Source of the DNA: Thermoanaerobaculia bacterium | Lineage (GTDB): Bacteria; Acidobacteriota; Thermoanaerobaculia; Gp7-AA8 | Assembly (NCBI GenBank): GCA_036009605.1 | Contig: DASYLL010000458.1 | Location: forward strand, 8,829-72,828 | Direction: 5' to 3' | Length of the DNA stretch: 64,000 nucleotides | Shown: positions 1-64,000 of the stretch, piece by piece | Position numbering within the stretch: the first letter of the stretch is position 1 | How the letters are laid out: every line of letters begins with the position of its first letter | Notes under the pieces: model-generated | What the model was told of the DNA's origin: nothing | The model's database searches: none | The model's input: only the letters and a program-made list of their open reading frames with translations | Position numbers and translations under genes: made by a program

Positions 1-403
1 GGACTTCGCCGACGAAGATCGTGTGATCGCCACTGGCGAACTGCTCGTGCACTTTGCACTCCAGAGTGCAGATTGCGCCTTCGAGCAGCGGGATGCCGTG
101 GGAGCCGCGGCGCACGCTGACGCCCTCGAACTTGTCATCGATCTTCGATGCGAAACGATTGGAAAGGTCGGCTTGCGTACTGGAAAGAATGCTGACGCCG
201 AACACCCCCGAAGCGAGCAGCGCCGCGTGCGTTTTCACCGCTTTCGCGACACAGACGAGCACGAGCGGCGGATGCAGCGACAGCGACGCGAACGAAGCCA
301 CGGTCATCCCGTACGGCTTCTCCTCGTGCTCGGTCGTCACGACGGTGACACCGCTGGCGAAATGCGACAGGGCTTCCTTGAAGCGGGCGTCGTCAATCGG
401 CAT
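1..403 (-). CDS. Flavin reductase-like (NADH:FMN oxidoreductase family) protein, partial; extends beyond window start
   Basis: Own reverse-strand translation from ATG at 401-403 gives MPIDDARFKEALSHFASGVTVVTTEHEEKPYGMTVASFASLSLHPPLVLVCVAKA..., which looks like the flavin reductase domain. This gene is not in the ORF track as such. Confidence 0.5.
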   Translation of the reverse strand, partial: MPIDDARFKEALSHFASGVTVVTTEHEEKPYGMTVASFASLSLHPPLVLVCVAKAVKTHAALLASGVFGVSILSSTQADLSNRFASKIDDKFEGVSVRRGSHGIPLLEGAICTLECKVHEQFASGDHTIFVGEV

Positions 404-455
404 AGCGGGCGGAGTGTACTGCAAACTTTTGCCACAACGCTGCGTATGAACGGAC

Positions 456-1430
456 ATGCGCAGACAGTTGATGTACACGCTCGCACTCGCCGCCGCATTG
501 TTCGTCGCCAGCACCGCCGGAGCGGCGGACGACGTCATCCGAAAAGGCTTCAATGTCGCGGACGGCGGCACGTTGCGCCTCGATGGTGCAATCGGAGACA
601 TCAAGGTCGTCACGGGCGGCAAAGGTGTGGCGATCGAAGTCATCCGTAAAGCGAGCGGCCGACGCGGCGCAGAGCGTCTGAAAGAGCATCGCATCGAGTT
701 CCAGCAGAACGGCAACGACGTGATCATCGACAGCGACTACGAAGACAACTGGAACGGCTGGCTCAGCTTTTCGAACGACTACGAAGTGCAGTGGAACATC
801 CGCGTCCCGGCGAACTACAACGTCAATGTGAAGACGTCCGGCGGTGGAATCGATCTCGCGGACATCGGCGGCACCGTCGAAGCGCGCACGTCCGGCGGCG
901 GCATCAAGACCGGCCGTCTCGGCGGCAACGCGACGTTGAAAACGTCCGGCGGCTCAATCTCGATCGGCGGCGGAACCAGCGACATCATCGCGCACACCTC
1001 GGGCGGCTCGATCGAGATCGGCGACACGACCGGTCCTGTCGAAGCGAAAACATCCGGCGGTTCGATCACGCTCTCACGCGTTGGCGGCAAGGTCTACGCG
1101 CGCACCTCGGGCGGTGGGATTCGCGTGGAAGACGCGCTTGGCAGCGTGGATGCGTCGACGTCCGGCGGCTCGATCACCGCACGTCTCTCGCGTCAGCCGA
1201 GCGGCGACTCGCGTCTCTCCACCTCGGGCGGCAGCGTCTCCGTGAGCATCGCCACCGGCGTCGATCTCGAGCTCGATGCGAAGGCGAGCGGCGGCGGCGT
1301 GCATTCGGACGTGCCGGTGCTCGTACAGGGAACGCACGACGAAGACTCGCTGCGCGGCCGCATCGGCAACGGAGGTCCGAAGCTGGTGCTCCGGACCTCG
1401 GGTGGCGGAATTCGCGTCAAGTCGCTGTAG
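456..1430 (+). CDS. Secreted beta-repeat protein (DUF4097 / putative adhesin-like) with signal peptide
   Basis: N-terminal signal peptide MRRQLMYTLALAAALFVASTAGA, followed by about ten tandem 'TSGGSI/TSGGGI' beta-strand repeats typical of DUF4097 beta-helix proteins. Confidence 0.6.
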   Translation: MRRQLMYTLALAAALFVASTAGAADDVIRKGFNVADGGTLRLDGAIGDIKVVTGGKGVAIEVIRKASGRRGAERLKEHRIEFQQNGNDVIIDSDYEDNWNGWLSFSNDYEVQWNIRVPANYNVNVKTSGGGIDLADIGGTVEARTSGGGIKTGRLGGNATLKTSGGSISIGGGTSDIIAHTSGGSIEIGDTTGPVEAKTSGGSITLSRVGGKVYARTSGGGIRVEDALGSVDASTSGGSITARLSRQPSGDSRLSTSGGSVSVSIATGVDLELDAKASGGGVHSDVPVLVQGTHDEDSLRGRIGNGGPKLVLRTSGGGIRVKSL

Positions 1431-1440
1431 CGGCTTGACG

Positions 1441-1524
1441 CGTTGTCAGTTCTCGGTTGTCCGTTGTCTGCGGCTTTGTGTGGCCTCGCAGAGAGGCACT
1501 GACAACTGACAACCGAGAACAAAC
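1441..1524. repeat. Palindromic repeat family A copy 1 (arms TTGTCAGTTCTCGGTTGTC... / ...GACAACCGAGAACTGACAA)
   Basis: Inverted repeat with about 28 bp arms made of TTGTCNG-like heptamers around a roughly 30 bp loop. It lies between the convergent 456..1430 gene and icd. The same element recurs at about 9141, 37791, 53146 and 62801. Confidence 0.75.
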
Positions 1525-1546
1525 ATTTAGCCGCGCTGGCGCGCGG

Positions 1547-2779
1547 CTAAATGTTTTCTACGATGTACTTCGCGAACTCGCTGGTCTTGACCTTCGTTGC
1601 GCCTTCCATCTGACGCTCGAGGTCGTACGTGACTTTCTTCTGCTGAATCGTTTTCGCCATGCCGTTCTCGATGGCTTCCGCGGCTTCGTTCCAGTTCATG
1701 TGACGCAGCATCATTACGCCGCTGAGGATCAATGATCCCGGGTTGATGACGTCGAGGCCCGCGTACTTTGGCGCGGTGCCGTGCGTCGCTTCGAAAATCG
1801 CCACTTCGTCGGATTCATTCGAGCCCGGAGCGATGCCGAGGCCGCCGACCTGCGCGGCGAGGGCGTCGGAGATGTAGTCGCCGTTGAGGTTCGTGGTTGC
1901 GATGACCGAGTACTCCTCGGGGCGCAGCAGAACCTGCTGGAACATCGAGTCGGCGATGCGGTCTTTGATCACGATCTTGCCTTCCGGCGCCTTGCCCGAA
2001 ACCTCGGACTCAGGAATCGTCACGTCGCCGAACTCGGACTTCGCGAGCTGGTAGCCCCAGTCCTTGAACGCGCCTTCGGTGAACTTCATGATGTTGCCTT
2101 TGTGCACGAGCGTGACGGAGTTGCGATTCGTGGCGATGGCGTACTCGGTCGCCTTGCGCACCAGGCGCTTCGAGCCGAACTCCGACATCGGCTTGATGCC
2201 GATCGCCGAGTTTTCGCGGATCTTCGTTGAGCGCCGCTCCATCGAGTTGAGAAACTCGATGACCTGATTCGCGAGATCGGATCCGGCCGGCCATTCGATG
2301 CCCGCGTACACGTCTTCCGTGTTCTCGCGGAAGATCGTCATGTTCACTTTCTGCGGTTCTTTGACCGGCGAAGGCACGCCGTCGAAGTAACGCACCGGAC
2401 GCACGCACGCGTAGAGGTCGAGCACCTGACGCAGCGTGACGTTCAGCGAGCGGATGCCGCCGCCGACCGGCGTCGCCAGCGGGCCTTTGATCGACACGCG
2501 ATAGTGCGCGAGATGGTCGAGCGTTTCCTGCGGCAGGTACTCGCCGAAGTTCTGAAACGCCTTCTCGCCGGCGAACACCTCGTGCCAGTAGATCTTGCGA
2601 TTCCCGCCGTAGATCTTCTCGACGGCGCCGTCGATCGCGTACTGCGTCGCGCGCCAGATGTCGGGACCCGTACCGTCGCCTTCGATGTACGGGATGATCG
2701 GGTCATCGGGAACGACGAGCCGGTTGTTCTCGTAGCCGATGCGCGTGCCGGTGGTCGGGTGGGAGATGCGGTCTGCCAT
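1547..2779 (-). CDS. icd: Isocitrate dehydrogenase, NADP-dependent
   Basis: 411 aa from [11 protein letters not shown]..., with the [27 protein letters not shown] motif characteristic of prokaryotic Icd. The ORF-track N-terminal extension is trimmed to the first plausible Met. Confidence 0.9.
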
Positions 2780-2829
2780 GGGCGCGCACTGTAGCGAAAA
2801 GTGGGCGGCCGGGAAAGAGCCTGACGAGG

Positions 2830-2951
2830 GAGTCTCAGAGTCGCAAAGTCTCAGAGTCTCAGAGGGCTTCGCTTCTTGTCGCCTTTGTGCGAGACGCACG
2901 CCGCACGCCGCCTTTCCTCTGAGACTCTGCGACTGTGAGACTCTGAGACTC
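2830..2951. repeat. Palindromic repeat family B copy 1: large hairpin of tandem GAGTCTCAGAG 11-mers
   Basis: Left arm GAGTCTCAGAGTCGCAAAGTCTCAGAGTCTCAGAG, right arm CTCTGAGACTCTGCGACTGTGAGACTCTGAGACTC, about 55 nt loop. It overlaps the 3' end of nfo. Confidence 0.75.
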
Positions 2952-3821
2952 ATTCCCGGCGATGAGCCCCCGCAGAACCGCCAGGTTTCGCTGATCAGAA
3001 ACGGTCTCAATCGTCTTCGGCGTCTCCAGCACTTTCGGGATGCGCGTGAAGCGCGCGTCGTTGAGCAGGAAGCGAAACGGTTCGAGTCCGAGCTCGCCCT
3101 GGCCGATGTGCTCGTGGCGATCGACGCGTGATCCGAGCGGCTTCTTCGAATCATTGAGATGAAACGCGCCCACGTTCTCGATGCCGACGTGTTGTTCGAT
3201 CTCATCGATCGCGCGCTCGTAGCCATCACGCGTGCGCAGGTCGTACCCGGCGGCGAAAACGTGGCAGGTGTCGACGCAGATGCCGAGGCGGCGCGGGTCG
3301 CTGACGCGGGCGATCATTTGTCCCAATTCTTCGAACGTGCAGCCGACGCAGGAGCCCTGTCCTGCCGATGTTTCGAGCAACGTGACGACGCGATGATTCG
3401 GAATCGCGGCGTGGATCGTGTCGAACGAGCGCGCGATCTGATCGATGGCCGCATTCGAGCCCAGGCCCATGTGCGCGCCGGGGTGCAGGACGACGGCGTG
3501 GATGCCGAGGCGCTCAGCGCGGTCGAGCTCGTCGATGAGCGCGGCGATGGACTTGCGGTGGAACTCCGGGTTCGTCGTCGCCAGATTGATGAGATACGAC
3601 GTGTGCGTGAGCAGCGGCTGCACGGTGCGCTTCGCGTTGAACGTCGCGCAGTCCTCATCCGTCAGCTCTTTGCCCTTCCACTGGTTCCCGTTCTTCGCGA
3701 ACAACGCCGCCGCGGACGCATCGATCGCGGCGGCGCGATCGAAGATCGTCGAGAGGCCGCCCTGGGTCGAGATGTGTGCGCCAAGGAGGTCACCGGGTGC
3801 ATCGGGGAAGGCGAACCTCAT
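2859..3821 (-). CDS. nfo: Endonuclease IV (AP endonuclease, deoxyribonuclease IV)
   Basis: From [23 protein letters not shown]... with the conserved HxxYLINL, LHPGAH and HLNDSK metal-binding blocks of Nfo. The last ~30 codons ([14 protein letters not shown]...) are encoded by repeat B1, so the true C-terminus is uncertain. Confidence 0.8.
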
Positions 3822-4816
3822 TGCAGCCTGAAATTCACCGTCACCGTGTAATAGACGTCGATCGGCTCGCCGCGATACGTCGCGGGGCGGAATCTCCATC
3901 GACTCACCGCGCGACGTGCTTCGTCGCCGAGTCCGTACGGCAGGTCTTTGATGATCTCGAGATTGTCGATCGTGCCATCGCGTCTCACGATGCCGCGAAT
4001 CACGACCGGCCCCTGTACGCCCGCTCGACGCGCCGCCGGCGGGTATCGCGGAATCGCGCGATCGAGCTCCTCGGGTTGCGTGCCGCCCGGAGGTACCGCG
4101 CTGTAAACACCGGTGGTGCGTTCGACGGACTCCGGTTGCGGCTCCGGAGTTGGCTCGACCGGCGGCGGTTCCGTGGTCGTTGCCGTGTCTGCGATCGGCG
4201 GCGCCGCCGCGGTCTCGGTCACGTTCGTCGTCGACGGCACTTCCAGCTGATGCGTGCCGGACGAGCTGATGTCGATCGAGTCGACGTCGGCGTACGCGAC
4301 ACCTTTCCCCTGCGCGACCGCATAGAAGTCGTGATCGCGCGTGAACACGGTCACGTCGGCACCCTTCGCGAGAGTGCCGACGAGCGGATAGAAAATCCCC
4401 GGACCGGCGTAGAGGCTCACGCGCTCCGCGACTTCGCCCTTCAACGACGGCAGCGCGCGGATCGCTTCGAATCGTTTGATGCGACGTTGCTGCTCGGACG
4501 TGCGCTCGAGGTTCGCGCGCTCCGCCCATCCCGACAGTTCTTCCGACGTTTGCACACGCACCCACGCGCCGCGATCTTCGAGCATGGTCACACGCTCGCC
4601 GCTGGTCGCCGTGGCGACGACCGGTGCACGCGCGTTCGGCTCCGTGCGCACGCGGATGCGCACCGGCAGCACCGTCAGTGTCTCAGTGATCTGATCGGGC
4701 GCGCGCTCACTCGTGTCCGTGCGCAGCACGATCAACGCGAGCAGCACGAAGAAGATCACCGCCAGCGCGATGACCACGAGCAGACCGCGGCTGTGTCGGG
4801 TTTGGGGATCGGCCAT
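3818..4816 (-). CDS. TonB C-terminal domain protein with two bacterial SH3-like domains and an N-terminal TM anchor
   Basis: N-terminal TM segment LLVVIALAVIFFVLLALIVL, two SH3b-like segments, a Pro/Thr-rich linker and a TonB_C-like end (GVQGPVVIRGIVRRDGTIDNLEIIKD...). It overlaps nfo by 4 bp. Confidence 0.65.
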   Translation of the reverse strand: MADPQTRHSRGLLVVIALAVIFFVLLALIVLRTDTSERAPDQITETLTVLPVRIRVRTEPNARAPVVATATSGERVTMLEDRGAWVRVQTSEELSGWAERANLERTSEQQRRIKRFEAIRALPSLKGEVAERVSLYAGPGIFYPLVGTLAKGADVTVFTRDHDFYAVAQGKGVAYADVDSIDISSSGTHQLEVPSTTNVTETAAAPPIADTATTTEPPPVEPTPEPQPESVERTTGVYSAVPPGGTQPEELDRAIPRYPPAARRAGVQGPVVIRGIVRRDGTIDNLEIIKDLPYGLGDEARRAVSRWRFRPATYRGEPIDVYYTVTVNFRLQ

Positions 4817-5764
<948 letters not shown>

Positions 5765-6496
5765 TCAGATGGCGCCTTCTTCCTTCAACTTGATGAGGTG
5801 CGCGGTGATTTGAATCTCCGCGGCGCCGCGCAGGCGCTCATCGAGATCGGGATAGATGATCGCGCGCATTTCCTCCGCGGTTTCCGCGCCATTCGCGAAC
5901 GCGTCGAGGATCTGCCGTTCGCGCTCGAGACGATGCGCGATGTACTGCTCGATGAGCGGCATCGCGTCGTCGCGCACGGGACCGTGCGCGGGATAGATGC
6001 GGCGCGGATTCAACGAGCGCAGCGTTTCGAGCGAGCGGAAGTAGTCACCCATGTGGCCGTCGGGCGGGAAGATCGCGGTCGTGCCGTAGCCGAGGATCGT
6101 GTCGCCGGTGAAGAGGTCTCCGTCGGCGGTGAAGTAGCAGACGTGCTCGTTCGTGTGGCCCGGTGTCGCGATAACGTCGATGCGTGTGTCGTCGATCATC
6201 AACGTTTCGCCGCCGGCGACGCGGCGATCGACGTCCGAGTCATCGAGCACGTTACGCGGCGCGATGATCTCAGCGCCGGTCGCTTCTTTCAGAGGAATGG
6301 CCGCGGGTGCGTGATCGCCGTGGCGATGCGTGATGAGGATCGTGCGCAGGTTCGGCATCGCCGCGCACAACGCTTCGACATGCGATTCGATGAGCGGACC
6401 GGGATCGAGGATCGCGGTCTCGCCGATGAGGTACGTCTGCGTTCCGGTCAGCGTGAACGGACCGGGATTCGGTGCGGTGATCGTGCGAATGTTCAT
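5765..6496 (-). CDS. MBL-fold metallo-hydrolase
   Basis: HRHGDH metal-binding motif with downstream His/Asp ligands; 243 aa. Confidence 0.8.
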   Translation of the reverse strand: MNIRTITAPNPGPFTLTGTQTYLIGETAILDPGPLIESHVEALCAAMPNLRTILITHRHGDHAPAAIPLKEATGAEIIAPRNVLDDSDVDRRVAGGETLMIDDTRIDVIATPGHTNEHVCYFTADGDLFTGDTILGYGTTAIFPPDGHMGDYFRSLETLRSLNPRRIYPAHGPVRDDAMPLIEQYIAHRLERERQILDAFANGAETAEEMRAIIYPDLDERLRGAAEIQITAHLIKLKEEGAI

Positions 6497-7170
6497 CGGA
6501 GCGTCGGCTTTCCGTTCACGAGAACCGGCTCGACGGCTTCGATGATTGCGTCCCGTCGCGAGTCGAGCAGCTCTGCCGCGTTTGCGAATCCGATGAGCGC
6601 TTCGAGACTACGCAACGTGGGAAAGACCATCTGCATCTCGCGCGCGGCGTGTTTCTGCAACGCCGTTGTCGGATGAAGCCATGCTACGTCGACGACCTCG
6701 TTCTGTTCCGCGGTAGCGACGGCGTTGCGCGAGACGATCGCGAGAAAGAAATACGTGTCGAAGCGTTTCGGAATGCCGACGGGTGTGATCCAGCGCGAGG
6801 TCCAGACGAGTTGTGTGAGGTCGATCGGTGCTTCATTCGCGAGCTCGTTGAATCGGATGTTGCCCGCGAGCAGCTCGCGTCGCTTGCGCTCCGCGTCTTC
6901 GAGCGGCGCACCGAGCCAGACGCCGGTTTCCTCGAACGTTTCGCGCACGGCGGTGACGCGCATCGTGTCGAGCAGCGAACCGTCGCCGAGTTGCGCGTCG
7001 CTCCCTTCCGCGATGCCGCCGGGGAACACCCACGCGTTCGGCACGAACGAGCTCTTCTCGTGGCGCCGCAGCATCAGCACTTCGAACGGATCGTCGCGCA
7101 GCACGATCAGACTCGCAGCCGGAAGCGGCGTCACGGCATCCATCAACACTTCCCCTGCCATCCCACCCAC
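6493..7170 (-). CDS. NUDIX hydrolase (CoA pyrophosphatase-like)
   Basis: NUDIX box GG...E...RETFEETGV is present. The start is uncertain, with candidate Met codons at 7170, 7161 or about 7143. Confidence 0.65.
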   Translation of the reverse strand: MGGMAGEVLMDAVTPLPAASLIVLRDDPFEVLMLRRHEKSSFVPNAWVFPGGIAEGSDAQLGDGSLLDTMRVTAVRETFEETGVWLGAPLEDAERKRRELLAGNIRFNELANEAPIDLTQLVWTSRWITPVGIPKRFDTYFFLAIVSRNAVATAEQNEVVDVAWLHPTTALQKHAAREMQMVFPTLRSLEALIGFANAAELLDSRRDAIIEAVEPVLVNGKPTLR

Positions 7171-7559
7171 TCCTCACCGTCCGGACCGCGTTCTTTCTTC
7201 CAGATCGGGACCGTTTCTTTAATGCGATCGATGACGAGCCGGCACGCCGCAAACGCTTCCGCGCGATGCGGCGACGCGGCCACGATCGCGATCGATGCGT
7301 CGCCGACGACGAGATGGCCGAGGCGATGGACGACTGCGAGGGCGACGTCGGGGAACTGCGATCGCACGTCGCGCACGATCGTGTCGATCTCCTTCTCCGC
7401 CATCGGCCGGTACGCGTCATAGAAGATCGACTCGACCGCGTGGCCTTCGTGATGATCGCGCACGACGCCTTCGAAGAGGACGTACGCGCCGTCGGAGCGA
7501 CGCATCACGCTGGTGACGAGCGCGTGAGGATCGATGGGGTCGTCGGTGAGGTAGGTCAT
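7143..7559 (-). CDS. moaE: Molybdopterin synthase catalytic subunit
   Basis: 138 aa with MoaE-like core FEGVVRDHHEGHAVESIFYDAYRPMAEKE. Confidence 0.8.
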   Translation of the reverse strand: MTYLTDDPIDPHALVTSVMRRSDGAYVLFEGVVRDHHEGHAVESIFYDAYRPMAEKEIDTIVRDVRSQFPDVALAVVHRLGHLVVGDASIAIVAASPHRAEAFAACRLVIDRIKETVPIWKKERGPDGEEWVGWQGKC

Positions 7560-8158
7560 CAGTAGACGAGACGCATGAGACGGAATGGTTTGTCGGCGCG
7601 CTCGGGGCGATACAGCGCGAAGATGCAGATGGGCGTGTCGGGTTTCGGAGGATCACCTTCACGAAGACGCAGATGGAAATCGATTTCTTCTCCCGCTTGG
7701 ACTTGTCCCGAACCGTAGAGAACCGACTCGACGCGCACGGGGACGCGTGTTTCCCCGAGGTCGATGCGACGCGCAGCTTTTGTTGCGCTCGTGACCGTCC
7801 CGCGAATCAGCAGACGCGACTCGGACAACGGAACGATCGACATGATGCGATATCCACCATCGTCTCGCGGTTCGAGTCCGATCTCGTATTGCTCGCCTGC
7901 GTAATCGCCACCGAAGGTCTTCGCGATGCTATGAACGCCGAGAGCGACGTGCGATCCGGGCGCGAACGGAAGCGTGCCTTTGCGGATCTCGTCGACGCGC
8001 GCATTGACGCCGAGGCGATTGACGTCATCGATACCGATGGTCGGACGATCCTCCGAGTGTGTGGATTGTTCGAGCGTCGCCACCATCACGTGCGAGCCTT
8101 TCGACTCGAGAGAAATCCCGAACGTGCACAGGGCGGCGAGGAGAAGCGACAGACTCAT
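7559..8158 (-). CDS. Secreted hypothetical protein sitting between moaD and moaE
   Basis: Signal peptide MSLSLLLAALCTFGISLES. The start is trimmed to the Met at 8156-8158, which overlaps the moaD stop by 4 bp. I recognise no family. Confidence 0.5.
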   Translation of the reverse strand: MSLSLLLAALCTFGISLESKGSHVMVATLEQSTHSEDRPTIGIDDVNRLGVNARVDEIRKGTLPFAPGSHVALGVHSIAKTFGGDYAGEQYEIGLEPRDDGGYRIMSIVPLSESRLLIRGTVTSATKAARRIDLGETRVPVRVESVLYGSGQVQAGEEIDFHLRLREGDPPKPDTPICIFALYRPERADKPFRLMRLVY

Positions 8159-8400
8159 CCGCCCGCCACAGGAGGAATGAACGCCAGCTCGTCCCCGTCG
8201 CGCAGCACCGCATCGGGCGTCGCGTAGCTTTCGTTGATGGCAATCATCGGCGGTTGCACGTAGTCCGCGAGCTTCGCATACGACCCGCGCAGCGTCTCCC
8301 AAACCTCGGCCGCGGTCGTGCCCTCAGCGAGCGCGAGCTCACGCTCATCGCTGCCGGCGATGTCGCGCAACACCGCGAAAAACAGGAGCCGCACCTTCAT
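8155..8400 (-). CDS. moaD: Molybdopterin synthase sulfur-carrier subunit
   Basis: 81 aa from MKVRLLFFAVLRD..., ending in the diagnostic C-terminal Gly-Gly (PPVAGG). Confidence 0.75.
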   Translation of the reverse strand: MKVRLLFFAVLRDIAGSDERELALAEGTTAAEVWETLRGSYAKLADYVQPPMIAINESYATPDAVLRDGDELAFIPPVAGG

Positions 8401-8432
8401 CGACCGCATTCTATCGGTAGAATTCGCGCTGC

Positions 8433-8630
8433 ATGTTCGAGAGCGGAACCATCGTCGCGGATGCCCTGGCAATGCATCCCAAGGCCCGCTGGGTCTTCGC
8501 CGCCTACCACCTCGGCGGTTGCAATCAGTGCAACCTCGCGCAGGAGGAGACGCTGGAGCAGGTGGCCGCCGGGTATCGGATCTCGCTGGAGAGCCTGCTG
8601 GCGGATCTGAACGCGCTGGACCCGTCCTGA
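8433..8630 (+). CDS. DUF1858 (hybrid-cluster-protein-associated redox disulfide) domain protein
   Basis: 65 aa with the HLGGCNQCNLAQEETLEQVAAGYRISLESLLADLN pattern typical of DUF1858. Confidence 0.55.
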   Translation: MFESGTIVADALAMHPKARWVFAAYHLGGCNQCNLAQEETLEQVAAGYRISLESLLADLNALDPS

Positions 8631-9091
8631 CGCTCCCCTAAAACTCCGCGCGGCAGAGAGCGAGCGACGGCAGAAAACGCCAGCTTTCTCATCATGACGG
8701 CGGTCAGAATTGCAACCGCAAAGCCGGATGTGGAAAAAGTTTCCTCGAAAAAAAGCGGGTCCGCTCATGCGCTTTTTTTCACAAGCGAGATCCCTATCTC
8801 GCTTGATGTCTGATACTTCGGCGGTTGCGCCTGCCACCGATCCATCGATTTCGGTGTTATTTCGAAGAGAAATCGAAAGTTGGCTTCGATTTAGCAGAAA
8901 GCCAGATCACGATGAAACGGGTTTCGACAGAAATAACGAAACCTCACTTGCGCGGGTCTCGCCTACCTCACCTGTGCACAGTGGCTGCTGCGGGCTCCCT
9001 CCTTGACTATTGGACCGATTTTGGACGATTACTCACTAAGCTTCTTTGAACCTACCAACATGGCCGCAGCGGTCCTAGCGATGTACCACAA

Positions 9092-9122
9092 CGGAGCCGA
9101 AAGGCTCCGTTAGTGCTTTTAT
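9092..9122 (+). terminator. Intrinsic terminator-like hairpin (CGGAGCC-GAAA-GGCTCCG followed by a T-rich tract)
   Basis: Perfect 7 bp GC stem with a GAAA tetraloop followed by TTAGTGCTTTTAT. It closes the 8640-9120 lower-GC non-coding region. Confidence 0.45.
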
Positions 9123-9140
9123 GCGGCACCTGCGGTGTCG

Positions 9141-9207
9141 CGTTGTCAGTTCTCGGTTGTCGGTTGTCTGTGACGCAGCGCGAAGAGCCGCGGACAACCG
9201 ACAACTG
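9141..9207. repeat. Palindromic repeat family A copy 2 (right arm truncated)
   Basis: TTGTCAGTTCTCGGTTGTCGGTTGTCTG ... CGGACAACCGACAACTG, lying 40 bp upstream of the polA start. Confidence 0.7.
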
Positions 9208-9245
9208 CGGGCACGCGACAAGCGCGCAAATATAATCGCCCCCAG

Positions 9246-11927
9246 ATGCCCGCAAAGAAGCGCCCCTCCCTGTTCATCATCGACGGCTCGAACAACGTCT
9301 ACCGCTCCTACTACGCGATCCGCAATCTGACGAACTCGGACGGCATGGCCACGAACGCGGTCTACGGCTTCGTCACCACGCTGCGCAAGCTGCTCAAGGA
9401 TCACGAGCCGGACTGCATCGCCGTCGCGTTCGATGAGGGAAAGGAAACCGCGCGCACCGCTCAGTTCGAGGACTACAAGAAAGATCGCAAGCCGATGCCG
9501 GACGATCTGGTCGTGCAGATCCCGCTCGTCTACGAAGTGCTCGAAGCCTTCCGCATCCCCGTGATCCGCTCCGTCGAATGGGAAGCAGACGACTTCATCG
9601 GATCGCTCGCCTGCAGCGCGCGCGACCGCGGCTACGACGTGGTCATCGCCACCAGCGACAAAGACTTCTTCCAGCTCGTCGGCAACGGCATCAAGCTCTA
9701 CCACACGGGTCGCGAGGTGCTGTACGACGAGAAGGGCGTCGAGGATGCGTTCGGCCTGCCGCCGGAGAAAGTCGTCGACGTGATGGCGATCTGGGGCGAC
9801 GCCATCGACAACATTCCCGGCGTCCCCGGCATCGGCGAGAAGGGCGCGAAGGGGCTGATCCAGCAGTTCGGATCGCTCGACGGCGTCTACGCAGGCCTCG
9901 ATCAGATCAAGAAGGCCGCGCAGCGGAAAACGCTCGAAGAGAACCGCGACAAGGCATACATGTCGCGCGATCTCGCGCAAATCAAATGCGATCTCGATCT
10001 CGAAACGGATTTCGAAGCACTGAAGCGCACGGAGCCCGATCGCGCGAAGCTGCACGAGATCTTCTCGAAGCTCGAGTTCGCGTCGCTGATGCAGGAGTTT
10101 CTGCCCGAGGCGCCGGCGGTGCCGAAGGACTACCGCGTTGCGGAATCCGCGGAGGACATCCGCGACTACACCACCGGCCACCACACCGCCGACAACGCCC
10201 CCATCGGAATCTGGCTCGAGCCCAAGACGATCGACGGCTTCGACGCACCGATGGCCGCATCGATCTCGGTCCGTCCCTCCGACTCGCTCCTCATTCCGCT
10301 CGTCTCCGATCTCGGCTCGTCATCCGAAATGACGGACGCACTGCGCGAGTTGCTCGCATCGCCGCGCGAGTTCGTCACGTATGACGCGAAAGCGCAATCG
10401 CGCCGTCTGCGTGCAGCCGGTCTGCCGGTGCCGTCGCAATGGACCGACGTCATGCTGATGTCGTACGTGATCAACCCCGGCCTGCCGAGTCACGCGCTCG
10501 GCAACATCGTGCGCGACCGTCTCAAGCAGGACGTGCAGGTGCGCAAAGACGTCGCGAAGACGGCCCCGCTCTTCGCCCTCGATCACGAAATCGGCAGCAC
10601 CGCCCTCGGCGCCTACCAGCAATACCTCGGCGAAAAATCGGACGTCACGATCGCGCTGCGCACGATGCTCGAGCCCGAGTTGCGGCGCGACGACGCGCTC
10701 GCCGACATCTACACGCGCATCGAGATGCCGCTCTTCCCGGTGCTGAGCAGCATGGAAGAACGCGGCATCCGCATCGATACCGCGCTGCTGCGCGTGATGT
10801 CGAAGTCGATGGGCGAGCAGCTCGCGGAGCTCGAGACGCGCATCTACGCGGAAGCCGGCACGGAGTTCAACATCAACTCGCCGATGCAGCTCGGGCACAT
10901 CCTGTTCGAGAAGCTCAACTATCCCGTCCTCAAAAAAACGAAGACGACGAAGAACTACTCGACCAACGTCGAAGTGCTCCAGGAGCTCGCGACGCACGGA
11001 TTCGCGGTGCCGCAGCTCATCCTCCAGCATCGCGAGCTGCACAAGCTCAAAGGCACGTATGTCGATGCGTTGCCGCAGCTCGTTGCTTCGGACGGACGCG
11101 TACACACAACGTTCAATCAGGCGGTCGCGGCGACCGGACGCCTCTCATCGTCCGATCCGAACCTGCAGAACATTCCGATCCGCACCCAGCTCGGACGCGA
11201 GATCCGCAAAGCGTTCGTTGCCGATGATGGATCGGTGCTGATCTCGGCCGACTACTCGCAAGTCGAGCTTCGCGTGCTCGCGCACATCTCCGGCGATGAG
11301 TCATTGATCGAGACCTTCGCGCGCGGCGACGACATTCATCGCGCGACCGCGTCGAAGATGTTCAGCATTCCGCCGGAGGAGCTGACGGCGGAGCAGCGGC
11401 GCGCGGCCAAGGTCATCAACTTCGGTGTGCTGTACGGGATGTCGTCGTTCCGTCTGGCGAATGAGCTCGACATCTCGACCGGGCAGGCGAAGGACTGGAT
11501 CGACGCGTACTTCTCGCGCTATCCGAAGATCCAGGAGTACCTCGATCGCACGCTCGTCGAAGCGCGCAACACCGGCAAAGTGACGACGCTGTTCGGCCGC
11601 GTGCGCTACATCCCCGAGATCCACAATCGCTCGTTCACCGTGCGCGGCAACGCCGAGCGCATGGCGACGAACGCGCCGATTCAGGGCACGGCCGCGGACA
11701 TTCTGAAGATGGCGATGATCGCGCTCGAGCGGAAGCTCAACGCGCATTCGTCCGGCGCGCGGATGTTGCTGACGGTGCACGATGAAATCGTGATCGAGGC
11801 GCCGGAGACGAGCGCGGCGGACGTGGCCGGGATTGTGAAAGACACGATGGAGAACGTCTTCCCGCTCGCGGTGCCGCTGGCTGTCGATGCGCACTACGGG
11901 CCGAGATGGTTCGACGCAAAAGAGTGA
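9246..11927 (+). CDS. polA: DNA polymerase I
   Basis: 893 aa with an N-terminal 5'-3' exonuclease domain and a Klenow-like polymerase domain carrying motif A DYSQVELRVLAHISGDE, motif B RRAAKVINFGVLYG and motif C VHDE. Confidence 0.95.
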   Translation: MPAKKRPSLFIIDGSNNVYRSYYAIRNLTNSDGMATNAVYGFVTTLRKLLKDHEPDCIAVAFDEGKETARTAQFEDYKKDRKPMPDDLVVQIPLVYEVLEAFRIPVIRSVEWEADDFIGSLACSARDRGYDVVIATSDKDFFQLVGNGIKLYHTGREVLYDEKGVEDAFGLPPEKVVDVMAIWGDAIDNIPGVPGIGEKGAKGLIQQFGSLDGVYAGLDQIKKAAQRKTLEENRDKAYMSRDLAQIKCDLDLETDFEALKRTEPDRAKLHEIFSKLEFASLMQEFLPEAPAVPKDYRVAESAEDIRDYTTGHHTADNAPIGIWLEPKTIDGFDAPMAASISVRPSDSLLIPLVSDLGSSSEMTDALRELLASPREFVTYDAKAQSRRLRAAGLPVPSQWTDVMLMSYVINPGLPSHALGNIVRDRLKQDVQVRKDVAKTAPLFALDHEIGSTALGAYQQYLGEKSDVTIALRTMLEPELRRDDALADIYTRIEMPLFPVLSSMEERGIRIDTALLRVMSKSMGEQLAELETRIYAEAGTEFNINSPMQLGHILFEKLNYPVLKKTKTTKNYSTNVEVLQELATHGFAVPQLILQHRELHKLKGTYVDALPQLVASDGRVHTTFNQAVAATGRLSSSDPNLQNIPIRTQLGREIRKAFVADDGSVLISADYSQVELRVLAHISGDESLIETFARGDDIHRATASKMFSIPPEELTAEQRRAAKVINFGVLYGMSSFRLANELDISTGQAKDWIDAYFSRYPKIQEYLDRTLVEARNTGKVTTLFGRVRYIPEIHNRSFTVRGNAERMATNAPIQGTAADILKMAMIALERKLNAHSSGARMLLTVHDEIVIEAPETSAADVAGIVKDTMENVFPLAVPLAVDAHYGPRWFDAKE

Positions 11928-11945
11928 GCCGTCTAAGAGAGCGCA

Positions 11946-12053
11946 CCCCTCATCCGCCTTTGGCACCTTCTCCCCTCTGGGAGGGGAGAAGGCCGAGAGT
12001 TGACAGGCCTTCGCCCCGCGTGAGCGGGGAGAAGGTGCCGAAGGCCGATGAGT
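11946..12053. repeat. Palindromic repeat family C copy 1 (nested palindrome around CTTCTCCCCTC..GAGGGGAGAAGG)
   Basis: CCCCTCATCCGCCTTTGGCACCTTCTCCCCTCTGGGAGGGGAGAAGGCCGAGAG plus an inverted second half. A half-copy recurs at 27853. Confidence 0.7.
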
Positions 12054-12862
12054 GGTCTCTCGTTCGCAAAAGTCTGCTCCTGCTGATCGCGATATCCCTC
12101 GCGTGCAAGCCCACTCCTTCCCCCTCGACGACGAAGAAAGCCGCCGCCGGGCCGAACGTGCGCGCGACGGTGATCACGATCCGCACGACCGAAGAACCGG
12201 AGAAGCGCGCCCTTACTCAGACGATCGCCATCGCCGGCGACAAAGCACGCGACACCAGCGAACGCGATGTCTGGCGTCTGTTCGATACGAAAGCGCGAAC
12301 GGTCACGTTCGTCGACGAGATCAATCGTACGGTTCGCACGGAGCCGCTGCAGAAACTGATCGACGAGCGTCGCGCAGAAAACTCGAAGACGCTACCGCCG
12401 CACTATCCGCGCGCGCGCCTGCTCCGCCCCGGAACAACGAAGACGATCCTCGGCGCCCGGGCCGAGTTGTTCGTGATCGAGAGCGGCGCGTACAAGCGCG
12501 AGCTGTGGATCGCGGAGCACCCTGCGATTCCGAGCGGGCTGTTTCCGATGATGCACGCGAGCGAGCCCGCGACGTTGCCGCTCGCACCGATCATGCGCGC
12601 GGTGGACGAAGTGCTCATCGCGGCACGCGGGTTTCCGCTGATCGATCACGCGGAGGTGCCGTTCGCGAAGAGCACGCTCGTGATCGATCGCGTCGTCGTC
12701 GAAGTCGGGCCGAAGGATGTGCCGGCGTCGCTGTTCGAAGTGCCGACTTACTCCAGGACCGCGACGCCCCAGTTGTCCGGATCGAACGTGTACTCGCGAT
12801 CCGTGAAGCCACGTGCGAGCTGGGCTTCCGCACAATCATCCTCGACACTGCCGGGCCAGTAG
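12035..12862 (+). CDS. Hypothetical lipoprotein
   Basis: Start proposed at the in-frame GTG at 12035 inside repeat C1, giving MPKADEWSLVRKSLLLLIAISLAC with lipobox LAC. The ORF-track start at 11906 would overlap polA and read through the repeat. The low-complexity C-terminus overlaps the convergent gene. Confidence 0.45.
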   Translation: MPKADEWSLVRKSLLLLIAISLACKPTPSPSTTKKAAAGPNVRATVITIRTTEEPEKRALTQTIAIAGDKARDTSERDVWRLFDTKARTVTFVDEINRTVRTEPLQKLIDERRAENSKTLPPHYPRARLLRPGTTKTILGARAELFVIESGAYKRELWIAEHPAIPSGLFPMMHASEPATLPLAPIMRAVDEVLIAARGFPLIDHAEVPFAKSTLVIDRVVVEVGPKDVPASLFEVPTYSRTATPQLSGSNVYSRSVKPRASWASAQSSSTLPGQ

Positions 12863-13422
12863 AAAAGCTTCTCCTGCTGCCGCGTGAACGACATGAAGCC
12901 GATGACGATCGGGACTTCTTTGTGTCCGCGGATCGGGATCTGGTACTCGCGCTCCGGCGACGCCGCATGGCTCGTGGTCGCAAACCAGCCGTCGGTCGCG
13001 AGCATCTTCTTGCGATCTTCCATCGCGGCCGGGCTGTCGCCGGTGTCGCGATTCGTAAAGGTGAAACCGCGCGTCAGGGTCCACTTCTTGTTCTCTCCCT
13101 GCTCGAACGCGGCGGTACCGAGCGCGGCCGACGCGTGCAGCACGCGCACGCCGGTCTTGCCCTTCACGCAGACGCTGCCGATTCCGGCTTTGGCACCGAC
13201 CAGGCCGATGTAGAGATAGTTGCCGTCGTGCATCAGCAGGGCGTGGCCCTGATTGTTGCCAAGGACGACGCGCGTCGCGGCTTTCCACTCGTTGTTACTG
13301 ACCTTGCCGTCGATGACAGGCGCGTCTGCAACACGAGGCACGCTGATACGGTTCTCCGCCTCTTCGGCGGAAAGGAGAAGCGAAAGCGAGAGAGCAGCGA
13401 GAAGGGCGATCGATCGATGCAT
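12748..13422 (-). CDS. Secreted hypothetical protein
   Basis: Signal peptide MHRSIALLAALSLSLLLSAEEA. The C-terminal FDPDNWGVAVLE looks coherent. It overlaps the preceding gene convergently by about 115 bp. Confidence 0.55.
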   Translation of the reverse strand: MHRSIALLAALSLSLLLSAEEAENRISVPRVADAPVIDGKVSNNEWKAATRVVLGNNQGHALLMHDGNYLYIGLVGAKAGIGSVCVKGKTGVRVLHASAALGTAAFEQGENKKWTLTRGFTFTNRDTGDSPAAMEDRKKMLATDGWFATTSHAASPEREYQIPIRGHKEVPIVIGFMSFTRQQEKLFYWPGSVEDDCAEAQLARGFTDREYTFDPDNWGVAVLE

Positions 13423-13430
13423 AGGTTTTG

Positions 13431-15308
13431 TCAGAGTACCAAGCGGGTATCACCGATTCGTTTCGTGGCGCCGTCCTGATCGAAAAACTCCAGTAACGGT
13501 ATCGCCACCTTGCGGGAGATCCCGAAGAGGTCTTTGAACTGCCCAACGTCGATCGTCTGCCCTTTCTTCTCGGCGAGCTTCGCTTTTGCGGCCGCGACCG
13601 TATCGCGATGCAGGTAGATGCCGTCGGCGAGACGGATCAGCGCGCCCTGTTTGATGAGGTACGCGATCATCCCTTCGATCATTTTCGGCTTCTGCGGAAT
13701 GGCTCTGATGAGCTGGGAAGTCGCCGGCGTCTGCAGTCCCGCCTCAGCAAATTTCAGTTCGATCTCGCGCGCCAGCTGCCCCTCGGTACCGCCGAGCGTC
13801 TTCGAGCGCCCGGGGATGTCGAGCGCGTCGCCCTGCACGACCGCGATCCGTTCTTTCGCCAGATCATTGAGGAGGAAGTTCACCGGCGCGCCTTCAGGGA
13901 TGAGCTTCTGCACGAATTCGCCTTTCGGAACGTTGGTCGCCATCCTGTTCGCTTTGAAGTAGCCGTCGAGCAGCTCCATACTGCGGCGGCGGAAGTCGGC
14001 GAGCACGTCGCTGTGCAGGAACGTGGAGCCCGTACGGGCGACGTTCGGGACGTTCTTCAGTTCTTTCGTCAGTGTCTCGATGCGAATGCCGGTGCGTGTC
14101 TGGATTTCTTCGATCGTGATGCCGTGCAGTCCCTGCAGTTTCGCGGTCAGCTCGACGCGCTCGGGCAGCGTCCCGTTCGCGAGCGTTTCGAGAATCTCGC
14201 GACGCGTGCCGCGACTGAGCTTGCCGAGGTGCGGATCGAGGATCACGCCCCCGCCGATGGTCGTGGCGGGTGAGTAGCGGCGGATCACGAAACGATCGCC
14301 GGCGGCCGCGACGACCGGCGCTTCGAGCCGCACCTGCGCGAACGCGCTCCCGCCGCCTTTGATCTCGCCGCCGGTTTGATCGACGAAACGGATCGTGCCG
14401 AGGAGCTCGGCGGAGAGATGGTGGAAGCGGATGCGCGTCTGCTCTTTGAGAGGCTTCGCGTCCGGCAACAGCTCGAGCTTCACGGTGATGATCTGCGACG
14501 GACGCAGCGTGTTCGGATGCAGCACCTGTTGTCCGCGATGCAGCTCGTCGAGTGGAACGTCGGCGAGATTCATCGACGTGCGCTCGCCTGCCGAGGCTTC
14601 CTCGCGCGGTTCGTTGTGGACCTGGACGCCGCGCGCGCGACTCTGTTTCTCGCCAGGCAGCACTTCCACGTCATCATCGACGCGAACGTGGCCCGAGTAC
14701 GTCGTGCCCGTGATCACCGAGCCGAAACCTTTCATCGTGAACACGCGATCGATCGGCAGACGGAACACGCGTTTGGTCGCATCGCGATCATCGACGCTCG
14801 CGACCGATTGCAGAATCGCGGCGCGCAAGTCATCGAGTCCCGCGCCCGTCGTGCTGCTCACCGGCACGATCGGTTTGCCTTCGAGGAAACTGCCGGCGAC
14901 GAGCTCTTCGACTTCGAGTCGCACGAGCTCGAGGATGTCGCGTTCGACGAGATCGCTCTTCGTCAGCGCGACGAGTCCCGTGGGGATGCCGAGGAGCTTG
15001 CAGATCGCGAAGTGTTCGCGCGTTTGCGGCTTGATCGATTCATCCGCGGCAATGACAAGTAGCGCGGAATCGATCCCACCGATGCCGGCCAGCATGTTCT
15101 TCACGAAACGCTCGTGGCCGGGAACGTCGACGAAACCGATCTGATAGTCGTCAGTGAACCAGCTCGCGAATCCGAGGTCGATGGTGATGCCGCGGCGCTT
15201 CTCTTCGGGGAGGCGGTCGGTGTCGATGCCGGTGAGTGCGCGGACGAGGGACGTCTTGCCGTGATCGATGTGGCCGGCCGTGCCGATCACGCGTTTCTTG
15301 CGGGTCAT
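13431..15308 (-). CDS. selB: Selenocysteine-specific translation elongation factor
   Basis: 625 aa with an EF-Tu-like GTPase N-terminus ([22 protein letters not shown]) and the long C-terminal extension typical of SelB. Confidence 0.8.
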
Positions 15309-15331
15309 TCGCGCGAATCGTACCCTTCATG

Positions 15332-15416
15332 GAGAGTCTTAGAGGTTTAGAGTCGTAGAGTCTTAGAGGAGAAGCCTGTCCAACCGACCCTCTACGACTC
15401 TAAGACTCTAAGGCTC
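15332..15416. repeat. Palindromic repeat family B copy 2 (tandem TAGAGTC/GAGTCTTAGAG units)
   Basis: GAGAGTCTTAGAGGTTTAGAGTCGTAGAGTCTTAGAGG ... CCTCTACGACTCTAAGACTCTAAGGCTC, filling the divergent selB/hydrolase intergenic region. It is related to copy B1. Confidence 0.7.
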
Positions 15417-16250
15417 ATGCATATTCGCGAAGTAACCCTCCAAACGTCCGACGGCCTCACCCTCCGAGGCACGCACTACGACGCGTCCTCCGATTCCGTC
15501 CTCCTGATCGCCTCCGCCCTCGGCGTGAAGCGCCGTTACTACGACGCGTTCGCGCAGCGAATCGCGGAGAGCGGACGCAGCGTTGTCACGTTCGACTATC
15601 GCGGCATCGGCGACTCGCGTCCGAAATCACTGCGCAGCTTCGACGGCACGATGGAGGAGTGGGGGCGGCTCGACATCACGGCGGCGATCGAATGGGTCTC
15701 GTCCGAACTGCGGCCGAAGACGCTCGCGTATGTCGGGCACAGTTGCGGCGGTCAACTCCTCGGCCTCGCGCCGAATGCACCGCGCGTCGATCAGATCATC
15801 TTCACGTCCGCGCAGAGCGGCTATTGGCGTCACTGGCCGGGCTCGAGCAAATATCGGCTCGGCGCGTTATGGGTGACGATGCCGCTCGTTGCCTCCGTCA
15901 TCGGATACTTTCCTTCGAAAGTTCTCGGCCTCGGCAGCGAAGATCTGCCGCGCCGCGTCGCCGTGGAATGGGCGCGCTGGGGTCGCCATCCCGAATATAT
16001 CTTCGGCTACCACGATCCCGCTCCGTACGCGCGCATCACCGCCCCGCTTCTCGGATGGAGTTTCGTCGACGACACCTATGCGCCGAAAGCCGCGGTCGAC
16101 GCGCTGCTCGCTCACTACAGCAGCGCGGACATCACGCGCCGCCACACGGACGCGCCCGGCATCGGACATTTCGGTTTCTTCCGCCGCGGCAAAGGCGAAC
16201 GTCTCTGGGACGAAGCCGTGACGTGGCTCGCCGCGCGAACGGTGCGATAA
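15417..16250 (+). CDS. Alpha/beta-fold hydrolase
   Basis: GHSCGG nucleophile elbow; 277 aa. Confidence 0.75.
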   Translation: MHIREVTLQTSDGLTLRGTHYDASSDSVLLIASALGVKRRYYDAFAQRIAESGRSVVTFDYRGIGDSRPKSLRSFDGTMEEWGRLDITAAIEWVSSELRPKTLAYVGHSCGGQLLGLAPNAPRVDQIIFTSAQSGYWRHWPGSSKYRLGALWVTMPLVASVIGYFPSKVLGLGSEDLPRRVAVEWARWGRHPEYIFGYHDPAPYARITAPLLGWSFVDDTYAPKAAVDALLAHYSSADITRRHTDAPGIGHFGFFRRGKGERLWDEAVTWLAARTVR

Positions 16251-16283
16251 TCGGACATCCCTCGCGCAGGAAGGGATTCCGTC

Positions 16284-16973
16284 ATGGCGTTCGTCGTGCG
16301 TGCATTTCCCGTTCGTGATCGAAGCGGAGTTGACGCATTCCTCCGAGCGCTCAGCGACCGCGAGACCGAGGCACGCGCCTTCTACAACGACCTCGGCGTC
16401 CGCCGCGAGACGTGGTTCTACCAGAAGAAATCGGACGGCAACGGGTACGTGATCGGCGTGACCGACGTCGCCGAGCCGATCGAGTCGAAGGCCGCGCAGT
16501 ATGCCGAAGCGTCCGATCCGTTCTCGAACTGGTTCAAGGCGCACATCTACGCGCTCTCCGGCATCGATCCCGACGTCGTGCCGCTCGGTCCGGTGACCGA
16601 GATCGTGCACGACTCGACCAACGGAAGCCTGCCGTTGAGTGCAACGCTGATCGTGCGCGCGTATCCGCTGCGCGATCGACCGACACTCGAAAAGTTTCTC
16701 GGCGAACTGCGCGCGCGACCGGAAGAAACGCGCGACTTCTACGATCGACATCAGGCAGAGGAAGCGTGGTTCGTGCAGAACACGGAGGAAGGTCCGATCG
16801 TGATCGCGGTACTGGCGACCGATGACCCGGTACGCGCGGCGAAGACGTACGCTGAATCAACGACTCCGTTCGATGTGTGGTTCAAGCAGCGCGTGATCGA
16901 GCTCTCGGGCGTTGACCCGAATCGCACGCCGCTCGGACCGCCGAGCGAGAAGATCTTCGAGTTCACTGCATGA
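16284..16973 (+). CDS. Hypothetical protein made of two tandem ~110 aa homologous domains
   Basis: Internal duplication: VVRAFPVRDRSGVDAFL...ETWFYQ...DPFSNWFKAHIYALSGIDPDVVPLGP against IVRAYPLRDRPTLEKFL...EAWFVQ...TPFDVWFKQRVIELSGVDPNRTPLGP. Confidence 0.6.
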   Translation: MAFVVRAFPVRDRSGVDAFLRALSDRETEARAFYNDLGVRRETWFYQKKSDGNGYVIGVTDVAEPIESKAAQYAEASDPFSNWFKAHIYALSGIDPDVVPLGPVTEIVHDSTNGSLPLSATLIVRAYPLRDRPTLEKFLGELRARPEETRDFYDRHQAEEAWFVQNTEEGPIVIAVLATDDPVRAAKTYAESTTPFDVWFKQRVIELSGVDPNRTPLGPPSEKIFEFTA

Positions 16974-17808
16974 GGCGGTCGCCGTAAACCTCTTTCAATT
17001 GGGGCGGGAGCCTGCCACCCAATCCGAGGGATTGTCTGAGATCGCCGGCGTTGACGATGCCCTGTCCGCGGAAGTGATTGTTCGTGATGACGAACACGTC
17101 GCGACTCTTCGCCATCGTCTCGATCCGCTCGACCCACGGCTCGAGCTCTTCCTGCGGATAGAGATAGTTGTAGCGCTCCCATGACTCCTCGTGTGCGAAC
17201 CACTTCTCATAGTTGCGCCCGTGGAATCGCACGTACGCGAGCGGTCCCGTCGCGGCATCCGCGGGCTTCACGGAATCGTTGAAGAGCGGCTGATCGACAT
17301 TCACCCACGACACCTCGTGCTCTTCCAGAAACTCGACGAACGGCTTGTTCTGAAACGACGCGTGACGCACTTCGAGCGCTTTCGGATACGCGTCGAATGC
17401 AGCGAAAAGCGCCGCGAGCTTTTCCATCGATTCCGGAGCGTTCTTGAAGCTCCATGGAAACTGCAGCAGGATCGCGCCGAGTCGGTTGGCTTCCATGAGT
17501 GGATCGAGATACTCGCGGAACGCTTTCACGTCGGCCTCGGCAAGCTCGGCTTTCTCGTGTGTGAAGCCGCGAAAGATCTTCGACGTGAATGTGAACTCGG
17601 GATGATCGGCAACGCGACGGACCCAGCTCTTTGCGTGCGTCGGCGGCGGGATTCGATAGAACGGCGAGTTGATCTCGATCGTGTCGAAGAACGACGCGAG
17701 ATAGGCGAGATGATCGAACTTCGAGCCGTGCGGCGGATAGACGACCTTCTCCCAATCGGGGTAGCTCCAGCCTGCGGGACCGACGCGGATTTTGTGCATG
17801 TCGTTCAA
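16963..17808 (-). CDS. DUF72 family protein (YecE-like)
   Basis: Has the GPAGWSYPDW N-terminal signature of DUF72; 281 aa. Confidence 0.8.
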   Translation of the reverse strand: MNDMHKIRVGPAGWSYPDWEKVVYPPHGSKFDHLAYLASFFDTIEINSPFYRIPPPTHAKSWVRRVADHPEFTFTSKIFRGFTHEKAELAEADVKAFREYLDPLMEANRLGAILLQFPWSFKNAPESMEKLAALFAAFDAYPKALEVRHASFQNKPFVEFLEEHEVSWVNVDQPLFNDSVKPADAATGPLAYVRFHGRNYEKWFAHEESWERYNYLYPQEELEPWVERIETMAKSRDVFVITNNHFRGQGIVNAGDLRQSLGLGGRLPPQLKEVYGDRLMQ

Positions 17809-18092
17809 TGGTCAACCTCTTGACGATCTTATTTTGAGTTACCTCTTTCCGCGTTGCCTTCCCTCGTAAACCTATGCTAAAAGGCCTGACATCGGGATCA
17901 ATGTGAACACTCCACATCGGACAGCGGCGTTCGTTGGGGAGAAATTGTTTCTCGAAGTTCGGAAGGGGGTCGATTCCTGGTTCCTGTTGTAAACCATCAA
18001 CAGCGGGGTAGTGTCGCGGCCCCCCGCACGCGCCTTGGACGTCGCGGCAACAAAGTCATTCACGCAACAATCGCTTAGGAGATCAAGGTTTC

Positions 18093-18416
18093 ATGGACAC
18101 ATTCAACGACAAGTCCCTCAACTGCGCAGACTGCGGCCAGGAGTTCATCTTCAGCCGGAATGAACAGGCCTTTTATGCAGAGCGCGGATTCACGAACGAA
18201 CCGAAGCGTTGCAAGAACTGCCGCGACAAGAGAAAGACCTCCCGTGACGGCAATGGCGGCGGCGAAGGCCGCTCGCGCCAGATGGTGAGCGTCACCTGCG
18301 ACAGCTGCGGCGTCCCGACCGAAGTGCCGTTCACCCCGGTCAGCGGAAAGCCCGTCTACTGCCGCGAGTGCTACAACCAGCGCCGCTCGAACAGCCGCAG
18401 CTCGAGCTGGGCGTAA
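18093..18416 (+). CDS. Double zinc-ribbon protein (two CxxC-x17-CxxC modules)
   Basis: Zinc-ribbon pairs CADCG...CKNC and CDSCG...CREC. A good AGGAG RBS lies 9 nt upstream, and a 280 bp low-GC leader region precedes it. Confidence 0.65.
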   Translation: MDTFNDKSLNCADCGQEFIFSRNEQAFYAERGFTNEPKRCKNCRDKRKTSRDGNGGGEGRSRQMVSVTCDSCGVPTEVPFTPVSGKPVYCRECYNQRRSNSRSSSWA

Positions 18417-18491
18417 AGCACACACCCCACACCCCCGTCCCCCCACGAACTTTCTCGGCCGGCGTACCGCCGGCCGTTTCGTTTTTGAGGC

Positions 18492-19481
18492 GTGTTCCTG
18501 AGTTATGATCCGCGCCGCTTGACACGCCCGAATCCCCTCCCTGTCGACTCCGTTCTCGAGCTCATCGGCAACACACCGATGGTCCGTCTCCGCAAGATCG
18601 GCGGCGGTGATGACGCCGAGATCTTCGTGAAGATGGAGCTCCTCAATCCCGGCTTCTCCGTCAAAGACCGCATCGGCATCGGCATGATCGAACGCGCCGA
18701 GCGCGATGGTCATCTGAAGCCCGGCGGAACGATCATCGAGCCGACTGCGGGCAACACCGGCGTCGGACTCGCGCTCGCCGGCGTGCAGAAGGGCTATCGC
18801 GTCATTCTCTGCGTCCCCGAGAATTTCTCGAAAGAGAAACGCGAAGTGATGAAGGCCCTCGGCGGCGAAGTGATCCTCACGCCGAAAGACGGCGGGATGA
18901 AAGCCGCGATCGCACTCGCGGAAAAACTCGCAACGGAGATCGAAGGCGCGTACGTTCCGCAGCAGTTCGCGAATCCGTACAACACCGAATCGCACTACGA
19001 GACCACCGGCGCCGAAATCTGGGAACAGATGGAAGGCCGCGTCGATGGCTGGGTTGCGGGCGCGGGCACCGGCGGCACGTTCACGGGCGTCGCCAAGTAC
19101 CTCCGCGAACGGAACCCCGACGTGCAGTGTTTCATCGTCGAGCCGCAGGGCTCGATTCTGAAAGGCGGCGAAGCGGGACCGCACGAAGTGGAAGGCATCG
19201 GCGCGTCGTCGTTCATCCCGCCCGTGCTCGACATGAGCCTCGCCACGGACGTCATCAAAGTCGATGACGATCCCGCCTTCGACATGGTCGCGCGACTCGC
19301 CGTCGAAGAAGGAATCCTCGGCGCATCGTCCGCCGGTGCAAACGTGACCGCTGCGCTCGAAGTGGCAAAACGACTCGGCCGCGGCAAACGCGTCGTGACG
19401 CTGATCCCCGACGCGAGTGAGCGCTATATGTCGAAGGGCATCTACGAGCGCTGGCGGAAGCAGGAAGATGACGCGAATTGA
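18492..19481 (+). CDS. cysK: Cysteine synthase (O-acetylserine sulfhydrylase)
   Basis: N-terminal LIGNTPMVRL motif; 329 aa. The exact start is uncertain. Confidence 0.85.
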   Translation: MFLSYDPRRLTRPNPLPVDSVLELIGNTPMVRLRKIGGGDDAEIFVKMELLNPGFSVKDRIGIGMIERAERDGHLKPGGTIIEPTAGNTGVGLALAGVQKGYRVILCVPENFSKEKREVMKALGGEVILTPKDGGMKAAIALAEKLATEIEGAYVPQQFANPYNTESHYETTGAEIWEQMEGRVDGWVAGAGTGGTFTGVAKYLRERNPDVQCFIVEPQGSILKGGEAGPHEVEGIGASSFIPPVLDMSLATDVIKVDDDPAFDMVARLAVEEGILGASSAGANVTAALEVAKRLGRGKRVVTLIPDASERYMSKGIYERWRKQEDDAN

Positions 19482-19564
19482 AAATTGAAGATTGAAAAAT
19501 CGCAGCGCCGGTCTCGCGAGACACGCTCCGATCTTTGCATTTTCAATTTTCAATTTTCAATTCC
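19476..19564 (+). terminator. AT-rich palindromic terminator/attenuator-like element (TTGAAAA x3 ... GGTCTCGCGAGAC ... TTTTCAA x3)
   Basis: A perfect 12 bp GC palindrome GTCTCGCGAGAC is flanked by inverted tandem heptamers. It begins inside the cysK stop codon and ends 20 bp before the next start. It is strikingly AT-rich for this genome. Confidence 0.5.
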
Positions 19565-19583
19565 GTGAGCGGAGCGAACGACC

Positions 19584-20723
19584 ATGGGTTTCTCGACAGA
19601 CTGCATCCACGCCGGCCAGGAGCCGGAACCGGAAACCGGCGCAGTCACGGTTCCGATTTTCCAGACATCAACCTATGTGCAACCGGAGCTCGGACGCCAC
19701 AAAGGCTATGAGTACGCGCGCACGAAGAATCCGACGCGTTCTGCGCTCGAAGCGAATCTCGCGGCACTCGAGCGCGGCAAGCACGGACACTGCTTCGCGT
19801 CCGGCATGTCCGCAACCGACACGGTCTTCCGTCTGCTGAAGTCGGGCGACCACGTCGTCGCCGGCGAGAACATGTACGGCGGTTCGTATCGTCTCTTCAG
19901 CCGCGTGCTCGAAAAATACGGTCTTTCCTTCACATACGTCGACACCTCGGACGTCGATGCCGTCAAACGCGCGCTGCAGCCGAACACGCGCATCGTGTTT
20001 CTCGAAACACCGACGAATCCGATGATGACCATCACGGACATCGCGGCATGCGCGGACGTCGCGCATCAGCAGGGCGCGCTGGTTGTCGTCGACAACACGT
20101 TCTGTTCGCCCTACATCCAGCGCCCGATCGAGCTCGGCGCGGACATCGTCGTGCACTCCACGACGAAGTACATCAACGGACATTCGGACTCGGTCGGCGG
20201 CGTCGTGGTCTCGAACTCGGATGAGATCGCGGAGCAGATCGGCTTCCTGCAGAACGCGGTTGGCGCGATCCTCTCGCCGATGGACTCGTTCCTCGTGCTG
20301 CGCGGCGTGAAGACGCTCGCGGTGCGCATGAAAGCGCACGAAGCCAACGGCCGCGCGCTCGCGCACTACATCTCCAATCATCCGAAGGTAAAGAAGACCT
20401 ACTACCCCGGCCTCCCCGATCATCCGCAGCACGAGCTCGCGAAACGCCAGATGAACGGCTTCGGGGCGATGCTCTCGTTCGAGCTCGGGTCGTACGAGAA
20501 CGCCAAGAAGTTTCTCGATCGCGTTCGCCTCTGCGCACTCGCGGAATCGCTCGGCGGCGTCGAGACGCTGATCTCGCACCCTGCGTCGATGACGCACGGC
20601 TCCGTTCCACCGGAAACGCGCGAACGCCTCGGCATCACGGGCGGTCTCGTGCGGATCTCCGTGGGCATCGAGGATGCCGAGGATCTGATCGCGGATGTGG
20701 AGAACGCGTTCGAAGGGGTTTGA
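19584..20723 (+). CDS. PLP-dependent transsulfuration enzyme (cystathionine gamma-synthase / gamma-lyase / beta-lyase family)
   Basis: 379 aa PLP-fold Cys/Met-metabolism enzyme with the PLP-lysine region HSTTKYINGHSD. Confidence 0.85.
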   Translation: MGFSTDCIHAGQEPEPETGAVTVPIFQTSTYVQPELGRHKGYEYARTKNPTRSALEANLAALERGKHGHCFASGMSATDTVFRLLKSGDHVVAGENMYGGSYRLFSRVLEKYGLSFTYVDTSDVDAVKRALQPNTRIVFLETPTNPMMTITDIAACADVAHQQGALVVVDNTFCSPYIQRPIELGADIVVHSTTKYINGHSDSVGGVVVSNSDEIAEQIGFLQNAVGAILSPMDSFLVLRGVKTLAVRMKAHEANGRALAHYISNHPKVKKTYYPGLPDHPQHELAKRQMNGFGAMLSFELGSYENAKKFLDRVRLCALAESLGGVETLISHPASMTHGSVPPETRERLGITGGLVRISVGIEDAEDLIADVENAFEGV

Positions 20724-21028
20724 GGTCATACTTTGCGCTCATGCGCGTGAACGAGATCTCTGACGCTCTCCCGGGCGCCGACTTCATTCGCGAAGGACTC
20801 CGCGACATCGCCGCGGGCGTCGAATCAGTTCCCGCGCTGCTCGTGCTCGTCGGCGCGCCGCGCCTTCGCGAGCTCGGCCTCGACGTTCCCGACACGCCGT
20901 ACTTCCCGGAAGATCGTCTCTACGCGAAACTCACCGAGTCGCATGGCGACGGCGCTCACTCGCAGTACAACGCGCTGATCCGGACTCTGGTCAGCTTCGA
21001 GCGCGCGGCAGAATGCGTGAGCCCGTAG
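20720..21028 (+). CDS. Hypothetical small protein, upstream partner of the nucleotidyltransferase-fold gene
   Basis: 102 aa. It overlaps the previous stop (non-ATG start in the ORF track; the internal ATG gives MRVNEISD...). Its 3' end overlaps the next gene by 16 bp. Confidence 0.4.
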   Translation: MRSYFALMRVNEISDALPGADFIREGLRDIAAGVESVPALLVLVGAPRLRELGLDVPDTPYFPEDRLYAKLTESHGDGAHSQYNALIRTLVSFERAAECVSP

Positions 21029-21537
21029 ACGCATCCCGCCTCCGGCGCTTCATGCGCGAGCTCGCAATGCGCTCGCACGCGAACGGTCGCGTCTATCTAA
21101 CCGGTGGAGCTTCGGCTGTTTTGCTGGAGTGGCGAAACAGTACTGTCGATGTCGACATCACGATCATCCCGGACGATGACCGAGTCTTGCGCGTCATTCC
21201 GGAGTTGAAAGAGACACTGCGGATCAACGTGGAGCTCGCGTCCCCGGCACACTTCATCCCGCCATTGCCCGGATGGGAAGAGCGCAGCCTCTTCATCGCG
21301 CGTGAAGGAACGCTGTCGTTTCATCACTACGACTTCTACTCGCAATGCCTTTCGAAGATCGAGCGCGGCCATCGCAAGGACAAGCAGGATGTCGCGGCAA
21401 TGTTCAGCAGCGGCCTTGTCGAGCCTGAGCGCCTCATGAAGCTTTTCGAGCAGATCGAGCCGGAGCTCTATCGCTATCCAGCCCTCGATCCAGCCCGTTT
21501 CCGCCGCACTGTCCTTTCCTCGCTCCCACTACAATAG
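21013..21537 (+). CDS. Minimal nucleotidyltransferase-fold protein (DUF6036/MNT-like)
   Basis: NTase signature near the N-terminus: VYLTGGASAVLLEWRNSTVDVDITII (hG[GS]...D.D); 174 aa. Confidence 0.5.
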   Translation: MREPVDASRLRRFMRELAMRSHANGRVYLTGGASAVLLEWRNSTVDVDITIIPDDDRVLRVIPELKETLRINVELASPAHFIPPLPGWEERSLFIAREGTLSFHHYDFYSQCLSKIERGHRKDKQDVAAMFSSGLVEPERLMKLFEQIEPELYRYPALDPARFRRTVLSSLPLQ

Positions 21538-21544
21538 CCGCCGC

Positions 21545-22192
21545 ATGTTGCCTGGGTTGGTGGTGGTGCTCGCGTATCTGATCGGCTCCATACCGTTCAG
21601 TTTCCTCGTCGTGAAGCTCGTGGCCGGGAAAGACGTCCGCGAGCACGGGAGTCAGAACGTCGGCGCGACGAATGTCGCGCGCACCGCGGGCAAGATCCCG
21701 GGGATCATCGCGCTGCTGCTCGACATCGCCAAGGGCTACTGCGCGGTCGTGATTGCATGGACCATCGTCAGGTCCGCGGCGTGGCCGTTCGAGCCGGGTA
21801 TCCGGCCGTGGGAATCGGTCGCGATGTGGACGGCGCTCGCGGGACTCATCGCGGTTCTCGGCCACATGTTTCCGGTCTGGCTGCGTTTTCATGGCGGCAA
21901 GGGCGTCGCGACGGCAACTGGTGTTTTTCTCGCGCTCGATCCGATCGCCGTCGCCGGCGCATTGATCGTCTTCGCGATCGTGCTGCTCGCATCGCGGTAT
22001 GTCTCACTCGCATCGATCCTCAGCTCGGCTTCGATTCCGCTGTTCTTTCATTACCTCCTCCACGAACCGTTCTGGTACGTCGCGATCAGCATCGGCATCT
22101 CCATCATCGTGATCCTGAAACATCACTCCAACATCGCGCGTCTGGTGCAGGGCACCGAGCGGAAGCTTGGCCAGAAGAAGGAGTCGCAATGA
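21545..22192 (+). CDS. plsY: Glycerol-3-phosphate acyltransferase
   Basis: 215 aa polytopic protein with the PlsY-like motif GSQNVGATNVARTAG. Confidence 0.9.
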   Translation: MLPGLVVVLAYLIGSIPFSFLVVKLVAGKDVREHGSQNVGATNVARTAGKIPGIIALLLDIAKGYCAVVIAWTIVRSAAWPFEPGIRPWESVAMWTALAGLIAVLGHMFPVWLRFHGGKGVATATGVFLALDPIAVAGALIVFAIVLLASRYVSLASILSSASIPLFFHYLLHEPFWYVAISIGISIIVILKHHSNIARLVQGTERKLGQKKESQ

Positions 22193-23187
22193 GGATCTCC
22201 GTGATCGGAGCCGGTTCGTTCGGCACGGCAATGGCCGTGGCCGCGGCGCGCGCCGGCAACGACGTCGTGCTCTGGGCGCACGATCCAGAGGTTGCGGAAC
22301 GCATTCGCGATACAGGCGCGAATCCCGACTATCTCGCCGGCATGCCGCTGAGCGAGCGCATTCACGCGACGAACGATCTCGAAGAAGCCGCCACCTTTTG
22401 CGACACGATGTTCATGGTCGTGCCGAGCCATCACTATCGCGAGGTGCTCACCAACCTCCGCGGCCACGTGCGCGATTCGGTGAAGGTGATCTCGGGAACG
22501 AAAGGCATCGAAAACGAATCGCTCGAACGGATGTCCGAGGTCACGTCGCACGTCCTCGGCGATCAACTCGCTGCGTTCGCGGTTCTCTCCGGTCCGACGT
22601 TCGCGATCGAGACCGCACGCGGCGATCCCACGGCCGCGGTCATCGCATCGAAGCACGCGGAGTTCGCGCAGGAAGTGCAGAAGGTGATGTCGAGTCCGTC
22701 GCTGCGTCTCTATCATTCGAGCGATGTGGTCGGCGTCGAGCTCGCGGGCTCGCTGAAGAACGTCATCGCCATCGCCGCCGGCGTGCTCGAAGGCATGGGC
22801 CTCGGATCGAACACCACCGCCGCACTCATCACGCGCGGCTTGCACGAGATGACGCGCCTCGGACTCGCATTGGGCGGCCGCCTCGAAACGTTCGCGGGTC
22901 TCGCGGGCATGGGCGATCTCGTGCTCACGTGCACTGGCGCACTCTCGCGCAATCGCACCGTCGGCGTGCTCCTCGGCAAAGGACAGACCCTCGAGCAGAT
23001 CCTGAGCGAATCGAAGTTCGTAGCCGAGGGGATCAAGACTTCGAAATCGGCACGCGCGCTTTCGGAGCGGCATGTGATCGAGATGCCGATCGCGACGGAA
23101 ATGTGCCGCGTGCTCTACGACGGCGAGTCGCCGCGCGAAGGCGTGAAGCGTTTGATGACGAGATCACTCAAAGCCGAGGTGGCGTAG
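22189..23187 (+). CDS. gpsA: NAD(P)H-dependent glycerol-3-phosphate dehydrogenase
   Basis: From MRISVIGAGSFGTAMA... (Rossmann GxGxxG), 332 aa. It has an ATGA overlap with plsY. The ORF-track N-terminal extension is trimmed. Confidence 0.9.
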   Translation: MRISVIGAGSFGTAMAVAAARAGNDVVLWAHDPEVAERIRDTGANPDYLAGMPLSERIHATNDLEEAATFCDTMFMVVPSHHYREVLTNLRGHVRDSVKVISGTKGIENESLERMSEVTSHVLGDQLAAFAVLSGPTFAIETARGDPTAAVIASKHAEFAQEVQKVMSSPSLRLYHSSDVVGVELAGSLKNVIAIAAGVLEGMGLGSNTTAALITRGLHEMTRLGLALGGRLETFAGLAGMGDLVLTCTGALSRNRTVGVLLGKGQTLEQILSESKFVAEGIKTSKSARALSERHVIEMPIATEMCRVLYDGESPREGVKRLMTRSLKAEVA

Positions 23188-23279
23188 AAAGCTGCCCCTA
23201 TGTCATTGTGAAATCAGCGAGTTAGCAACGCTTCGAACTGGCCCTGCGGTTGCACTATGCAAGCCTGTACGGAGGATTC

Positions 23280-23429
23280 ATGCTGAACTTTCTGAAGAGC
23301 CTTCTCGTCTTTCGCATCGGCCAGACATCGGCTCGCGGCGCTGCACGTCTGTTTGGTTTCAAACGCTTCGGACTGCTGATCGGGCTGGTCGGCGGGTACC
23401 GCGCGATCAAGCGCCACAAACACGCCTAA
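23280..23429 (+). CDS. Possible small protein (49 aa, basic, one hydrophobic segment)
   Basis: GGAGGA RBS 4 nt upstream of the ATG; product MLNFLKSLLVFRIGQTSARGAARLFGFKRFGLLIGLVGGYRAIKRHKHA. It is below the ORF-track length cutoff. Confidence 0.35.
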   Translation: MLNFLKSLLVFRIGQTSARGAARLFGFKRFGLLIGLVGGYRAIKRHKHA

Positions 23430-23484
23430 TGTAGTTGCGGAGCGCTGTCGGGTAGGATGTCCGGCGGATGACTGCAGAGTGAAA

Positions 23485-23874
23485 TCACCGCGGCGGCTTT
23501 TGCTCGGCTTCCTGCGCGTCGTCGATCGTGTCGAGCATCCCTTCTTCGGCAGCTGCTGCCGCGCGCGCCTTGCGGCGCTCGCGTTTGTCCGCCGCCCTCT
23601 TGTCCTCGGCGGCCTGAGTGAGCGGCCTGATCTTCTGCGCCTTTCCGGCAACAACGGGTTTGGCGGAAGGGACAACCGGAAGCGCGCTCAGAACGATCGG
23701 GGGCTGAAACTTCGTCGTGGTAACGCGGCCCTTGCTGGTCTTCACGGTTTCGTTGGTGATGACCTTCTTCGGCACCTTCGCGCGGCCGTTGCGTTTGGCG
23801 GCGGCGACGAGCGGCGAGTCTTCGCTCGCGAAGAGCGGAATCGCGAACAACAGCAACAGCGTCAGTGGTTTCAT
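23485..23874 (-). CDS. Secreted Lys/Ala-rich hypothetical protein
   Basis: Signal peptide MKPLTLLLLFAIPLFA, with a basic, low-complexity C-terminus. The start is trimmed to Met 11 of the track ORF. Confidence 0.5.
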   Translation of the reverse strand: MKPLTLLLLFAIPLFASEDSPLVAAAKRNGRAKVPKKVITNETVKTSKGRVTTTKFQPPIVLSALPVVPSAKPVVAGKAQKIRPLTQAAEDKRAADKRERRKARAAAAAEEGMLDTIDDAQEAEQKPPR

Positions 23875-23933
23875 GAGCGGCAGTTCGGTCAGTCTACGGC
23901 ACACGTCCCGAATCTTGCAGTCGAGCCCAACTG

Positions 23934-24497
23934 ATGTCCCCCGAATCCCTGCTCGAGCAGTTCGGTTATTTCGCCGTTTTCATCGGCACGTTCCTCGAGG
24001 GAGAAGCGATTCTCGTGGCGGCGGGCTTCTTCGCGTCGCGCGGATATCTCGAAGTCGTACCGGTCGCGGGCGTGGCCTTCGCGGGCGCGTATTTCGGCCA
24101 TCTCTTCTGGTTCTGGCTCGGACGCGCGCATGGAGTGAAACTACTCGACCGCTTCCCGAAGATGCAGCGCCACTTCGGGAAAAGCGTGCGCGTCTTCGAG
24201 CGCTACGGCCCCGCCGCGATCATCCTCACGCAATGGATCTACGGACTGAGGATCACCTGCGCGGTGATCATCGGCATGTCGAAGATCAAGCTCGTGAAGT
24301 TTCTGATCTACGAAGCGGTGAGCTGCGCGATCTGGGCGGCCGCGATCACCGCGCTCGGTTATTACTTCGGCCGCGTCATCGAATCGGTGCTCGGACGCGT
24401 CGAGCACATCGAAAAGTACGGGCTCATCATCATCGTGGCCATCGCCGTCGGCTTCTGGTTGTATCACCGATGGAAAGAGCGCCGCGCCGACGCGTGA
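23934..24497 (+). CDS. DedA/SNARE-associated (VTT domain) membrane protein
   Basis: 187 aa with the typical DedA core FLEGEAILVAAGFFA...WFWLGR. Confidence 0.8.
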   Translation: MSPESLLEQFGYFAVFIGTFLEGEAILVAAGFFASRGYLEVVPVAGVAFAGAYFGHLFWFWLGRAHGVKLLDRFPKMQRHFGKSVRVFERYGPAAIILTQWIYGLRITCAVIIGMSKIKLVKFLIYEAVSCAIWAAAITALGYYFGRVIESVLGRVEHIEKYGLIIIVAIAVGFWLYHRWKERRADA

Positions 24498-24529
24498 ACG
24501 GGCGATAGCCCACCTATCGCCCGTTCACC
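24495..24529. terminator. Bidirectional terminator-like hairpin between convergent dedA and lipoprotein genes
   Basis: GTGAACGGGCGATAG-CCCACC-CTATCGCCCGTTCAC, a perfect 15 bp inverted repeat. Confidence 0.5.
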
Positions 24530-24544
24530 CAAAACCTGCTCGGA

Positions 24545-24829
24545 TCAGCCTTCGATGTTGATGCGGGTGGCGCTGGTGCCCGTTGCCCACACCATGACGC
24601 GCTGTCCCTTGGACAGGTACGACTGGCTGGTCTGGACGCCTTCCGGCGAGAAGTAGGTCGTGCGGTTGGAGAGCGTGTAGGTGGTCGGTGCACCGCCCGC
24701 GGTCGCAACCGTGACAGTGGTGCCGTTGACGTCGGTAACGACGCCGGTCGTGCCCGGAGCCATGGTGGCGCAAGCTCCGAGAATCAGTGCGAATACGGCG
24801 AGGAGGAGGAGGCTACGCTTCATGTTCAT
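24545..24829 (-). CDS. Small lipoprotein
   Basis: Signal peptide plus lipobox LLLAVFALILGAC; Thr/Gly-rich; 94 aa. Confidence 0.55.
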   Translation of the reverse strand: MNMKRSLLLLAVFALILGACATMAPGTTGVVTDVNGTTVTVATAGGAPTTYTLSNRTTYFSPEGVQTSQSYLSKGQRVMVWATGTSATRINIEG

Positions 24830-24964
24830 TTCCCTCTTACTGGTGTTGGATTTTTAACGCGCTCATTCATTTCGCGTCTAACGACTACAACGATTGAAAT
24901 CGAATGAGGTTTGGGGAAATCGGCAACGAAAGCGTGAACGCCTTGTGTCAGGTGTTGTTCACAG

Positions 24965-25059
24965 GTTTGGAGTGCGGCAGCCGCAGCTGCCGCCTTTGTA
25001 TGCGACAGCGCTGCGCACGAACATACGAAAGCGGCAGCTGCGGCTACCGCACTCCAAAC
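24965..25059. repeat. Palindromic repeat family D copy 1 (GGAGTGCGGCAGCCGCAGCTGCCGC arms, nested inner palindrome)
   Basis: GTTTGGAGTGCGGCAGCCGCAGCTGCCGC ... GCGGCAGCTGCGGCTACCGCACTCCAAAC, immediately after the ppdK stop. Confidence 0.7.
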
Positions 25060-25064
25060 TGAAG

Positions 25065-27815
25065 CTAACCTTCGTATGCTTTGCGTTCGAGCTCGGCCTG
25101 CGCAGCGGCGAGGCGAGCGACCGGCACGCGGTACGGCGAGCACGACACGTAGTTCAGTCCGACCGAACGGAAGAAGCGGATCGAATCAGGATCGCCGCCG
25201 TGCTCTCCGCAGACGCCGACCTTCAGTTTCGCGTTCGCGCTGCGCCCGCGCTCGGTGCCGATGCGCACGAGCTGTCCGACGCCTTCCTGATCGATCGACT
25301 CGAACGGATCCTTCGGCAGAATTTTCTTGTCGACATACTCCGGAAGGAACGTCCCGGCGTCATCGCGCGAGTAGCCGAACGTCATCTGTGTCAGATCATT
25401 CGTACCGAACGAGAAGAACTCCGCGGTCTCGGCGAGCTTGTCCGCGATCAATGCCGCGCGCGGAATCTCGATCATCGTCCCGACGAGATACTCGATCTCG
25501 ACACCGGCCGCTTCCATCACTTCTTTCGCAACGCGGCGCACGACTTCCGTCGTCAGCTGCAGCTCTTTCGTCGTGCCGACCAGCGGGATCATCACTTCGG
25601 GACGCACGTCCACGCCGTCTTTCTTCACATCGCACGCGGCCTGGAAGATCGCACGCACCTGCATTTCGTAAATTTCTGGATAGGTGATGCCGAGGCGGCA
25701 GCCGCGATGGCCGAGCATGGGATTGAGCTCGTGGAGTTGCGCGACTTTGTTGCGCAGCTCGACGAAGCCCCAGTTCATCTCGCGCGCGACCGAGGAGATC
25801 TGCGACTCGGTCTGCGGCAGGAACTCGTGCAGCGGCGGATCGAGCAGGCGCACGGTCACGGGCATCCCGTCGAGCGCGCGGAAGATCCCTTCGAAGTCGG
25901 CTTTCTGGAATGGCAACAGCTCGTCGAGCGCCTTGCGCCTCCCCGCTTCGTTGCGCGCGAGAATCATCTCGCGCACGCGCAGGATGCGCTCGTCCGCGAA
26001 GAACATGTGCTCGGTACGGCAGAGACCGATCCCGTGCGCGCCGAAGAGCCGCGCCACGCGCGCGTCGTTCGGCGTGTCCGCGTTCGTGCGAATGTCGAGC
26101 GTGCGGATTCCATCCGCCCACGTCAGCAGACGATCGAAGTTGCGATACGTCTCCGAGTCTTCCGCCTTCATCGACTCTTCGATCAGAACCTGCACGACCT
26201 CGGAAGGCCGCGTCGGCAACTCGCCGCCGAGGATCTCGCCGGTGGTGCCGTCGATCGAAAGCCAGTCGCCCTCTTCGAGCGGCTCGTGTCCTTCGCTGCG
26301 CAGCTCGCCTTTGCCGTAATCGACGCGCAGCGATCCCGCGCCGACGATGCACGGACGACCCATGCCGCGTGCGACGACGGCCGCGTGCGACGTGAGTCCA
26401 CCGCGCGTCGTGAGAATGCCGGCTGCGCTGTGCATGCCGGCGATGTCTTCCGGCGATGTCTCGATGCGCACCAGAATGACGGGACCGTCTTTCGCCATGC
26501 GCACGGCGTTGTCCGCGTTGAATGCGATGCGTCCCGTCGCTGCGCCGGGACCGGCGGGCAATCCGCGCCCGAGCAGACGTCCGCCGTTCAGCGCTTTGTT
26601 CTTTTCTTTCGTGTCGAACACCGGCGCCAGGAGCTGGATGATCTGATTCGCTTCGACGCGCTCGATCGCTTCGGTGTTGCTGATGAGCGTTTCGTCGACC
26701 ATGTCGCACGCGATCTTCACGGCCGCGAATCCGGTGCGTTTGCCGGTGCGCGTCTGCAGCAGGTACAGCTTCCGCGACTGGATCGTGAACTCGATGTCCT
26801 GCATGTCGCGGTAGTGCGACTCGAGTTTCTGGTAGACGTCGACGAGCTGCTCGTAGACGTCGGGGAACATCTCTTCGAGCGACGTCTCGCCGCTGCCTTC
26901 GACGACCTGCGCTTTCGAGATCGGCAGCGGCGTGCGGATGCCGGCGACGACGTCCTCGCCCTGCGCGTTCGGAAGGTACTCGCCGAAGAACTTCTTCTCG
27001 CCCGTCGACGGATTGCGCGTGAACGCGACGCCCGTCGCGCAGTCATCGCCCATGTTGCCGAAGACCATCGACTGCACGTTGACGGCGGTACCCCAGTCAT
27101 CGGGGATCTGATTGAGCTTGCGATAGGTGATCGCGCGCTGGTTGTTCCACGAGTTGAACACCGCGCCGACCGCGCCCCACAGTTGTTCGTTCACGTCCTG
27201 CGGGAACTCGGCGCCGAGCTTCTCGCGCACGATTCCTTTGTACGTGGCCACGAGCTCGCGCAGCGATTCCGCGGGAATCGCTGCATCGTTCTGCGCACCG
27301 ACGCGCTCGCGCAACGCGTGCAGCTCGTGCTCGAAATGCTCGCGATGGATCTCGAGCACGACGTCGGAGTACATCTGAATGAAACGGCGGTACGAGTCGA
27401 GCGCGAAACGCTCATCGCCCGACGAGCGCGCGAGACCCTGCACGGTCGCGTCGTTGAGGCCGAGGTTGAGGATCGTGTCCATCATGCCGGGCATCGACGC
27501 GCGCGCACCGGACCGGACGGAAACGAGCAGCGGCTTTTCGTCGTCGCCGAACCTGCGTCCGACGGACGCTTCGACCTTCGCGAGATTCTCCGCGACGGAA
27601 TCCTTCAGCTGCGGCGGATAGGTTTTGTCGTGATCGTAGAAGTACGTGCAGACGCCGGTGGAGATCGTGAATCCGGGAGGAACGGGAACGCCGATGTTCG
27701 TCATCTCGGCGAGGCCTGCGCCCTTGCCGCCGAGGACATCTTTCATCTTTGCGTTGCCCTCGGCCTGCCCATCGCCGAAGTAGTAGACGTACTTGCCTTC
27801 TTCACTCATCGTCAT
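25065..27815 (-). CDS. ppdK: Pyruvate, phosphate dikinase
   Basis: 916 aa from MTMSEEGKYVYYFGDG.... It has the PEP-utilising phospho-His region GGLTSHAAVVARGMG and a C-terminal PEP/pyruvate-binding TIM barrel. The ORF-track extension to 28565 is trimmed. Confidence 0.9.
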   Translation of the reverse strand: MTMSEEGKYVYYFGDGQAEGNAKMKDVLGGKGAGLAEMTNIGVPVPPGFTISTGVCTYFYDHDKTYPPQLKDSVAENLAKVEASVGRRFGDDEKPLLVSVRSGARASMPGMMDTILNLGLNDATVQGLARSSGDERFALDSYRRFIQMYSDVVLEIHREHFEHELHALRERVGAQNDAAIPAESLRELVATYKGIVREKLGAEFPQDVNEQLWGAVGAVFNSWNNQRAITYRKLNQIPDDWGTAVNVQSMVFGNMGDDCATGVAFTRNPSTGEKKFFGEYLPNAQGEDVVAGIRTPLPISKAQVVEGSGETSLEEMFPDVYEQLVDVYQKLESHYRDMQDIEFTIQSRKLYLLQTRTGKRTGFAAVKIACDMVDETLISNTEAIERVEANQIIQLLAPVFDTKEKNKALNGGRLLGRGLPAGPGAATGRIAFNADNAVRMAKDGPVILVRIETSPEDIAGMHSAAGILTTRGGLTSHAAVVARGMGRPCIVGAGSLRVDYGKGELRSEGHEPLEEGDWLSIDGTTGEILGGELPTRPSEVVQVLIEESMKAEDSETYRNFDRLLTWADGIRTLDIRTNADTPNDARVARLFGAHGIGLCRTEHMFFADERILRVREMILARNEAGRRKALDELLPFQKADFEGIFRALDGMPVTVRLLDPPLHEFLPQTESQISSVAREMNWGFVELRNKVAQLHELNPMLGHRGCRLGITYPEIYEMQVRAIFQAACDVKKDGVDVRPEVMIPLVGTTKELQLTTEVVRRVAKEVMEAAGVEIEYLVGTMIEIPRAALIADKLAETAEFFSFGTNDLTQMTFGYSRDDAGTFLPEYVDKKILPKDPFESIDQEGVGQLVRIGTERGRSANAKLKVGVCGEHGGDPDSIRFFRSVGLNYVSCSPYRVPVARLAAAQAELERKAYEG

Positions 27816-27852
27816 GGCAGCGCGATTATCTTCCAAGTCGGATGGTGGACAA

Positions 27853-27906
27853 CCCCTCATCCGCCTTCGGCAGCTTCTCCCCTCACGAGGGGAGAAGGCC
27901 GAGAGG
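27853..27906. repeat. Palindromic repeat family C copy 2 (half element)
   Basis: CCCCTCATCCGCCTTCGGCAGCTTCTCCCCTCACGAGGGGAGAAGGCCGAGAG, lying between the ppdK start and the lipoprotein gene end. Confidence 0.7.
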
Positions 27907-27910
27907 TTGG

Positions 27911-29164
27911 CTACCTTTGCTCCAGATCCATCCGGCTCCAGAGCATCCGCTGGATCGCCGACGGAACTTCGACGTCTTTCCGCTCGCTGCCCTGCGCGAC
28001 AAATTCGATGCGCGAGACGTCGACGCCGCGCGACTGCAACGCGGCGCGCACGGCATCGATGCGTGCTTTCGAGCGGCGGAGGTTTTCCTTCGGATCGTTC
28101 TGGCGATGTTCCTGCGCGACGATGCGGAATCGCTGCGCGGGTGTGGCGTTGAGCAACGCGGCCGCATCGTCGAGCGTCCCGCGGCTCGGCTCTTCGACGA
28201 GCCGCTCCTCGGCGTCGAAGATCATTCCGGACATCGTCCAGTGTTTCGTGCGGCGCAGGTAATCCGCCGGTTTCAGCGGTGATGGGTTCCGTGCCGTTTC
28301 GTCGCAGCGGCCGCCGAGCCACGCCCTGCCGATCCAGCCGATCATCGGCTCTTCGTGAAACGCGTTGCCGCTGATCTGGCGCGCATCCGGCGTGAGTGTG
28401 AGCGCGACGTAGCCCCACATCGGGCCTCGGATCCACATCAGCCTGGCGACGCGGCCTTCGACGCCACCATCGACGTACGTCGGCGCACTTGCGTCCCCGA
28501 TGACGCCGGTGATGCGCGCGCCTTCCTGCCGCAGCATCGCGTGCTCCGAGTTCAGAGTCCAGCATCCATCGAAGGACATCCGCTCGGGCGCGCGCACTTC
28601 ACGGCCGAGCGCGTGTACGGACGTGATCGTCGTGTAGTACTTCTTCGGGTCGAGCGTGTCGATGCGCAGGTAGCGCGCTTCGAACGGTTTCACCTCGTTG
28701 ATCGTCGTGCCTTTGGCCTTGATCTCCATGGTCGTGATCTCGCGCCACGTTCTGCCGTCCGACGATGCGGAAAAACGGACTTTCTCCGGCACCTGCTCTT
28801 TGATCGGCGCGCTGATCCCGAGTTGCTCGACGCGCGATGGAGCGCCGAGGGCGAAGGTGAGCGTCTGCGAGGGACCGCCGGGCGGTGAAGTCCAGACGGA
28901 GAAGCTCATGCCGTCGATCGCGTTGGCTGCGGACGTGTCGAGATTCAACTCGCCGGTGCGGGAGACGACGGCGGCGCCGTAAGCGAGATTGAGAAGATTG
29001 TCGCCGTCGATGTCGACGATCGGTGGCATGACGGCATTCGTGAAACCGTCGTCCTCGAAGGTTGTGGTCTTCTGCGGCGCGGGTTGTGCGGGTGCAGGAA
29101 GCGGCGCGCGATTGCACGCGACCGTGACAGCGAGGACGAGCAGGAGCGTGGCGCGGCGGGTCAC
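27911..29164 (-). CDS. Lipoprotein with a discoidin/F5-8 type C-like N-terminal region and an OmpA-like C-terminal domain
   Basis: Lipobox LVLAVTVAC. The C-terminal RIDAVRAALQSRGVDVSRIEFVAQGSE resembles the OmpA peptidoglycan-binding domain. Domain calls are by eye. Confidence 0.55.
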   Translation of the reverse strand: MTRRATLLLVLAVTVACNRAPLPAPAQPAPQKTTTFEDDGFTNAVMPPIVDIDGDNLLNLAYGAAVVSRTGELNLDTSAANAIDGMSFSVWTSPPGGPSQTLTFALGAPSRVEQLGISAPIKEQVPEKVRFSASSDGRTWREITTMEIKAKGTTINEVKPFEARYLRIDTLDPKKYYTTITSVHALGREVRAPERMSFDGCWTLNSEHAMLRQEGARITGVIGDASAPTYVDGGVEGRVARLMWIRGPMWGYVALTLTPDARQISGNAFHEEPMIGWIGRAWLGGRCDETARNPSPLKPADYLRRTKHWTMSGMIFDAEERLVEEPSRGTLDDAAALLNATPAQRFRIVAQEHRQNDPKENLRRSKARIDAVRAALQSRGVDVSRIEFVAQGSERKDVEVPSAIQRMLWSRMDLEQR

Positions 29165-31240
29165 GGCCGGTAGTCGCGGCGATCGACGACGATCTTCGTG
29201 ACGTCCGCGATCTTCATCACGGCGCCTCCGACTTTGCGCAGCAGCGACATGCGATTCGCGCGCACCTCGGGATTCTCCGCGTTCACGAGCACGTCTTTGA
29301 AGAATGTCTCGAGCTCCGGCGCGAGCGCCGCGAACGATTCGAGCGCGGTACGATATTCGCGCGTGTCGATCATCTCCGCGATCTGATCGGTAACGATCTG
29401 CGCGAGATCCGCGAGGCGGCGCTCGGTATCGTGCTCGAGATGCGCGGGATCGACTCGTGTCGATTCATGACCTGCGGTGATGTTCGCGATGCGTTTCGCG
29501 GAATCGAGAATCGAGAGGAAGTTGGCCTCGTCGCGCATTGCCTTGAGCGCCTGGATGCGATCGACGAGATCGGTGAGCGACGACGTCCATCCCGCTTCCA
29601 TCGCCGCGGCGATCTCGTCATACGCGAACTGCCATTCGGACGCTTCGAGGATCGTGCGTACGCGCTCTGCGAAGAACGCGAGCAGGTCCGGCTTCACGGT
29701 CGAAGTCGCATCGACGCCATACGCGGCGAGTCCGAGATCGATGAGACGCTCGATGCCGATTTTGACTTCGCGCTGATCGCGATTGAGCAGGATCTGCACG
29801 ACGCCCTGCGCAGCGCGACGCAGTCCGAACGGATCCTTCGAACCGGTCGGTTTCGCGCCGACGTGGAAGAAGCCGACGAGCGTGTCGATGCGATCGGACA
29901 GCGAGACAATCGCGCCGGTGAGATTGCGCGGCAGCGCGTCGTTCACGCCGACCGGCTGGTAGTGATCGTAGATCGCCTGCCAGACGGCGTCGGGCTGACC
30001 TTCTTCGCGCGCGTAGATGCCGCCGACGCGGCCCTGAAGATCGGTGAACTCTTTCACCATCTCGGTGACGAGATCCGATTTACACAAACGCGCCGCCGTT
30101 GCGACGTCGGCTGCATCGATGCCGAGCTCGCCGCAAATCGCGGTGGCGATCTGCTGCACGCGCTCGGTCTTCCGGCGGTAGTCGCCGAGCTTTTCCTGGA
30201 ATTGCAGGTGCGAGAGTTGTTCGAGCCGGTCTTCCAGTTTCACGCGACGGTCGGTCTCGTAGAAGAACTGCGCATCGGCGAAACGCGCGTTGGTGACGAA
30301 CGAGTTGCCGTACGCGGCGTGGCCTTCCGGATCGCCTTCGTTGTCGAGCACCGCGAGGAACGAACTGGTCAGGCGACCGTTGCGATCGCGGATCGGGAGC
30401 TGCTTCTGATGCACGCGCATCACGGTCACGAGCACTTCTTCCGGCAGCGCGAGGTACTCGACGCGGAACTCCGCGCGCACGACGCCGGGATACTCGGTCA
30501 GGTACTGCCATTGCGACCAGATCGACGCGTCATCGGAAGGCTGGCCATCGACTTCTTTCGCGAGCGAGAGTGCGGCCGCGGCCATCGCTTCGCGACGGCG
30601 TTTCGCGTCGACGACGACGCGCGCGAGCTCGAGCTTCGAAACGTAATCGTTGTACGACGCGATCTCGAGTTTCTTCGGCGCGAGCGTGCGATGTCCGACG
30701 GTCGTCGTGCCCGATGTGATGTCGAAGATCGTGATCGGCAGATGCTTCTCGTCGAAGAGTGAGATCACCGAGTGAATCGGACGGATGTACGAATACTCGC
30801 CCGCTCCCCAGCGCATCATCTTCGGCCAGCGCAGCGACGTGACGATGTCGGGGATGCGCTCCTGCAGCATCGCGCCGGTTTCGCGTCCGATGACTCTGCG
30901 GCGCACGAGGATGTACGCGTCTTCGCTCGGCAGAATGTCTTCGATCGCCGCGGATTGCTTCTTCAGGAAACCGTGCAGGGCAGGAGTCGGATTGTTTTCC
31001 GCGTCGTACGCGGCTTTCTTCGGCGGACCTTTGACTTCGAGATCGCTGTCCGGCTCACGCTCGGGCAGGTTCTTGATGACGAATGCGATGCGGCGCGGCG
31101 TCGTGTCGACGATGACCGAACCGGCGCCGTCTTCTGCGCCGAGGTCGGTGGCGAGCTTCGTGAGACGCTCGAGCAGCGTTGCCGCCGCGGCGTCGTGCAT
31201 CCACGCCGGGATCTCTTCCGTGAGCAGCTCGAAGAAGTAA

Positions 31241-31248
<8 letters not shown>
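29161..31248 (-). CDS. glyS: Glycine--tRNA ligase beta subunit
   Basis: 695 aa GlyS-like product that overlaps glyQ. Confidence 0.9.
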
Positions 31249-32137
<889 letters not shown>

Positions 32138-32154
32138 AGGCCGCGCATTCTAGA

Positions 32155-32211
32155 CCGGCACGGCCGGCTGCGCTAGTTGCTCCGCCGAGTGGCACGTACG
32201 GCTGCCAGGGT
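32155..32211. repeat. Repeat family E copy 1 (CCGGCACGGCCGGCYGCGCTRGTTGCTCCGCCGAGTGGCACG...CGGCTGCC)
   Basis: About 55 bp element nearly identical to the one at 35753, upstream of the glyQ start. It begins with the GCCGGC-ACG-GCCGGC hairpin. Confidence 0.65.
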
Positions 32212-32233
32212 CTCGTTTTCTGGTGCGCCTTCT

Positions 32234-32752
32234 CTAGACAGGAGGCGGTGGCGGCGGCGGTTCCTCGGCCTGCTCGCTGTTCTCTTCAGCCGGCGGCGGC
32301 GGTGGTTCTTCGGCAGGTGCGGTCGTCGTTGCGGTGGTGTCGGTGACTGGCTCCGCTGGCTCCGCTTTCACAGGTGGTGGTGGCTGCACTGGCGACGGCG
32401 ACTGCGTCACTGGCTGAGGCGCAGGTGCGACAGGGCGCGGAACGGGTGCCGGTTGCGTTGGCATCGCTGCCGAGGTCATTGGCGGAGGATAGGTCGAGGT
32501 CGGCGCGGGGGCGGGCGTTCCCGGTGGCAGGATGTTCGGGTTCAACGCGAGGGCCGTCGTCGTATCCATGTCCGTTCCGGTGATCGGCGGAAGGGTTTCG
32601 CCCGGTCCGCCGATGTTCGCCGTCACTCCCGCGGCCGAGCCTTCCTGCACCGTCTCATATTGTTGTTGCGTCGCGCTGCGGGCGCCATCGCGACCACCAC
32701 ACGCAGCTGTCGTGAACAGGAGAACTGCGGGGAGGATCAGCTTGCTTTTCAT
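32234..32752 (-). CDS. Proline-rich lipoprotein
   Basis: From MKSKLILPAVLLFTTAACGG (lipobox), with a long PAP/PQP-rich tail. Trimmed from the track ORF. Confidence 0.55.
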   Translation of the reverse strand: MKSKLILPAVLLFTTAACGGRDGARSATQQQYETVQEGSAAGVTANIGGPGETLPPITGTDMDTTTALALNPNILPPGTPAPAPTSTYPPPMTSAAMPTQPAPVPRPVAPAPQPVTQSPSPVQPPPPVKAEPAEPVTDTTATTTAPAEEPPPPPAEENSEQAEEPPPPPPPV

Positions 32753-32832
32753 CGACGCACCTGTCGACAACAATCGCAAGCCGCTTGCCACCGACGTGCA
32801 ATCAGCGCCCCCTTCCATACAATTGGCGCCTG

Positions 32833-35349
32833 ATGGAGCTCGTCGGTCAGAGGTTCGGGAACATACGCGTCACTGCAGCCGTCGGCAAAGGCGGGATGGG
32901 CGAGGTGTACGCGGGCTTCGACGAGAAGCTGCAGCGCAAGGTCGCGGTCAAGGTGCTGCACTCCGACTATCGCCTCGATGACGAAGCACGCGAACGCCTG
33001 TTGCGCGAAGCACGCGCGCTGTCGCAGCTCGACCATCCGAACATCTGCCGCATCCACGATTACATCGAGCATGGCGAATCCGATCTGCTCGTGCTCGAGT
33101 TCATCGACGGGACCACGCTCGAAGACGCGCTGGCGAAGAAGATGTCACGCGCCGAGAAGCTGCGCATCGCCATCAGCATCGCGGAAGTGCTCGTTGCCGC
33201 GCACCGCGCGGGCATCGTTCATCGCGATCTCAAGCCGGACAATGTGATGCTCACGCAAACCGGCGAGGTGAAGGTTCTCGATTTCGGCCTCGCGCGCTGG
33301 CTCAATCGCAGCGGCAAAGGACGCTCCTCGGACAAGACCGTCGCGGTCGCGACGCCGCTGGAGATCGCCAACCCGAACCTGCCTCAGGGCGCCACGGCTC
33401 CCTTCCTGGTTCCGCCGCCGCTGGCGAAGACGATCGCGCGCGAGTTCATGACCACCGTCGGCATCACGATGGGCACGCCGATGTACATGAGCCCCGAGCA
33501 GGCGCGCGGCGAAGAGCTCACGCCGGCGAGCGACATGTTCTCGTTCGGACTCCTGCTGCAGGTGCTCTTCAGCGGCGAGGATGGTCACAGCGGAATGCCG
33601 GACTCGCGCGCCATCATGTTGCGCGTCGCCAGCGGCGAGACCAATCCTGTGCGCGGCGTCTCCGGCGACGTGACCGCGCTGATCAATCGACTGAAAGCGC
33701 TCGCACCTGCCGATCGACTCACCGCCGTCGAGACGCTCGAACGTCTGCAGTTTCTGAACGCAAAACCGCAGCGGATCGCGCGCCGCAGTTTGATCGCCGC
33801 GTTGCTGATCATCGCCGTCGTTGCGGGCTGGCGATACATGGTCGACCTGCAGCGCGAACGCGCAGCGGCACTGAAGGCCGAGGCCGCGGCGGTTACCGCT
33901 CGCGCCGAAGCGGAGCGCAGACGCGGTCAGGCCGAAGACCTGATCGATTTCATGATGGGCGACCTTCATCGCAAGCTCGAGCCCATCGGCAGACTCGACG
34001 TCCTCGACTCCGCTGCCGATCGCGCGATGGCGTACATGTCGACGCTGCGTCCCGAGCTCATGACCGCGTCCGAGCTCACGCAGAACGCCACCGCACTCGA
34101 TCACCTCGGCGAAGTGCGCATGGCCCAGGGCAAGCTCCCCGAGGCGCTTGCTGCGTTCGAGCAGGCACTCGTGATCGCGCAAACGGCAACGCAGAAAGAA
34201 CCGCGCAACCTCGACGCGCGCTTCACCCTCGGGCAGACGCAGTTCTGGGTCGGCCAGACCCATCGCAGGATGGGAAACGCGAAAGGCGCACTCGCGAAGA
34301 TGCGCGACTACCTCGCCACGTCGGTCGTGCTCGCGGACATGGCGCCCGCGAATCGCGACTACCAGATCGAAGTCGCGTACGGGTACAGCAACGTCGGCAG
34401 TCTCCTCGAAGCCGACGGCGACATCGCAGGCGCGCTCGAACAGTACGAGCGCTGCGTCGCGGTGAAACGCGCGCGTCTTCGCACCGATCCCACGAATCGC
34501 AACTGGCAGGGCGATCTCGCGCAGACGATCAACAAGATCGCGTCAGCATTGCTCAAGCAGGGACGCCTTCGCGACGCGCATCTTCGGTTCGAAGAAGAGC
34601 GGGCGATCTACGCGGCGCTGGTGCAGGCCGACCCGAAACACACGGCGTGGAAGTTGTCTCTCGTCACCAATCACACCTACCTCGGCCTGCTGCTCCTCGA
34701 CCTCGGCGAGCTCGAGGCAGCGACGGAACATCTCACCGGCGCACAGTCGATCGCCAGCGAGCTCGTGTCGTTCGATCGACAGCAAGTCACGTGGCGACGC
34801 AATCTCGCCGCGGTGCTCGGCAATGTCGCGACCGTGCGAAGGATGCACGGCGACTTCGCGGGATCGCGCGAGCTCGCGTCACGCGCGGAAACGCTGCTCG
34901 CCGAGGCGATTCGCGAGGCGCCGCAATGGACCGACTGGAAACGCGATCTCGCGAACGTCACGTTGCGTCATGCGGAAGCGCTCTACGCCTCCGGCAATCT
35001 CGCCGAAGCGCGGCGTCGCGCAGAATCGGCGCTCGCATCCGTGCCGCCGAACCAGCCGCCGGCATGGAGACAGACCGCCGTCGACGCGGCCCTCGTTCTC
35101 GGTCGGATCGCCGCCGACCAGAATCGCAAGGCCGACGCGCGTGCTTCGTGGAGACGAACCGCCGACTCGTTGCGCGATGTGACGACCGCTGCCGGCGGTC
35201 CGCGTCTGCTCGATCGTCGCGCGCGCGCGCTCCTGCTGCTCGGCGACGAGGCTCAGGCGCGGCCGATTCTCGAGGAGTTGCGGCGGATGCAGTATGTCAA
35301 CCCGGATCTGATGCGCTTGCTGCGACCTGCAGCAACCGCCAGTTCGTAG
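32833..35349 (+). CDS. Ser/Thr protein kinase with C-terminal TPR repeats
   Basis: From MELVGQRFGN..., with kinase subdomains GKGGMGEVY, VAVK, HRDLKPDN and DFG, one TM segment and a roughly 450 aa TPR-like region. Confidence 0.85.
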   Translation: MELVGQRFGNIRVTAAVGKGGMGEVYAGFDEKLQRKVAVKVLHSDYRLDDEARERLLREARALSQLDHPNICRIHDYIEHGESDLLVLEFIDGTTLEDALAKKMSRAEKLRIAISIAEVLVAAHRAGIVHRDLKPDNVMLTQTGEVKVLDFGLARWLNRSGKGRSSDKTVAVATPLEIANPNLPQGATAPFLVPPPLAKTIAREFMTTVGITMGTPMYMSPEQARGEELTPASDMFSFGLLLQVLFSGEDGHSGMPDSRAIMLRVASGETNPVRGVSGDVTALINRLKALAPADRLTAVETLERLQFLNAKPQRIARRSLIAALLIIAVVAGWRYMVDLQRERAAALKAEAAAVTARAEAERRRGQAEDLIDFMMGDLHRKLEPIGRLDVLDSAADRAMAYMSTLRPELMTASELTQNATALDHLGEVRMAQGKLPEALAAFEQALVIAQTATQKEPRNLDARFTLGQTQFWVGQTHRRMGNAKGALAKMRDYLATSVVLADMAPANRDYQIEVAYGYSNVGSLLEADGDIAGALEQYERCVAVKRARLRTDPTNRNWQGDLAQTINKIASALLKQGRLRDAHLRFEEERAIYAALVQADPKHTAWKLSLVTNHTYLGLLLLDLGELEAATEHLTGAQSIASELVSFDRQQVTWRRNLAAVLGNVATVRRMHGDFAGSRELASRAETLLAEAIREAPQWTDWKRDLANVTLRHAEALYASGNLAEARRRAESALASVPPNQPPAWRQTAVDAALVLGRIAADQNRKADARASWRRTADSLRDVTTAAGGPRLLDRRARALLLLGDEAQARPILEELRRMQYVNPDLMRLLRPAATASS

Positions 35350-35375
35350 TGCAGAGAAAGAGAGAGAGAGAGACC

Positions 35376-35750
35376 ATGGCAGACGACACGATTGAAGTGA
35401 ACCTGGTGAGTACGGGGAATCCGTATCCCAACGACTGGAGCGTCGAGTTTCCGAATGACGGCGGCACCATCCAGGTCCAGCCGGGAGATACCGACACGAT
35501 CAACTGGGTGCTGGAGACCGCACCGGATGGCGCCGCCATCAGCGCCATCGTGATCAATGCGGGTCAGCCCGGCAACGTTCCGTGGGACGGCGTCGCTCCC
35601 AGCGCGGAGAACAACTGGACCACGACGGACACCAACAGCCTCAGCGCGGGACAGGCAGAGGTTGCGTGGTCGTACGTGGTCACGGTCACGTACAACGGCT
35701 TTCCGTACGTGAACGACCCGGAGATCGTGAACGATCCTCCAACAACATAG
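35376..35750 (+). CDS. Hypothetical small protein downstream of the Ser/Thr kinase
   Basis: 124 aa (MADDTIEVNLVSTGNPYPNDW...). It is preceded by a (GA)n tract AGAAAGAGAGAGAGAGAGACC, and repeat E2 begins at its stop codon. Not in the ORF track as a separate ORF. Confidence 0.45.
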   Translation: MADDTIEVNLVSTGNPYPNDWSVEFPNDGGTIQVQPGDTDTINWVLETAPDGAAISAIVINAGQPGNVPWDGVAPSAENNWTTTDTNSLSAGQAEVAWSYVVTVTYNGFPYVNDPEIVNDPPTT

Positions 35751-35752
35751 CC

Positions 35753-35809
35753 GGCACGGCCGGCCGCGCTGGTTGCTCCGCCGAGTGGCACGCGGCTGCC
35801 GAGTGGATC
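35753..35809. repeat. Repeat family E copy 2
   Basis: CCGGCACGGCCGGCCGCGCTGGTTGCTCCGCCGAGTGGCACGCGGCTGCC, a near-identical copy of E1. Confidence 0.65.
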
Positions 35810-35854
35810 GTTTCCAGCGGCGGAAACAACCTGGGGCTTCGGGCGGTTGTCGAT

Positions 35855-35875
35855 ACAGTACTAAGATGGTACTGT
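35855..35875. promoter_or_regulatory. Candidate Rrf2/IscR operator (7-7-7 palindrome ACAGTAC-TAAGATG-GTACTGT) 10 bp upstream of the Rrf2 gene
   Basis: A perfect 7 bp inverted repeat in the promoter region of the suf regulator, the position expected for autoregulatory Rrf2 binding. Confidence 0.4.
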
Positions 35876-35885
35876 TTCGCGCCCG

Positions 35886-36355
35886 ATGCTGAAGATCTCA
35901 CGACTTACCGACTACGGCCTTCTCGCAGCCGTCTATCTGGCCCGCCACGCGGGCCAGGTGACGGCTGCCCGGGAAATCGCCGAGTTTTATCACCTGCCGG
36001 TCCCGGCGGTGACGAAAGTCCTGAAGGCTCTGCACCACGGCGGACTCGTGCATTCGCACCGCGGGGTTGGCGGCGGATACACGTTCGATGGCGATCCGGA
36101 CGGCATCACGCTCGGACACCTCATCGAAATGCTCGAAGGCCCATGGGATCTCGTCGAGTGCGAGACCTTCGACGACGACGGTCACGCCACCTGCGCGATC
36201 CGCGTCGCATGCCCGTCGCGGCGGTTCATGTTCGGCATCAACCGCGCAATCAAAGGTGCTTTTGAACAAGTCACGCTGGGCGATCTCGTGCGCGGCGGAA
36301 TGCCTCAACCCGTCATCGACAAAACCCAGCTCGCATCATCCGGAGAAGCAGCTCA

Positions 36356-36359
<4 letters not shown>
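35886..36359 (+). CDS. Rrf2-family transcriptional regulator (IscR/SufR-like)
   Basis: N-terminal w[22 protein letters not shown], with Cys ligands in [14 protein letters not shown]; 157 aa. It heads the suf operon. Confidence 0.8.
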
Positions 36360-37790
<1,431 letters not shown>

Positions 37791-37792
<2 letters not shown>

Positions 37793-37863
37793 GTTGTCGG
37801 TTCTCGGTTGTCCGTGACGTTTCGCCCGGGCCGTGAATCACAGACAACCGACAACTGATAACC
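37791..37863. repeat. Palindromic repeat family A copy 3, filling the sufB-sufC intergenic region
   Basis: GAGTTGTCGGTTCTCGGTTGTCCG ... CAGACAACCGACAACTGATAACC. It starts at the sufB stop codon and ends at the sufC RBS. Confidence 0.75.
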
Positions 37864-37874
37864 AGGAAAGACGC

Positions 37875-38627
37875 ATGTTAGAAATCACAGACCTCCACGC
37901 CGGCATAGACGGCAAGAAGATTCTCAATGGCCTCAACCTGCGTGTAAACGCGGGCGAAGTGCACGCGATCATGGGGCCGAACGGCTCCGGTAAATCGACA
38001 CTGGCGAATGTGCTGGCGGGTCGCCCGCGGTATGAAGTCACCGGCGGCACCGTGCTGTTCGAAGGCAAGGACCTGCTCGCGCTGCCGGCCGAAGAGCGTG
38101 CCCGCGAAGGCGTGTTCCTGGCGATGCAGTACCCGGTCGAAATCCCGGGTGTCAACAACATCTACTTCCTGAAGGCCGCGCTCAACGCGGTCAAGAAGCA
38201 TCGCGGAGAGGAAGAGCTCGACGCGATGGAGTTTCTGCAGCTCGCACGCGAGAAGATGAAGGTCGTCGAGCTCGACGAAGCGTTCATGAATCGCGGCGTG
38301 AATGAAGGCTTCTCCGGCGGCGAAAAGAAACGCAATGAGATCTTCCAGATGGCCGTGCTCGATCCGAAGCTGGCCGTCCTCGACGAGACCGATTCCGGCC
38401 TCGACATCGATGCGCTGCGCGTCGTCGCGAACGGCGTGAACACGCTGCGCAGCGAAGCGCATTCGGTCCTGGTCATCACGCACTACCAGCGCCTGCTCAA
38501 GTACCTCGTGCCCGACTACGTTCACGTGCTGGCCAACGGCCGCATCGTGAAGTCGGGTGGCAAGGAGCTCGCGGAAGAGCTCGAGCAGAAGGGGTACGAC
38601 TGGATCGAAGAAGAGGGGGCTGCGTGA
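37875..38627 (+). CDS. sufC: Fe-S cluster assembly ATPase SufC
   Basis: From MLEITDLHAGIDGKKIL..., with Walker A GPNGSGKST and ABC signature FSGGEKKR. Trimmed from the track ORF, which began inside the repeat. Confidence 0.95.
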   Translation: MLEITDLHAGIDGKKILNGLNLRVNAGEVHAIMGPNGSGKSTLANVLAGRPRYEVTGGTVLFEGKDLLALPAEERAREGVFLAMQYPVEIPGVNNIYFLKAALNAVKKHRGEEELDAMEFLQLAREKMKVVELDEAFMNRGVNEGFSGGEKKRNEIFQMAVLDPKLAVLDETDSGLDIDALRVVANGVNTLRSEAHSVLVITHYQRLLKYLVPDYVHVLANGRIVKSGGKELAEELEQKGYDWIEEEGAA

Positions 38628-39820
38628 GCTCGCAGCTCGTTGAAACCAGCTTGCAGGAGCGGGCCGCGGAAGTTTTCGCGAAGCTCGGCTGGCCGACCAC
38701 CCGTCTCGAGGAATGGCGCTACACGAACCTGGCGCCCGTGCAGAAAATCCACTGGCGGAAGGACGCTGTCGCATCGGACATCGTCGCGCAGTTCCACGGA
38801 CTGAGAGCCCGCGGCTCCAGCCTCGAGCTGATCTTCGTGAATGGCCACCTCGTCGAACAGACGGGCCAGACGTTCCACACGCCGCACGACGTGAGCATCG
38901 CCGACTGGGAACGCAACGCGATGGTCGCGCTCAACACTGCGAATGCGCAGGAAGGCGCACGCATCGAGATCCCGGCCGGAACGATCGTCGACGGATTCAT
39001 CCATCTCCTCTTCATCGGCAGCGGCGACGAAATCTGGTCGCATCCGCGCAACGTCATCGTCGCCGGCGCGAACAGCCAGGTCTCGATCGTCGAAACGTAT
39101 GTCGGCGCCGGTCGCTACTTCACGAACGTCGTGACCGAAATCGTCGCGCATGAAAGCGCCGTCGTCGATCACACCAAGGTCGAGTGCGAGTCGCTGACCG
39201 CGTATCACGTCGGCAACATCTACATCCAGCAGGACCGCGCCGCGAACGTCACCTCGCGCACTCTCGCGCTGGGAGCCGCGCTCGCCCGCAACGAAACGCA
39301 CGTCATCCTCGGCGGTGAAGGCGCGTCGATCGTGCTCGACGGACTGTTCATCGGCACCGGCACGCAGCACCTCGACAACCGCACCGTCATCGATCACGTG
39401 CATCCGCACTGCGAGAGCGTCGAGCTCTACAAAGGTGTGCTCGATCAGAGCGCGCGCGGCGTGTTCGACGGACTGATCATCGTCCGCCCCGGCGCCGTGA
39501 AGACCGTGTCGCGCCAGACCAATCGCAACCTGCTTCTGTCCGAGACGGCCATCGTCGACTCGAAGCCGAATCTCGAGATCCACAACAACGACGTGAAGTG
39601 CAACCACGGCTCGACCATCGGCCAGATCGACGAAGAGGCGCTGTTCTACCTCCTCTCGCGCGGCCTCGACAAAGACGAAGCGCGCGAGCTGCTGGTCTAC
39701 GCGTTCGCGAGCGAGATCATCGATCGCATCACGATCGAGCCCGTGCGCGAGCAGATCCGCCGGGAGCTGTTCCAGGTCATGCCGGACCGCCTCCCGGAAC
39801 GGCGAGGAGGTTTGCGGTGA
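38624..39820 (+). CDS. sufD: Fe-S cluster assembly protein SufD
   Basis: 398 aa SufD-like product that overlaps sufC by 4 bp. Confidence 0.9.
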   Translation: MSSQLVETSLQERAAEVFAKLGWPTTRLEEWRYTNLAPVQKIHWRKDAVASDIVAQFHGLRARGSSLELIFVNGHLVEQTGQTFHTPHDVSIADWERNAMVALNTANAQEGARIEIPAGTIVDGFIHLLFIGSGDEIWSHPRNVIVAGANSQVSIVETYVGAGRYFTNVVTEIVAHESAVVDHTKVECESLTAYHVGNIYIQQDRAANVTSRTLALGAALARNETHVILGGEGASIVLDGLFIGTGTQHLDNRTVIDHVHPHCESVELYKGVLDQSARGVFDGLIIVRPGAVKTVSRQTNRNLLLSETAIVDSKPNLEIHNNDVKCNHGSTIGQIDEEALFYLLSRGLDKDEARELLVYAFASEIIDRITIEPVREQIRRELFQVMPDRLPERRGGLR

Positions 39821-41061
39821 GCGTGATCGAAGAGACCCGCGTGACGTACGACATCCGGAAAATCCGCAGCGACTTCCCGATCCTTGCGCGCGAAGTGCGC
39901 GGCAAGCGCCTCGTCTATCTCGACAACGCCGCCACGACGCAAAAGCCGCGTCAGGTCATCGATCGGATCGTGCGCTACTACTCCGAAGAGAACTCGAACG
40001 TTCATCGCGGCGTGCACTATCTGAGTGAGCTGGCGACGATGGAGTACGAAAACGCGCGCGGTGTCGTGCAGCGCTTCATCAACGCGAAGAGCGAAAAGGA
40101 AATCGTCTTCACGCGTGGCACGACCGAGTCGATCAACCTCGTCATGCAGACGTGGGGACGCGCGAACGTCGGCGCGGACGATGAGGTGCTGATCTCCGCG
40201 ATCGAGCATCACTCGAACATCGTGCCGTGGCAGATGCTCGCGCAGGAAAAAGGCGCGATCGTTCGCATCATCCCGGTCAACGACGAAGGCGAGCTGCTCA
40301 TCGACGAATACGAGCGGATGCTGAATCCGCGCGTGAAGATCGTCGCCGTGGGCCACGCATCGAACGCTCTCGGCACGATCAACCCGCTGCGCAAAATCAT
40401 CGACCTCGCGCACGCGAACGGATCGCTCGTTCTCGTGGACGGCGCGCAGGGCGCCCCGCACATCAAAATCGACGTGCACGCCCTCGGCTGCGACTTCTAC
40501 GCGTTCTCCGGACACAAGGTCTACGGACCAACCGGCATCGGCGTGCTGTGGGGACGCGAGTCGCTGCTCGACGCGATGCCGCCATGGCAGGGCGGCGGCG
40601 ACATGATCCTCTCCGTCACGTTCGAGAAGACCACGTACAACGCACTCCCCTACAAGTTCGAAGCGGGCACGCCGAACATCGAAGGCGTCGTCGCGCTCGC
40701 GGCCGCGCTGAACTACGTTTCGGACATCGGTCTCGACAACATCGGCGCGTACGAACACGACCTCGGCGTCTACGCCACGAATCGTCTGCGCGAGATCGAA
40801 GGCCTGCGCTTCATCGGCACGGCGCGCGAGAAGGCAGCCGTGATCTCGTTCGTGCTCGAAGGCGTTCATCCGCATGACATCGGCACGATCCTCGACCAGG
40901 AAGGGATCGCCATCCGCACCGGCCATCACTGCGCGCAACCGCTCATGATGCGCTTCAACGTTCCCGCGACCGGACGCGCGTCGTTCGGCCTCTACAACAC
41001 GCGCGAAGAAGCGGACGCGCTCGTGGCGGGACTCCACAAAGTCATCGAGGTCTTTCGCTGA
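39817..41061 (+). CDS. sufS: Cysteine desulfurase SufS
   Basis: GTG start overlapping the sufD stop (GTGA), with RBS GGCGAGGAGG. It has the PLP-lysine region SGHKVYGPTGIGVL and the catalytic Cys loop RTGHHCAQP. Confidence 0.9.
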   Translation: MSVIEETRVTYDIRKIRSDFPILAREVRGKRLVYLDNAATTQKPRQVIDRIVRYYSEENSNVHRGVHYLSELATMEYENARGVVQRFINAKSEKEIVFTRGTTESINLVMQTWGRANVGADDEVLISAIEHHSNIVPWQMLAQEKGAIVRIIPVNDEGELLIDEYERMLNPRVKIVAVGHASNALGTINPLRKIIDLAHANGSLVLVDGAQGAPHIKIDVHALGCDFYAFSGHKVYGPTGIGVLWGRESLLDAMPPWQGGGDMILSVTFEKTTYNALPYKFEAGTPNIEGVVALAAALNYVSDIGLDNIGAYEHDLGVYATNRLREIEGLRFIGTAREKAAVISFVLEGVHPHDIGTILDQEGIAIRTGHHCAQPLMMRFNVPATGRASFGLYNTREEADALVAGLHKVIEVFR

Positions 41062-41510
41062 TGTCCGATCTTCGCGAGCTGTACCAGCAGGTCATTCTCG
41101 ACCACAACAAAAATCCGCGGAACTTTCACGACATGCCGGACGCGACGAATCGCGTCGACGGCTACAACCCGCTCTGCGGCGATCACTACACCGTCTTCCT
41201 CAAAACGGAAGGCGAGACGATCAGGGAAGTGAGCTTCACCGGCAGCGGCTGCGCGATCTCGAAAGCGTCGGCGTCCGTGATGAGCTCGACCGTCAAAGGC
41301 AAATCGAAAGACGAGGCCGACCACCTCTTCGAGACGTTCCATCGCCTCGTCACCGGCGACCAGAGCGGCCTCAGCGCGGCAGACCTCGGCCGCCTGGCCG
41401 CGTTCTCCGGTGTGAGCGAGTTCCCGGCACGTGTGAAATGCGCGACGTTGGCGTGGCATACGCTACGCAGCGCTCTCGAAGGCAACGACGAAAAGGTCTC
41501 GACCGAATAG
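41061..41510 (+). CDS. sufU: SUF system NifU/IscU-like Fe-S scaffold (SufU)
   Basis: Conserved Cys residues in NPLCGD, GSGCAIS and VKCATLAW; 149 aa. Confidence 0.85.
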   Translation: MSDLRELYQQVILDHNKNPRNFHDMPDATNRVDGYNPLCGDHYTVFLKTEGETIREVSFTGSGCAISKASASVMSSTVKGKSKDEADHLFETFHRLVTGDQSGLSAADLGRLAAFSGVSEFPARVKCATLAWHTLRSALEGNDEKVSTE

Positions 41511-41522
41511 GACATCCATCGA

Positions 41523-42071
41523 ATGAGAGAAGAAGTCACATTCAGCCGCAGCGCCGAAGCGATCATGATCCCGAGCGGTGAGAAGGTCCTCGTGCCCGTC
41601 GGCGCGCAGGCCACCATCACGCAGTCCCTCGGCGGCACCTACACCGTCATCACCGACCGCGGCCTCATGGTCCGCGTTTCCGGCAAAGAAGTCGAAGCGA
41701 TCGGCAAGTCTGCGACCGACATCGCGGACATCGCCCTTGCCGACATCACTCCCGAGAAGCTCGAGGAGATGGTGTGGGACGCGCTCAAGACCTGCTACGA
41801 CCCGGAGATCCCGGTCAACATCGTCGACCTCGGCCTCGTGTACCTCTGCGAGCTGCAGGACGCCGAAGGCGGCGGCAAGAGCGTGCACATCAAGATGACA
41901 CTCACCGCTCCCGGCTGCGGCATGGGACCGGTGCTCGCGGGTGACGTGCGCTCGAAACTCGTTTCGCTGCCTTCGGTCAAGGATGCCGAAGTGGAAGTCG
42001 TGTTCGATCCGGTGTGGGATCGCAGCATGATGTCCGAGGCGGCGCGGTTGCAGTTGGGCATGATGTGGTGA
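41523..42071 (+). CDS. SufT-like DUF59 (MIP18 family) Fe-S assembly protein with an N-terminal ~80 aa extension
   Basis: C-terminal DUF59 core VWDALKTCYDPEIPVNIVDLGLVY...TAPGCGMG. The N-terminal extension is of unknown function. Confidence 0.65.
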   Translation: MREEVTFSRSAEAIMIPSGEKVLVPVGAQATITQSLGGTYTVITDRGLMVRVSGKEVEAIGKSATDIADIALADITPEKLEEMVWDALKTCYDPEIPVNIVDLGLVYLCELQDAEGGGKSVHIKMTLTAPGCGMGPVLAGDVRSKLVSLPSVKDAEVEVVFDPVWDRSMMSEAARLQLGMMW

Positions 42072-42092
42072 TGCGCGGTTACAATCGCGCCA

Positions 42093-42668
42093 TTGGCCTA
42101 TTGCGCACACTGCGGTAGTCACGTAGCCCAGGTCTCGTTCGTGCCGTGCGCGTCGTGCGGCAATCCGACGAACGGCGCGCCTCCGCGTCCGCCTGCGAAG
42201 AGCGTAAACGTCGCGGCGATCGTGATCGGTGTCGTTGCCGCGGCTCTCGTAGTCGTTGCGATCATCGGAATCCTCGCGGCGATCGCGATCCCGAATTTCG
42301 TCACCGTGATGGAGCGCTCGAAACAGAAGCGCACGATGGCCGACATGCGCCTCGTCGGTCTCGCGCTCGAGAAGTACGGCGAGCACCACCTGCAGGAAGA
42401 GTATCCGCCCGGTCCGACCGTCGCTTCGCTGCGTCCGTTTCTGGAGCCTTCGTACATGACGACCCTGCCGAAGTTCGATGGCTGGTCGAACGACTACATG
42501 TACATGCCACTACCGAATCGCGGGTACGTGATCGTGAGCGGAGGCAAGGACCTGACGTTCGACCATCAGCCCGACGAGTACACGCCCGGAATTATCCCAA
42601 ACTTCGACTGCGACATCGTCTATTCGAACGGTACGTTCGTGCAGTATCCCGGCATTCAGGGACATTGA
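42093..42668 (+). CDS. Chimeric zinc-ribbon :: TM :: pseudopilin (GspG/type IV pilin-like) domain protein
   Basis: N-terminal zinc ribbon CAHCG...CASCG, one TM segment running into a pilin-like helix AIIGILAAIAIPNFVTVMERSKQKRTMADMRLVGLALEKY, and the GspG-like C-terminal FDGWSNDYMYMP...VSGGKD. It lacks the canonical G/FTLIE prepilin cleavage motif. Confidence 0.6.
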   Translation: MAYCAHCGSHVAQVSFVPCASCGNPTNGAPPRPPAKSVNVAAIVIGVVAAALVVVAIIGILAAIAIPNFVTVMERSKQKRTMADMRLVGLALEKYGEHHLQEEYPPGPTVASLRPFLEPSYMTTLPKFDGWSNDYMYMPLPNRGYVIVSGGKDLTFDHQPDEYTPGIIPNFDCDIVYSNGTFVQYPGIQGH

Positions 42669-42671
42669 TCG

Positions 42672-42995
42672 GTGTACTGCACGAACTGCGGCACCGAGCT
42701 TTCCTCCGATGCGATCTCCTGCGCGAGCTGCGGTCAGGCCGTCCCGCATTTCCCACCGCCGCCGAACATCCCGAACTTTCTGGTTCACTCGATCATCGCG
42801 ACGCTCTGTTGCTGCCTTCCGTTCGGAATCGTGGCGGTGATCTTTTCCGCGCAGGTAAACTCGAAGCTCGCCGCGCATGACATCAGCGGCGCGGAAGCGT
42901 CGTCGCGCCGCGCACGGATCTGGGTGATCGTGGCATTCGTCGCCGGAATCCTTGCCTACGCGGGGGCCACGGCACTGACTTTGTGGAGGACTTGA
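42672..42995 (+). CDS. Zinc-ribbon :: CD225/dispanin-like small membrane protein
   Basis: CTNCG...CASCG zinc ribbon, proline linker, then CD225 signature IPNFLVHSIIATLCCCLPFGIVAVIFSAQVNSKLAAHDISGAEASSRRA. Confidence 0.7.
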   Translation: MYCTNCGTELSSDAISCASCGQAVPHFPPPPNIPNFLVHSIIATLCCCLPFGIVAVIFSAQVNSKLAAHDISGAEASSRRARIWVIVAFVAGILAYAGATALTLWRT

Positions 42996-43423
42996 ATTTG
43001 TTTTGTCCGAATTGCAGGACTTCGAATCTCGACAACGCGAGCATCTGCATCAACTGCGGAAAGGCGCTGACGTCGAACACGCCGCACAGCTACACACCAC
43101 CGCCCCCTCCTCCCCGCGCGAACGCGGGCTACGCACCACCACAGCCGTCCAGTGGCGAGTCGATCCCGAACTATCTCGTGCATTCGATCATCGTCACTCT
43201 CTGCTGTTGCATGCCGCTCGGCATCGTGGGGATCGTGTTCGCTGCGCAGGTCAACTCGAAGCTCGCACTCGGCGATTACATGGGTGCGCGCGAAGCATCC
43301 GCGAAAGCGAAGCTCTTCACGATGATCGGCTTCGGCATCGGTCTCGTGGGTGTCGTCATCCTGTTTCTTATGGCGGGAGCCAGCATCATGGAAGCCGTCC
43401 GTGTCGCGATGGAAAATCGCTAG
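42983..43423 (+). CDS. Zinc-ribbon :: CD225/dispanin-like small membrane protein (paralog)
   Basis: CPNCR...CINCG, PPPPPP linker, CD225 signature IPNYLVHSIIVTLCCCMPLGIVGIVFAAQVNSKLALGDYMGAREASAKA. It overlaps the previous gene by 13 bp. Confidence 0.7.
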   Translation: MEDLNLFCPNCRTSNLDNASICINCGKALTSNTPHSYTPPPPPPRANAGYAPPQPSSGESIPNYLVHSIIVTLCCCMPLGIVGIVFAAQVNSKLALGDYMGAREASAKAKLFTMIGFGIGLVGVVILFLMAGASIMEAVRVAMENR

Positions 43424-43757
43424 CGTCATCGTCCTCGGAATCATCGGCGGGTGGGTGCTCTACACCTTCCCGCCGGTCACGACCGCGTTCTATCCGCAGT
43501 GCACGTTCCGGCAGCTCACGGGATTCGATTGTCCCGGCTGCGGCTCCACCCGCGCATTGCACGCGCTTCTGCATGGACGCTTTGCGGAAGCGTTCCGCTT
43601 CAATCCGCTGCTGTTCGCGTTGATGATCGTCGCCGGAATCTCGGTGCCGAGCATGCTTCGCGGTGAGCGTCCGCGCTTTCTCTACACGCGCTGGTTCGGA
43701 TGGGGAGCCGCGATCGTGATCGCGGGTTGGTGGATCGGCCGCAATCTCTACCGGTAG
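43407..43757 (+). CDS. DUF2752 domain membrane protein
   Basis: CPxxxxTGxxCPGCGxTRA signature (CTFRQLTGFDCPGCGSTRALHALLHG). I chose the in-frame GTG at 43407 as the start; the track ORF start at 43350 overlaps the upstream gene by 74 bp. Confidence 0.55.
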   Translation, partial: RWKIASVIVLGIIGGWVLYTFPPVTTAFYPQCTFRQLTGFDCPGCGSTRALHALLHGRFAEAFRFNPLLFALMIVAGISVPSMLRGERPRFLYTRWFGWGAAIVIAGWWIGRNLYR

Positions 43758-43828
43758 TGACGCCTGAAAAGACTACGGGCCGGATGGCAACTGCCACCCG
43801 GCCCGTTTTTCGTTCGTTGCTAACCCGC

Positions 43829-45823
43829 TTATTGCGGCGGAACCGTCAGCGCTTCGACGTTGACGTAGAACCGGAAGAGACCGGTCGTCTGGACGCCGAG
43901 GTTGAACTCGACGACCGTGCTCGCGCCGTTGGCGAGCGGCACAGTCGTCGTGATGATGCCTTCGGCGAGGCTCGAGTTGAGTCCGCCACCGGACGCCTGC
44001 GCTGCCGGCGTCTGAAGCGTCAGAGCCTGCCCGGCAACGGTGGTCGTGTCGGTCAGCGTGATCATCTGAGCCGGCGAGTTGAGCACGCGAAGGTCGGCCT
44101 GTCCCGGAGGCAGCGCAGCGCCGGTGAGCGTCGTGATGTCCGCGATGCGATAGCGCAGAGCGACGACGGGCAGCCCCGTGTTGTTGGTGAAGCGGCGGCG
44201 AATCTTGAGCGTACCGTTCGCGCCGTTGGCGACAGGAGTCAGATCGCGCACGCGATTCGGTGCAGCACTCGAAGCCTGCATCGGGTCGATGATCGCCGCC
44301 GGGAACTGCCCGTTGTGCTCAATGGGTGCGCTCGTCGTGGTGTAGGCCGTCACCGTCGGTCCGCGCTGGGGTCCCGGCGCGCCGAGGGTGGACGAGACGG
44401 TGTCGATGGTCGCGCCGGTCGTGGAGACCAGCGCGAAGTCGGCACTGTTGCTGCCGGTGTCCTGCGGACGTCCGGAAGAAGCAGCCGTGATCTTGCGCAT
44501 CCAGCTGTGCTGTCCGGCGGTGACGATGCCGGCGGCAGGCGAGAGACCGGTTCCCTCTTTGTAGTCAACGTTCGTGACCGAGCTGTAGCCGACCGAGTCG
44601 AGTCGGTTGGCAGTCAGCGCGTCAGCGGTCGAGAAGACGGCGAGACCGACGTCGTCCGGCAGGAAGCCGACCGTCGCGGAAGCCGGGTTGACCCCGACGT
44701 TTGCCATACCGCTCGCGGTGATGCCGGTACCGGTCGGGTACGTGGAGAGACTGTACGTGTTGGCAGCCGGGCTCGGAGTATTCGGCTGCGTCGAGATCAG
44801 GAAATAGCCGCGTGGCGGGATGGCCAGCGGACCTGCGGTCGAGAGGGTCTGCGGCAGGACGAGGAAGGTCGTCTCGGTCGCGCCTTGCGCACCCGCAAAA
44901 CGCCAGCCCGCGCCGGTCACCGAAGTCGGGTCGGCACCCGGGATGGCGTCGATGATGGTGACGCTCGTGTCGGTGTTGTTGTAGATCTCAATGAACTCGT
45001 CGGCGCTGCCGTCCGAGGTGGGAGGCGTGGTGCCCTCGCCGCGCGTGCGGAACTCGCTGATGAGAATATCGCCGGCTGCCGGCGCCGGCGGACGCACGTC
45101 AAACGTAAGGGTCCAGCCGCCGCTGATGCTGCCGCCATCGAGGTTGGCGTCGTCGATGATGTAGAGATCCCACGTTCCGTTCGGCGTGTCGCCGTTGAAA
45201 GCCGAGAGCGTGTAAGTGTAGGGCACGCCGGCCGCGGGCGCGGGGAACACGTCGGTGGTGCCGGAGTTCGCCGGGCGGTAGCTACCGCTGACGAACGGCA
45301 CACCGGTGTTGCCGGTGACGGTCGAGGGCACCGGGCGGGCGGCGTAGTCGTCGAGCGTCACATTGATGCCCGAGACGCCGGGCGAGCCCGCGCCGAAGTC
45401 GGACATGATGACCGACTTGCGTCCAGACGGGGAGACGAGCAGGAAGTCCACGTCTGCCGGGAAGGCATGGCTGAAACCGTTGATCGTGACGGAGACGCGC
45501 TGAATGACGCCGACCTCACCCGAGACCACGATGGGCGCAGGATAGAGCGAGGCGGCCTGACCCGACAGCGGGCACGGATTCGGGCAGTCCGTGATCGTGA
45601 TGGCGGTCGCATTCGTGAACGCGGCCGAGGAGACCATCGGAGGCTGCAGCGTTCGTTTCGGCTTGTTCCCGTTTGGAACAACCGACTGCACCAGGGGGGT
45701 GGGTGCGTCGATCACTGCCGCCGACTTCTGCGCGTACGCGAAGGGCGCGGAGAGCGTCAGCGCAGCCGCAACCGACAGGACGAACCGAGATGAGGAACGC
45801 ATACGGGGGCTATGCATGGACAA
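43829..45823 (-). CDS. Secreted surface protein with proprotein-convertase P-domain-like and lamin-tail-like (LTD) domains
   Basis: Signal peptide SRFVLSVAAALTLSAPFAYAQ, a P-domain-like block VGVIQRVSVTINGFSHAFPADVDFLLVSPSGRKSVIMSD, an LTD-like block DILISEFRTRG...EFIEIYNNTDTSVTI, and a long Thr/Gly/Ala-rich beta-rich remainder. Confidence 0.7.
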   Translation of the reverse strand: MSMHSPRMRSSSRFVLSVAAALTLSAPFAYAQKSAAVIDAPTPLVQSVVPNGNKPKRTLQPPMVSSAAFTNATAITITDCPNPCPLSGQAASLYPAPIVVSGEVGVIQRVSVTINGFSHAFPADVDFLLVSPSGRKSVIMSDFGAGSPGVSGINVTLDDYAARPVPSTVTGNTGVPFVSGSYRPANSGTTDVFPAPAAGVPYTYTLSAFNGDTPNGTWDLYIIDDANLDGGSISGGWTLTFDVRPPAPAAGDILISEFRTRGEGTTPPTSDGSADEFIEIYNNTDTSVTIIDAIPGADPTSVTGAGWRFAGAQGATETTFLVLPQTLSTAGPLAIPPRGYFLISTQPNTPSPAANTYSLSTYPTGTGITASGMANVGVNPASATVGFLPDDVGLAVFSTADALTANRLDSVGYSSVTNVDYKEGTGLSPAAGIVTAGQHSWMRKITAASSGRPQDTGSNSADFALVSTTGATIDTVSSTLGAPGPQRGPTVTAYTTTSAPIEHNGQFPAAIIDPMQASSAAPNRVRDLTPVANGANGTLKIRRRFTNNTGLPVVALRYRIADITTLTGAALPPGQADLRVLNSPAQMITLTDTTTVAGQALTLQTPAAQASGGGLNSSLAEGIITTTVPLANGASTVVEFNLGVQTTGLFRFYVNVEALTVPPQ

Positions 45824-45962
45824 GTCTCTCCCTTAGATAATAGGGGCACCGAGCGAGGGGCAGCTGACATCGCACATCGGCATAAATTGGGGTTGAACGG
45901 TCGCCAGCGTAAGTAAGTGACGGGGCGACTGTCAAGAAAGTGTGTCGGTTCTACGGGGCTTT

Positions 45963-46259
45963 CTAGCGGTGAGTGTTGAAAAATGTCCACTCGCCGATCG
46001 CGTGTCCCGCCGCGCGCTGCTTCGCCTGCAAAAAGCCATCGACCGCAGCGAACGCACTGATTGCGAGCGACGCCGTTCCGCATGTCGGAATCGCAACGGC
46101 GAGCGCCGCGATGATGAAGACGATGCCTTTCGTCTTCTGTCCGATCACGATCGAGCCGACACCGAACAGAAAGAGATTCAGCAGCAGGATGAGGATGGGA
46201 TCACCGCCTCCGCCGGAATTCGGCGGAGGCGGTGAAGGGGTTTGCGAATCGAGGGTCAC
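45963..46259 (-). CDS. TM2-like small membrane protein with Pro/Gly-rich N-terminus
   Basis: PSPPPPNSGGGG N-terminus followed by two TM helices (ILLLNLFLFGVGSIVIGQKTKGIVFIIAALAV), resembling the TM2 domain. Confidence 0.5.
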   Translation of the reverse strand: MTLDSQTPSPPPPNSGGGGDPILILLLNLFLFGVGSIVIGQKTKGIVFIIAALAVAIPTCGTASLAISAFAAVDGFLQAKQRAAGHAIGEWTFFNTHR

Positions 46260-46262
46260 CGA

Positions 46263-46706
46263 CTAGAAGTTGATCTTCTGGCCGAGGTCCGTCAGCACGG
46301 GCACGGTGAAGCGCTTGCCGCCGACACCCTGAACGATGCAGATGACGCGGAGCACGAGGAAACCGATCCAGATGACGCAATTGATGATGCCGATGCCGCA
46401 GCCGGCGACGTTCGGCAGCACGAAGGTGAGGACCGTGACGACGATCCAGACCAGGATCTCGCCGATGAGGATGCCGAGGCCGTTCTTCGCGTGCCACTGC
46501 ACTTCGGAGTCTTCTTTCTTCGTGAGCAGCGGAATCAGCGCGAGGATCCAGAGATACGACAGCACGACCATCAACGTGCGATCTCCGCTCGCAGGGGCGC
46601 CAAAACCGGAGCCTCCGGGCGGAGGGGGCGGTGGCGGTGTATACGATCCGCCGCCGGGAGGGGGCGGAACAGCCGGCGGTACGGTGGGCGGGGGAATCTC
46701 GCTCAT
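46263..46706 (-). CDS. DUF4870 domain membrane protein with proline-rich N-terminus
   Basis: PPPTVPPAVPPPPGGGSYTPPPPPPPGG N-terminus, then DUF4870-like core LSYLWILALIPLLTKKEDSEVQWHAKNGLGIL. Confidence 0.65.
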   Translation of the reverse strand: MSEIPPPTVPPAVPPPPGGGSYTPPPPPPPGGSGFGAPASGDRTLMVVLSYLWILALIPLLTKKEDSEVQWHAKNGLGILIGEILVWIVVTVLTFVLPNVAGCGIGIINCVIWIGFLVLRVICIVQGVGGKRFTVPVLTDLGQKINF

Positions 46707-46751
46707 TTCTTCTCCTTGCCAGTCATGTGAAGCGGTGGAAGCGAAACGATT

Positions 46752-48407
46752 CTAGTCGGTTTCAGCGAACCGGGTGAGGCGTCGTTCCGCGGCGCGCATA
46801 GGTATCACTGCCAGCACCGCGGACAGCGTGAGCGCAATCACGATCGGCGCAGTTGTCCCGATCCATCCGCGCGCTTCTTCCATCGGCATGACGCTGGCGA
46901 GGAAGTAACGCATCACCGGACGCGCCATCAGAATCATCATCGTCGCGACGTAGCCAAGCGAGATCGCCATGTACGCGAAGCCGCCGAGCGAGAGACCAAC
47001 CTGCAGCGGATTCTCGGCGTTGAAATTCGGCGAGAACGCACCGAGTCCGACGCCGAGACTCACCAGCGTGACGGGCAACAGCAACGCGCCGATCATCGTG
47101 AACGACCACACCACGAGGTTCGCGCTGAGCAACACGTTTGCGAACGCAGTGAGCAGCAGCGAGAGCAACGTGAGCGGCGTCGCGTAAACGAACACCTTCA
47201 CGCGCAGGAACTGTCGATACGACACCGGCGCCGTCTGCACGAGCCAGAACGCCTTGCCTTCCGCCGACACCGATGGATACGCGAAACGCAGACAGATCGC
47301 CGCGATCACGAAACCGGCCATGCCGAGGTTGGCGTACGCGACGAGCGTTGCGCGCGCGTCGCCGCCGAGCGGCAGCATGCGGATGTTGTACAGATAGATG
47401 AACACGAGCGCGGCCATGAGAAAGAGCTGCGACCACTGCGCGACATCGCGACCGATCGTGCGCACTTCCTTCGCCAGCAACGCGCGCAGTTGCGGATCGG
47501 CGTGCGTGAGCAAACGATCGAAGAGACGCGTCGTCGATGCCGCACCGATCGCCATCGGCGCCATGCTTTCCCGCGCGCGAACGAACGCCGTGAAGTACCA
47601 GCCGCGCGCGATGAACGCAAACAACGCGAGCAAGGTCGTCGACAGAATCCAGATGCGCGGCGCGAACAACGGCAGCGTGGCACTGGTCATCATCGCCGCG
47701 AGATCGGAGCTCGGATAGAGCGTCATCGACGGCAACTCGATCGTCATCAGCACCTGCACCGGATTGTCCGTGAACACCTCGGTGAAGAAGCGCTCCGGAC
47801 GACTCATGCGAAACGCGATCACGACCACTGTCAACACGAGCACCGCGAGCGTCGCGACGATCTGATTCACGCGACGTACCGGAAACCAGCGCACGAGCAA
47901 CAGAATCACGAGCGACGCCGCGGAGACGGGAATCGACATCAGCAACGCGAGATTGCCGAGGATCACCGGATAGAAGTGCCACGGCTTGTCGTACTGCTGC
48001 CCGAACGCGACGATCAGCGGAATGAGAAACACGAACACGACCGTAGCCGCCTGGAGCAGTGTCTTCACCCAGCGCGTGAGCGCGACGCGCAGTTTTGAGC
48101 GCGGCGCGGCGTGATGGATGTCGAGATCGAAGTCGGTGAAGTACGCGCCGATCGCCGCGGTGAGCGATGACGAAAACAGAATCACCGTCGCGACGAGAAA
48201 CACGAGCGAGAGCAGATTGCGCAGCAGACCGAGCGCGAAGATCGGCGTCTCCGCTTCGACTTTCACCGTCGCCTGGAAGAGGCGGCGGAAGAGCGCGTAG
48301 TCGCCCCACAGAAACACGCCAACGATGGCGATGACGATCAGCGTGCGCGTGATCGTGGATGCGTTGAGGGGACGGAGCTTCGCGAGAGCGAGGCGGACGG
48401 ACCACAT
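46752..48407 (-). CDS. Large polytopic membrane protein (at least 12 TM; possibly ABC-exporter-like permease family)
   Basis: 551 aa and highly hydrophobic throughout. No ATPase partner lies nearby, and the family assignment is tentative. Confidence 0.55.
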   Translation of the reverse strand: MWSVRLALAKLRPLNASTITRTLIVIAIVGVFLWGDYALFRRLFQATVKVEAETPIFALGLLRNLLSLVFLVATVILFSSSLTAAIGAYFTDFDLDIHHAAPRSKLRVALTRWVKTLLQAATVVFVFLIPLIVAFGQQYDKPWHFYPVILGNLALLMSIPVSAASLVILLLVRWFPVRRVNQIVATLAVLVLTVVVIAFRMSRPERFFTEVFTDNPVQVLMTIELPSMTLYPSSDLAAMMTSATLPLFAPRIWILSTTLLALFAFIARGWYFTAFVRARESMAPMAIGAASTTRLFDRLLTHADPQLRALLAKEVRTIGRDVAQWSQLFLMAALVFIYLYNIRMLPLGGDARATLVAYANLGMAGFVIAAICLRFAYPSVSAEGKAFWLVQTAPVSYRQFLRVKVFVYATPLTLLSLLLTAFANVLLSANLVVWSFTMIGALLLPVTLVSLGVGLGAFSPNFNAENPLQVGLSLGGFAYMAISLGYVATMMILMARPVMRYFLASVMPMEEARGWIGTTAPIVIALTLSAVLAVIPMRAAERRLTRFAETD

Positions 48408-48440
48408 GAACGCAGGATAGCGGCTATGTCAGCGGCTTTG

Positions 48441-49529
48441 CTATGTGAGCGAGGCGACCTCATCGAACCACTTCATCGTCGACTCGCCGCGCGCTTTGCG
48501 GTTGCGCGAACGCTCGATGCCGAGCGCGATCAAACGCTCGATGAGCCGCGGATACTTCAACTCCGTCGCCTCCCACAACTTTGGATACATCGAGATGTTC
48601 GTGAAGCCGGGGATGGTGTTGATCTCGTTCACGAACAGCCGATTCGTTCCGCGCTCGAGAAAGAAATCGACGCGCGAGAATCCCGACGCGCCGATCGCCT
48701 TGAACGCGGCAATCGCCAGCCTGCGCAGCTCCTCGCCGCGATCGCCGGTGAGCTTCGCCGGGATGACGAGCTGCGATTTCGTCTCGACGTATTTGTCCGC
48801 GTAGTCGTAGAACTCGCCGCCCGCCACGATCTCACCGGGCAGCGATGCTTCCGGCTTCTCGTTGCCGAGAACTGCCACTTCGATCTCGCGTGCATCGACG
48901 CCGCGCTCGACGAGCACCTTTTCGTCGAAACGAAACGCGTGCTCGATTGCGCTGGTGAGGTCGTTGTCGTTCTTCACCTTGCGCACACCGACCGACGAGC
49001 CGCTGTTCGCCGGCTTCACGAAGTACGGCAAACGCAGCGCATTCGCGACGGCACGCGTGACGCGCTCGCGCTCGTGACGCCATTCGTGCTCGAGCACCGG
49101 CACGTAGTCGACCATCGGCAGCTTCGCAGCAGCGAACGCCTGCTTCATGTGCACCTTGTCCATGCCGACCGCGGACGCCGTCACGCCGCTGCCGACGTAC
49201 GGAAGGCCGAGCATTTCGAGGTAGCCCTGCAGCGAACCATCCTCGCCGCCCGTGCCATGGATCAGCGGAAACACGACGTCGATGTTCGCGGTGCGCGACC
49301 AGACTTCGAAGGAGAAATCGAGATCACCGACGGAGCTTTTCTTCTCTCCCGCGAGAATGCGCGCGCTGCGCTCCGGCGTCACGAATCGCCCGTCGCGCGC
49401 GATGCAGATCGGCGTGATCTCGATGCGATCCTTCGGCGCCGCGTTCGCGACCGAACGCGCGGAGAGAATGGACACTTCATGTTCGGCCGAGCGGCCGCCA
49501 AAAAGAAGAATCGTATTGATGAGACTCAT
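48441..49529 (-). CDS. ddl: D-alanine--D-alanine ligase
   Basis: From MSLINTILLFGGRSAEHEVS..., with ATP-grasp motifs; 362 aa. The track N-terminal extension is trimmed. Confidence 0.9.
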   Translation of the reverse strand: MSLINTILLFGGRSAEHEVSILSARSVANAAPKDRIEITPICIARDGRFVTPERSARILAGEKKSSVGDLDFSFEVWSRTANIDVVFPLIHGTGGEDGSLQGYLEMLGLPYVGSGVTASAVGMDKVHMKQAFAAAKLPMVDYVPVLEHEWRHERERVTRAVANALRLPYFVKPANSGSSVGVRKVKNDNDLTSAIEHAFRFDEKVLVERGVDAREIEVAVLGNEKPEASLPGEIVAGGEFYDYADKYVETKSQLVIPAKLTGDRGEELRRLAIAAFKAIGASGFSRVDFFLERGTNRLFVNEINTIPGFTNISMYPKLWEATELKYPRLIERLIALGIERSRNRKARGESTMKWFDEVASLT

Positions 49530-49540
49530 TGCTGAAATTC

Positions 49541-49637
49541 GTTGCTGGTTGCTGGTTGCTGGTTCAAGGTACTTCGTCGCCAGAGCGTGACGCACTCGCG
49601 ACAAGGCACAACGAACCAGTAACCAGCAACCAGCAAC
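49541..49637. repeat. Palindrome of tandem GTTGCTG heptamers (GTTGCTGGTTGCTGGTTGCTGGTTC ... GAACCAGTAACCAGCAACCAGCAAC)
   Basis: 25 bp arms and a 47 bp loop, between the MlaD-like gene end and the ddl start. It is probably a terminator or processing hairpin. Confidence 0.6.
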
Positions 49638-49643
49638 CTCTCT

Positions 49644-51179
49644 CTACTTTCCGAGCGGAATGCTTCCGATCAAGTACTTCAAATCTTCATCGCGCCAGCG
49701 GATGCCGCCGCCGAATACGAATGAAGTGTCATTGAGCGCGTTGTCGATGCCGGAGTTGATGAAGAGCTGCGGCGTGTGCGGTTTCTCGTGGCGGAAGACG
49801 TATTCGCCGAGGAGGCGGAGGTGCGGGAGATCGTCGCGTTTTTTCCCGAAATCAAAGGCTTCGCCGGTCACGCTGAGACGATCGCTGAATCGATAGTCCG
49901 CGCCGACGCCGCCGGTCGAATCGAACAGACCGACGCGCACCGAGAGATCGTCGAGCACCCATCCCGCCTGCGCAGAGAGCAGGAAATCGCGATCGTATTT
50001 CGTGGTCTCGGTGACGATCGTCGTCGACTCGCCCGTCGCCGGATTCGTGCGCGTTTCGATCTGCGTCTTCTCGCGCTTGCGGCCGCGCGGATCGTCCGCG
50101 AGCTCGATGTTGTAGAAGCGGTTGCGATCAGGATTCGGGACGAGCCGCAGTCCGATCGCCGAACGCGCACTTCCCTCCACCATCTTCACGCCATCGACCT
50201 CGGAATCGCTGAGACCCGCGTAGTAATCGGCCTTGATGCCGAGGTCCATCTGAATGCGATTCGCGCGTCCGAGCGTTTCCTGCAGCGACTTCACGCCACC
50301 TTCGACAGACGCGAGCGCGCCAGTGAGACGATCGTGCGCTTCGTCGCTGTAGAACAGCTTGCCCATCGTCCCCTCGCCGCTCTTCACCTGGCCGGTGATG
50401 GCGTTGAGGTTGTCCGCGGTCACACGCAGATCGGCAGAGAGCCCGCGCAGGTTCGTCACGACTTCGCGCACGTCGGGACGATTCTCATCGACGGTTCCGC
50501 CGATCTGATTCGCAACGCGATCGAGCGTCGCCGCGAGGCGCGGAATCTCGGTACGCAGATGCGCCGTGATCTCGCGTGTGTTCAGCAGCGTTGCATCGAC
50601 GTTCTCGCGATTCGCAGCAATCAGCAGTCGCACGTCGGCAGTGATGCCACGAACGTTCTCCACGATCTCTTCGAGACGCTGCTGGCCCGTTGTTCCGCCC
50701 ATCACCGCGCGCATCGAAGTCGTGATCGCCTTCACATCCGCAGCGATTGCCGCGACCTGATCGGTCACGTCATCGAATGTCGCCGGCTGCGTTCCGGGAA
50801 GCATCACGACCGTGTTGCTCGGCAGCACCGGCGCGTTCGCCGAGCCGGGATCGAGCTCGATGTACTTCTCGCCGAGGAGTCCGAGGTTGGCGACCTTCGC
50901 CTGCGCATTCGCGTGGAGAGGCACGTCATCATCGACCTGCAGCGTCACCTCGGCGCGCCCGTCCGGCAGCACCTTGATGTCGGTGACATGTCCCTTGCGA
51001 ACGCCGGCGATGCGCACGGCCGACTCGTCGTCGAGTCCCGCAACGTCTTCGAACACGGCCTTCACCACCCGCGTCGTCCGCGAGCGACTGAGACTGATGT
51101 CCTCGATCCGGAGGACGAAGTAGCCGAGAACAGCCAGCGCGATCAACATCACGATGCCGACTTTTGCAGCAGAAGTCAT
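49644..51179 (-). CDS. MlaD/MCE-family protein with long C-terminal extension
   Basis: N-terminal TM segment plus MCE domain (VKAVFEDVAGLDDESAVRIAGVRKGHVTDIKV), helical repeats and a beta-rich C-terminus; 511 aa. Confidence 0.75.
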   Translation of the reverse strand: MTSAAKVGIVMLIALAVLGYFVLRIEDISLSRSRTTRVVKAVFEDVAGLDDESAVRIAGVRKGHVTDIKVLPDGRAEVTLQVDDDVPLHANAQAKVANLGLLGEKYIELDPGSANAPVLPSNTVVMLPGTQPATFDDVTDQVAAIAADVKAITTSMRAVMGGTTGQQRLEEIVENVRGITADVRLLIAANRENVDATLLNTREITAHLRTEIPRLAATLDRVANQIGGTVDENRPDVREVVTNLRGLSADLRVTADNLNAITGQVKSGEGTMGKLFYSDEAHDRLTGALASVEGGVKSLQETLGRANRIQMDLGIKADYYAGLSDSEVDGVKMVEGSARSAIGLRLVPNPDRNRFYNIELADDPRGRKREKTQIETRTNPATGESTTIVTETTKYDRDFLLSAQAGWVLDDLSVRVGLFDSTGGVGADYRFSDRLSVTGEAFDFGKKRDDLPHLRLLGEYVFRHEKPHTPQLFINSGIDNALNDTSFVFGGGIRWRDEDLKYLIGSIPLGK

Positions 51180-51760
51180 TTCTCACTCCGCAGCGGGTCC
51201 AGCCCCGCCCGTCGCAACATCAGGAAAAGCGTAGCAAGCGGCAGTCCGACTACGTTGGTGTAGCTGCCGTGGATGGATTCGATGAACATGGCGCCGAGGC
51301 CCTGCACGGCGTACGCGCCGGCTTTGTCGAGGGGCTCGCCCGTGCGGACGTACCACTGAATCTCCTCCGCGGAGAGCGGCAACATCCGCACCTCGGACTC
51401 GGCGACGCGCGTGTCACGGTACTCGCGTTCCGCGTTCTCGAGCGTGACGCCGGTGTAGACGATGTGTGTTTTGCCCGCGATCGTGCCGAGCATGCGCGCG
51501 GCGTCATCGCCGTCGACCGGCTTCTCGAGCAGCTCTTCGCCGAGGAGGACGGTCGTGTCGGCGGCGATCACCCAGCGCGACGGATGCACGCTCGCCAGCG
51601 CCTGCGCCTTGTCGCGCGAGAGTCGCGCCACGTACTCCTCCGGCGCCTCGCCCACGGCTCGAACCTCGGGCACGTTGCTCGGAAGCACGTCGAACTCGAG
51701 ACCGATCGACGAGAGCAGTTCGCGTCTGCGGGGAGACGCGGAGGCCAGGATGAATTTCAC
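51176..51760 (-). CDS. maf: Maf-like nucleoside triphosphate pyrophosphatase
   Basis: ILASASPRRRELL N-terminus typical of Maf; 194 aa. Confidence 0.85.
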   Translation of the reverse strand: MKFILASASPRRRELLSSIGLEFDVLPSNVPEVRAVGEAPEEYVARLSRDKAQALASVHPSRWVIAADTTVLLGEELLEKPVDGDDAARMLGTIAGKTHIVYTGVTLENAEREYRDTRVAESEVRMLPLSAEEIQWYVRTGEPLDKAGAYAVQGLGAMFIESIHGSYTNVVGLPLATLFLMLRRAGLDPLRSEK

Positions 51761-51773
51761 GTTGCCGATCTTA

Positions 51774-52247
51774 TTACGAGGCTCGCGTGATGCTGAGAAT
51801 CACCACGAAGCTCGCCTCGGCGACGATCTTGTAGATGATGCGGATCTCGCCGGAGCGCTGCGACCAGAGACCCTTCAACGGCTCGAACAGCGGCGCGCCC
51901 GTGATCGGATTATCGTTGATTCTCGCCAGCGCAGAGAGCAGGAGACGGCGTTCGATGCCGGTGACCGCGGCGAGACCTTCCGTTGCTGCGCGCGAGACGC
52001 GCAGTCGCGGCAGACGACGATCGAACTCAGCAGGTGTCTCTTCGTCCGCTTCGGAGATTCTCGCAAAGAGCAGCGAATCGTTGGCAATCTCGATCGTCTC
52101 GCGCAACGCGAGGTACTCGTCATACGAGACCAGCACGGCAACGGGACGGCCGCTGCGCTCGAAGACGGTCTGCTGTCCCTGCGCCTCGACCTCGCGCAAC
52201 AGATCGCGCGTGTCTTCCGACAGGTCGAGGACGTCGATCTTTTTCAC
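51774..52247 (-). CDS. Single-ORF in-frame fusion of a Phd/YefM-type antitoxin domain and a ParE/RelE-type toxin domain
   Basis: Residues 1-75 carry the YefM signature QTVFERSGRPVAVLVSYDEYLALRETIEIANDSLL. Residues 80-157 carry the ParE/RelE signature LRVSRAATEGL...ARINDNPITGAPL..LKGLWSQRSGEIRIIYKIVAEASFVVILSI. There is no stop codon between them. Confidence 0.6.
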   Translation of the reverse strand: MKKIDVLDLSEDTRDLLREVEAQGQQTVFERSGRPVAVLVSYDEYLALRETIEIANDSLLFARISEADEETPAEFDRRLPRLRVSRAATEGLAAVTGIERRLLLSALARINDNPITGAPLFEPLKGLWSQRSGEIRIIYKIVAEASFVVILSITRAS

Positions 52248-53107
52248 GAGACCGCGTCTTTGAGGTAATCGCGGAACTCGCGCCCGAGCTTCGGATGCCG
52301 CAGTGCGTAGTCGACGGTCGCTTTCAGGTAGCCGAGCTTCTCGCCTGCGTCGTAGCGCGTGCCTTCGAACACATATCCATAGAAATCACCTGCGCGGACG
52401 AGCTCGGCCAGCGCGTCGGTGAGCTGAATCTCGCCACCCGCGCCCTTCTCCGTCTTTTCGAGCAGCGGGAAAACATCCGGCGGGAGGATGTAGCGTCCGA
52501 TGATCGCGTAGCGCGACGGCGGGTTCGTCTTCGGCTTCTCGACCATTTCCGTGACGCGAAACCGGCGATCGGTGACGAGCTCGCCGGCCACGATGCCGTA
52601 GCGCGACGTCTCTTCCTCCGACACTTCCATCAACGCGACGACGGGACGCCCCGTATCTTCGAACACGCGCCGCATCTGCAGCAGCGCTGGGATTTCCGCA
52701 AGGATGACGTCATCCGGCAACACGACCGCGAACGGCTCGTTTCCGACTGCATCACGCGCAGTGAGCACGGCGTGTCCGAGCCCGAGGGCTTCTTTCTGGC
52801 GCACGGCGATGAGATCGACCATGCGGCTGACGGCGTCCACTTCCGCGAGCAACTCGTCCTTGCCGCGCTCGCGCAGCGAGCGTTCGAGCTCGGACGTGCG
52901 GTCGAAGTGGTCGAAGATCGACTCCTTTCCCTTCGACGTCACAATGATGAGCTTGTCGAGCCCCGAGTCGCGCGCCTCTTCGATGCCGTACTGCAGGATC
53001 GGCTTGTCGACGAGCGGCAACATTTCCTTGGGGATGACTTTGGTGGCGGGGAAGAATCGCGTGCCGAAGCCGGCACAGGGAAAAACGCAAGTGCGCAAGG
53101 GGTTCAT
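52244..53107 (-). CDS. galU: UTP--glucose-1-phosphate uridylyltransferase
   Basis: N-terminal PCAGFGTRFFPATKVIPKEMLPLVDKP nucleotidyltransferase motif; 287 aa. Confidence 0.9.
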   Translation of the reverse strand: MNPLRTCVFPCAGFGTRFFPATKVIPKEMLPLVDKPILQYGIEEARDSGLDKLIIVTSKGKESIFDHFDRTSELERSLRERGKDELLAEVDAVSRMVDLIAVRQKEALGLGHAVLTARDAVGNEPFAVVLPDDVILAEIPALLQMRRVFEDTGRPVVALMEVSEEETSRYGIVAGELVTDRRFRVTEMVEKPKTNPPSRYAIIGRYILPPDVFPLLEKTEKGAGGEIQLTDALAELVRAGDFYGYVFEGTRYDAGEKLGYLKATVDYALRHPKLGREFRDYLKDAVS

Positions 53108-53145
53108 GCGGGGCGGAGGATATCAGGCGCGCGCGGCGCGCGTGC

Positions 53146-53226
53146 CTTTGTCGGTTGTCAGTTTCGGTTGTATCGGCCGTGTCGCGAGAACCCACAGACA
53201 ACCGACAACCGACGCCTGACAACCGC
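53146..53226. repeat. Palindromic repeat family A copy 4
   Basis: CTTTGTCGGTTGTCAGTTTCGGTTGTA ... CAGACAACCGACAACCGACGCCTGACAACCG, in the divergent galU/BNR intergenic region. Confidence 0.7.
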
Positions 53227-53295
53227 GGCGAAGTACGCAAAAGGCGCAGCCTTTGCTAAAGCGCCGTGTGGTAAAACTATCGTTCACGGGCGGGT

Positions 53296-55215
53296 ATGCG
53301 TAAAGTCCTCTTCTCTCTGGTAATTGTTCTGATCGCGGGAACAGCTTCGGCGCAGTGGCGGCGCGCCGGTTTGTACGGCGCGGATGTCCGCGCACTCATC
53401 GCGGATCCCGCGGCTCCCGACACTCTCTACCTCGGCACCAGCGGCGGCGAGATCTACGTCTCGCGCGATGGTGCGAAGAGCTGGACGAATCCGCGTTACG
53501 GCGTCCCGTTTCCGCAGTACATCGTCGACAACCTCGTCCTCGATCGCGAGGGCAAGCTCTGGGCGGCGTGCTGGGGACTGTGGGGCGGCGGTGTGATCGC
53601 GGTCTCAAAGGACGGCGGCCGCACGTGGGAACGCCGCGATGCCGGTCTCGAGGACTTCTCCGTCCGCGCCATCGCCATCGATCAGAACGATGCGAACGTC
53701 ATCGTCGCGGGTGGACTCACCGGCGTCTACCGCAGCCTCGACGCGGGTCGCACGTGGGAAAAGATCTCGAATCAGGAACAGGTCGAATCGCTTGCAATCG
53801 ATCCGCGCTCGCGCGATCGCATCTTCGTCGGCACGTGGCGCCAGGGCTGGCGCACCGATGACGGCGGCAAGGCGTGGAAGCACATCGCCGAGGGGATGGT
53901 GCTCGACACGGACATATTCTCGATCACCATCGATCCGAAGCAGCCGGACAACGTATGGGTCGCGACGTGCGGCTGGGTTTACAACTCGCTGAACGGCGGC
54001 GACAAATGGACGCGCTATCGCGACGGCTTCAACAACCGCCGCATCCATGACGTCGACATCGATCCGTGCGATGAAGACACGGTCTACGCGGGCTCGGTCG
54101 CGGGGCTCTATCGCTCCGACGACAAGGGCAAGAGCTGGTACGTGATGTCGGATGAAGGCCTGGTCATCAATTCGGTCGTCCTCCATCCGCAGCGCCCACA
54201 GCGCATCATCCTCGGCATCGAAGGCGACGGCGTCTACATCTCGCACGATCGCGGACAGACCTTCCAGCGCACCTCGGACGGTCTGCACAACCTCCGCATC
54301 ACGACCATCGCACTCGATCCATTCGAAAAGGATCGCGTGTTTGCAGCAGTCGTGTTCGGCGGCGCGGCATCCGGTATCTATCGCTCCGATGACGCCGGCA
54401 AGACGTGGGCAAAAGCGAGCACGACGCCGCTGCCCGAAGTTCTGTCGCTGACAATCGCCTCGGAAGCGGATGCCGAAGTGAAGTTTCTCGCGGGAACAGA
54501 GAAGGGCGTGTTCTGGAGCGCCGACGCGAAAGAATGGACGCAGGCCGAGCCGTCAAGCTTCCCCGTTCGCTTCGACAAAGTGCTGCGCTTCAATCGCACG
54601 CGCTCGTTCGCCGCAACCGCGGAAGGCGTCTTCACGACTCGTGACGCCGGCAAGAGCTGGTACCGCCTCGGCGGCGCGAAGAACCGCGCCGTCGACATCG
54701 CCATCGGCACGCTCAATGGCAACAAAGCGCTCTACGCGCTGACCGCAGCAGGCCTGGAAGTGTTCGACGGCACGAACTGGTCAACGATCACCGATGCGCC
54801 CTCGCGCGGACGCTCGATCGCCGTACGCAACGCCGGCAGCAACGAAGTGGTCTTCGTCGCGGGCACGCAAGGCGTGAAAGCCGGCGTGATCAACGCGTCC
54901 GGTACGTGGGTACCGGCGGAAGCACCGGATGCGCAATTCGCAACCGTACACGGCGGCAGCCGCACCCTGTTCCTGACATCAAGACAACAGCGCGAGATTC
55001 TCGTCGGCGAACCGATCGACGGTCAGTGGAATCAGCTCACGCTCCCCGCGAGCAACACCGACGTCGCGTCCGTCGTCCCCGATCCGTTCATCCGCGACCG
55101 GTTCTACATCGGGACGCTCGGCGATGGCGTGTTCGTGTACGAAGGAAAAGCGGATCGGTACGTCGCGAAAGTGCGGGATACGAATACCGCGCAATTGACG
55201 GGTGGGGCGCAGTAG
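53296..55215 (+). CDS. Secreted BNR/Asp-box repeat protein (sortilin/Ycf48-like beta-propeller)
   Basis: Signal peptide VLFSLVIVLIAGTASAQ, and multiple S-x-D-x-G-x-T-W Asp-box motifs (SRDGAKSW, SKDGGRTW, SLDAGRTW, TDDGGKAW, SDDKGKSW, SDDAGKTW, TRDAGKSW). Confidence 0.75.
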   Translation: MRKVLFSLVIVLIAGTASAQWRRAGLYGADVRALIADPAAPDTLYLGTSGGEIYVSRDGAKSWTNPRYGVPFPQYIVDNLVLDREGKLWAACWGLWGGGVIAVSKDGGRTWERRDAGLEDFSVRAIAIDQNDANVIVAGGLTGVYRSLDAGRTWEKISNQEQVESLAIDPRSRDRIFVGTWRQGWRTDDGGKAWKHIAEGMVLDTDIFSITIDPKQPDNVWVATCGWVYNSLNGGDKWTRYRDGFNNRRIHDVDIDPCDEDTVYAGSVAGLYRSDDKGKSWYVMSDEGLVINSVVLHPQRPQRIILGIEGDGVYISHDRGQTFQRTSDGLHNLRITTIALDPFEKDRVFAAVVFGGAASGIYRSDDAGKTWAKASTTPLPEVLSLTIASEADAEVKFLAGTEKGVFWSADAKEWTQAEPSSFPVRFDKVLRFNRTRSFAATAEGVFTTRDAGKSWYRLGGAKNRAVDIAIGTLNGNKALYALTAAGLEVFDGTNWSTITDAPSRGRSIAVRNAGSNEVVFVAGTQGVKAGVINASGTWVPAEAPDAQFATVHGGSRTLFLTSRQQREILVGEPIDGQWNQLTLPASNTDVASVVPDPFIRDRFYIGTLGDGVFVYEGKADRYVAKVRDTNTAQLTGGAQ

Positions 55216-55383
55216 CCGGCGACTCGGGACCGTCTTACACTTTGCTCGATCGATCGGAGCGAGGGTGATCACTCCGCCTTTCGAGACGACCTGGAACTCC
55301 TGACCCACGTGCAAGTCCATCGCGTCACGGACAGCTTTCGGAATGACGACCTGATATTTCGATGAAACTCTGGTGCGTGCCAC
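54979..55383 (-). CDS. AbrB/MazE-fold (VapB-like) antitoxin-like protein; 3' end uncertain
   Basis: GTG start. The N-terminal ARTRVSSKYQVVIPKAVRDAMDLHVGQEFQVVSKGGVITLAPI is a SpoVT/AbrB swapped-hairpin domain. The reading frame has no stop until 54979 and overlaps the convergent BNR gene by about 235 bp, so the true end or an intact stop is probably lost. Confidence 0.4.
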   Translation of the reverse strand: MARTRVSSKYQVVIPKAVRDAMDLHVGQEFQVVSKGGVITLAPIDRAKCKTVPSRRLLRPTRQLRGIRIPHFRDVPIRFSFVHEHAIAERPDVEPVADERIGDDGRDVGVARGERELIPLTVDRFADENLALLS

Positions 55384-55472
55384 GCTCTGGTTCCTAAACG
55401 ACCGCTTTCTTCACTCCGAGGCTTCGCGAAAGGCATTCGTACTGACGGGCTCCGGGAGAAAAAGGACCGGAT

Positions 55473-55855
55473 GTGATCGTTATCGACTCGTCCGGCTGGA
55501 TCGAGTTCTTCACCGACGGTCCTCTCGCGAGCGCATACGCTGCCCGGCTACGGAAGCTCCCCGAAGTCATCACTCCCGTCATCGTCCTCTACGAGATCTA
55601 CAAGCGCCTCAAGCGAGAGCTGTCGGAAGACGACGCGATCGTCGCGGTCTCGGTGATGCAGCGTACGAAGATCGTCGACATCAGTCACGAACGGCACTCA
55701 TGGCCGCCGATCTGAGTCTGGAGCACCGTCTTGCGATGGCCGACGCGCTCGTGCTTGCGACAACGCGACAGTTCGATGCGATTCTCGTCATCAGTGACCG
55801 CGACTTTGAAGGACTTCCCGGCGTCGTGTATCTGCCGAAAAAATCGAGCACTTGA
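55473..55855 (+). pseudogene. PIN-domain (VapC-like) toxin gene disrupted by a single frameshift near 55700
   Basis: Frame 1 gives the N-terminal PIN segment MIVIDSSGWIEFF...IVAVSVMQRTKIVDISHE and ends at 55715. The C-terminal PIN segment LMAADLSLEHRLAMADALVLATTRQFDAILVISDRDFEGL continues in another frame to 55855. Confidence 0.6.
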
Positions 55856-55860
55856 TCCCG

Positions 55861-56322
55861 TCACCGCGGGTCGAAGTACCGAACCGCCAGAATCCCGATC
55901 CCCTGTTTCCCCTGCTGCGATTTCGGATCGTCGGCGGCGACGACCATCACGTTCGGGAGCGTGTTGTCGTAGATCAGGATCGACTTCGTCGATTTGCGCG
56001 GTTTGCCGAGGGTGTCGGCGAGGCGCGATTTCTCCTCGTCGAACGCCATGCGGATCTCGGGGAGAAAGACGAACAGCTCGAAGCGCACCGAGATCAAGCG
56101 GTCTTTGCGAAAGACCAGCGTGAGTGCTTTGTCATCGCTGTAGTCGACGACGATTTCCTGCGCGTCTTTGCCGCGCTTCGGAGCCCACTTCTCGAGCGCG
56201 GACAGCGCGTCCGCGCGCGACATGCCGATCGTCAGACGAAACGCGTCGGGGCGCATCCACGACGTGCGGCTGTTTGAGGGAAACGACGTTGCCGCGAGAA
56301 GCAGGGCCAGGAAAAGATGCAT
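55861..56322 (-). CDS. Secreted hypothetical protein
   Basis: From MHLFLALLLAATSFPSNS (signal peptide). Trimmed from the 255 aa track ORF, whose N-terminal two-thirds is Arg-rich GC-skew noise. The start overlaps the eda stop. Confidence 0.5.
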   Translation of the reverse strand: MHLFLALLLAATSFPSNSRTSWMRPDAFRLTIGMSRADALSALEKWAPKRGKDAQEIVVDYSDDKALTLVFRKDRLISVRFELFVFLPEIRMAFDEEKSRLADTLGKPRKSTKSILIYDNTLPNVMVVAADDPKSQQGKQGIGILAVRYFDPR

Positions 56323-56996
56323 CAGTGCACGTATTGGGCGTCGATCTCGACCTGGCGGCGCGACTCGACGATCGACGTCGCCAGCAGCACGCGACGACCG
56401 ATCTCGTCCCATTGCTGTTCGCGGACGAGATCCGGCACCGCAAGAGAGCCGCCGAGATTCACGGCGACGCAACCGGCGTCGAGGTAGTGATCGATCATGT
56501 CGAGCGGCACGGGACCGCCGGCGAGCATCAGCACGTCGCGGATCGGACCGCGGATCGTGCGGATGTAATCGGGGCCGCCGAGGTGCTGGGCGGGATAGAC
56601 CTTGACGATGTCGCAGCCGGCTTCCCATGCGCGAATGATCTCGGTCGGCGTCGACGCGCCTGCGATGCAGAGCATGTCGTTCTCGTTCGCGTACTCGATC
56701 ACGTGCGGATCGGTGTGCGGCGAGACGATGATCTTCGCGCCTGCACGGCGTGCCAGCGCCGCGTCGTTCGTGCTGCGCACCGTGCCGGCGGCGATGTCGA
56801 TCTGCATGCCGTAGCGTTTGTCGAGCGATGCCATCAACTCGATCGCATTCGGCGTCGTCATCGTGATCTCGAGAATGCGGATGCCGTTGAGCGCGTACGC
56901 TTCCGCAACCGCTTCCGCGGCTTCGGCAGTGTCTTCGCGGACGACACCAATGATCTGTTCAGTAAAGACGCGGCCCAGCAGGTCCTTGCGTGACAT
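56322..56996 (-). CDS. eda: KDPG / KHG aldolase (2-dehydro-3-deoxyphosphogluconate aldolase family)
   Basis: 224 aa TIM-barrel aldolase pattern; core GIRILEITMTTPNA... and Schiff-base Lys region DIVKVYPA. Confidence 0.8.
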   Translation of the reverse strand: MSRKDLLGRVFTEQIIGVVREDTAEAAEAVAEAYALNGIRILEITMTTPNAIELMASLDKRYGMQIDIAAGTVRSTNDAALARRAGAKIIVSPHTDPHVIEYANENDMLCIAGASTPTEIIRAWEAGCDIVKVYPAQHLGGPDYIRTIRGPIRDVLMLAGGPVPLDMIDHYLDAGCVAVNLGGSLAVPDLVREQQWDEIGRRVLLATSIVESRRQVEIDAQYVH

Positions 56997-57004
56997 GACG
57001 GAAC

Positions 57005-58723
57005 TTAATTTAGCATGACGCGCGTGAAGCCGGCCTCGCCCGAATACTGATCGAGCACGCCTACCGAAACGCGATCGCGACTGGCGTCGACTTCGAGGTT
57101 CACGGCGAATCCGATCGTCTTGCCCTTCACCTGCGCGATCGTGTCCTTCGACCAGCGGAACGATTGCTCCTGACGATTCACCTCGGAACCGACGCCGCCC
57201 GCATCGCCGAGGGAAACGAAGACTGCGAATGACGCGGCGTACTCGCCTTTGTCTTCGAGCAGCTCGAGGCTGTCCACCGGGATCCTGATCGTCATCGGAA
57301 TGGTTCGCTTCTCACCGTCGACGACCGCGGCGTCCATCGTCACGGAGATGTGGAGCGGATTGACCGGCTCGAGAACGTGATTGGCGATGACCTGATCGGA
57401 GACTTCCCAGTCGCGGCTGACCGCGCCGGACGAAAGCGTCGCGCGAGCGTTGAGGCCTTTGCGCACTTTGACCGCAATCTGCGATTTCGGATTCAGCGCG
57501 CCGGTCGAGCGATAGCCGACGGAGTAGTACGAGTCGAGATCGTTCATGATCTCGGTGAGGACCTGATCCGCGGGTCGGCCGATCATTGCCGCGCCGCCGG
57601 TGGCCGACGCGATGCGGTTGTAGCCGTCAAGCGCGCCCACCTGCGCCGCAAATTCCGAGGCGTAGTCCGCGCGGTGCTTCGACGCAGCGCCACCAACCTG
57701 CCGGTTTCCGAACTCGGGATTGACCGCGTAGATCGCGACCCCCTTCAGTTTTGCATTGGCGGCCACCACATCGAAGAACGGCGTGACGTCATACCCGGCG
57801 ATCTGGGTCAGCGTCGATGAAGTGCGTTGGTTTTTGAACCCGCGATGGTTGCTGAGCTCCGCCTGGTTTCGTGCGCTCTCGATCCTCTGAAAGACCGCGT
57901 CCGCCGGATTGAGCGGCATTCCGCCGCCGGCGAGGATGATGATCTTGCGGCCGCCCGGAACACCCGCAAACGCCGTGAGCGCGGCGTTGAGGGACGAGAG
58001 CGTCTGCTTCGTTTCGAACGCCGCGGTCGAAGCGTAGTTCCGCCCCGACGTGATGACCTCGTTGAAATCGACCGGCGGCAGGCTCCTGGTCATCCCGTTG
58101 CCGCTGCTGGTTGCGTTCCCACCGGTTTGCACCTGGTCGCCGGAACTGCCGCTGTTCGAGCCCTGCGGTGGTCCCATCGACTGGGCCGCCTGATCCGCGC
58201 CCTCGATGATCGCCTGGAGCGACTGCTCGAATCCGAGGAGCTCGGGATGCGGAAGGATCGCGTCCTTCTCAATCAGCGCCAGCGTCTTCAATACTTCTTC
58301 TTTATCCGCGGTCCACGCGAGTCGCTGCTTCACCGAGCGCGCGATCGTGGCGACGGCAATGCGATCCGAGGGACCGATCAGCATCCGCTCCAGCGTCCCT
58401 CGGGTCGCCTCGAACACCTTGCGTCGCGCGGAGAGGGCGATCGAACCGTTGTCGATGATCAGCAGAATGCGACGCGGCGCGGGCTGCACCGTCTCGACGG
58501 TTCCGCTCGTCGTACGACTGATCTCCGAGAGATTCGTCAGCTCCTGCGGTTTGCCATCGACGAGGATCTCGAAGTCGTTCTTCGTGAGGCCGGTGACGCG
58601 CTTGCCTTGTTTGTCGCTGACGACGACGTCGAGGTTCGTGACCTGCACATCGATGACTTCACTCTGCTGCGCGAACAGCGGGAACGCCAATACAGCCAAT
58701 GCCACTGCGACGATGCGTTTCAC
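57005..58723 (-). CDS. Secreted VWA-domain protein of the 'VWFA-related Acidobacterial domain' type
   Basis: Signal peptide MKRIVAVALAVLAFPLFAQ, a VWA-like core ILLIIDNGS.., and the overall architecture characteristic of Acidobacterial VWFA-related proteins; 572 aa. Confidence 0.75.
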   Translation of the reverse strand: MKRIVAVALAVLAFPLFAQQSEVIDVQVTNLDVVVSDKQGKRVTGLTKNDFEILVDGKPQELTNLSEISRTTSGTVETVQPAPRRILLIIDNGSIALSARRKVFEATRGTLERMLIGPSDRIAVATIARSVKQRLAWTADKEEVLKTLALIEKDAILPHPELLGFEQSLQAIIEGADQAAQSMGPPQGSNSGSSGDQVQTGGNATSSGNGMTRSLPPVDFNEVITSGRNYASTAAFETKQTLSSLNAALTAFAGVPGGRKIIILAGGGMPLNPADAVFQRIESARNQAELSNHRGFKNQRTSSTLTQIAGYDVTPFFDVVAANAKLKGVAIYAVNPEFGNRQVGGAASKHRADYASEFAAQVGALDGYNRIASATGGAAMIGRPADQVLTEIMNDLDSYYSVGYRSTGALNPKSQIAVKVRKGLNARATLSSGAVSRDWEVSDQVIANHVLEPVNPLHISVTMDAAVVDGEKRTIPMTIRIPVDSLELLEDKGEYAASFAVFVSLGDAGGVGSEVNRQEQSFRWSKDTIAQVKGKTIGFAVNLEVDASRDRVSVGVLDQYSGEAGFTRVMLN

Positions 58724-59463
58724 GAGGCCCCCTTGGTAAACCAGACTCCCGAGTCATCCACCGGTATCAAAGAAACGTTGAGCTTCCGTGCGACGAGAAA
58801 CTCGTCGACGGCGCGGCGACAGCCTTCCCAGTATCCGTAATCATCAATCACGACGAACCCGCCTGCGATGACGAGATCGTAAAGGTTTTCGAGGCAAACG
58901 CGAGTCGAGTCGTACCAGTCGCCATCGAGCCGAAGTACTGCAATTGGGCCTATTTCGTGACGTGCGGCCGGCAGGGTGTCCTGAAACCAGCCCTGGCGGA
59001 TGTGCACGCGTGCCGCGTCGACGCCGAGCTTTTCGAAGAACAGCCCCTTCACGACGTCGAGCGGGCCGACGCATTGTCCGATCGGTTCGAGCGCGCCGCT
59101 CGAGCGATCGCCCGAGTACTCGATCGCCATCGTGCCGTCTTCGACCGTCGGCTCCGGCAATCCCTCGAACGAATCGAACAGCCAGATCTGCCGCTCTACG
59201 GATCCGGCCATGGTCATCACCGCGGCCGAGCCACCTTTGAAGACGCCGCATTCGACGATTGCGCCCGGCAGCGACTTCGACTCCGCCAGCTTCACGACGT
59301 CATACGCGTTGATGAGTCGCTCGAAACCGACCATCGTGTACGGCTGCACGAGCTGCACGGCACGCACCTTCTCGCGATCGCCCCCGGCCGCGCGGCGGAT
59401 CGCAAACCCGCGCTGCAATGGATAAAGGAGATTCCAGTAGACCGCGCGCCAGAGCCGCCTCAA
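58720..59463 (-). CDS. TylF/MycF-family class I SAM-dependent O-methyltransferase
   Basis: TMVGFERLINAYDVV...GAIVECGVFKGGSAAVM...RLDGDWYDST motifs of macrocin-O-methyltransferase-like enzymes. The start is uncertain: ATG at 59334 or an upstream TTG near 59463. The track ORF extends further as Arg-rich noise. Confidence 0.65.
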   Translation of the reverse strand: MRRLWRAVYWNLLYPLQRGFAIRRAAGGDREKVRAVQLVQPYTMVGFERLINAYDVVKLAESKSLPGAIVECGVFKGGSAAVMTMAGSVERQIWLFDSFEGLPEPTVEDGTMAIEYSGDRSSGALEPIGQCVGPLDVVKGLFFEKLGVDAARVHIRQGWFQDTLPAARHEIGPIAVLRLDGDWYDSTRVCLENLYDLVIAGGFVVIDDYGYWEGCRRAVDEFLVARKLNVSLIPVDDSGVWFTKGAS

Positions 59464-61736
59464 TGCAGCGCCGTCACGATCTCGGTGAAGGCAGGCTCGC
59501 CGCGCAGAGAATCGAGCCGGGGATCGACGGGAAGAAACACCATCCAGGGCGAGCGGTCTTCGCGCGCCGCCTGCAGCTGTTCGATCGCGGCGCGCGCATC
59601 GCCGAGTCCCGCGTGGATGACCGCGATGTCGTACGGCGAGACGTAGCGCGTGCGCGCCGTCGCGAGCAGTTCGGTGAGCAGCTCGCGCGAACGCTGCTCG
59701 TCGCCTGCGATCGCATATGTGTGCGCGAGCATGGTCGTGAGAATGGGAATGCGATCGACTTCGAATGCACGCGCGAACACATCGATCGCTTCGGGGTAAC
59801 GATGCTGTTGCCCGAGAGCCATGCCGAGCCAGCCATGCGCGGGGATGAAGTTCTCGTCGAGCTCGAGCGCCTTGCGAAAACGGCGGATCGCCGATTCGAA
59901 ATCGCGCGCGAAGTAAAACGGCCAGCCCGCGTGCACCGCGATGATCAGCGACAGCGGATCGAGATCCGCGGCCTTCGAGATCTGCTCGACTGCCTCGTCG
60001 AAACGTCCGCGTGCGGAGAGCAGCATCGCGTAGCCATCGTGCGCGTTCGCGTAGTTCGGATTGAGCTCGATCGCGCGGCGATAGGCTTCTTCCGCACCTT
60101 CCCAATCCCAGTCGAACCACCAGCGCACCGCGCCGAGGGATGCCCAGGCTTCGGCGAGACCGTCATCGATTTCGATCGCGCGCATCGCCGCGGCTTTTGC
60201 CTTCGGCATCGTGTCGTGCGGCGGCAGCGGGATGTTCGTAGCCATGGTGATGAAGCAGTCGGCCATGCCCGCGTACGCCATCGCGAACGAAGGATCGGAC
60301 TCGATCGCCTCGCGAAAAAACTGAACGCCGCGCCGCAGGCTCTCTTCTGTGCGCTTGTTCCAGTGATAGCGGCCCTTGAGATACAGCTGATACGCCTCGC
60401 TGTTCTCCGTCGTCTTTCTGCGGAGCTTCTTTTTCTCCGCGCCGGTGAGCTTCGGCCGCAGCTTGTCGGCGATCTCGCTCGACATCTCTTCCTGCAGCGT
60501 CAGCAGGTCGGCGAGCTGGCGGTTGTACGTCTCGCCCCACAGTTGCGCGCCATCGAGCGAGTCCACCAGCTCGACGCTGATCTGCAGCCTCTCACCGACA
60601 TTCTTCACGACACCGGTGAGAACCGCGCGTACGCGCAGCTCGCGGCCGACGCCTTGCGGATCGACGTCGCGGCCTTTGTAGCGGAACACCGTGCTGCGCG
60701 CCATGACCTTCAGCTTCGGCAACTGCGAGAGCTTGTTGATGATGCCTTCGGTGATGCCGTCGCTGAGGTACTCGGTGTTCGGATCGTTCGAATGATTGAC
60801 GAGTGGCAGCACCGCGATCGAGTCGATCGCTTTCGACGTGCGCCGTTTCGTGATCGTGCGGATCAGACTGTCGCTCACCATCGTCGCGCTGCTGCCGATG
60901 GAGCGCAGCGTGAGCGCGAGATCGCGCGCGGATTGAAAACGGGTCGACGGACTCTTCTCGACGCAGCCTTCGATGATGCGCTGAAACTCGGACGGCACGA
61001 CCGCCCCGAGCATGTCGCGCGGGAGATCGTCTTTGAGGATTGCCGCGATCGTCGCCGCGCCCGACTCGCGATGGAACGGCTTCTTCAGCGTCACCATCTC
61101 GAAGAGGATGCAGCCGAGGGAGAAGAGATCGGCGCTCGGATCGACGGCTTCGCCACGGAGCTGCTCGGGCGACATATAGCCGAGCGTGCCGATCACCGTG
61201 CCGGGCTGCGTCTGGAACCACTTCGTCGTCGGGATGTTGCCTTCGTCGCGATCGGAAAGAACGGGATCCGTTTGCGCGAGACCGAAGTCGAGAATCTTCA
61301 CGCGCCCCGTTTCGGTGAGGAAGATGTTCTCCGGCTTGAGATCGCGATGCACGATCGATTTCGCATGGGCCGCCGCGAGTCCTTCCGCGACTTCCGCGCC
61401 GATCTCCACGGCGCGTCGCCAGTTCATCGGCGCCTGCAGCGCATCGCGCAGAGTCTTGCCTTCGAGCAGCTCGGTGACGAGATAGAACGTCGAGTCCTCG
61501 CGTCCGACGTCATACACGGCGACGATGTTCGGATGCGAAAGCGCCGCGATTGCTCGCGCTTCGCGCTCGAGTCGGCCCGTGGCCTCCGCGTCCTGCAATG
61601 CGTCCTTCGCGAGAACCTTGATGGCGATGTCGCGCCCGAGGCGCGGATCGCGTCCGCGGTAGACCTGTCCCATTCCTCCTTCGCCGAGGAGAGAGAGGAC
61701 TTCGTAAGGACCGACTTTGGACCCGGCCGCGAACAT
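59460..61736 (-). CDS. Ser/Thr protein kinase with C-terminal TPR-repeat region
   Basis: Kinase motifs GEGGMGQVY, AIKVL, HRDLKPEN, DFG and GTLGYMSPE, followed by about 450 aa of TPR-like helical repeats; 758 aa. Confidence 0.85.
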   Translation of the reverse strand: MFAAGSKVGPYEVLSLLGEGGMGQVYRGRDPRLGRDIAIKVLAKDALQDAEATGRLEREARAIAALSHPNIVAVYDVGREDSTFYLVTELLEGKTLRDALQAPMNWRRAVEIGAEVAEGLAAAHAKSIVHRDLKPENIFLTETGRVKILDFGLAQTDPVLSDRDEGNIPTTKWFQTQPGTVIGTLGYMSPEQLRGEAVDPSADLFSLGCILFEMVTLKKPFHRESGAATIAAILKDDLPRDMLGAVVPSEFQRIIEGCVEKSPSTRFQSARDLALTLRSIGSSATMVSDSLIRTITKRRTSKAIDSIAVLPLVNHSNDPNTEYLSDGITEGIINKLSQLPKLKVMARSTVFRYKGRDVDPQGVGRELRVRAVLTGVVKNVGERLQISVELVDSLDGAQLWGETYNRQLADLLTLQEEMSSEIADKLRPKLTGAEKKKLRRKTTENSEAYQLYLKGRYHWNKRTEESLRRGVQFFREAIESDPSFAMAYAGMADCFITMATNIPLPPHDTMPKAKAAAMRAIEIDDGLAEAWASLGAVRWWFDWDWEGAEEAYRRAIELNPNYANAHDGYAMLLSARGRFDEAVEQISKAADLDPLSLIIAVHAGWPFYFARDFESAIRRFRKALELDENFIPAHGWLGMALGQQHRYPEAIDVFARAFEVDRIPILTTMLAHTYAIAGDEQRSRELLTELLATARTRYVSPYDIAVIHAGLGDARAAIEQLQAAREDRSPWMVFLPVDPRLDSLRGEPAFTEIVTALH

Positions 61737-61795
61737 GCAACCTCATTCTAGTGGCTGACTGGCGAGCAGCCATCGGACCCGAGTAACATTTCGCC

Positions 61796-62791
61796 ATGGT
61801 CCTGATCAACAAAGCGATCAACGAGGTCACGGTCAAGCTCGTGTACTACGGGCCCGGGTTGTGCGGGAAAACGACGAATCTCGAGAAGATCTACGCCAAT
61901 CCGAAGCTCGACAACAAAGGCAAGATGATCTCGATGTCGACGGAGACGGACCGCACGCTCTTCTTCGACTTCATGCCGATGGAGCTCGGCACGATCGCGG
62001 GCCAGAAGGTGCGCGTGCAGCTCTACACCGTGCCTGGTCAGGTCTTCTACGACGCGACGCGCAAGCTCGTGTTGCGCGGTGCGGATGGCGTGGTGTTCGT
62101 CGCCGATTCGCAGAGCGAGATGCGCGAGTCGAACCTCGACAGTCTCAACAATCTCAGGACCAATCTGCGTTTGAATCGCATCGATCCGACGAAGGTCGCG
62201 GTCGTCTATCAATTGAATAAACGCGATCTCCCGAACGTCGCATCCGTCGAAGAGATGACCGCCTACCTCGGCGCAACACCGGACTCCGTCGTCGAAGCCT
62301 CGGCGAAAGCAGGCGCCGGCGTGACCGCGACGTTGCGCGCCGCGGTCGCGAAGATTCTCGACAATCTGAAGAACAACGTCGACACGACGCTGTACGAAGA
62401 GCCCGCGCTCACCGCGCCGGACATGACACAGAAGTCAGGCGTCGCGCAGCATTCGGCAGGAACGCCGAAGTTGTCGATGCATTCGCCGGTCGCCACGACG
62501 CCTGCTCCAGCACCTGCGCCGGTGGTGGAAGTCGAGGCGGTCGTCGATGAAGATCCGTTCGATACCGGCGGGGTGGCGGTGCAGGTCGAGGAGGACGAAG
62601 ATCCGTTCGACGCGACGGCACATCACGTCGACTTCGAGGATCCGTTCGCGAGTCCCGCGGAAGTCGCTGCCGCACCGCCGCCAACGGATCTCGAAGAGTT
62701 GCTCGCGAATGCGAGCGCTCTCGTTTCATCGCTCGAGGTTGCACTCGAACGCGCGAGAGAGAACGAACGAAAACTGCGCGCACGGCTCTAG
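61796..62791 (+). CDS. MglA-like Ras-family small GTPase with ~135 aa acidic DPF-repeat C-terminal extension
   Basis: The first ~195 aa align nearly residue-for-residue with Myxococcus MglA (KLVYYGPGLCGKTTNL, STETDRTLFFDF, YTVPGQVFYDATRKL, NKRDLPN). This is followed by an Ala/Pro-rich linker, three EDPFD-type repeats and a short coiled-coil end. Confidence 0.8.
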   Translation: MVLINKAINEVTVKLVYYGPGLCGKTTNLEKIYANPKLDNKGKMISMSTETDRTLFFDFMPMELGTIAGQKVRVQLYTVPGQVFYDATRKLVLRGADGVVFVADSQSEMRESNLDSLNNLRTNLRLNRIDPTKVAVVYQLNKRDLPNVASVEEMTAYLGATPDSVVEASAKAGAGVTATLRAAVAKILDNLKNNVDTTLYEEPALTAPDMTQKSGVAQHSAGTPKLSMHSPVATTPAPAPAPVVEVEAVVDEDPFDTGGVAVQVEEDEDPFDATAHHVDFEDPFASPAEVAAAPPPTDLEELLANASALVSSLEVALERARENERKLRARL

Positions 62792-62800
62792 CTCGCCGCG

Positions 62801-62889
62801 CGTTGTCAGTTGTTGGTTCTCGGTTGTCTGCGACCTGGCCTGGCTTCGCAGTGACTCTTCAGACAACCGACAACCGAGAACTGACAACG
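62801..62889. repeat. Palindromic repeat family A copy 5 (most complete copy)
   Basis: CGTTGTCAGTTGTTGGTTCTCGGTTGTCTG ... CAGACAACCGACAACCGAGAACTGACAACG, starting 10 bp after the mglA-like stop. Confidence 0.75.
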
Positions 62890-62934
62890 CCGCGCCGAAG
62901 GCGTGCCCATGTCTGCCGGGATAGACTCCGCGCC

Positions 62935-63648
62935 GTGACCTGGTACCAGGAATGGTTCGGCGAGGAGTATCTCGAGCTTTACGCCCACCGCGACGAAGAG
63001 GAAGCGAAGCAGCAGGTGGCGTTCTTTCAACGCGAGTGCGGCGCGTTCGACGGTCCGGTGCTCGATCTCGCCTGCGGCACGGGTCGCCACATCCAGGAAC
63101 TCCAGCTCCTCGGATACCGCGCCCTCGGCTGCGATCTTTCGTACACGCTCCTCCGCACCGGCATCCGCGAGTACGGTCCGATGGCGGTCGCGCGCGCGGA
63201 CATGCGCCAGCTGCCCTACCCCGATGCCGTGTTCGAAGGCCTCGTCAACTTCTTCACGAGCTTCGGCTACTTCGCGGAAGAGGACGAGAACGCGCAGGTC
63301 GTGCGCGAGATGTCGCGCGTGCTCGCGCCGAATGCGCAGTTCCTCTTTGACTATCTGAATGTGGATCGCGAGCTCGAGAACCTCGTGCAGCGCGAGACGC
63401 GCGATACCCCGCGCGGTCCGGTACGCATCGAGCGATGGTTCGACAGATCTGACCGTTCCTTCAACAAACGAATGACAATCGGTGAAAAGCGTTACCTCGA
63501 GCGGGTCCGCGGCTACGATCTCGACGAAATTTCGGCCATGTTCGCGGCATGCAATCTCTCGATCCGCAGTGCCTTCGGGGATTTCGACGGATCCCCCTTC
63601 ACCCGCACCTCACCGCGCCTGATTCTGGTGGGGAGCCGCAACGCATGA
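62935..63648 (+). CDS. Class I SAM-dependent methyltransferase
   Basis: SAM-binding motif VLDLACGTGRH. I chose the in-frame GTG at 62935; the track ORF start at 62803 lies inside repeat A5. The stop overlaps the next start (ATGA). Confidence 0.65.
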   Translation: MTWYQEWFGEEYLELYAHRDEEEAKQQVAFFQRECGAFDGPVLDLACGTGRHIQELQLLGYRALGCDLSYTLLRTGIREYGPMAVARADMRQLPYPDAVFEGLVNFFTSFGYFAEEDENAQVVREMSRVLAPNAQFLFDYLNVDRELENLVQRETRDTPRGPVRIERWFDRSDRSFNKRMTIGEKRYLERVRGYDLDEISAMFAACNLSIRSAFGDFDGSPFTRTSPRLILVGSRNA

Positions 63649-64000
63649 AGGCGCCGCTTTCGCAGTATCCGGGGATGAACCCGTTCGTGCTGGACTGGCT
63701 CGGCGGCGATGAGCGGTTTCTGCCGCGCGCGGTGGAAAAGCGGCAGCTGCAGCTGCCGCACTCCAAAGAGCTTGCGGACGCGCTCGACGCTTCGAATCAG
63801 CGCTGGGGCATCAACGCCACCGACGCGATCAATCGCTGGGCCACTGGCGAAACACACACGATCATCGCGGGACAACAAGTCGGCTTCGCCGGCGGCCCTC
63901 TCTACACGATCGCGAAGATCGCCAGCATGATCCGTATGAAGCGTGAGCTGGAGAAGCAGGGCACGCCCGCGACCGCGCTCTTCTGGCTCGCGACCGAAGA
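63645..64000 (+). CDS. bshC: Bacillithiol biosynthesis BshC-like protein, N-terminal part (runs off window end)
   Basis: MKAPLSQYPG... with the signature IIAGQQVGFAGGPLYTIAKIASMI, resembling the BshC N-terminal motif TGQQ.GL.GGPLYT. Below the ORF-track cutoff or incomplete, so translated by hand. Confidence 0.6.
   Translation, partial: MKAPLSQYPGMNPFVLDWLGGDERFLPRAVEKRQLQLPHSKELADALDASNQRWGINATDAINRWATGETHTIIAGQQVGFAGGPLYTIAKIASMIRMKRELEKQGTPATALFWLATE

What the first reader, a model, noticed from the sequence alone, without database searches (positions are those of the whole stretch)
42093..42668. Pseudopilin-like domain with a zinc-ribbon N-terminus instead of a class III prepilin signal
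The C-terminal 110 aa look like a GspG/type IV pilin globular domain, including the alpha1C helix AIIGILAAIAIPNF...MADMRLVGLALEKY and a DGW..Y.Y.P...SGGKD tail. The canonical G|FTLIEL cleavage and N-methylation motif is replaced by a cytoplasmic C4 zinc ribbon plus an uncleaved TM helix. Such a protein could not be processed by prepilin peptidase. It would sit as a type II membrane protein displaying a pilin head, an unusual architecture.
Basis: partly seen in the sequence, partly recalled or inferred. Interest (0 to 1): 0.6.

Follow-up and report, generated by a model that had tools for sequence, protein, structure and literature searches.

The report
Zinc-ribbon-anchored, uncleavable pseudopilin-like membrane protein
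This gene encodes a protein whose outer part is a genuine relative of the pilus-building protein GspG, but the signal that lets such proteins be cut and built into a filament is replaced by a cytoplasmic zinc finger and a longer membrane anchor; this undescribed design is widespread in uncultured Acidobacteriota.

Summary
ORF 42093-42668 (+, TTG start, 191 aa) has three parts:
- an N-terminal C4-x2-C7-x11-C19-x2-C22 zinc ribbon;
- a 32-residue hydrophobic helix that ends in the pilin motif GILAAIAIPN;
- a head that matches only GspG-type pseudopilins among solved structures.

The class III signal is gone. In 22-23 canonical relatives G-1, F+1 and E+5 are all 100% conserved. In 150 zinc-ribbon forms G-1 and E+5 are at 0%. 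No other start or frame gives a prepilin leader.

The zinc ribbon is under purifying selection, and its four cysteines are invariant in divergent relatives. The architecture fills dozens of 50%-identity clusters, which databases auto-label "GspG/PulG". I found no paper describing it.

The gene is the first of a conserved cassette: pilin-like gene, one or two zinc-ribbon-CD225 genes, then DUF2752. At least 21 loci show it, and it survives rearrangement. No T2SS or T4P genes are nearby.

Most likely this is a non-polymerising membrane protein with its N-terminus inside and a pseudopilin head in the periplasm, working with the CD225 and DUF2752 proteins. Its function is unknown. I rate it a new variant of a known kind, of moderate to high interest.

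The parts
42080..42085 (+). TACAAT, a -10-like box upstream of the gene
   Evidence: A (G/C)(T)TACAAT(C/T) motif is conserved upstream of the orthologous gene in L001, L064, L066, L068 and L076, usually 28-45 nt before the start. In the window it lies only 7 nt before the TTG. The consensus promoter scan found no full sigma-70 site. Promoter function is inferred, not shown.
42093..42668 (+). Whole ORF: zinc-ribbon-anchored pseudopilin-like protein, 191 aa, TTG start, TGA stop
   Evidence: There are 3529 database relatives at E<=1e-3 and 5140 50%-identity cluster representatives at E<=1e-3, of which 815 reach 1e-10.
42093..42182 (+). Cytoplasmic C4 zinc ribbon (residues 1-30; C4, C7, C19, C22; ends NGAP)
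   Evidence: The Cys residues are at least 90% conserved and invariant in divergent forms. Selection is purifying. AF2 pLDDT is about 90 with short beta strands. hhalign to the zinc ribbon of the neighbouring CD225 proteins gives probability 83%, E 8e-6. Pfam zinc-ribbon models give only sub-threshold hits for this protein itself.
42183..42203 (+). Pro-rich, basic linker (residues 31-37, PRPPAKS)
   Evidence: Read from the sequence. It is variable in relatives.
42204..42299 (+). Long hydrophobic helix (residues 38-69). The N-terminal half is a generic TM anchor. The C-terminal half is the retained pilin alpha1N segment G14..P22-N23 (IIGILAAIAIPNF).
   Evidence: The hydrophobic run upstream of P22 has a median of 27 residues in zinc-ribbon forms versus 16 in canonical relatives. 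G14 is 90%, A17 is 91%, and P22-N23 is kept in about 72 of 78 representative zinc-ribbon forms. AF2 predicts a continuous helix over residues 40-98.
42300..42665 (+). Alpha1C helix plus GspG-like globular head (residues 70-191; motifs QKRTMADMR, DGW, SGGKD, NFDCDIV)
   Evidence: The head-only profile hits only GspG-family chains in PDB. TIGR01710 gives E 4.8e-10. Relatives pass Pfam T2SSG.
42672..42995 (+). Operon partner 1: zinc-ribbon + CD225 (IFITM-like) membrane protein, 107 aa, starting 3 nt after the pilin-like stop
   Evidence: Pfam CD225 E 5.5e-24 and Zn_Ribbon_1 E 3.4e-6. It is a conserved neighbour.
42983..43423 (+). Operon partner 2: second zinc-ribbon + CD225 protein, 146 aa
   Evidence: Pfam CD225 E 9.6e-24 and Zn_Ribbon_1 E 8.9e-7. 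It is present in some orthologous loci and absent in others.
43350..43757 (+). Operon partner 3: DUF2752 small membrane protein. The likely start is GTG at 43401, giving 118 aa.
   Evidence: Pfam DUF2752 E 2.7e-21. The database gene call of 118 aa is 100% identical. An invariant motif C..CPGCG..R..H...H is present. AF2 gives pLDDT 93.9 with three long helices and no PDB match.
43775..43806 (.). GC-rich 14-bp hairpin between the cassette and the convergent gene; probable terminator
   Evidence: It is listed on the minus strand with a T-run. It lies 18 nt after the DUF2752 stop. Its function is inferred.

Best explanation
The gene encodes a bitopic inner-membrane protein with its N-terminus in the cytoplasm and its C-terminus in the periplasm. 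It derives from the GspG-like ("KQKRTMAD") pilin family of Acidobacteriota.

The short basic leader, G-1, F+1 and E+5 of the class III signal have been replaced. In their place are a cytoplasmic C4 zinc ribbon, a Pro-rich linker and about 10 extra hydrophobic residues. As a result:
- prepilin peptidase has no site to cut;
- there is no free N-methyl-Phe1 or Glu5 to register the subunit in a filament;
- the folded zinc ribbon and longer anchor should keep the protein in the membrane.

The protein therefore displays a pseudopilin head on the periplasmic face instead of polymerising.

It is made together with one or two zinc-ribbon-CD225 proteins and a DUF2752 protein. It most likely forms a small membrane complex with them, in which the pilin-like head is the only sizeable periplasmic domain.

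The pilin helix segment G14-P22-N23 remains nearly invariant. This suggests it still makes a pilin-type helix-helix contact in the membrane, with its cassette partners or with canonical pilins or their assembly platform.

Shown here: the architecture, loss of the signal, conservation, homology of the head, and the gene cassette.
Inferred: the topology, non-cleavage, the complex, and any link to pili.
For: Homology of the head to GspG. Structure model.

Loss of the class III signature while G14/P22 are kept.

Zinc ribbon conserved and under purifying selection. The 150-165-aa database entries are start miscalls, since L076 has the ribbon in frame upstream.

Cassette:
- Of the zinc-ribbon forms with at least 400 nt of downstream sequence, 21 have both CD225 and DUF2752. 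Three more have CD225 before the contig ends.
- Only 1 of 94 canonical-leader relatives has CD225 next to it.
- Stop and start codons abut.
- The link persists when the upstream suf operon is separated (L064, L092).
- It also persists when the CD225-DUF2752 pair lies on the opposite strand (L074).

All three protein types in the cassette carry the same kind of N-terminal zinc ribbon or a CxxC motif.

The head is periplasmic in other fusions:
- a TonB_C fusion (P0225);
- tandem heads behind signal peptides (P0163, P0176, P0215);
- a cytoplasmic ParA-like P-loop before the TM helix (P0224).

Canonical relatives sit beside PilT and PilC (L005), whereas no T2SS/T4P genes flank the zinc-ribbon forms.
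Against: - Nothing here shows the protein's topology, metal content or processing state.
- The cassette association comes largely from one clade with conserved synteny (head identity down to about 40%), so the loci are not independent. More divergent zinc-ribbon paralogues (L070, L072, L073, L075, L101) have no CD225 or DUF2752 nearby.
- One orthologue in the same cassette (P0120/L069) carries a perfectly canonical leader, MRKSQG|FTVVEL. The cassette therefore does not strictly need the zinc-ribbon form.
- Strong conservation of G14-P22 would also fit continued participation in a filament.
- The C-terminal flank of the TM helix is more basic than the N-terminal flank. This is also true of canonical pilins, but it weakens a simple positive-inside argument.
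Confidence: 0.6

Rival explanations
1. It is still part of a type IV filament. It would be incorporated uncleaved as the last, membrane-retained subunit (an anchor or stop subunit at the base of a pilus or pseudopilus). Alternatively it would dock as a pilin mimic on the assembly platform or among membrane pilins, to regulate assembly or report the pilin pool.
For: - The alpha1N segment G14-I-(L/I)-A-A-I-A-I-P22-N23 is almost as conserved in zinc-ribbon forms as in canonical pilins, while the rest of the anchor drifts.
- The head is 58-60% identical to that of a canonical-leader orthologue.
- In a head tree the N-terminus types are intermixed. 13 of 24 canonical heads have a zinc-ribbon form as nearest neighbour, so the two forms stay functionally close.
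- Canonical relatives lie next to PilT and PilC.
- From my own knowledge, not tested here: P. aeruginosa PilA regulates PilS through intramembrane contacts of its alpha1N. That is a precedent for non-filament roles of this helix.
Against: - There is no E5 and no free N-terminus, both of which are used for subunit registration.
- No pilus genes lie within 6-10 kb in 10 loci.
- Heads also occur with no pilin helix at all, in tandem arrays. The head therefore has a filament-independent use.
Confidence: 0.2
2. The zinc ribbon plus TM helix is only an export and anchoring device that is removed afterwards by signal peptidase I or another protease. The GspG-like head would then act as a soluble or lipid-anchored periplasmic protein.
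For: - Relatives exist with a plain signal or lipobox-like N-terminus (L003, MRRWWLWIPLVIFGAC...).
- Relatives exist as secreted tandem heads (P0163, P0176, P0215).
- The helix ends in small residues (A-I-A), which could resemble an AxA site.
Against: - The same AIAIP sequence in canonical pilins is not a signal peptidase I site, and Pro follows closely.
- The zinc ribbon is under strong purifying selection and is invariant across 30%-identity relatives. That is unexpected for a disposable leader.
- No cleavage predictor was available here.
Confidence: 0.12
3. It is an artefact: a canonical gspG with a mis-set start, a pseudogene, or a chance resemblance.
For: - Gene callers often start these genes downstream (175-aa and 150-165-aa entries).
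- The window copy has a TTG start and no Shine-Dalgarno sequence, with only 7 nt after a -10-like box.
Against: - No prepilin motif occurs in any frame.
- The upstream zinc ribbon is in frame and conserved in every relative checked.
- Thousands of homologues share the architecture.
- The E-values to GspG are significant.
Confidence: 0.03

Closest known systems
GspG / PulG / EpsG / XcpT, the major pseudopilin of the type II secretion system (TIGR01710, Pfam PF08334 T2SSG)
   Same: The alpha1C helix and head are homologous, with shared motifs (K/R)QK..(S/A)D, DxWG..Y, SxGxDG and D.DI. The retained alpha1N segment keeps G14 and P22. The head-only profile hits only this family in PDB.
   Different: - No class III signal peptide: G-1, F+1 and E+5 are all absent.
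- An extra cytoplasmic zinc ribbon and a longer anchor.
- Scores below both curated cut-offs: 39.6 versus 88.85 bits, and 15.3 versus 21 bits.
- Not encoded in a gsp operon.
- Sits in a cassette with CD225 and DUF2752.
Canonical 'KQKRTMAD' prepilins of Acidobacteriota, e.g. P0120, L005, L006, L008-L012 (M(R/K)..KG|FTLIELLIVVAIIGIIAAIAIPNLL...)
   Same: Same head subfamily (40-60% identity) and identical alpha1N residues 14-25. P0120 even occupies the same cassette position.
   Different: They have a perfect prepilin leader. They often occur in tandem and next to PilT and PilC. Only 1 of 94 lies next to CD225.
Type IVa major pilins (e.g. M. xanthus PilA 8tj2, Geobacter PilA-N)
   Same: This is the best PDB match for the hydrophobic and alpha1 helix region (E 7.6e-11).
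   Different: The similarity is limited to the helix. The head is GspG-like, and there is no N-methylation signal.
Zinc-ribbon (PF13240)-TM-ectodomain membrane proteins, such as S. aureus TcaA and the neighbouring zinc-ribbon-CD225 proteins
   Same: An N-terminal CxxC..CxxC ribbon, a Pro-rich linker and a single TM helix, followed by an extracytoplasmic domain. The ribbons are homologous by profile-profile comparison.
   Different: Here the ectodomain is a pseudopilin head, and the TM helix is half pilin helix. The role of such ribbons is itself unknown.
CD225/IFITM (dispanin) family and DUF2752
   Same: They are operon partners, not homologues of the protein. All are small membrane proteins with Cys-rich cytoplasmic motifs.
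   Different: There is no sequence or profile similarity beyond the zinc ribbon. Bacterial CD225 and DUF2752 have no established function, and the literature search found nothing.

Membership tests
T2SS major pseudopilin GspG (TIGR01710 / PF08334) | Class III (prepilin) signal: short basic leader, Gly at -1, Phe/Met at +1, Glu at +5 | tested here: not met
   Position-wise comparison anchored on P22. In canonical relatives G-1, F+1 and E+5 are each 100% (n=23). In zinc-ribbon forms G-1 is 0% and E+5 is 0% (n=150; representatives-only n=58). No motif occurs in any frame of the window. Pfam N_methyl is not among the hits at E<=1.
T2SS major pseudopilin GspG (TIGR01710 / PF08334) | Head and alpha1C homologous to GspG | tested here: met
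   TIGR01710 gives E 4.8e-10. The PDB profile hits PulG at 7.9e-10. The head-only profile hits 8 chains, all GspG-family. Relatives reach Pfam T2SSG at 26-105 bits.
T2SS major pseudopilin GspG (TIGR01710 / PF08334) | Scores above the curated family cut-offs | tested here: not met
   TIGR01710 scores 39.6 bits against a cut-off of 88.85. PF08334 scores 15.3 bits against a cut-off of 21.
T2SS major pseudopilin GspG (TIGR01710 / PF08334) | Encoded with T2SS core genes (GspD/E/F, minor pseudopilins, GspO) | tested here: not met
   None were seen in the 64-kb window, judged only from N-terminal sequences of GC3-selected ORFs. None appear in the Pfam-annotated flanks of L064, L066, L068, L072-L076. 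The rest of the genome was not available.
T2SS major pseudopilin GspG (TIGR01710 / PF08334) | Cleaved and N-methylated by prepilin peptidase; polymerises into a pseudopilus | not testable with these tools
   This needs biochemistry. Sequence argues against it.
Type IV pilin superfamily (structural definition) | Long N-terminal alpha1 helix with a hydrophobic N-half (G14, P22) packed on a C-terminal beta-sheet | tested here: met
Zinc-ribbon (PF13240/PF13248-type) N-terminal module | Two CxxC knuckles 10-20 residues apart at the extreme N-terminus, conserved across relatives | tested here: met
   The pattern is C4-x2-C7-x11-C19-x2-C22. The Cys are at least 90% conserved and invariant in the divergent set. 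hhalign to the CD225 ribbons gives probability 83%. Many relatives carry a precomputed PF13240 hit.
Zinc-ribbon (PF13240/PF13248-type) N-terminal module | Passes the Pfam gathering score; binds zinc | tested here: not met
   This protein scores 11.9 bits on Zn_ribbon_3 against a cut-off of 27, and PF13240 is not listed. Metal binding cannot be tested here, and Fe (rubredoxin-like) cannot be excluded.
Pilin-like / CD225 / DUF2752 cassette (defined here) | Zinc-ribbon pilin-like gene immediately followed by, or adjacent to, zinc-ribbon-CD225 gene(s) and a DUF2752 gene | tested here: met
   In the window the genes lie at 42093-43757 with 3-nt and overlapping junctions. 21 related loci carry both partners. 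L074 has a divergent arrangement.

The most novel reading that the evidence does not exclude
Acidobacteriota, above all Thermoanaerobaculia, may have turned the pseudopilin subunit into a non-filament, membrane-tethered periplasmic module. The prepilin signal would have been swapped repeatedly for zinc-ribbon anchors, multi-TM modules, a ParA-like ATPase or TonB_C.

In the lineage of this window, the tethered pilin would be the periplasmic arm of a previously unrecognised complex with bacterial IFITM-like (CD225) and DUF2752 proteins. That complex would either act on the envelope independently of pili, or couple to the type IV pilus machine through the retained G14-P22 helix as an anchor, stop or sensor subunit.
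Probability: 0.3. Interest if true: 0.75.

Novelty: new variant of a known kind. Interest (0 to 1): 0.6.

Why it matters
Type IV pilins and pseudopilins are defined by their class III signal peptide. Every described member is cut by a prepilin peptidase and is at least potentially a filament subunit.

A large, conserved family keeps the pilin helix and GspG head but has exchanged that signal for an uncleavable zinc-ribbon anchor. This shows the pilin fold has a second life outside filaments. It also means automatic "GspG/PulG" labels over-count secretion or pilus systems in Acidobacteriota metagenomes.

The family gives the first genomic handle on bacterial CD225 (IFITM-like) and DUF2752 proteins, which have no known function. 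It also offers a natural experiment on which parts of alpha1N are needed for membrane-level interactions rather than for polymerisation. Positions 14-23 are kept, while positions 1-13, including F1 and E5, are free to drift.

Tried and rejected
- The genome-contig scan was saturated by canonical pilins, because the search patterns were the shared pilin motifs. It returned only one full-length zinc-ribbon form, L001.
- I tested whether the ~110-aa multi-TM module found in longer relatives is a fused CD225 or DUF2752, as a Rosetta-stone argument. hhalign aligns only the zinc ribbon, so I rejected the idea.
- I tested whether DUF2752 resembles a prepilin peptidase, another protease or an oxidoreductase. 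Pfam at E<=10, a PDB sequence profile and Foldseek-PDB on a pLDDT-94 model all gave nothing. This remains unresolved.
- PADLOC gave no hits for the four cassette proteins. PHROGs gave only generic pilin-helix and zinc-ribbon hits. There is no sign of a defence or phage origin.
- Literature searches returned nothing relevant. The queries were pseudopilin + zinc ribbon, pilin-like + zinc ribbon, DUF2752, DUF2752 + CD225, PF08334, T2SSG, and pilin without a class III signal. The CpaL paper (PMC11870444) describes a pilin-like module that does have a predicted peptidase site.
- The listing of cluster members gave no organism names.
- I considered a functional link to the upstream suf (Fe-S assembly) operon and set it aside. 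Adjacency is frequent, but it is broken in L064, L092 and L074 while the CD225/DUF2752 link remains. A conserved -10-like box also separates the cassette from suf.
- I considered a cryptic peptidase site at the Gly that occupies position +1 in 55% of zinc-ribbon forms. That Gly is not conserved, lies 6-7 residues inside the hydrophobic stretch, and has no Glu at +5. I rejected it.
Full report
**What is at the coordinates**

The ORF 42093..42668 (+) is real. It opens at TTG, the first start codon after an in-frame TGA at 42069-42071, and encodes 191 aa. The protein reads as follows:
- M/L-AYC4AHC7GSHVAQVSFVPC19ASC22GNPTNGAP, a CxxC-x11-CxxC knuckle pair;
- a short Pro-rich basic linker (PRPPAKS);
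- an unbroken hydrophobic stretch over residues 38-69 (VNVAAIVIGVVAAALVVVAIIGILAAIAIPNF);
- ...ERSKQKRTMADMR... and a roughly 120-residue head.

The window has 62.8% GC. The ORF has the GC3 bias of real genes there (0.79).

**Is the pilin similarity real?**

Yes.
- NCBIfam TIGR01710 (GspG) matches residues 52-153 to profile positions 9-118 of 134, with E 4.8e-10. The match begins just after the positions that hold G|FTLIE.
- A profile of 60 family members hits M. xanthus PilA (7.6e-11), PulG 5wda (7.9e-10), and soluble GspG constructs that lack the hydrophobic helix (3g20 at 2.5e-6, 3gn9 at 3.5e-4).
- A profile of the head alone, from N68 onward, hits eight PDB sequences. All are GspG/EpsG/PulG/XcpT (4e-6 to 1e-3).
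- Relatives pass Pfam T2SSG's gathering score. The window protein itself does not: 15.3 versus 21 bits on Pfam, and 39.6 versus 88.85 bits on TIGR01710.

**Is the prepilin signal really missing?**

Yes. I anchored sequences on the invariant Pro22.
- In 22-23 canonical relatives, G-1, F+1 and E+5 are each 100%.
- In 150 zinc-ribbon forms (58 when only 50%-identity representatives are used), G-1 and E+5 are 0%. Positions -1 to 13 are merely hydrophobic, with 1.7-2.9 bits of entropy.
- The hydrophobic run before P22 lengthens from 16 to a median of 27 residues.
- A Gly occupies position +1 in 55% of zinc-ribbon forms. It is not conserved, lies inside the hydrophobic stretch, and has no Glu downstream.
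- No G[FMY][TS]xxE motif exists in any of the six frames of the window. The alternative frames at the locus are closed.

By contrast, G14 (90%), A17-A20, P22 and N23 remain nearly invariant in about 72 of 78 representative zinc-ribbon forms.

**Is the zinc ribbon translated and conserved?**

Yes.
- The four cysteines are at least 90% conserved among 60 close relatives. They are invariant among 16 forms that share only 30-48% identity.
- Against the six closest loci, the first 30 codons show 8-12 synonymous but only 1-3 non-synonymous codon changes. Over 22 loci, differences by codon position are 114:98:294.
- The TTG start is shared by seven loci and aligns with ATG in the rest.
- Database entries of 150-175 aa that seem to lack the ribbon are start miscalls. 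For P0110 the ribbon lies in frame upstream, directly after a TGA.
- Profile-profile comparison aligns the ribbon with the PF13240-type ribbon of the neighbouring CD225 proteins (probability 83%). For the longer relatives the probability is 96.9%.

**How common is the architecture, and where is it found?**

The protein has 3529 relatives at E<=1e-3 in the 90%-identity clustered database. It has 5140 representatives at E<=1e-3 in the 50%-identity clustered one, of which 815 reach 1e-10.

The 150 best representatives break down as follows:
- 52 are zinc ribbon + TM + head;
- at least 20 are zinc ribbon + a ~110-aa multi-TM module + head;
- 25 have a canonical prepilin leader;
- the rest are short calls or other fusions.

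Those other fusions include:
- tandem heads without any anchor (P0163, P0176, P0215);
- a ParA/MinD-like P-loop domain before the TM helix (P0224);
- a C-terminal TonB_C domain (P0225);
- DUF3352-like N-terminal domains.

Named sources are Thermoanaerobaculia and other Acidobacteriota MAGs, where NCBI and JGI call them "GspG/PulG". Many entries carry precomputed Pfam Zn_Ribbon_1 + T2SSG hits. A distance tree of heads mixes the N-terminus types: 13 of 24 canonical heads have a zinc-ribbon form as nearest neighbour. Two syntenic orthologues differ only by the multi-TM module (P0333 versus P0344). The N-terminal part is therefore a frequently exchanged module. I found no paper that describes any of this.

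**Genomic context**

In the window the gene follows the suf operon: an Rrf2 regulator, then SufB, SufC, SufD, SufS, SufU and DUF59. It is followed, 3 nt after its stop, by:
- a zinc-ribbon-CD225 gene (42672-42995);
- a second one (42983-43423);
- a DUF2752 gene (43350/43401-43757);
- a GC-rich hairpin.

The same order recurs in L001 (a Thermoanaerobaculia MAG, 45% identity) and in L064, L066, L068 and L076, as well as in many metagenome loci.

I scanned all 156 fetched loci with the window's proteins.
- Among zinc-ribbon forms with at least 400 nt of downstream sequence, 21 have both CD225 and DUF2752. Three more have CD225 before the contig ends.
- Only 1 of 94 canonical-leader relatives has CD225 next to it. 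That one, P0120/L069, is an orthologue with a perfect leader (MRKSQG|FTVVEL) in the same cassette.

The cassette link holds up where the suf link does not. In L064 and L092 another gene separates suf from the cassette. In L074 a divergent zinc-ribbon form faces a CD225-DUF2752 pair on the other strand. A conserved TACAAT box lies upstream of the gene in six loci.

More distant zinc-ribbon paralogues are orphans with unrelated neighbours. Canonical relatives occur in tandem and, in L005, directly after PilT- and PilC-like genes. No pilus or T2SS gene was seen in the window or in the annotated flanks. The rest of the genome could not be examined.

**Partners**

The CD225 proteins are clear Pfam members (E about 1e-23) with N-terminal zinc ribbons.

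DUF2752 has an invariant motif, C-x9-CPGCG-x2-R-x2-H-x3-H. It gives a confident three-helix membrane model (pLDDT 93.9). It has no Pfam relative, no PDB sequence match and no PDB fold match. None of the four cassette proteins matches a known defence family.

**Most likely mechanism**

Shown here:
- a GspG-type head and half a pilin helix are fused to a conserved cytoplasmic-type zinc ribbon through a lengthened hydrophobic helix;
- every determinant of prepilin peptidase cleavage and of subunit registration (G-1, F+1, E+5) is absent;
- the gene is co-encoded with CD225 and DUF2752 membrane proteins.

Inferred:
- The ribbon stays in the cytoplasm and the head is periplasmic. This fits the TonB_C, signal-peptide and ParA-like fusions in relatives.
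- The protein is neither cut nor extracted into a filament.
- It acts as the periplasmic arm of a small membrane complex with its cassette partners.
- The near-invariant G14-P22-N23 segment points to a retained pilin-type helix contact in the membrane. The partner in that contact is unknown.

Rival explanations:
- continued participation in a filament as an uncleaved basal or stop subunit, or as a platform-docking mimic (about 0.2);
- proteolytic release of the head (about 0.12);
- artefact (about 0.03).

**Comparison and novelty**

The protein works like, and descends from, a GspG-type pseudopilin. It fails the defining membership tests of that family: signal peptide, curated score cut-offs and operon context. 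It should therefore not be filed as GspG.

It is best described as a new variant of a known kind: a zinc-ribbon-anchored, uncleavable pseudopilin-like protein. It belongs to a wider and apparently undescribed radiation, in which Acidobacteriota attach the pseudopilin head to various non-pilin anchors.

I score interest at 0.6. A pilus specialist would be surprised by a conserved pilin without a class III signal. The family also gives a testable entry point to bacterial CD225 and DUF2752 proteins. Its function, however, remains unknown.

Noticed in passing
window 42080-42095: A conserved TACAAT (-10-like) box lies upstream of the gene in six loci. In the window it sits only 7 nt before the TTG start, with no GGAG Shine-Dalgarno, whereas relatives have a 28-45-nt leader containing GGAG. 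The window copy seems to have lost most of its 5'UTR and could be nearly leaderless.
   Followed up: partly
P0139, P0145, P0150, P0151, P0344 and at least 15 more clusters (no window coordinates): A ~110-aa multi-TM module is inserted between the zinc ribbon and the pilin helix. Its consensus is RPG.ITLLAVL.F...G.GLW.L...GRT.QI......GLL.FPLGTIISILIL.YL..PG.K.LFSG. It has no Pfam hit and is not related to CD225 or DUF2752 by hhalign. Syntenic orthologues P0333 and P0344 differ only by this module.
   Followed up: partly
P0163, P0176, P0215, P0127, P0224, P0225, P0237, P0267, P0270: The same GspG-like head occurs in several other arrangements: 2-5 tandem copies behind signal peptides with no pilin helix, after a ParA/MinD-type P-loop domain, before a TonB_C domain, and after DUF3352-like domains.
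   Followed up: partly
window 43401-43757: DUF2752 carries an invariant motif, C-x9-C-P-G-C-G-x2-R-x2-H-x3-H, a possible metal site. Its AF2 model is confident (pLDDT 93.9, three long helices). It has no sequence or fold match in PDB.
   Followed up: yes
L003 6049-6483: A Thermoanaerobaculia relative has the head behind a plain signal or lipobox-like N-terminus (MRRWWLWIPLVIFGAC...VVVPNVMTAMDRSKQKRTMADLR). It has neither a prepilin leader nor a zinc ribbon.
   Followed up: no
window 35886-36359; L073 374-814; L075 999-1478; P0344 locus 237-671: An Rrf2-family regulator gene lies within about 5 kb of several otherwise unrelated zinc-ribbon pilin-like loci, and also heads the suf operon upstream of the window gene. 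This could be coincidence or shared regulation.
   Followed up: no
window 43829-45823 (-): A 664-aa ORF with a signal-peptide-like N-terminus lies between the cassette and the conserved downstream genes. It is absent from the syntenic loci L064, L066, L068 and L076, so it is probably a lineage-specific insertion.
   Followed up: no
window 45963-46259 (-) and 46263-46706 (-): Two small membrane proteins with Pro-rich N-termini (PPPGGGSYTPPPPPPP...) are conserved at this position in related loci. One is annotated MamF_MmsF in L066 and L068. The neighbourhood is rich in small Pro-rich membrane proteins.
   Followed up: no
L005 5917-7048, and P0271: Canonical KQKRTMAD prepilins occur as tandem near-identical copies directly downstream of PilT- and PilC-like genes in an Acidobacteriota MAG. 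This shows what the ancestral context of the head family looks like.
   Followed up: partly

Follow-up and report, generated by a model that had tools for sequence, protein, structure and literature searches.

A single open reading frame in the galU–maf operon of a Thermoanaerobaculia bacterium joins an antitoxin-like domain to a toxin-like domain. The locus raises the question whether such a fused gene is genuine and whether its product is still a poison kept in check or has been given another task in the cell. The gene lies within a window of 64,000 nucleotides (the whole stretch of DNA that was analysed; assembly GCA_036009605.1, contig DASYLL010000458.1).

The fused gene and its operon

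The fused gene (51774..52247, minus strand) is read from 52247 to 51774, starts with GTG and ends with TAA. According to the ORF list and the sequence, it encodes a single chain of 157 amino acids, followed by the stop codon, with a RelB/YefM-like antitoxin domain and a RelE-like domain. No in-frame stop codon occurs within the ORF in the window, and a scan for an in-frame ATG, GTG or TTG at residues 55–105 yielded none. The first gene of the operon is galU (UTP-glucose-1-phosphate uridylyltransferase; 52244..53107, minus strand), which matched the equivalog model TIGR01099 with 333.3 bits (cut-off 326.8). Its stop codon and the start of the fusion share the four bases GTGA (52244..52247, minus strand), an overlap that would allow translational coupling. 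Thirteen bases separate the stop of the fused ORF from the start of maf, directly downstream (Maf-family nucleotide pyrophosphatase; 51176..51760, minus strand; PF02545 with 205 bits, TIGR00172 with 175.5 bits vs a cut-off of 117.15). In the conserved block, maf is followed by a MlaD/MCE-family gene (49644..51179, minus strand); Pfam MlaD was recorded for its orthologues, while the NCBIfam MCE and MlaD matches of the window's copy were below their cut-offs. Beyond it, relatives carry ddl and then an ABC_tran_2 gene.

An earlier note on this DNA had described an in-frame fusion of antitoxin and toxin, encoded as one polypeptide inside the galU–maf operon, with no stop between the halves, a 4-bp overlap with galU and a 13-bp gap to maf. 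The 157-aa ORF and the family-model matches of galU and maf confirmed this description, the missing stop and both distances were verified, and the motifs quoted for the two halves were found in their places. The gene agrees with the definition of a fused TA mono-gene, namely antitoxin and BECR-fold toxin domains in one ORF (PMC11980606).

Fused and split orthologues

The homologue search yielded 388 proteins; of the 120 that were listed, almost every one covers the full length. The earlier note had proposed to check the orthologues for one versus two ORFs. This was done for 80 species-level genomes: the module is a single ORF in 36, and in the other 44 the same place (galU–module–maf–mlaD) is taken by two separate genes in the usual arrangement. 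The canonical two-gene layout of type II TA systems is thus found in the latter and not in the window. The surroundings hardly vary. Upstream of the module, galU was present in 86 of 89 loci; downstream, maf was present in 88 of 89, often with a 4-bp overlap, and mlaD in almost every locus that extends far enough. The synteny with galU and maf is also kept in very divergent relatives and in the two-gene form. All of the more than 85 loci examined contain the module, and none among them has only one half of it. The best reading is that the module is a vertically inherited, long-standing resident of the galU–maf slot in Thermoanaerobaculia (Gp7) Acidobacteriota.

In a flanking-gene tree with 67 tips, the Fitch minimum was 7 switches between the fused and the split form, compared to a mean of 22.7 with shuffled labels. 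The window's clade is almost uniformly fused, and five split loci are one in-frame stop away from fusion.

The two halves are linked by a short junction (residues 71–80, TPAEFDRRLP; 52008..52037, minus strand), which was delimited by comparison of fused and split orthologues. In the split orthologues, this place is taken by the end of the antitoxin, '...RGAMLxVEDLLxE*', and by 'MWND', with which the toxin begins. Across the family, the length of the linker varies from 7 to 42 aa. In an AlphaFold2 model of the fused protein, the junction contains an ordered strand at residues 73–76 (block pLDDT 92).

The two-gene orthologues, including the five that differ by a single stop, could suggest that a missed stop or an indel in sequencing or assembly had merely joined a conventional yefM/relB-relE pair. 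This reading has practically no probability left. Thirty-six independent genomes at species level share the single ORF, as do hundreds of proteins from various metagenomic projects, one of them 96% identical and likewise 157 aa long. Moreover, the window's clade on the flanking-gene tree is almost uniformly fused, the junction is remodelled and shortened, without antitoxin tail or 'MWND', and is not a misread pair, and a separate toxin would have no in-frame start codon.

Identity of the two domains

The N-terminal half (residues 1–70; 52038..52247, minus strand) is a Phd/YefM (RelB-type) antitoxin domain and presumably serves as dimerisation and DNA-binding module. Residues 1–73 matched the 74-position model PF02604 with 37.4 bits (gathering score 29.8), which places this half in the Phd/YefM family, and TIGR01552 was matched with 30.9 bits (cut-off 20.8). 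The YefM signature that had been claimed for this half was therefore borne out. Matches of the same family type were obtained for 103 out of 103 members of the fusion family. The best PDB sequence matches were RelB1 (9g12_C) and Rv2865 (3g5o_A) from M. tuberculosis. In YefM, R10 and R31 are conserved basic residues used in operator binding, and R31 is needed for DNA binding (PMC4803016). R31 of the fusion does not vary within the family and corresponds in the alignment to the conserved 'ITR' arginine of RelB1. The equivalent of YefM R10 is ambiguous because the length of helix alpha1 differs; the invariant R14 is a candidate.

The C-terminal half (residues 81–157; 51777..52007, minus strand) was recognised by the family profile, Foldseek and the structural model as a RelE-fold domain consisting of beta1, alpha1, alpha2 and beta2–beta4. 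It ends right after beta4 and lacks helix alpha3. On its own, the window protein reached 15.1 bits against PF05016 at residues 81–155, below the cut-off of 23 (E=0.034), while 87 of 103 family members matched this model at E<=0.01, the best with 1.2e-6. A search of PDB sequences with the family profile gave Rv2866 (E=1.7e-5) and RelE1 (E=6.4e-4) at profile positions 81–156. The profile matched both chains of 3g5o, Rv2865 at positions 13–75 and Rv2866 at 81–155, and both chains of 9g12 as well. The AlphaFold2 model (mean pLDDT 89, pTM 0.75) shows strands at 79–84, 127–132, 135–142 and 147–155 and helices at 86–94 and 97–112, i.e. the RelE/ParE (BECR) fold. Its top Foldseek matches were 9g12_A, 3g5o_B, 2khe and 4fxe, all of them RelE toxins, with a probability of 1.00 and TM scores on the target of 0.74–0.80 for 9g12_A and 3g5o_B. 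Since the profile matches the RelBE2 and RelBE1 complexes and the model best matches RelE, the C-terminal half is, on sequence and model evidence, assigned to the RelE type, closest to RelE1 and RelE2 of M. tuberculosis and not ParE-type. A YoeB label was considered and dropped in favour of RelE1/2-like on the basis of HMM, profile and Foldseek results: TIGR02116 (YoeB) gave 15.3 bits vs 51.8, and YoeB appeared only weakly in the PDB sequence search (E=0.24).

A ParE-type gyrase poison is extremely unlikely. The sole Pfam toxin model matched is PF05016 'ParE_toxin', and ParE structures are included in the Foldseek list. However, this Pfam model takes in E. coli RelE as well (PMC11980606), and the PDB profile search at E<=1 returned only RelE and YoeB toxins and zero ParE. 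Foldseek E-values favour RelE over ParE structures by about two orders of magnitude, and the partner domain has the Phd/YefM fold of RelB-like antitoxins, not the ribbon-helix-helix of ParD. Of the ParE/RelE toxin half in the earlier note, the RelE part stands by profile and Foldseek and the ParE part does not, with the single-sequence PF05016 score remaining below its cut-off.

A conserved core without the catalytic tail

Residues 109–155 (51783..51923, minus strand) form a near-invariant core, 'RIxxDPIxGAPLFEPLKGLWSxR..lRiiYkIVaEA...R', as judged by the invariant columns of 103 sequences. It includes R131, R136 and R155. R131 and R136 are invariant (103/103) and correspond in the alignment to R60 and R65 (E. 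coli R61), two of the four residues that are essential in M. tuberculosis RelE1. R155 is present in 90 of 103 sequences (87%) and aligns with RelE1 R84, which adjoins the essential R85. At position 130, 91 of 103 members have Tyr or His, and the window protein has Gln.

The C-terminus differs from that of RelE1 and E. coli RelE. These carry an Arg and a Tyr on helix alpha3 (R85/Y89 in RelE1, R81/Y87 in E. coli), and in M. tuberculosis RelE1 the exchanges R85A and Y89A each abolish toxicity (PMC12620021). The fused protein ends two residues past R155 and has neither of the two. The motif R-x-x-x-Y after beta4 was found in none of 40 fused and none of 45 split orthologues, compared to 19 of the 20 nearest generic RelE proteins, and only five of 103 family members have any Tyr or His in their tails.

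Both domains are under purifying selection. The N domain had a median dN/dS of 0.30 and the C core one of 0.32; in comparison with the closest relative, the values were 0.13 and 0.06, respectively. The 103 sequences share 30 invariant columns at a mean column identity of about 53%. A decaying relic, in which the toxin activity is lost and the remnant drifts without function, would account for the loss of the catalytic tail, for the variable linker length and for the variable alpha1/alpha2 hairpin, where half of the fused family has an 11-residue deletion. It is nevertheless very unlikely in view of the invariant columns, the dN/dS of about 0.3 overall and 0.06–0.13 towards the closest relative in both domains, and the retention of the complete module at every locus.

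Expression and regulation

The module begins directly at the galU stop or overlaps with it in every locus, which leaves no space for a separate promoter or operator; the overlap was 4 bp in 31 of 39 scorable fused loci. An internal promoter or start for the module was considered and rejected, as no locus has a gap between galU and the module and residues 55–105 offer no in-frame start. A putative operon promoter is located further upstream. TGATATCCT (53117..53125, minus strand), a conserved extended -10-like box, ends 9 nt before the galU ATG, and of the 73 upstream regions compared among orthologous loci most have the box 'TGnTATCCT' there as well. We infer from this conservation that it may be the promoter of the operon and that the mRNA would be leaderless or near-leaderless. 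A simple sigma-70 scan of 51100–53400 yielded zero promoter-like sites, and terminator-like sites were no more frequent than by chance.

A promoter of its own with a palindromic operator, a canonical feature of type II TA modules, was not seen at this locus. In a k-mer survey of the 73 loci, no conserved palindrome was found upstream of galU but only the -10-like box and species-specific tandem repeats. Two operator candidates were discarded. Direct and inverted GGTTGTC/GACAACC repeats, which precede galU in the window, are absent from two other loci (L001 and L003) and are thus not conserved. 'TTGTACCACA...AAGCAAAC' contains a YefM-like TGTAC half-site in some species and is degenerate in the window (TTTTACCACA); it was rejected because it is located at the expected promoter of a divergent BNR-family gene. 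The PADLOC defence-system models gave no match for the module.

A disarmed module or a live toxin

Taken together, we lean slightly towards a single-chain RelBE-type module that is vertically inherited, probably disarmed and co-opted as a housekeeping factor working as a complex. The module would be translated by coupling to galU via the GTGA overlap within the galU-module-maf-mlaD-ddl operon. Its N-terminal domains are expected to dimerise as in RelB/YefM. In the model, helix 58–69 and strand 73–76 would keep the RelE-like domain as it is placed in the neutralised RelB2E2 complex, their contact with the RelE sheet being read from pTM and pLDDT only; with the domain held in this position, the gene product would be a permanent 2:2 'complex' from one gene. 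Without alpha3 and its Tyr, the RelE-like domain is probably a weak nuclease or none, and the arginine-rich face (R131, R136, R155) may have been kept to bind nucleic acid or the acidic antitoxin helix. The product could be a regulator that binds DNA or a factor that binds RNA or the ribosome, co-expressed with envelope and division genes, and its mode of action would not involve the release of a free poison. The lack of a conserved palindromic operator upstream of galU speaks against a regulator role. A co-opted pair that acts as a complex would explain why both fusion and splitting are tolerated. Tentatively, the history may be extended further: a RelBE module was possibly captured long ago into a core envelope/division operon throughout a lineage of Acidobacteriota from soil, lost its catalytic helix and is now an indispensable, non-killing binder of RNA, ribosome or DNA.

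The main alternative is a live single-chain TA system, in which a RelE-like RNase with R131, R136, R155 and a substitute general acid/base is inhibited in cis until the N-terminal domain or the linker is cleaved by a protease, or until a trigger causes a conformational change, as in EzeT and CapRel. The two invariant arginines and the strongly conserved R155, next to the third essential residue, also fit an active nuclease and thus speak against the disarmed reading. Another residue could stand in for the missing Tyr because RelE-family active sites are plastic; the Tyr or His that most members have at position 130 would be a candidate, although the window protein has Gln there. The antitoxin part is never lost (85/85 orthologues), which could mean that there is still something to neutralise, and the C core is conserved as strongly as the N domain. 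Functional fused toxins inhibited in cis are known from EzeT (PMC4803016), CapRel and the catalogued fused TA genes (PMC11980606). Nevertheless, a live toxin is unlikely on balance. Helix alpha3 and the R-x-x-x-Y tail are missing in all 85 orthologues, and their equivalents are indispensable for the toxicity of RelE1; therefore, a disarmed, co-opted module is likelier than a switchable poison. Repeated fusion and fission fits poorly to a mechanism based on the differential stability of two separate proteins. Furthermore, the autoregulated promoter/operator is lacking, the distribution is stable and syntenic instead of patchy, defence models are unmatched, and the junction is predicted to be ordered and not a floppy, protease-accessible linker. 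The earlier note had assumed that the fused toxin needs proteolysis or a conformational switch for its activation. This presumes a live toxin and loses ground with the absence of the toxicity-essential tail, though a residual activity is possible.

Comparison with known systems

M. tuberculosis RelBE2 (Rv2865-Rv2866, 3G5O) and RelBE1 (Rv1247c-Rv1246c, 9G12) are the best sequence and structure matches to both halves, with the antitoxin chains matching profile positions 12–75 and the toxin chains 81–156. Like the fusion, they have a Phd/YefM-fold antitoxin and a RelE fold, and the counterparts of R60 and R65 in RelE1 are conserved. In contrast to the fusion, they consist of two proteins encoded in stand-alone TA operons, and their toxins have the C-terminal R85 and Y89 on helix alpha3 that are needed for toxicity; the fusion is one chain with the tail missing and no space for its own promoter, inside a housekeeping operon. 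E. coli YefM-YoeB resembles it in the Phd/YefM fold, the arginine equivalent to YefM R31 and the RelE-superfamily toxin partner. YefM-YoeB autoregulates via TGTACA palindromes over its own promoter, whereas no such operator is conserved at the galU–maf locus.

The earlier note considered the fusion itself as the rare feature. This view could not be upheld, as fused TA genes are already catalogued as such, 195 in all and YefM-YoeB fusions included (Gerdes 2025, PMC11980606), and about half of the species are fused at the present locus, with at least seven switches. Like the galU–maf module, the catalogued YefM-YoeB fusions combine an N-terminal Phd/YefM domain and a C-terminal BECR-fold toxin in one ORF, and dimers via the YefM domain were predicted for them (PMC11980606). 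However, they keep the catalytic '...HYE' C-terminus of YoeB and are sporadic (five prokaryotic examples), while the galU–maf module is RelE1/2-like and tail-less and is found at a single conserved position in more than 80 species, in some as one gene and in others as two. The signature motifs of the galU–maf family are absent from the supplementary tables of PMC11980606, and a literature search on Thermoanaerobaculia and toxin-antitoxin brought up no work bearing on this locus. What appears to be new is the conserved place in the operon, the recurrent fusing and splitting of the genes, and the loss of the tail.

EzeT and CapRel likewise unite toxin and antitoxin in one polypeptide with neutralisation in cis, and the freed toxin domain of EzeT was shown to be toxic (PMC4803016). 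Their folds and activities are unrelated (zeta kinase and toxSAS pyrophosphokinase, respectively), and their catalytic centres are intact, in contrast to the galU–maf fusion with its missing catalytic tail. A precedent for co-opted, non-toxic TA modules of the core genome is provided by GndRX from Legionella and NatRT from Pseudomonas, which are TA-derived, unusually conserved, of low or no toxicity, dependent on both partners and read as domesticated (PMC12457610). These belong to the RES-Xre family, form stand-alone operons and are conserved within a genus or a species, whereas the galU–maf module is RelBE-type, translationally coupled within an operon and conserved across many species of a class.

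The roles of chromosomal TA modules in their hosts are still debated, and well-documented co-opted ("domesticated") cases are few. The locus contributes more than 85 orthologous examples, inherited vertically, coupled translationally and kept under purifying selection, with the catalytic element lost and at least seven switches between one and two genes. If the RelE-like domain is still toxic, a RelE nuclease would be able to work without helix alpha3 and its Tyr, and a TA module could remain in a core operon over long periods. If it is non-toxic, the locus would clearly exemplify a RelE fold that has been put to use in a core function, and the fused and split orthologues would represent matched natural constructs for the effect of covalent linkage in a TA pair. 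Should the capture of the module into the core operon be true, the repeated natural fusions and fissions would be a test already made by evolution, with the outcome that the pair functions solely as a complex.

Identity of the two halves

The minus strand encodes an uninterrupted 157-aa ORF with a GTG start (52247 to 51774). The ORF begins within a GTGA motif that also contains the stop of the upstream galU (TIGR01099 equivalog, 333.3 bits with a cut-off of 326.8), and 13 bases lie between the ORF's own stop and the next gene, maf (TIGR00172, 175.5 bits with a cut-off of 117.15), which is followed by an MlaD/MCE-family gene. An earlier note, made from the sequence alone, had called the ORF an in-frame fusion of a Phd/YefM antitoxin and a ParE/RelE toxin; its coordinates, spacing and quoted motifs were all correct. 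Long antisense ORFs of 268–495 aa opposite maf, the fusion, galU and mlaD (51462-52268, 51983-53323 and 49776-51263, all plus strand) most likely reflect the scarcity of stop codons in GC-rich DNA rather than real genes.

Residues 1–73 scored above the curated cut-offs for Phd/YefM (PF02604, 37.4 bits vs 29.8; TIGR01552, 30.9 vs 20.8). The C-terminal half of the window protein alone remained below threshold (PF05016, 15.1 bits vs 23; YoeB model, 15.3 vs 51.8), so that the clear signature claimed for both halves holds for the antitoxin and was, on the evidence of a single sequence, worded too confidently for the toxin. A family profile of 103 homologues was run against all PDB sequences and matched both chains of M. 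tuberculosis RelBE2 (3g5o; antitoxin Rv2865 at 13–75, toxin Rv2866 at 81–155, E=1.7e-5) and of RelBE1 (9g12; RelB E=8e-4, RelE E=6e-4). RelB1 and Rv2865 were again the best matches when the N-terminal half was searched alone. PF05016, which also includes E. coli RelE (Gerdes, PMC11980606), was reached individually by 87 of the 103 family members at E<=0.01. The AlphaFold2 model from the family alignment was confident (mean pLDDT 89, pTM 0.75), and Foldseek against the PDB ranked Mtb RelE1, RelE2, Thermus RelE and E. coli RelE at the top (TM 0.74–0.80 on target), with E-values for ParE structures about two orders of magnitude weaker. Profile matches and Foldseek order both favour RelE, which makes a ParE-type toxin half unlikely and leaves the RelE part of the original label standing. 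The window protein is a RelB(YefM-fold)::RelE fusion. The α1/α2 hairpin of its RelE-like domain (residues 85–106 in the family alignment, window numbering) occurs in two length classes of 22 and 11 residues (n=49 each); half of the fused family has thus had 11 residues deleted from a core helical element of the RelE fold.

One gene or two

A protein search returned 388 homologues from several independent sources, mostly labelled Thermoanaerobaculia; among the 120 matches listed, nearly all were full length (144–190 aa), and one was 96% identical and also 157 aa long. HMMER was run exhaustively on 1.84 billion cluster representatives and gave 611 matches at E<=0.001, of which 14 had E<=1e-30; the matches comprise about 25 full-length fused representatives and stand-alone proteins of about 85 aa matching one half only. 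Species-representative genomes were scanned with two peptide patterns, which inform on presence of the module and not on its absence, and yielded 80 loci; all belong to MAGs of Thermoanaerobaculia or Acidobacteriota, several of them with the label Gp7. Every genome with the module is a metagenome assembly, and the module is not known from any cultured host.

The state of every locus was determined by tblastn and open-frame tracing. Both arrangements occur among the orthologues: a single ORF spans both halves in 36 of the 80 species and two genes are present in 44. The 85 non-redundant loci, including the window, comprise 40 fused, 40 split and five split by one in-frame stop only. With the fused ORF recurring in this way and homologues from independent sources, the fusion can be taken as one real gene, as first proposed, and a sequencing or assembly artefact is unlikely. 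The split forms are proper gene pairs. Their antitoxins have 85–90 aa and end in '...RGAMLxVEDLLxE', their toxin-like proteins have 82–86 aa and begin with 'MWNDRLR...', and the commonest junction is an 11-bp overlap (16 species); one pair was recovered on contigs of three different samples. The window's clade has a remodelled junction, a short 'TPAEFDRRLP' segment. Residues 55 to 105 of the window fusion contain no in-frame ATG, GTG or TTG, and its RelE-like domain is therefore made only as part of the fusion. In the orthologous locus L061 (1004-1422), antitoxin and toxin are set apart by 417 bp.

GalU, Maf and MlaD were concatenated for a neighbour-joining tree (67 loci, 1029 columns), which placed the window in a large, almost wholly fused clade containing three secondary splits; in the other clades the split state prevails and fused members are scattered. 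Fitch parsimony required at least seven state changes; with shuffled labels the mean was 22.7 and the lowest value 15. The state is thus inherited, yet has switched repeatedly; as the tree is arbitrarily rooted and carries no support values, no direction of change is claimed.

Conservation of the locus

The module lies directly downstream of galU in 86 of 89 loci and upstream of maf in 88, the sole exception being a contig edge, and mlaD comes next in nearly all loci of sufficient extent. On longer contigs the block comprises an aldolase gene, a divergent BNR/sortilin-like gene, galU, the module, maf, mlaD, ddl and an ABC_tran_2 gene. Even P0148 and P0135, very divergent relatives found by profile search only, are encoded in the same galU-module-maf block. 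Neither half was ever alone at the loci examined. A few species carry 0.5–3.2 kb of extra DNA between module and maf (L026, 4435-7667; L029, 3612-5368; L012, 4441-4956).

Canonical type II modules are defined by an autoregulated promoter and operator. Here, the antitoxin gene or domain begins directly at the galU stop or overlaps it in every locus (-1, -4 or up to -80 nt), leaving no intergenic room for such elements. The overlap of galU and fusion is 4 bp in 31 of 39 scorable fused loci, and overlap of toxin stop and maf start is frequent. In one sublineage (L004, 3499-4074, also L020) a TetR-family gene, which may be a lineage-specific regulator of the galU operon, lies directly upstream of galU, and GalU has 304 aa there vs 287 aa elsewhere.

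Selection, catalytic residues and proposed function

The Phd/YefM domain and a core 'DPIxGAPLFEPLKGLWSxR..lRiiYkIVaEA' are near-invariant, and the family alignment has 30 invariant columns at a mean column identity of about 53%. Median pairwise dN/dS was 0.30 for residues 2–70 and 0.32 for residues 109–155, rough values since many pairs approach saturation at synonymous sites; the similarly rough values against the closest relative were 0.13 and 0.06, respectively. Non-synonymous change is about twice as fast in the linker and the α1/α2 hairpin, where indels are present and the linker ranges from 7 to 42 aa. At the sequence level, both domains are shown to be under purifying selection, and a decaying relic is unlikely.

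Mtb RelE1 is the closest solved toxin, and it loses its toxicity when R60, R65, R85 or Y89 is replaced by alanine; R85 and Y89 correspond to R81 and Y87 of E. coli RelE, the tyrosine lying on the C-terminal helix α3 (PMC12620021). By HMM alignment, R131 and R136 are the equivalents of R60 and R65 and are invariant (103/103 sequences), while R155 (90/103) aligns with R84, adjoining R85. The chain ends 1–4 residues past R155, and only five of the 103 tails contain Tyr or His. The motif R-x-x-x-Y beyond strand β4 is absent from all 40 fused and 45 split orthologues, whereas 19 of the 20 nearest generic stand-alone RelE proteins from the same search keep it. Judged from these alignments, the whole galU-maf family has lost α3 and Tyr as a derived trait, and fusion is not the cause.

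The invariant catalytic arginines, and an antitoxin retained without break, would also suit the main rival, a still-active toxin inhibited in cis like EzeT or CapRel, which we consider possible though rather doubtful. We lean, with some reserve, towards a co-opted, disarmed module. Identity, orthology, synteny, galU coupling, fusion and fission, selection and tail loss together point to a permanently assembled RelB2E2 complex as its putative product. A putative YefM-type dimer core would hold the RelE-like lobe through helix 58–69 and strand 73–76 (modelled at pLDDT 92–94), and the lobe is predicted to be a poor nuclease or none. Function would need the two parts together, which would explain why covalent linkage comes and goes freely and why a lone half does not occur at the locus. 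R31 of the Phd/YefM domain is invariant and corresponds to YefM R31, which is needed for DNA binding (PMC4803016); together with an arginine face of the RelE lobe it suggests nucleic-acid binding, with DNA, mRNA or the ribosome as candidate targets.

The galU-maf module is a RelBE-type variant of already known kinds. The 195 catalogued fused antitoxin-toxin genes of the RelE/ParE superfamily include five prokaryotic YefM-YoeB fusions (PMC11980606); the YefM-YoeB fusions listed there keep the catalytic C-terminus, unlike the galU-maf family without α3 and Tyr; motifs of this family are absent from the tables of that study. GndRX is a precedent for a co-opted, non-toxic, core-genome TA module (PMC12457610), but is a RES-Xre pair. 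We found no description of a RelBE-type module that keeps one fixed, translationally coupled place in a housekeeping operon in >80 species, that interconverts repeatedly between one and two genes, or that has lost helix α3 and Tyr family-wide.

Sequences upstream of galU

A 'TGnTATCCT' box is the sole conserved element upstream of galU (73 loci, e.g. L009 and L071). About 7–12 nt, with no Shine-Dalgarno sequence among them, separate its end from the galU ATG; in the window the box is at 53117-53125 (minus strand). We infer that it may be an extended -10 element, in which case the galU operon mRNA would have little or no leader. The galU upstream regions of the 73 loci yielded no operator for the YefM-like domain.

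Short tandem repeats with units of 6–9 nt occur just upstream of this -10-like box, in the place expected of a -35 element, and are species-specific in sequence. Those of the window (53148-53225; GGTTGTC/GACAACC copies, with 10–15 nt inverted repeats) are not conserved in orthologous loci; similar repeats were seen in L011, L015, L018, L028, L033, L058, L063 and L071, and units in other species include CAACCGC, CTCAATC, GCTATCT, GGACTCA, GAGAGCT and CCCCAC. L009, L012, L021, L029, L036 and L045 share with the window a conserved motif of two parts, 'TTGTACCACAGG-N-AAGCAAAC', some 18 nt before the ATG of the divergent BNR/sortilin-like gene, which occupies 53296-55215 of the plus strand in the window. 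The motif has the form TTTTACCACA at about 53262-53290 in the window and is probably a promoter or regulator site of that gene.

Follow-up and report, generated by a model that had tools for sequence, protein, structure and literature searches.

The small GTPase MglA is the bacterial model of Ras-like spatial regulation, and nearly all that is known about it was learned from the 195-aa Myxococcus protein and its Thermus counterpart, both of which work with MglB. The roles of the arginine finger R53 with T54 and of Q82 have been described for the MglA family (PMC4316618), and the replacement of the G3 aspartate by Thr78 is given as an MglA trait in another report (PMC3000849). The M. xanthus MglA was shown to possess a pocket to which MglB and RomR attach through acidic C-terminal helices, the MglB helix making its contacts through D150-D152, D154 and F157 (PMC6785124). 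In the same organism masABK forms an operon transcribed divergently from mglBA, and its kinase MasK binds MglA in a yeast two-hybrid assay and suppresses the mglA8 mutation (PMC3546991).

The long members of the family received much less attention. The only systematic survey left out MglA-clade proteins of more than 240 aa (PMC4316618), and the long-tail architecture is therefore unanalysed. Table 1 of that survey implies that 14 of 39 long MglA-clade proteins are MglB-coupled versus 390 of 449 short ones, and the acidobacterial MglAs that it lists are short (194 and 196 aa) (PMC4316618). Our literature searches found no paper on a long-tailed, acidobacterial or Thermoanaerobaculia MglA.

In this contribution, we describe a 331-aa MglA encoded in a 64-kb stretch of Thermoanaerobaculia DNA (the whole analysed stretch is called the window below). 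Its length exceeds the 150-240 aa by which Wuichet and Sogaard-Andersen delimited single-domain proteins in their survey. We consider it slightly better than an even bet (a probability of about 0.55) that this protein is the Thermoanaerobaculia orthologue of group-1 MglA, in which a competent nucleotide switch is fused to a conserved modular tail, and that the tail, rather than the kinase encoded next door, is what defines it. It is a new, uncharacterised variant within a known family and not a new kind of system.

The GTPase domain and its C-terminal tail

Table 1. Features of the mglA locus (nucleotide positions are those of the window)
Feature	Position	Strand	Basis
mglA CDS (331-aa long MglA, ATG start)	61796..62791	+	ORF listing, homologues, species-level orthologues
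MglA G domain, aa 1-193	61796..62374	+	PDB matches, invariant columns, AF2 model, dN/dS
Proximal tail segment, aa 194-230, NVDTTLYEEPALTAPDMTQKSGVAQHSAGTPKLSMHS	62375..62485	+	conservation 86%, dN/dS 0.22
Variable Pro/Ala-rich spacer, aa 231-249	62486..62542	+	conservation 37%, pLDDT about 45-54
Acidic (D/E)DPF region, aa 250-287	62543..62656	+	shuffle test, conservation 65%, dN/dS 0.29
C-terminal amphipathic heptad helix (predicted), aa 297-330	62684..62785	+	AF2 pLDDT 92-97, conservation 82%, dN/dS 0.23
Ser/Thr kinase-TPR gene, 758 aa, Hanks-type	59460..61736	-	Pfam/NCBIfam, catalytic motifs
Divergent intergenic gap between kinase gene and mglA, 59 bp	61737..61795	.	ORF limits

Residues 2-193 align without gaps both with the M. 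xanthus MglA (5ymx/6h17; E 3.4e-63, about 57-60% identity over 192 residues) and with the T. thermophilus MglA (3t12; E 4.7e-51), and the PDB matches that follow MglA are to Rab14 with an E of about 1e-5. Pfam is without an MglA model and gives only weak Arf/Ras matches. The P-loop (G1) GPGLCGKT at aa 19-26 has the MglA form GPGL(C/S)GKT, and each of its eight residues is invariant in a family alignment of 88 sequences. Invariant in the same alignment are K25, T26, D58 and T78, the intrinsic arginine finger R53, the switch-I residue T54, the catalytic Q82 and the G4 NKxD element, here NKRD (aa 141-144); the G3 motif YTVPGQ (aa 77-82), in which Thr78 replaces the usual Asp of DxxG, is invariant throughout, and the switch regions facing MglB are fully conserved.

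When AlphaFold was run on 88 close homologues alone, the G domain was modelled poorly (pLDDT 59), and this run was replaced by one on a diverse alignment, which gave the G domain a pLDDT of >90. In Foldseek searches the modelled domain matched 14 MglA chains with TM 0.88-0.92, the GTP-analogue forms being at the top, while the best non-MglA GTPases reached a TM of at most 0.79. The domain evolves slowly, with a dN/dS of 0.12 and a column conservation of 91% over aa 1-193. As far as its sequence can tell, the G domain is of the complete group-1 MglA type and keeps every residue for GTP binding and hydrolysis. An earlier note on this DNA had described the GTPase domain as very like that of Myxococcus MglA, and the alignment, the TM of 0.9 and the presence of the catalytic residues bear this description out.

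The same note had pointed to an extension of ~135 aa with three DPF repeats and a terminal coiled coil. The tail comprises 138 residues (aa 194-331), which takes the protein 136 aa past the end of the 195-aa M. xanthus MglA; its three motifs could be located and a heptad helix is predicted at its end. Searched alone against Pfam (E<=10) and against PDB sequences, the tail returned nothing meaningful.

The tail begins with a proximal segment of consensus NVDTTL.EEP.L.APDM..KSGV...SAGTPKLSM, in which D196, L205, P208, D209, G215, V216, S220, A221, G222, K225 and L226 are invariant and whose SAGTPK is found in 65 of 79 species. AlphaFold continues the structure a little way into this segment (pLDDT 92 for aa 191-200 and 72 for aa 201-210) and predicts disorder beyond. 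After the first spacer comes an acidic region of 38 residues with 13 D/E and zero K/R. It carries the motifs VDEDPFD (DPF at aa 253-255, nt 62552-62560), EDEDPFD (DPF at aa 269-271) and DFEDPFA (DPF at aa 282-284); when the tail was shuffled 200,000 times with its composition preserved, three DPF arose only once. A second spacer (aa 288-298) with a column conservation of 38% leads to the terminal helix of about 33-34 residues, whose a/d positions read LALAL/LLANR with an Asn at one core position. This predicted helix is a candidate coiled coil or docking helix. The linker between the G domain and the helix is modelled with a pLDDT of <58, the DPF region lying at 45-58.

Conservation of the tail in Thermoanaerobaculia

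The best 120 matches to the protein were taken from a collection of 5.8 billion proteins; they are 69-97% identical to it and mostly 309-362 aa long. The tail is present in 120 of these 120 homologues, nearly all of which span the whole query (three are fragments of 266-298 aa), and at least one DP[FWY] is found in 119. With the exception of a few truncated or frameshifted entries, they end in LLANARAxVASLExALERARENERxL. When genomes were scanned at one per species, 133 of them contained a relative, and 80 of the 133 were examined. These are metagenome-assembled genomes labelled Thermoanaerobaculia bacterium or Acidobacteria(ota) bacterium, in a few cases with 'gp7', and the same tail architecture is found in 79 species-level Thermoanaerobaculia genomes. 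Within the acidic region P254, F255, D269, P270, F271 and D282 are near-invariant and F284 is invariant, the number of (D/E)DPF copies per tail among relatives ranging from one to three. In pairwise comparisons of 12 orthologues, dN/dS reaches at least 0.42 in the first spacer, above the values for all three tail modules (Table 1); the second spacer is mostly saturated at synonymous sites and is without a usable dN/dS.

The tail is thus under purifying selection in three modules, with spacers between them that evolve freely, and it is a real and selected feature conserved across the acidobacterial class Thermoanaerobaculia. The earlier note had allowed that the tail might prove unconserved or absent in close relatives; the alignment across homologues finds the tail and its DPF motifs conserved, and that objection falls. 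It might be argued that read-through or a frameshift has produced an extension which is unconstrained or wrongly annotated, given that most of the tail is predicted to be disordered and that it matches no known family. This reading is extremely improbable and is already refuted by the conservation data: the modules are conserved one by one with dN/dS well below 1, a single architecture recurs across 79 species and at least 120 protein clusters, and the GC3 of the mglA ORF (0.79 by codon statistics) is in line with that of the adjoining genes.

The conservation does not extend equally to every element. In P0124, an orthologue farther removed (60% identical), the acidic linker and the helix are retained and there is no DPF, and therefore the DPF motif may be dispensable.

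Many other types of tail are seen farther out in the family. When 1.84 billion cluster representatives were searched with the mglA protein, the best 150 of the MglA-like proteins returned were almost all 300-790 aa long, although this ranking favours long proteins because the tail of the query adds to the score and short MglAs fall into few clusters. The tails of these 150 are very diverse, acidic or Pro/Ala-rich, with coiled-coil, beta-rich or basic-aromatic ends, and only 13 of them contain a DPF. One distant long-tailed MglA belongs to Thermodesulfovibrionales, according to a look-up of cluster members.

The neighbouring kinase and the search for mglB

The earlier note had placed a kinase-TPR gene divergent from mglA, and the ORF coordinates agree in both its length and its distance (Table 1). 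A promoter scan of the intergenic gap found no sigma-70-like consensus. The encoded protein consists of a Pkinase domain (aa 11-268, E 1e-52), a middle domain with SIAVLP..EYLSDGITE and a TPR array (aa ~440-750). The catalytic motifs GxGxxG, IAIK, HRDLK, DFG and SPE are all present, and no hydrophobic stretch long enough for a membrane span was found in the protein; by these signs the kinase is soluble, presumably cytoplasmic, and catalytically intact.

Such a kinase could be the dedicated partner of the long MglA, with the TPR array binding the DPF motifs or MglA-GTP and the kinase phosphorylating the tail, for example at the threonine of SAGTPK. The locus had been interpreted in the earlier note as a kinase-coupled switch. 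The idea draws on precedents: the TPR protein Bd2492 is a partner of MglA in Bdellovibrio (PMC3983030), another TPR protein, SgmX, is an MglA partner in M. xanthus (PMC7519303), and the gene for the MglA-binding kinase MasK also lies divergent to mglBA (PMC3546991). It also draws on the locus itself. Neighbouring genes were clustered at 79 loci, three of which have too little upstream flank for the kinase to be judged, and an orthologous kinase (70-91% identity) adjoins mglA in 41 of about 79 species, where it is always divergent, at a distance of 29-220 bp, and located between the aldolase gene and mglA.

The rest of the distribution, however, weakens the case for a dedicated partner. The kinase is missing at this position in about 38 species. 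The commonest neighbour of mglA is instead the upstream, divergent KDPG/KHG aldolase gene (59 of 79 loci), and at least eight of the kinase-less loci have flanks identical to those of kinase-bearing ones (BNR protein, small ORF and aldolase on one side of mglA, methyltransferase and bshC on the other). The locus of P0124 likewise shows the aldolase/mglA/methyltransferase/bshC synteny with the kinase absent, and at another locus (L002) an RHS/PKD insertion displaces the kinase by 9.5 kb. Mapped onto a neighbour-joining MglA tree, the presence of the kinase costs up to 9 gains or losses, mostly clade-structured, and SAGTPK, the DPF count, protein length and the terminal helix are alike in kinase-adjacent and kinase-less species. 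Pkinase+TPR genes are moreover frequent in this genome, a second one being found in the window at 32785-35349. The patchy adjacency, the synteny, the tree and the unchanged tail suggest that the kinase-mglA pairing is a lineage-specific arrangement. The pairing may be functional, but it is not the defining feature of the system, and we regard a dedicated kinase-coupled switch, which the earlier note had favoured, as unlikely. The remainder of the window is occupied by housekeeping genes (isocitrate dehydrogenase, polA, selB, PPDK, glyQS, the suf operon, ddl, mlaD and maf).

The absence of an adjacent mglB, reported in the earlier note, extends well beyond the immediate neighbours. No Roadblock or MglB gene was found in the 64-kb window and 7 kb downstream of it, nor within ±10 kb of mglA in 80 related genomes. 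The M. xanthus MglB, identical to PDB 6h5b_B, was used as the probe: tblastn (E<=1e-3) gave no match in the window and the related loci, and phmmer (E<=10) gave none among 10,222 ORFs from the window and 86 loci. Of the small ORFs in the window, 20 were scanned with Pfam and showed no Roadblock domain (PF03259), nor does Robl_LC7 appear among the Pfam matches precomputed for nine contexts. Four other long-tailed MglA types likewise had no Roadblock gene next to them in the contexts examined. At the examined loci there is accordingly no mglB within four genes of mglA, the distance that delimits an MglA/MglB module. We discarded the idea that a Roadblock protein is hidden in a small upstream ORF that is itself conserved (55861-56325, cluster C11), as its product has a signal-peptide-like N-terminus and no Pfam or phmmer match.

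It is possible, though we would not expect it, that the organism has an ordinary MglA/MglB system whose mglB (perhaps with romR/romX) is unlinked, the tail being a lineage-specific localisation add-on like the extensions of SofG. Orphan genes of the MglA family are known (59 of 449; PMC4316618), other Acidobacteria have MglB and RomR (PMC3441718), Chloracidobacterium holds an mglB-mglA pair, and the full conservation of the MglB-facing switch regions would be in keeping with an MglB encoded elsewhere. Against this, some 1.3 Mb of Thermoanaerobaculia sequence, gathered as ±10 kb per genome, yielded no Roadblock gene.

Possible mechanism and comparison with known systems

If the long MglA is indeed a nucleotide switch fused to a conserved modular tail, it may work as follows. 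The G domain would cycle between GTP and GDP as MglA does. The flexible acidic linker of ~100 residues would offer its (D/E)DPF motifs for multivalent, low-affinity contacts with partners, a mode of weak binding that the repetition of acidic-aromatic motifs fits. The terminal helix would dimerise the protein or anchor it to a scaffold, and a heptad helix with a core Asn is consistent with either a dimeric coiled coil or a docking helix. Localisation and partner recruitment would in this way be built into the GTPase and not supplied by separate proteins. The DPF motifs may be received by a TPR domain or by the basic alpha5/beta2-beta3 pocket of the G domain. TPR arrays often bind short acidic-aromatic peptides, which makes a TPR domain a plausible receptor.

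A rival reading takes up the second candidate receptor and sees the protein as an MglB-independent, self-regulating MglA. The acidic tail would act in cis on the alpha5/beta2-beta3 pocket in place of the MglB and RomR helices, adjusting exchange or hydrolysis of the nucleotide, and two G domains would dimerise through the terminal helix. In the family alignment L64, I67 and R181 of the pocket do not vary and position 186 is always K or R, but K185 of the M. xanthus MglA is replaced by Ala, Ser or Thr. The acidic helices of MglB, with their D/E and Phe, and the Glu-rich end of RomR bind this pocket and alter exchange (PMC6785124), no mglB lies within ±10 kb in any relative examined, and long MglAs are seldom MglB-coupled (PMC4316618). 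The sole ground for the idea is nevertheless analogy. The DPF motif cannot copy the helical binding mode of the MglB C-terminal helix because its proline breaks helices, which speaks against a helical ligand, and the AlphaFold confidence in the DPF region is so low that no stable docking of it is predicted. We find self-regulation in cis doubtful.

A still bolder generalisation is that long-tailed MglAs form a large overlooked class of self-contained Ras-like switches, in which a disordered tail replaces MglB and RomR, acts in cis on the alpha5 pocket and tethers the GTPase. The Thermoanaerobaculia protein would be the first example, and the kinase-TPR protein an input of certain lineages by which the tail is read or phosphorylated. 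We consider this generalisation improbable as it stands and return to the more limited reading, that of a group-1 MglA defined by its conserved modular tail, for the comparisons below.

DPF and DPW are adaptor-binding motifs in eukaryotes, and the hypervariable C-terminal tails of Ras and Rho proteins serve their targeting. With the former, the long MglA shares repeated acidic-aromatic motifs in a region predicted to be disordered, so that the analogy is one of motif type only; the AP2 appendage that acts as their receptor is, to our knowledge, absent from bacteria, and we know of no DPF receptor there. With Ras and Rho it may share, again by analogy, the use of a C-terminal GTPase extension for targeting, although the Thermoanaerobaculia tail is without a lipidation signal.

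Among bacterial proteins, SofG, an orphan MglA paralogue of M. xanthus, has extensions beyond its G domain and coexists there with the canonical MglA and MglB. Compared by its published description, it resembles the protein studied here in being a group-1 GTPase uncoupled from mglB (PMC4316618); the Thermoanaerobaculia protein differs in having no N-terminal extension. Bdellovibrio bacteriovorus MglA is similar in that no GAP gene neighbours it and a TPR protein, Bd2492, is its candidate partner (PMC3983030), but no tail of this kind has been reported for it, and Bd2492 is neither a kinase nor encoded beside mglA. The Bdellovibrio MglA is, further, MglB-less, whereas here the absence of mglB holds for ±10 kb of mglA. 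MasK is comparable by gene arrangement alone, as a kinase gene divergent from mglA.

The acidic helices of MglB and RomR are like the tail in that a cluster of acidic residues precedes a Phe on an extension that is flexible, and the residues of their pocket are kept here (L64, I67 and R/K181, with a basic one at 185/186). They differ in that the acidic motifs of the long MglA, putative ligands of this pocket, are found on the GTPase itself, contain proline and are present in one to three copies. The closest relatives remain the MglA proteins of M. xanthus and T. thermophilus (5ymx, 6h17, 6izw, 3t12), with which the P-loop, R53, T78, Q82, NKRD and the fold (TM 0.9) are shared. However, the M. 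xanthus protein has 195 aa versus 331 here, the difference being the conserved 138-residue tail after alpha5, and the canonical mglA is part of an mglBA operon, while the gene described here, from an uncultured Thermoanaerobaculia bacterium, has no adjacent mglB. An entire bacterial class has an MglA orthologue whose modular tail is under selection and whose gene has no GAP gene beside it, and if it is true that the tail provides localisation, dimerisation or autoregulation, the long MglA would represent a second mode of wiring for a bacterial small GTPase, next to the one known from the short proteins of Myxococcus and Thermus.

Gene neighbourhood on the kinase side

The Ser/Thr kinase-TPR gene divergent from mglA is followed on the same strand by the genes of a TylF-like O-methyltransferase, a 572-aa protein, for which no Pfam match was found, and an aldolase, and it is possible that these four genes (window 56322-61736, minus strand) constitute an operon. 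Among relatives, the O-methyltransferase and 572-aa genes are variably present. The Ser/Thr kinase plus TPR architecture is common in the source genome, and thus any single kinase adjacency carries less weight; a second gene of this kind is located in the same 64-kb window. The window also contains a gene of the selenocysteine elongation factor SelB, which would imply selenoprotein synthesis in the source organism.

Features around mglA, elsewhere in the window and at loci L001 and L027
Feature	Position	Strand	Remarks
SelB	13431-15308	-	
Second Ser/Thr kinase with TPR repeats	32785-35349	+	854 aa
KDPG/KHG aldolase	56322-56996	-	next after 572-aa gene
572-aa protein	57005-58723	-	signal-peptide-like start; 4-nt overlap with O-methyltransferase gene
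TylF-like O-methyltransferase	58720-59463	-	4-nt overlap with kinase gene
Inverted repeat	62800-62890		arms 31 nt, 90% complementary; loop 29 nt
Related palindrome	9142-9207		upstream of polA
Conserved block 3' of mglA	62935-64000 and locus L001 11140-15303		four genes, then lytic transglycosylase
Single-domain response regulator	locus L027 8028-8480		also at 12 further loci lacking the divergent kinase

Region downstream of mglA

The genes of the conserved block (SAM methyltransferase, bshC, bshB-like PIG-L deacetylase and bshA-like GT4 glycosyltransferase) are bacillithiol biosynthesis genes, and synteny of the block is seen at roughly half of the Thermoanaerobaculia loci. The space separating the SAM methyltransferase gene from the stop codon of mglA is filled by an inverted repeat, which shares GTTGTC(A/G)GTT units with the palindrome near polA. 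Because its exact arm was not found in 87 related loci, the repeat looks like a genome-specific REP/MITE-like element. In 13 species without the divergent kinase, a single-domain response regulator gene lies ~1.7 kb downstream of mglA, surrounded by housekeeping genes (cation efflux, purE, mnmA).

Long-tailed MglA-like proteins

All proteins longer than 240 aa were left out of the published survey of the MglA family (PMC4316618). No gene of the Roadblock (MglB-type GAP) domain was found near long-tailed MglA-like genes at any of the four loci examined (L087-L090). The 150 closest cluster representatives (P0121-P0270) are dominated by MglA-like proteins of 300-790 aa with long C-terminal tails, and one of the four at L087-L090 comes from Thermodesulfovibrionales. 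The tails of the representatives are highly diverse, with coiled-coil, beta-rich or basic-aromatic ends.
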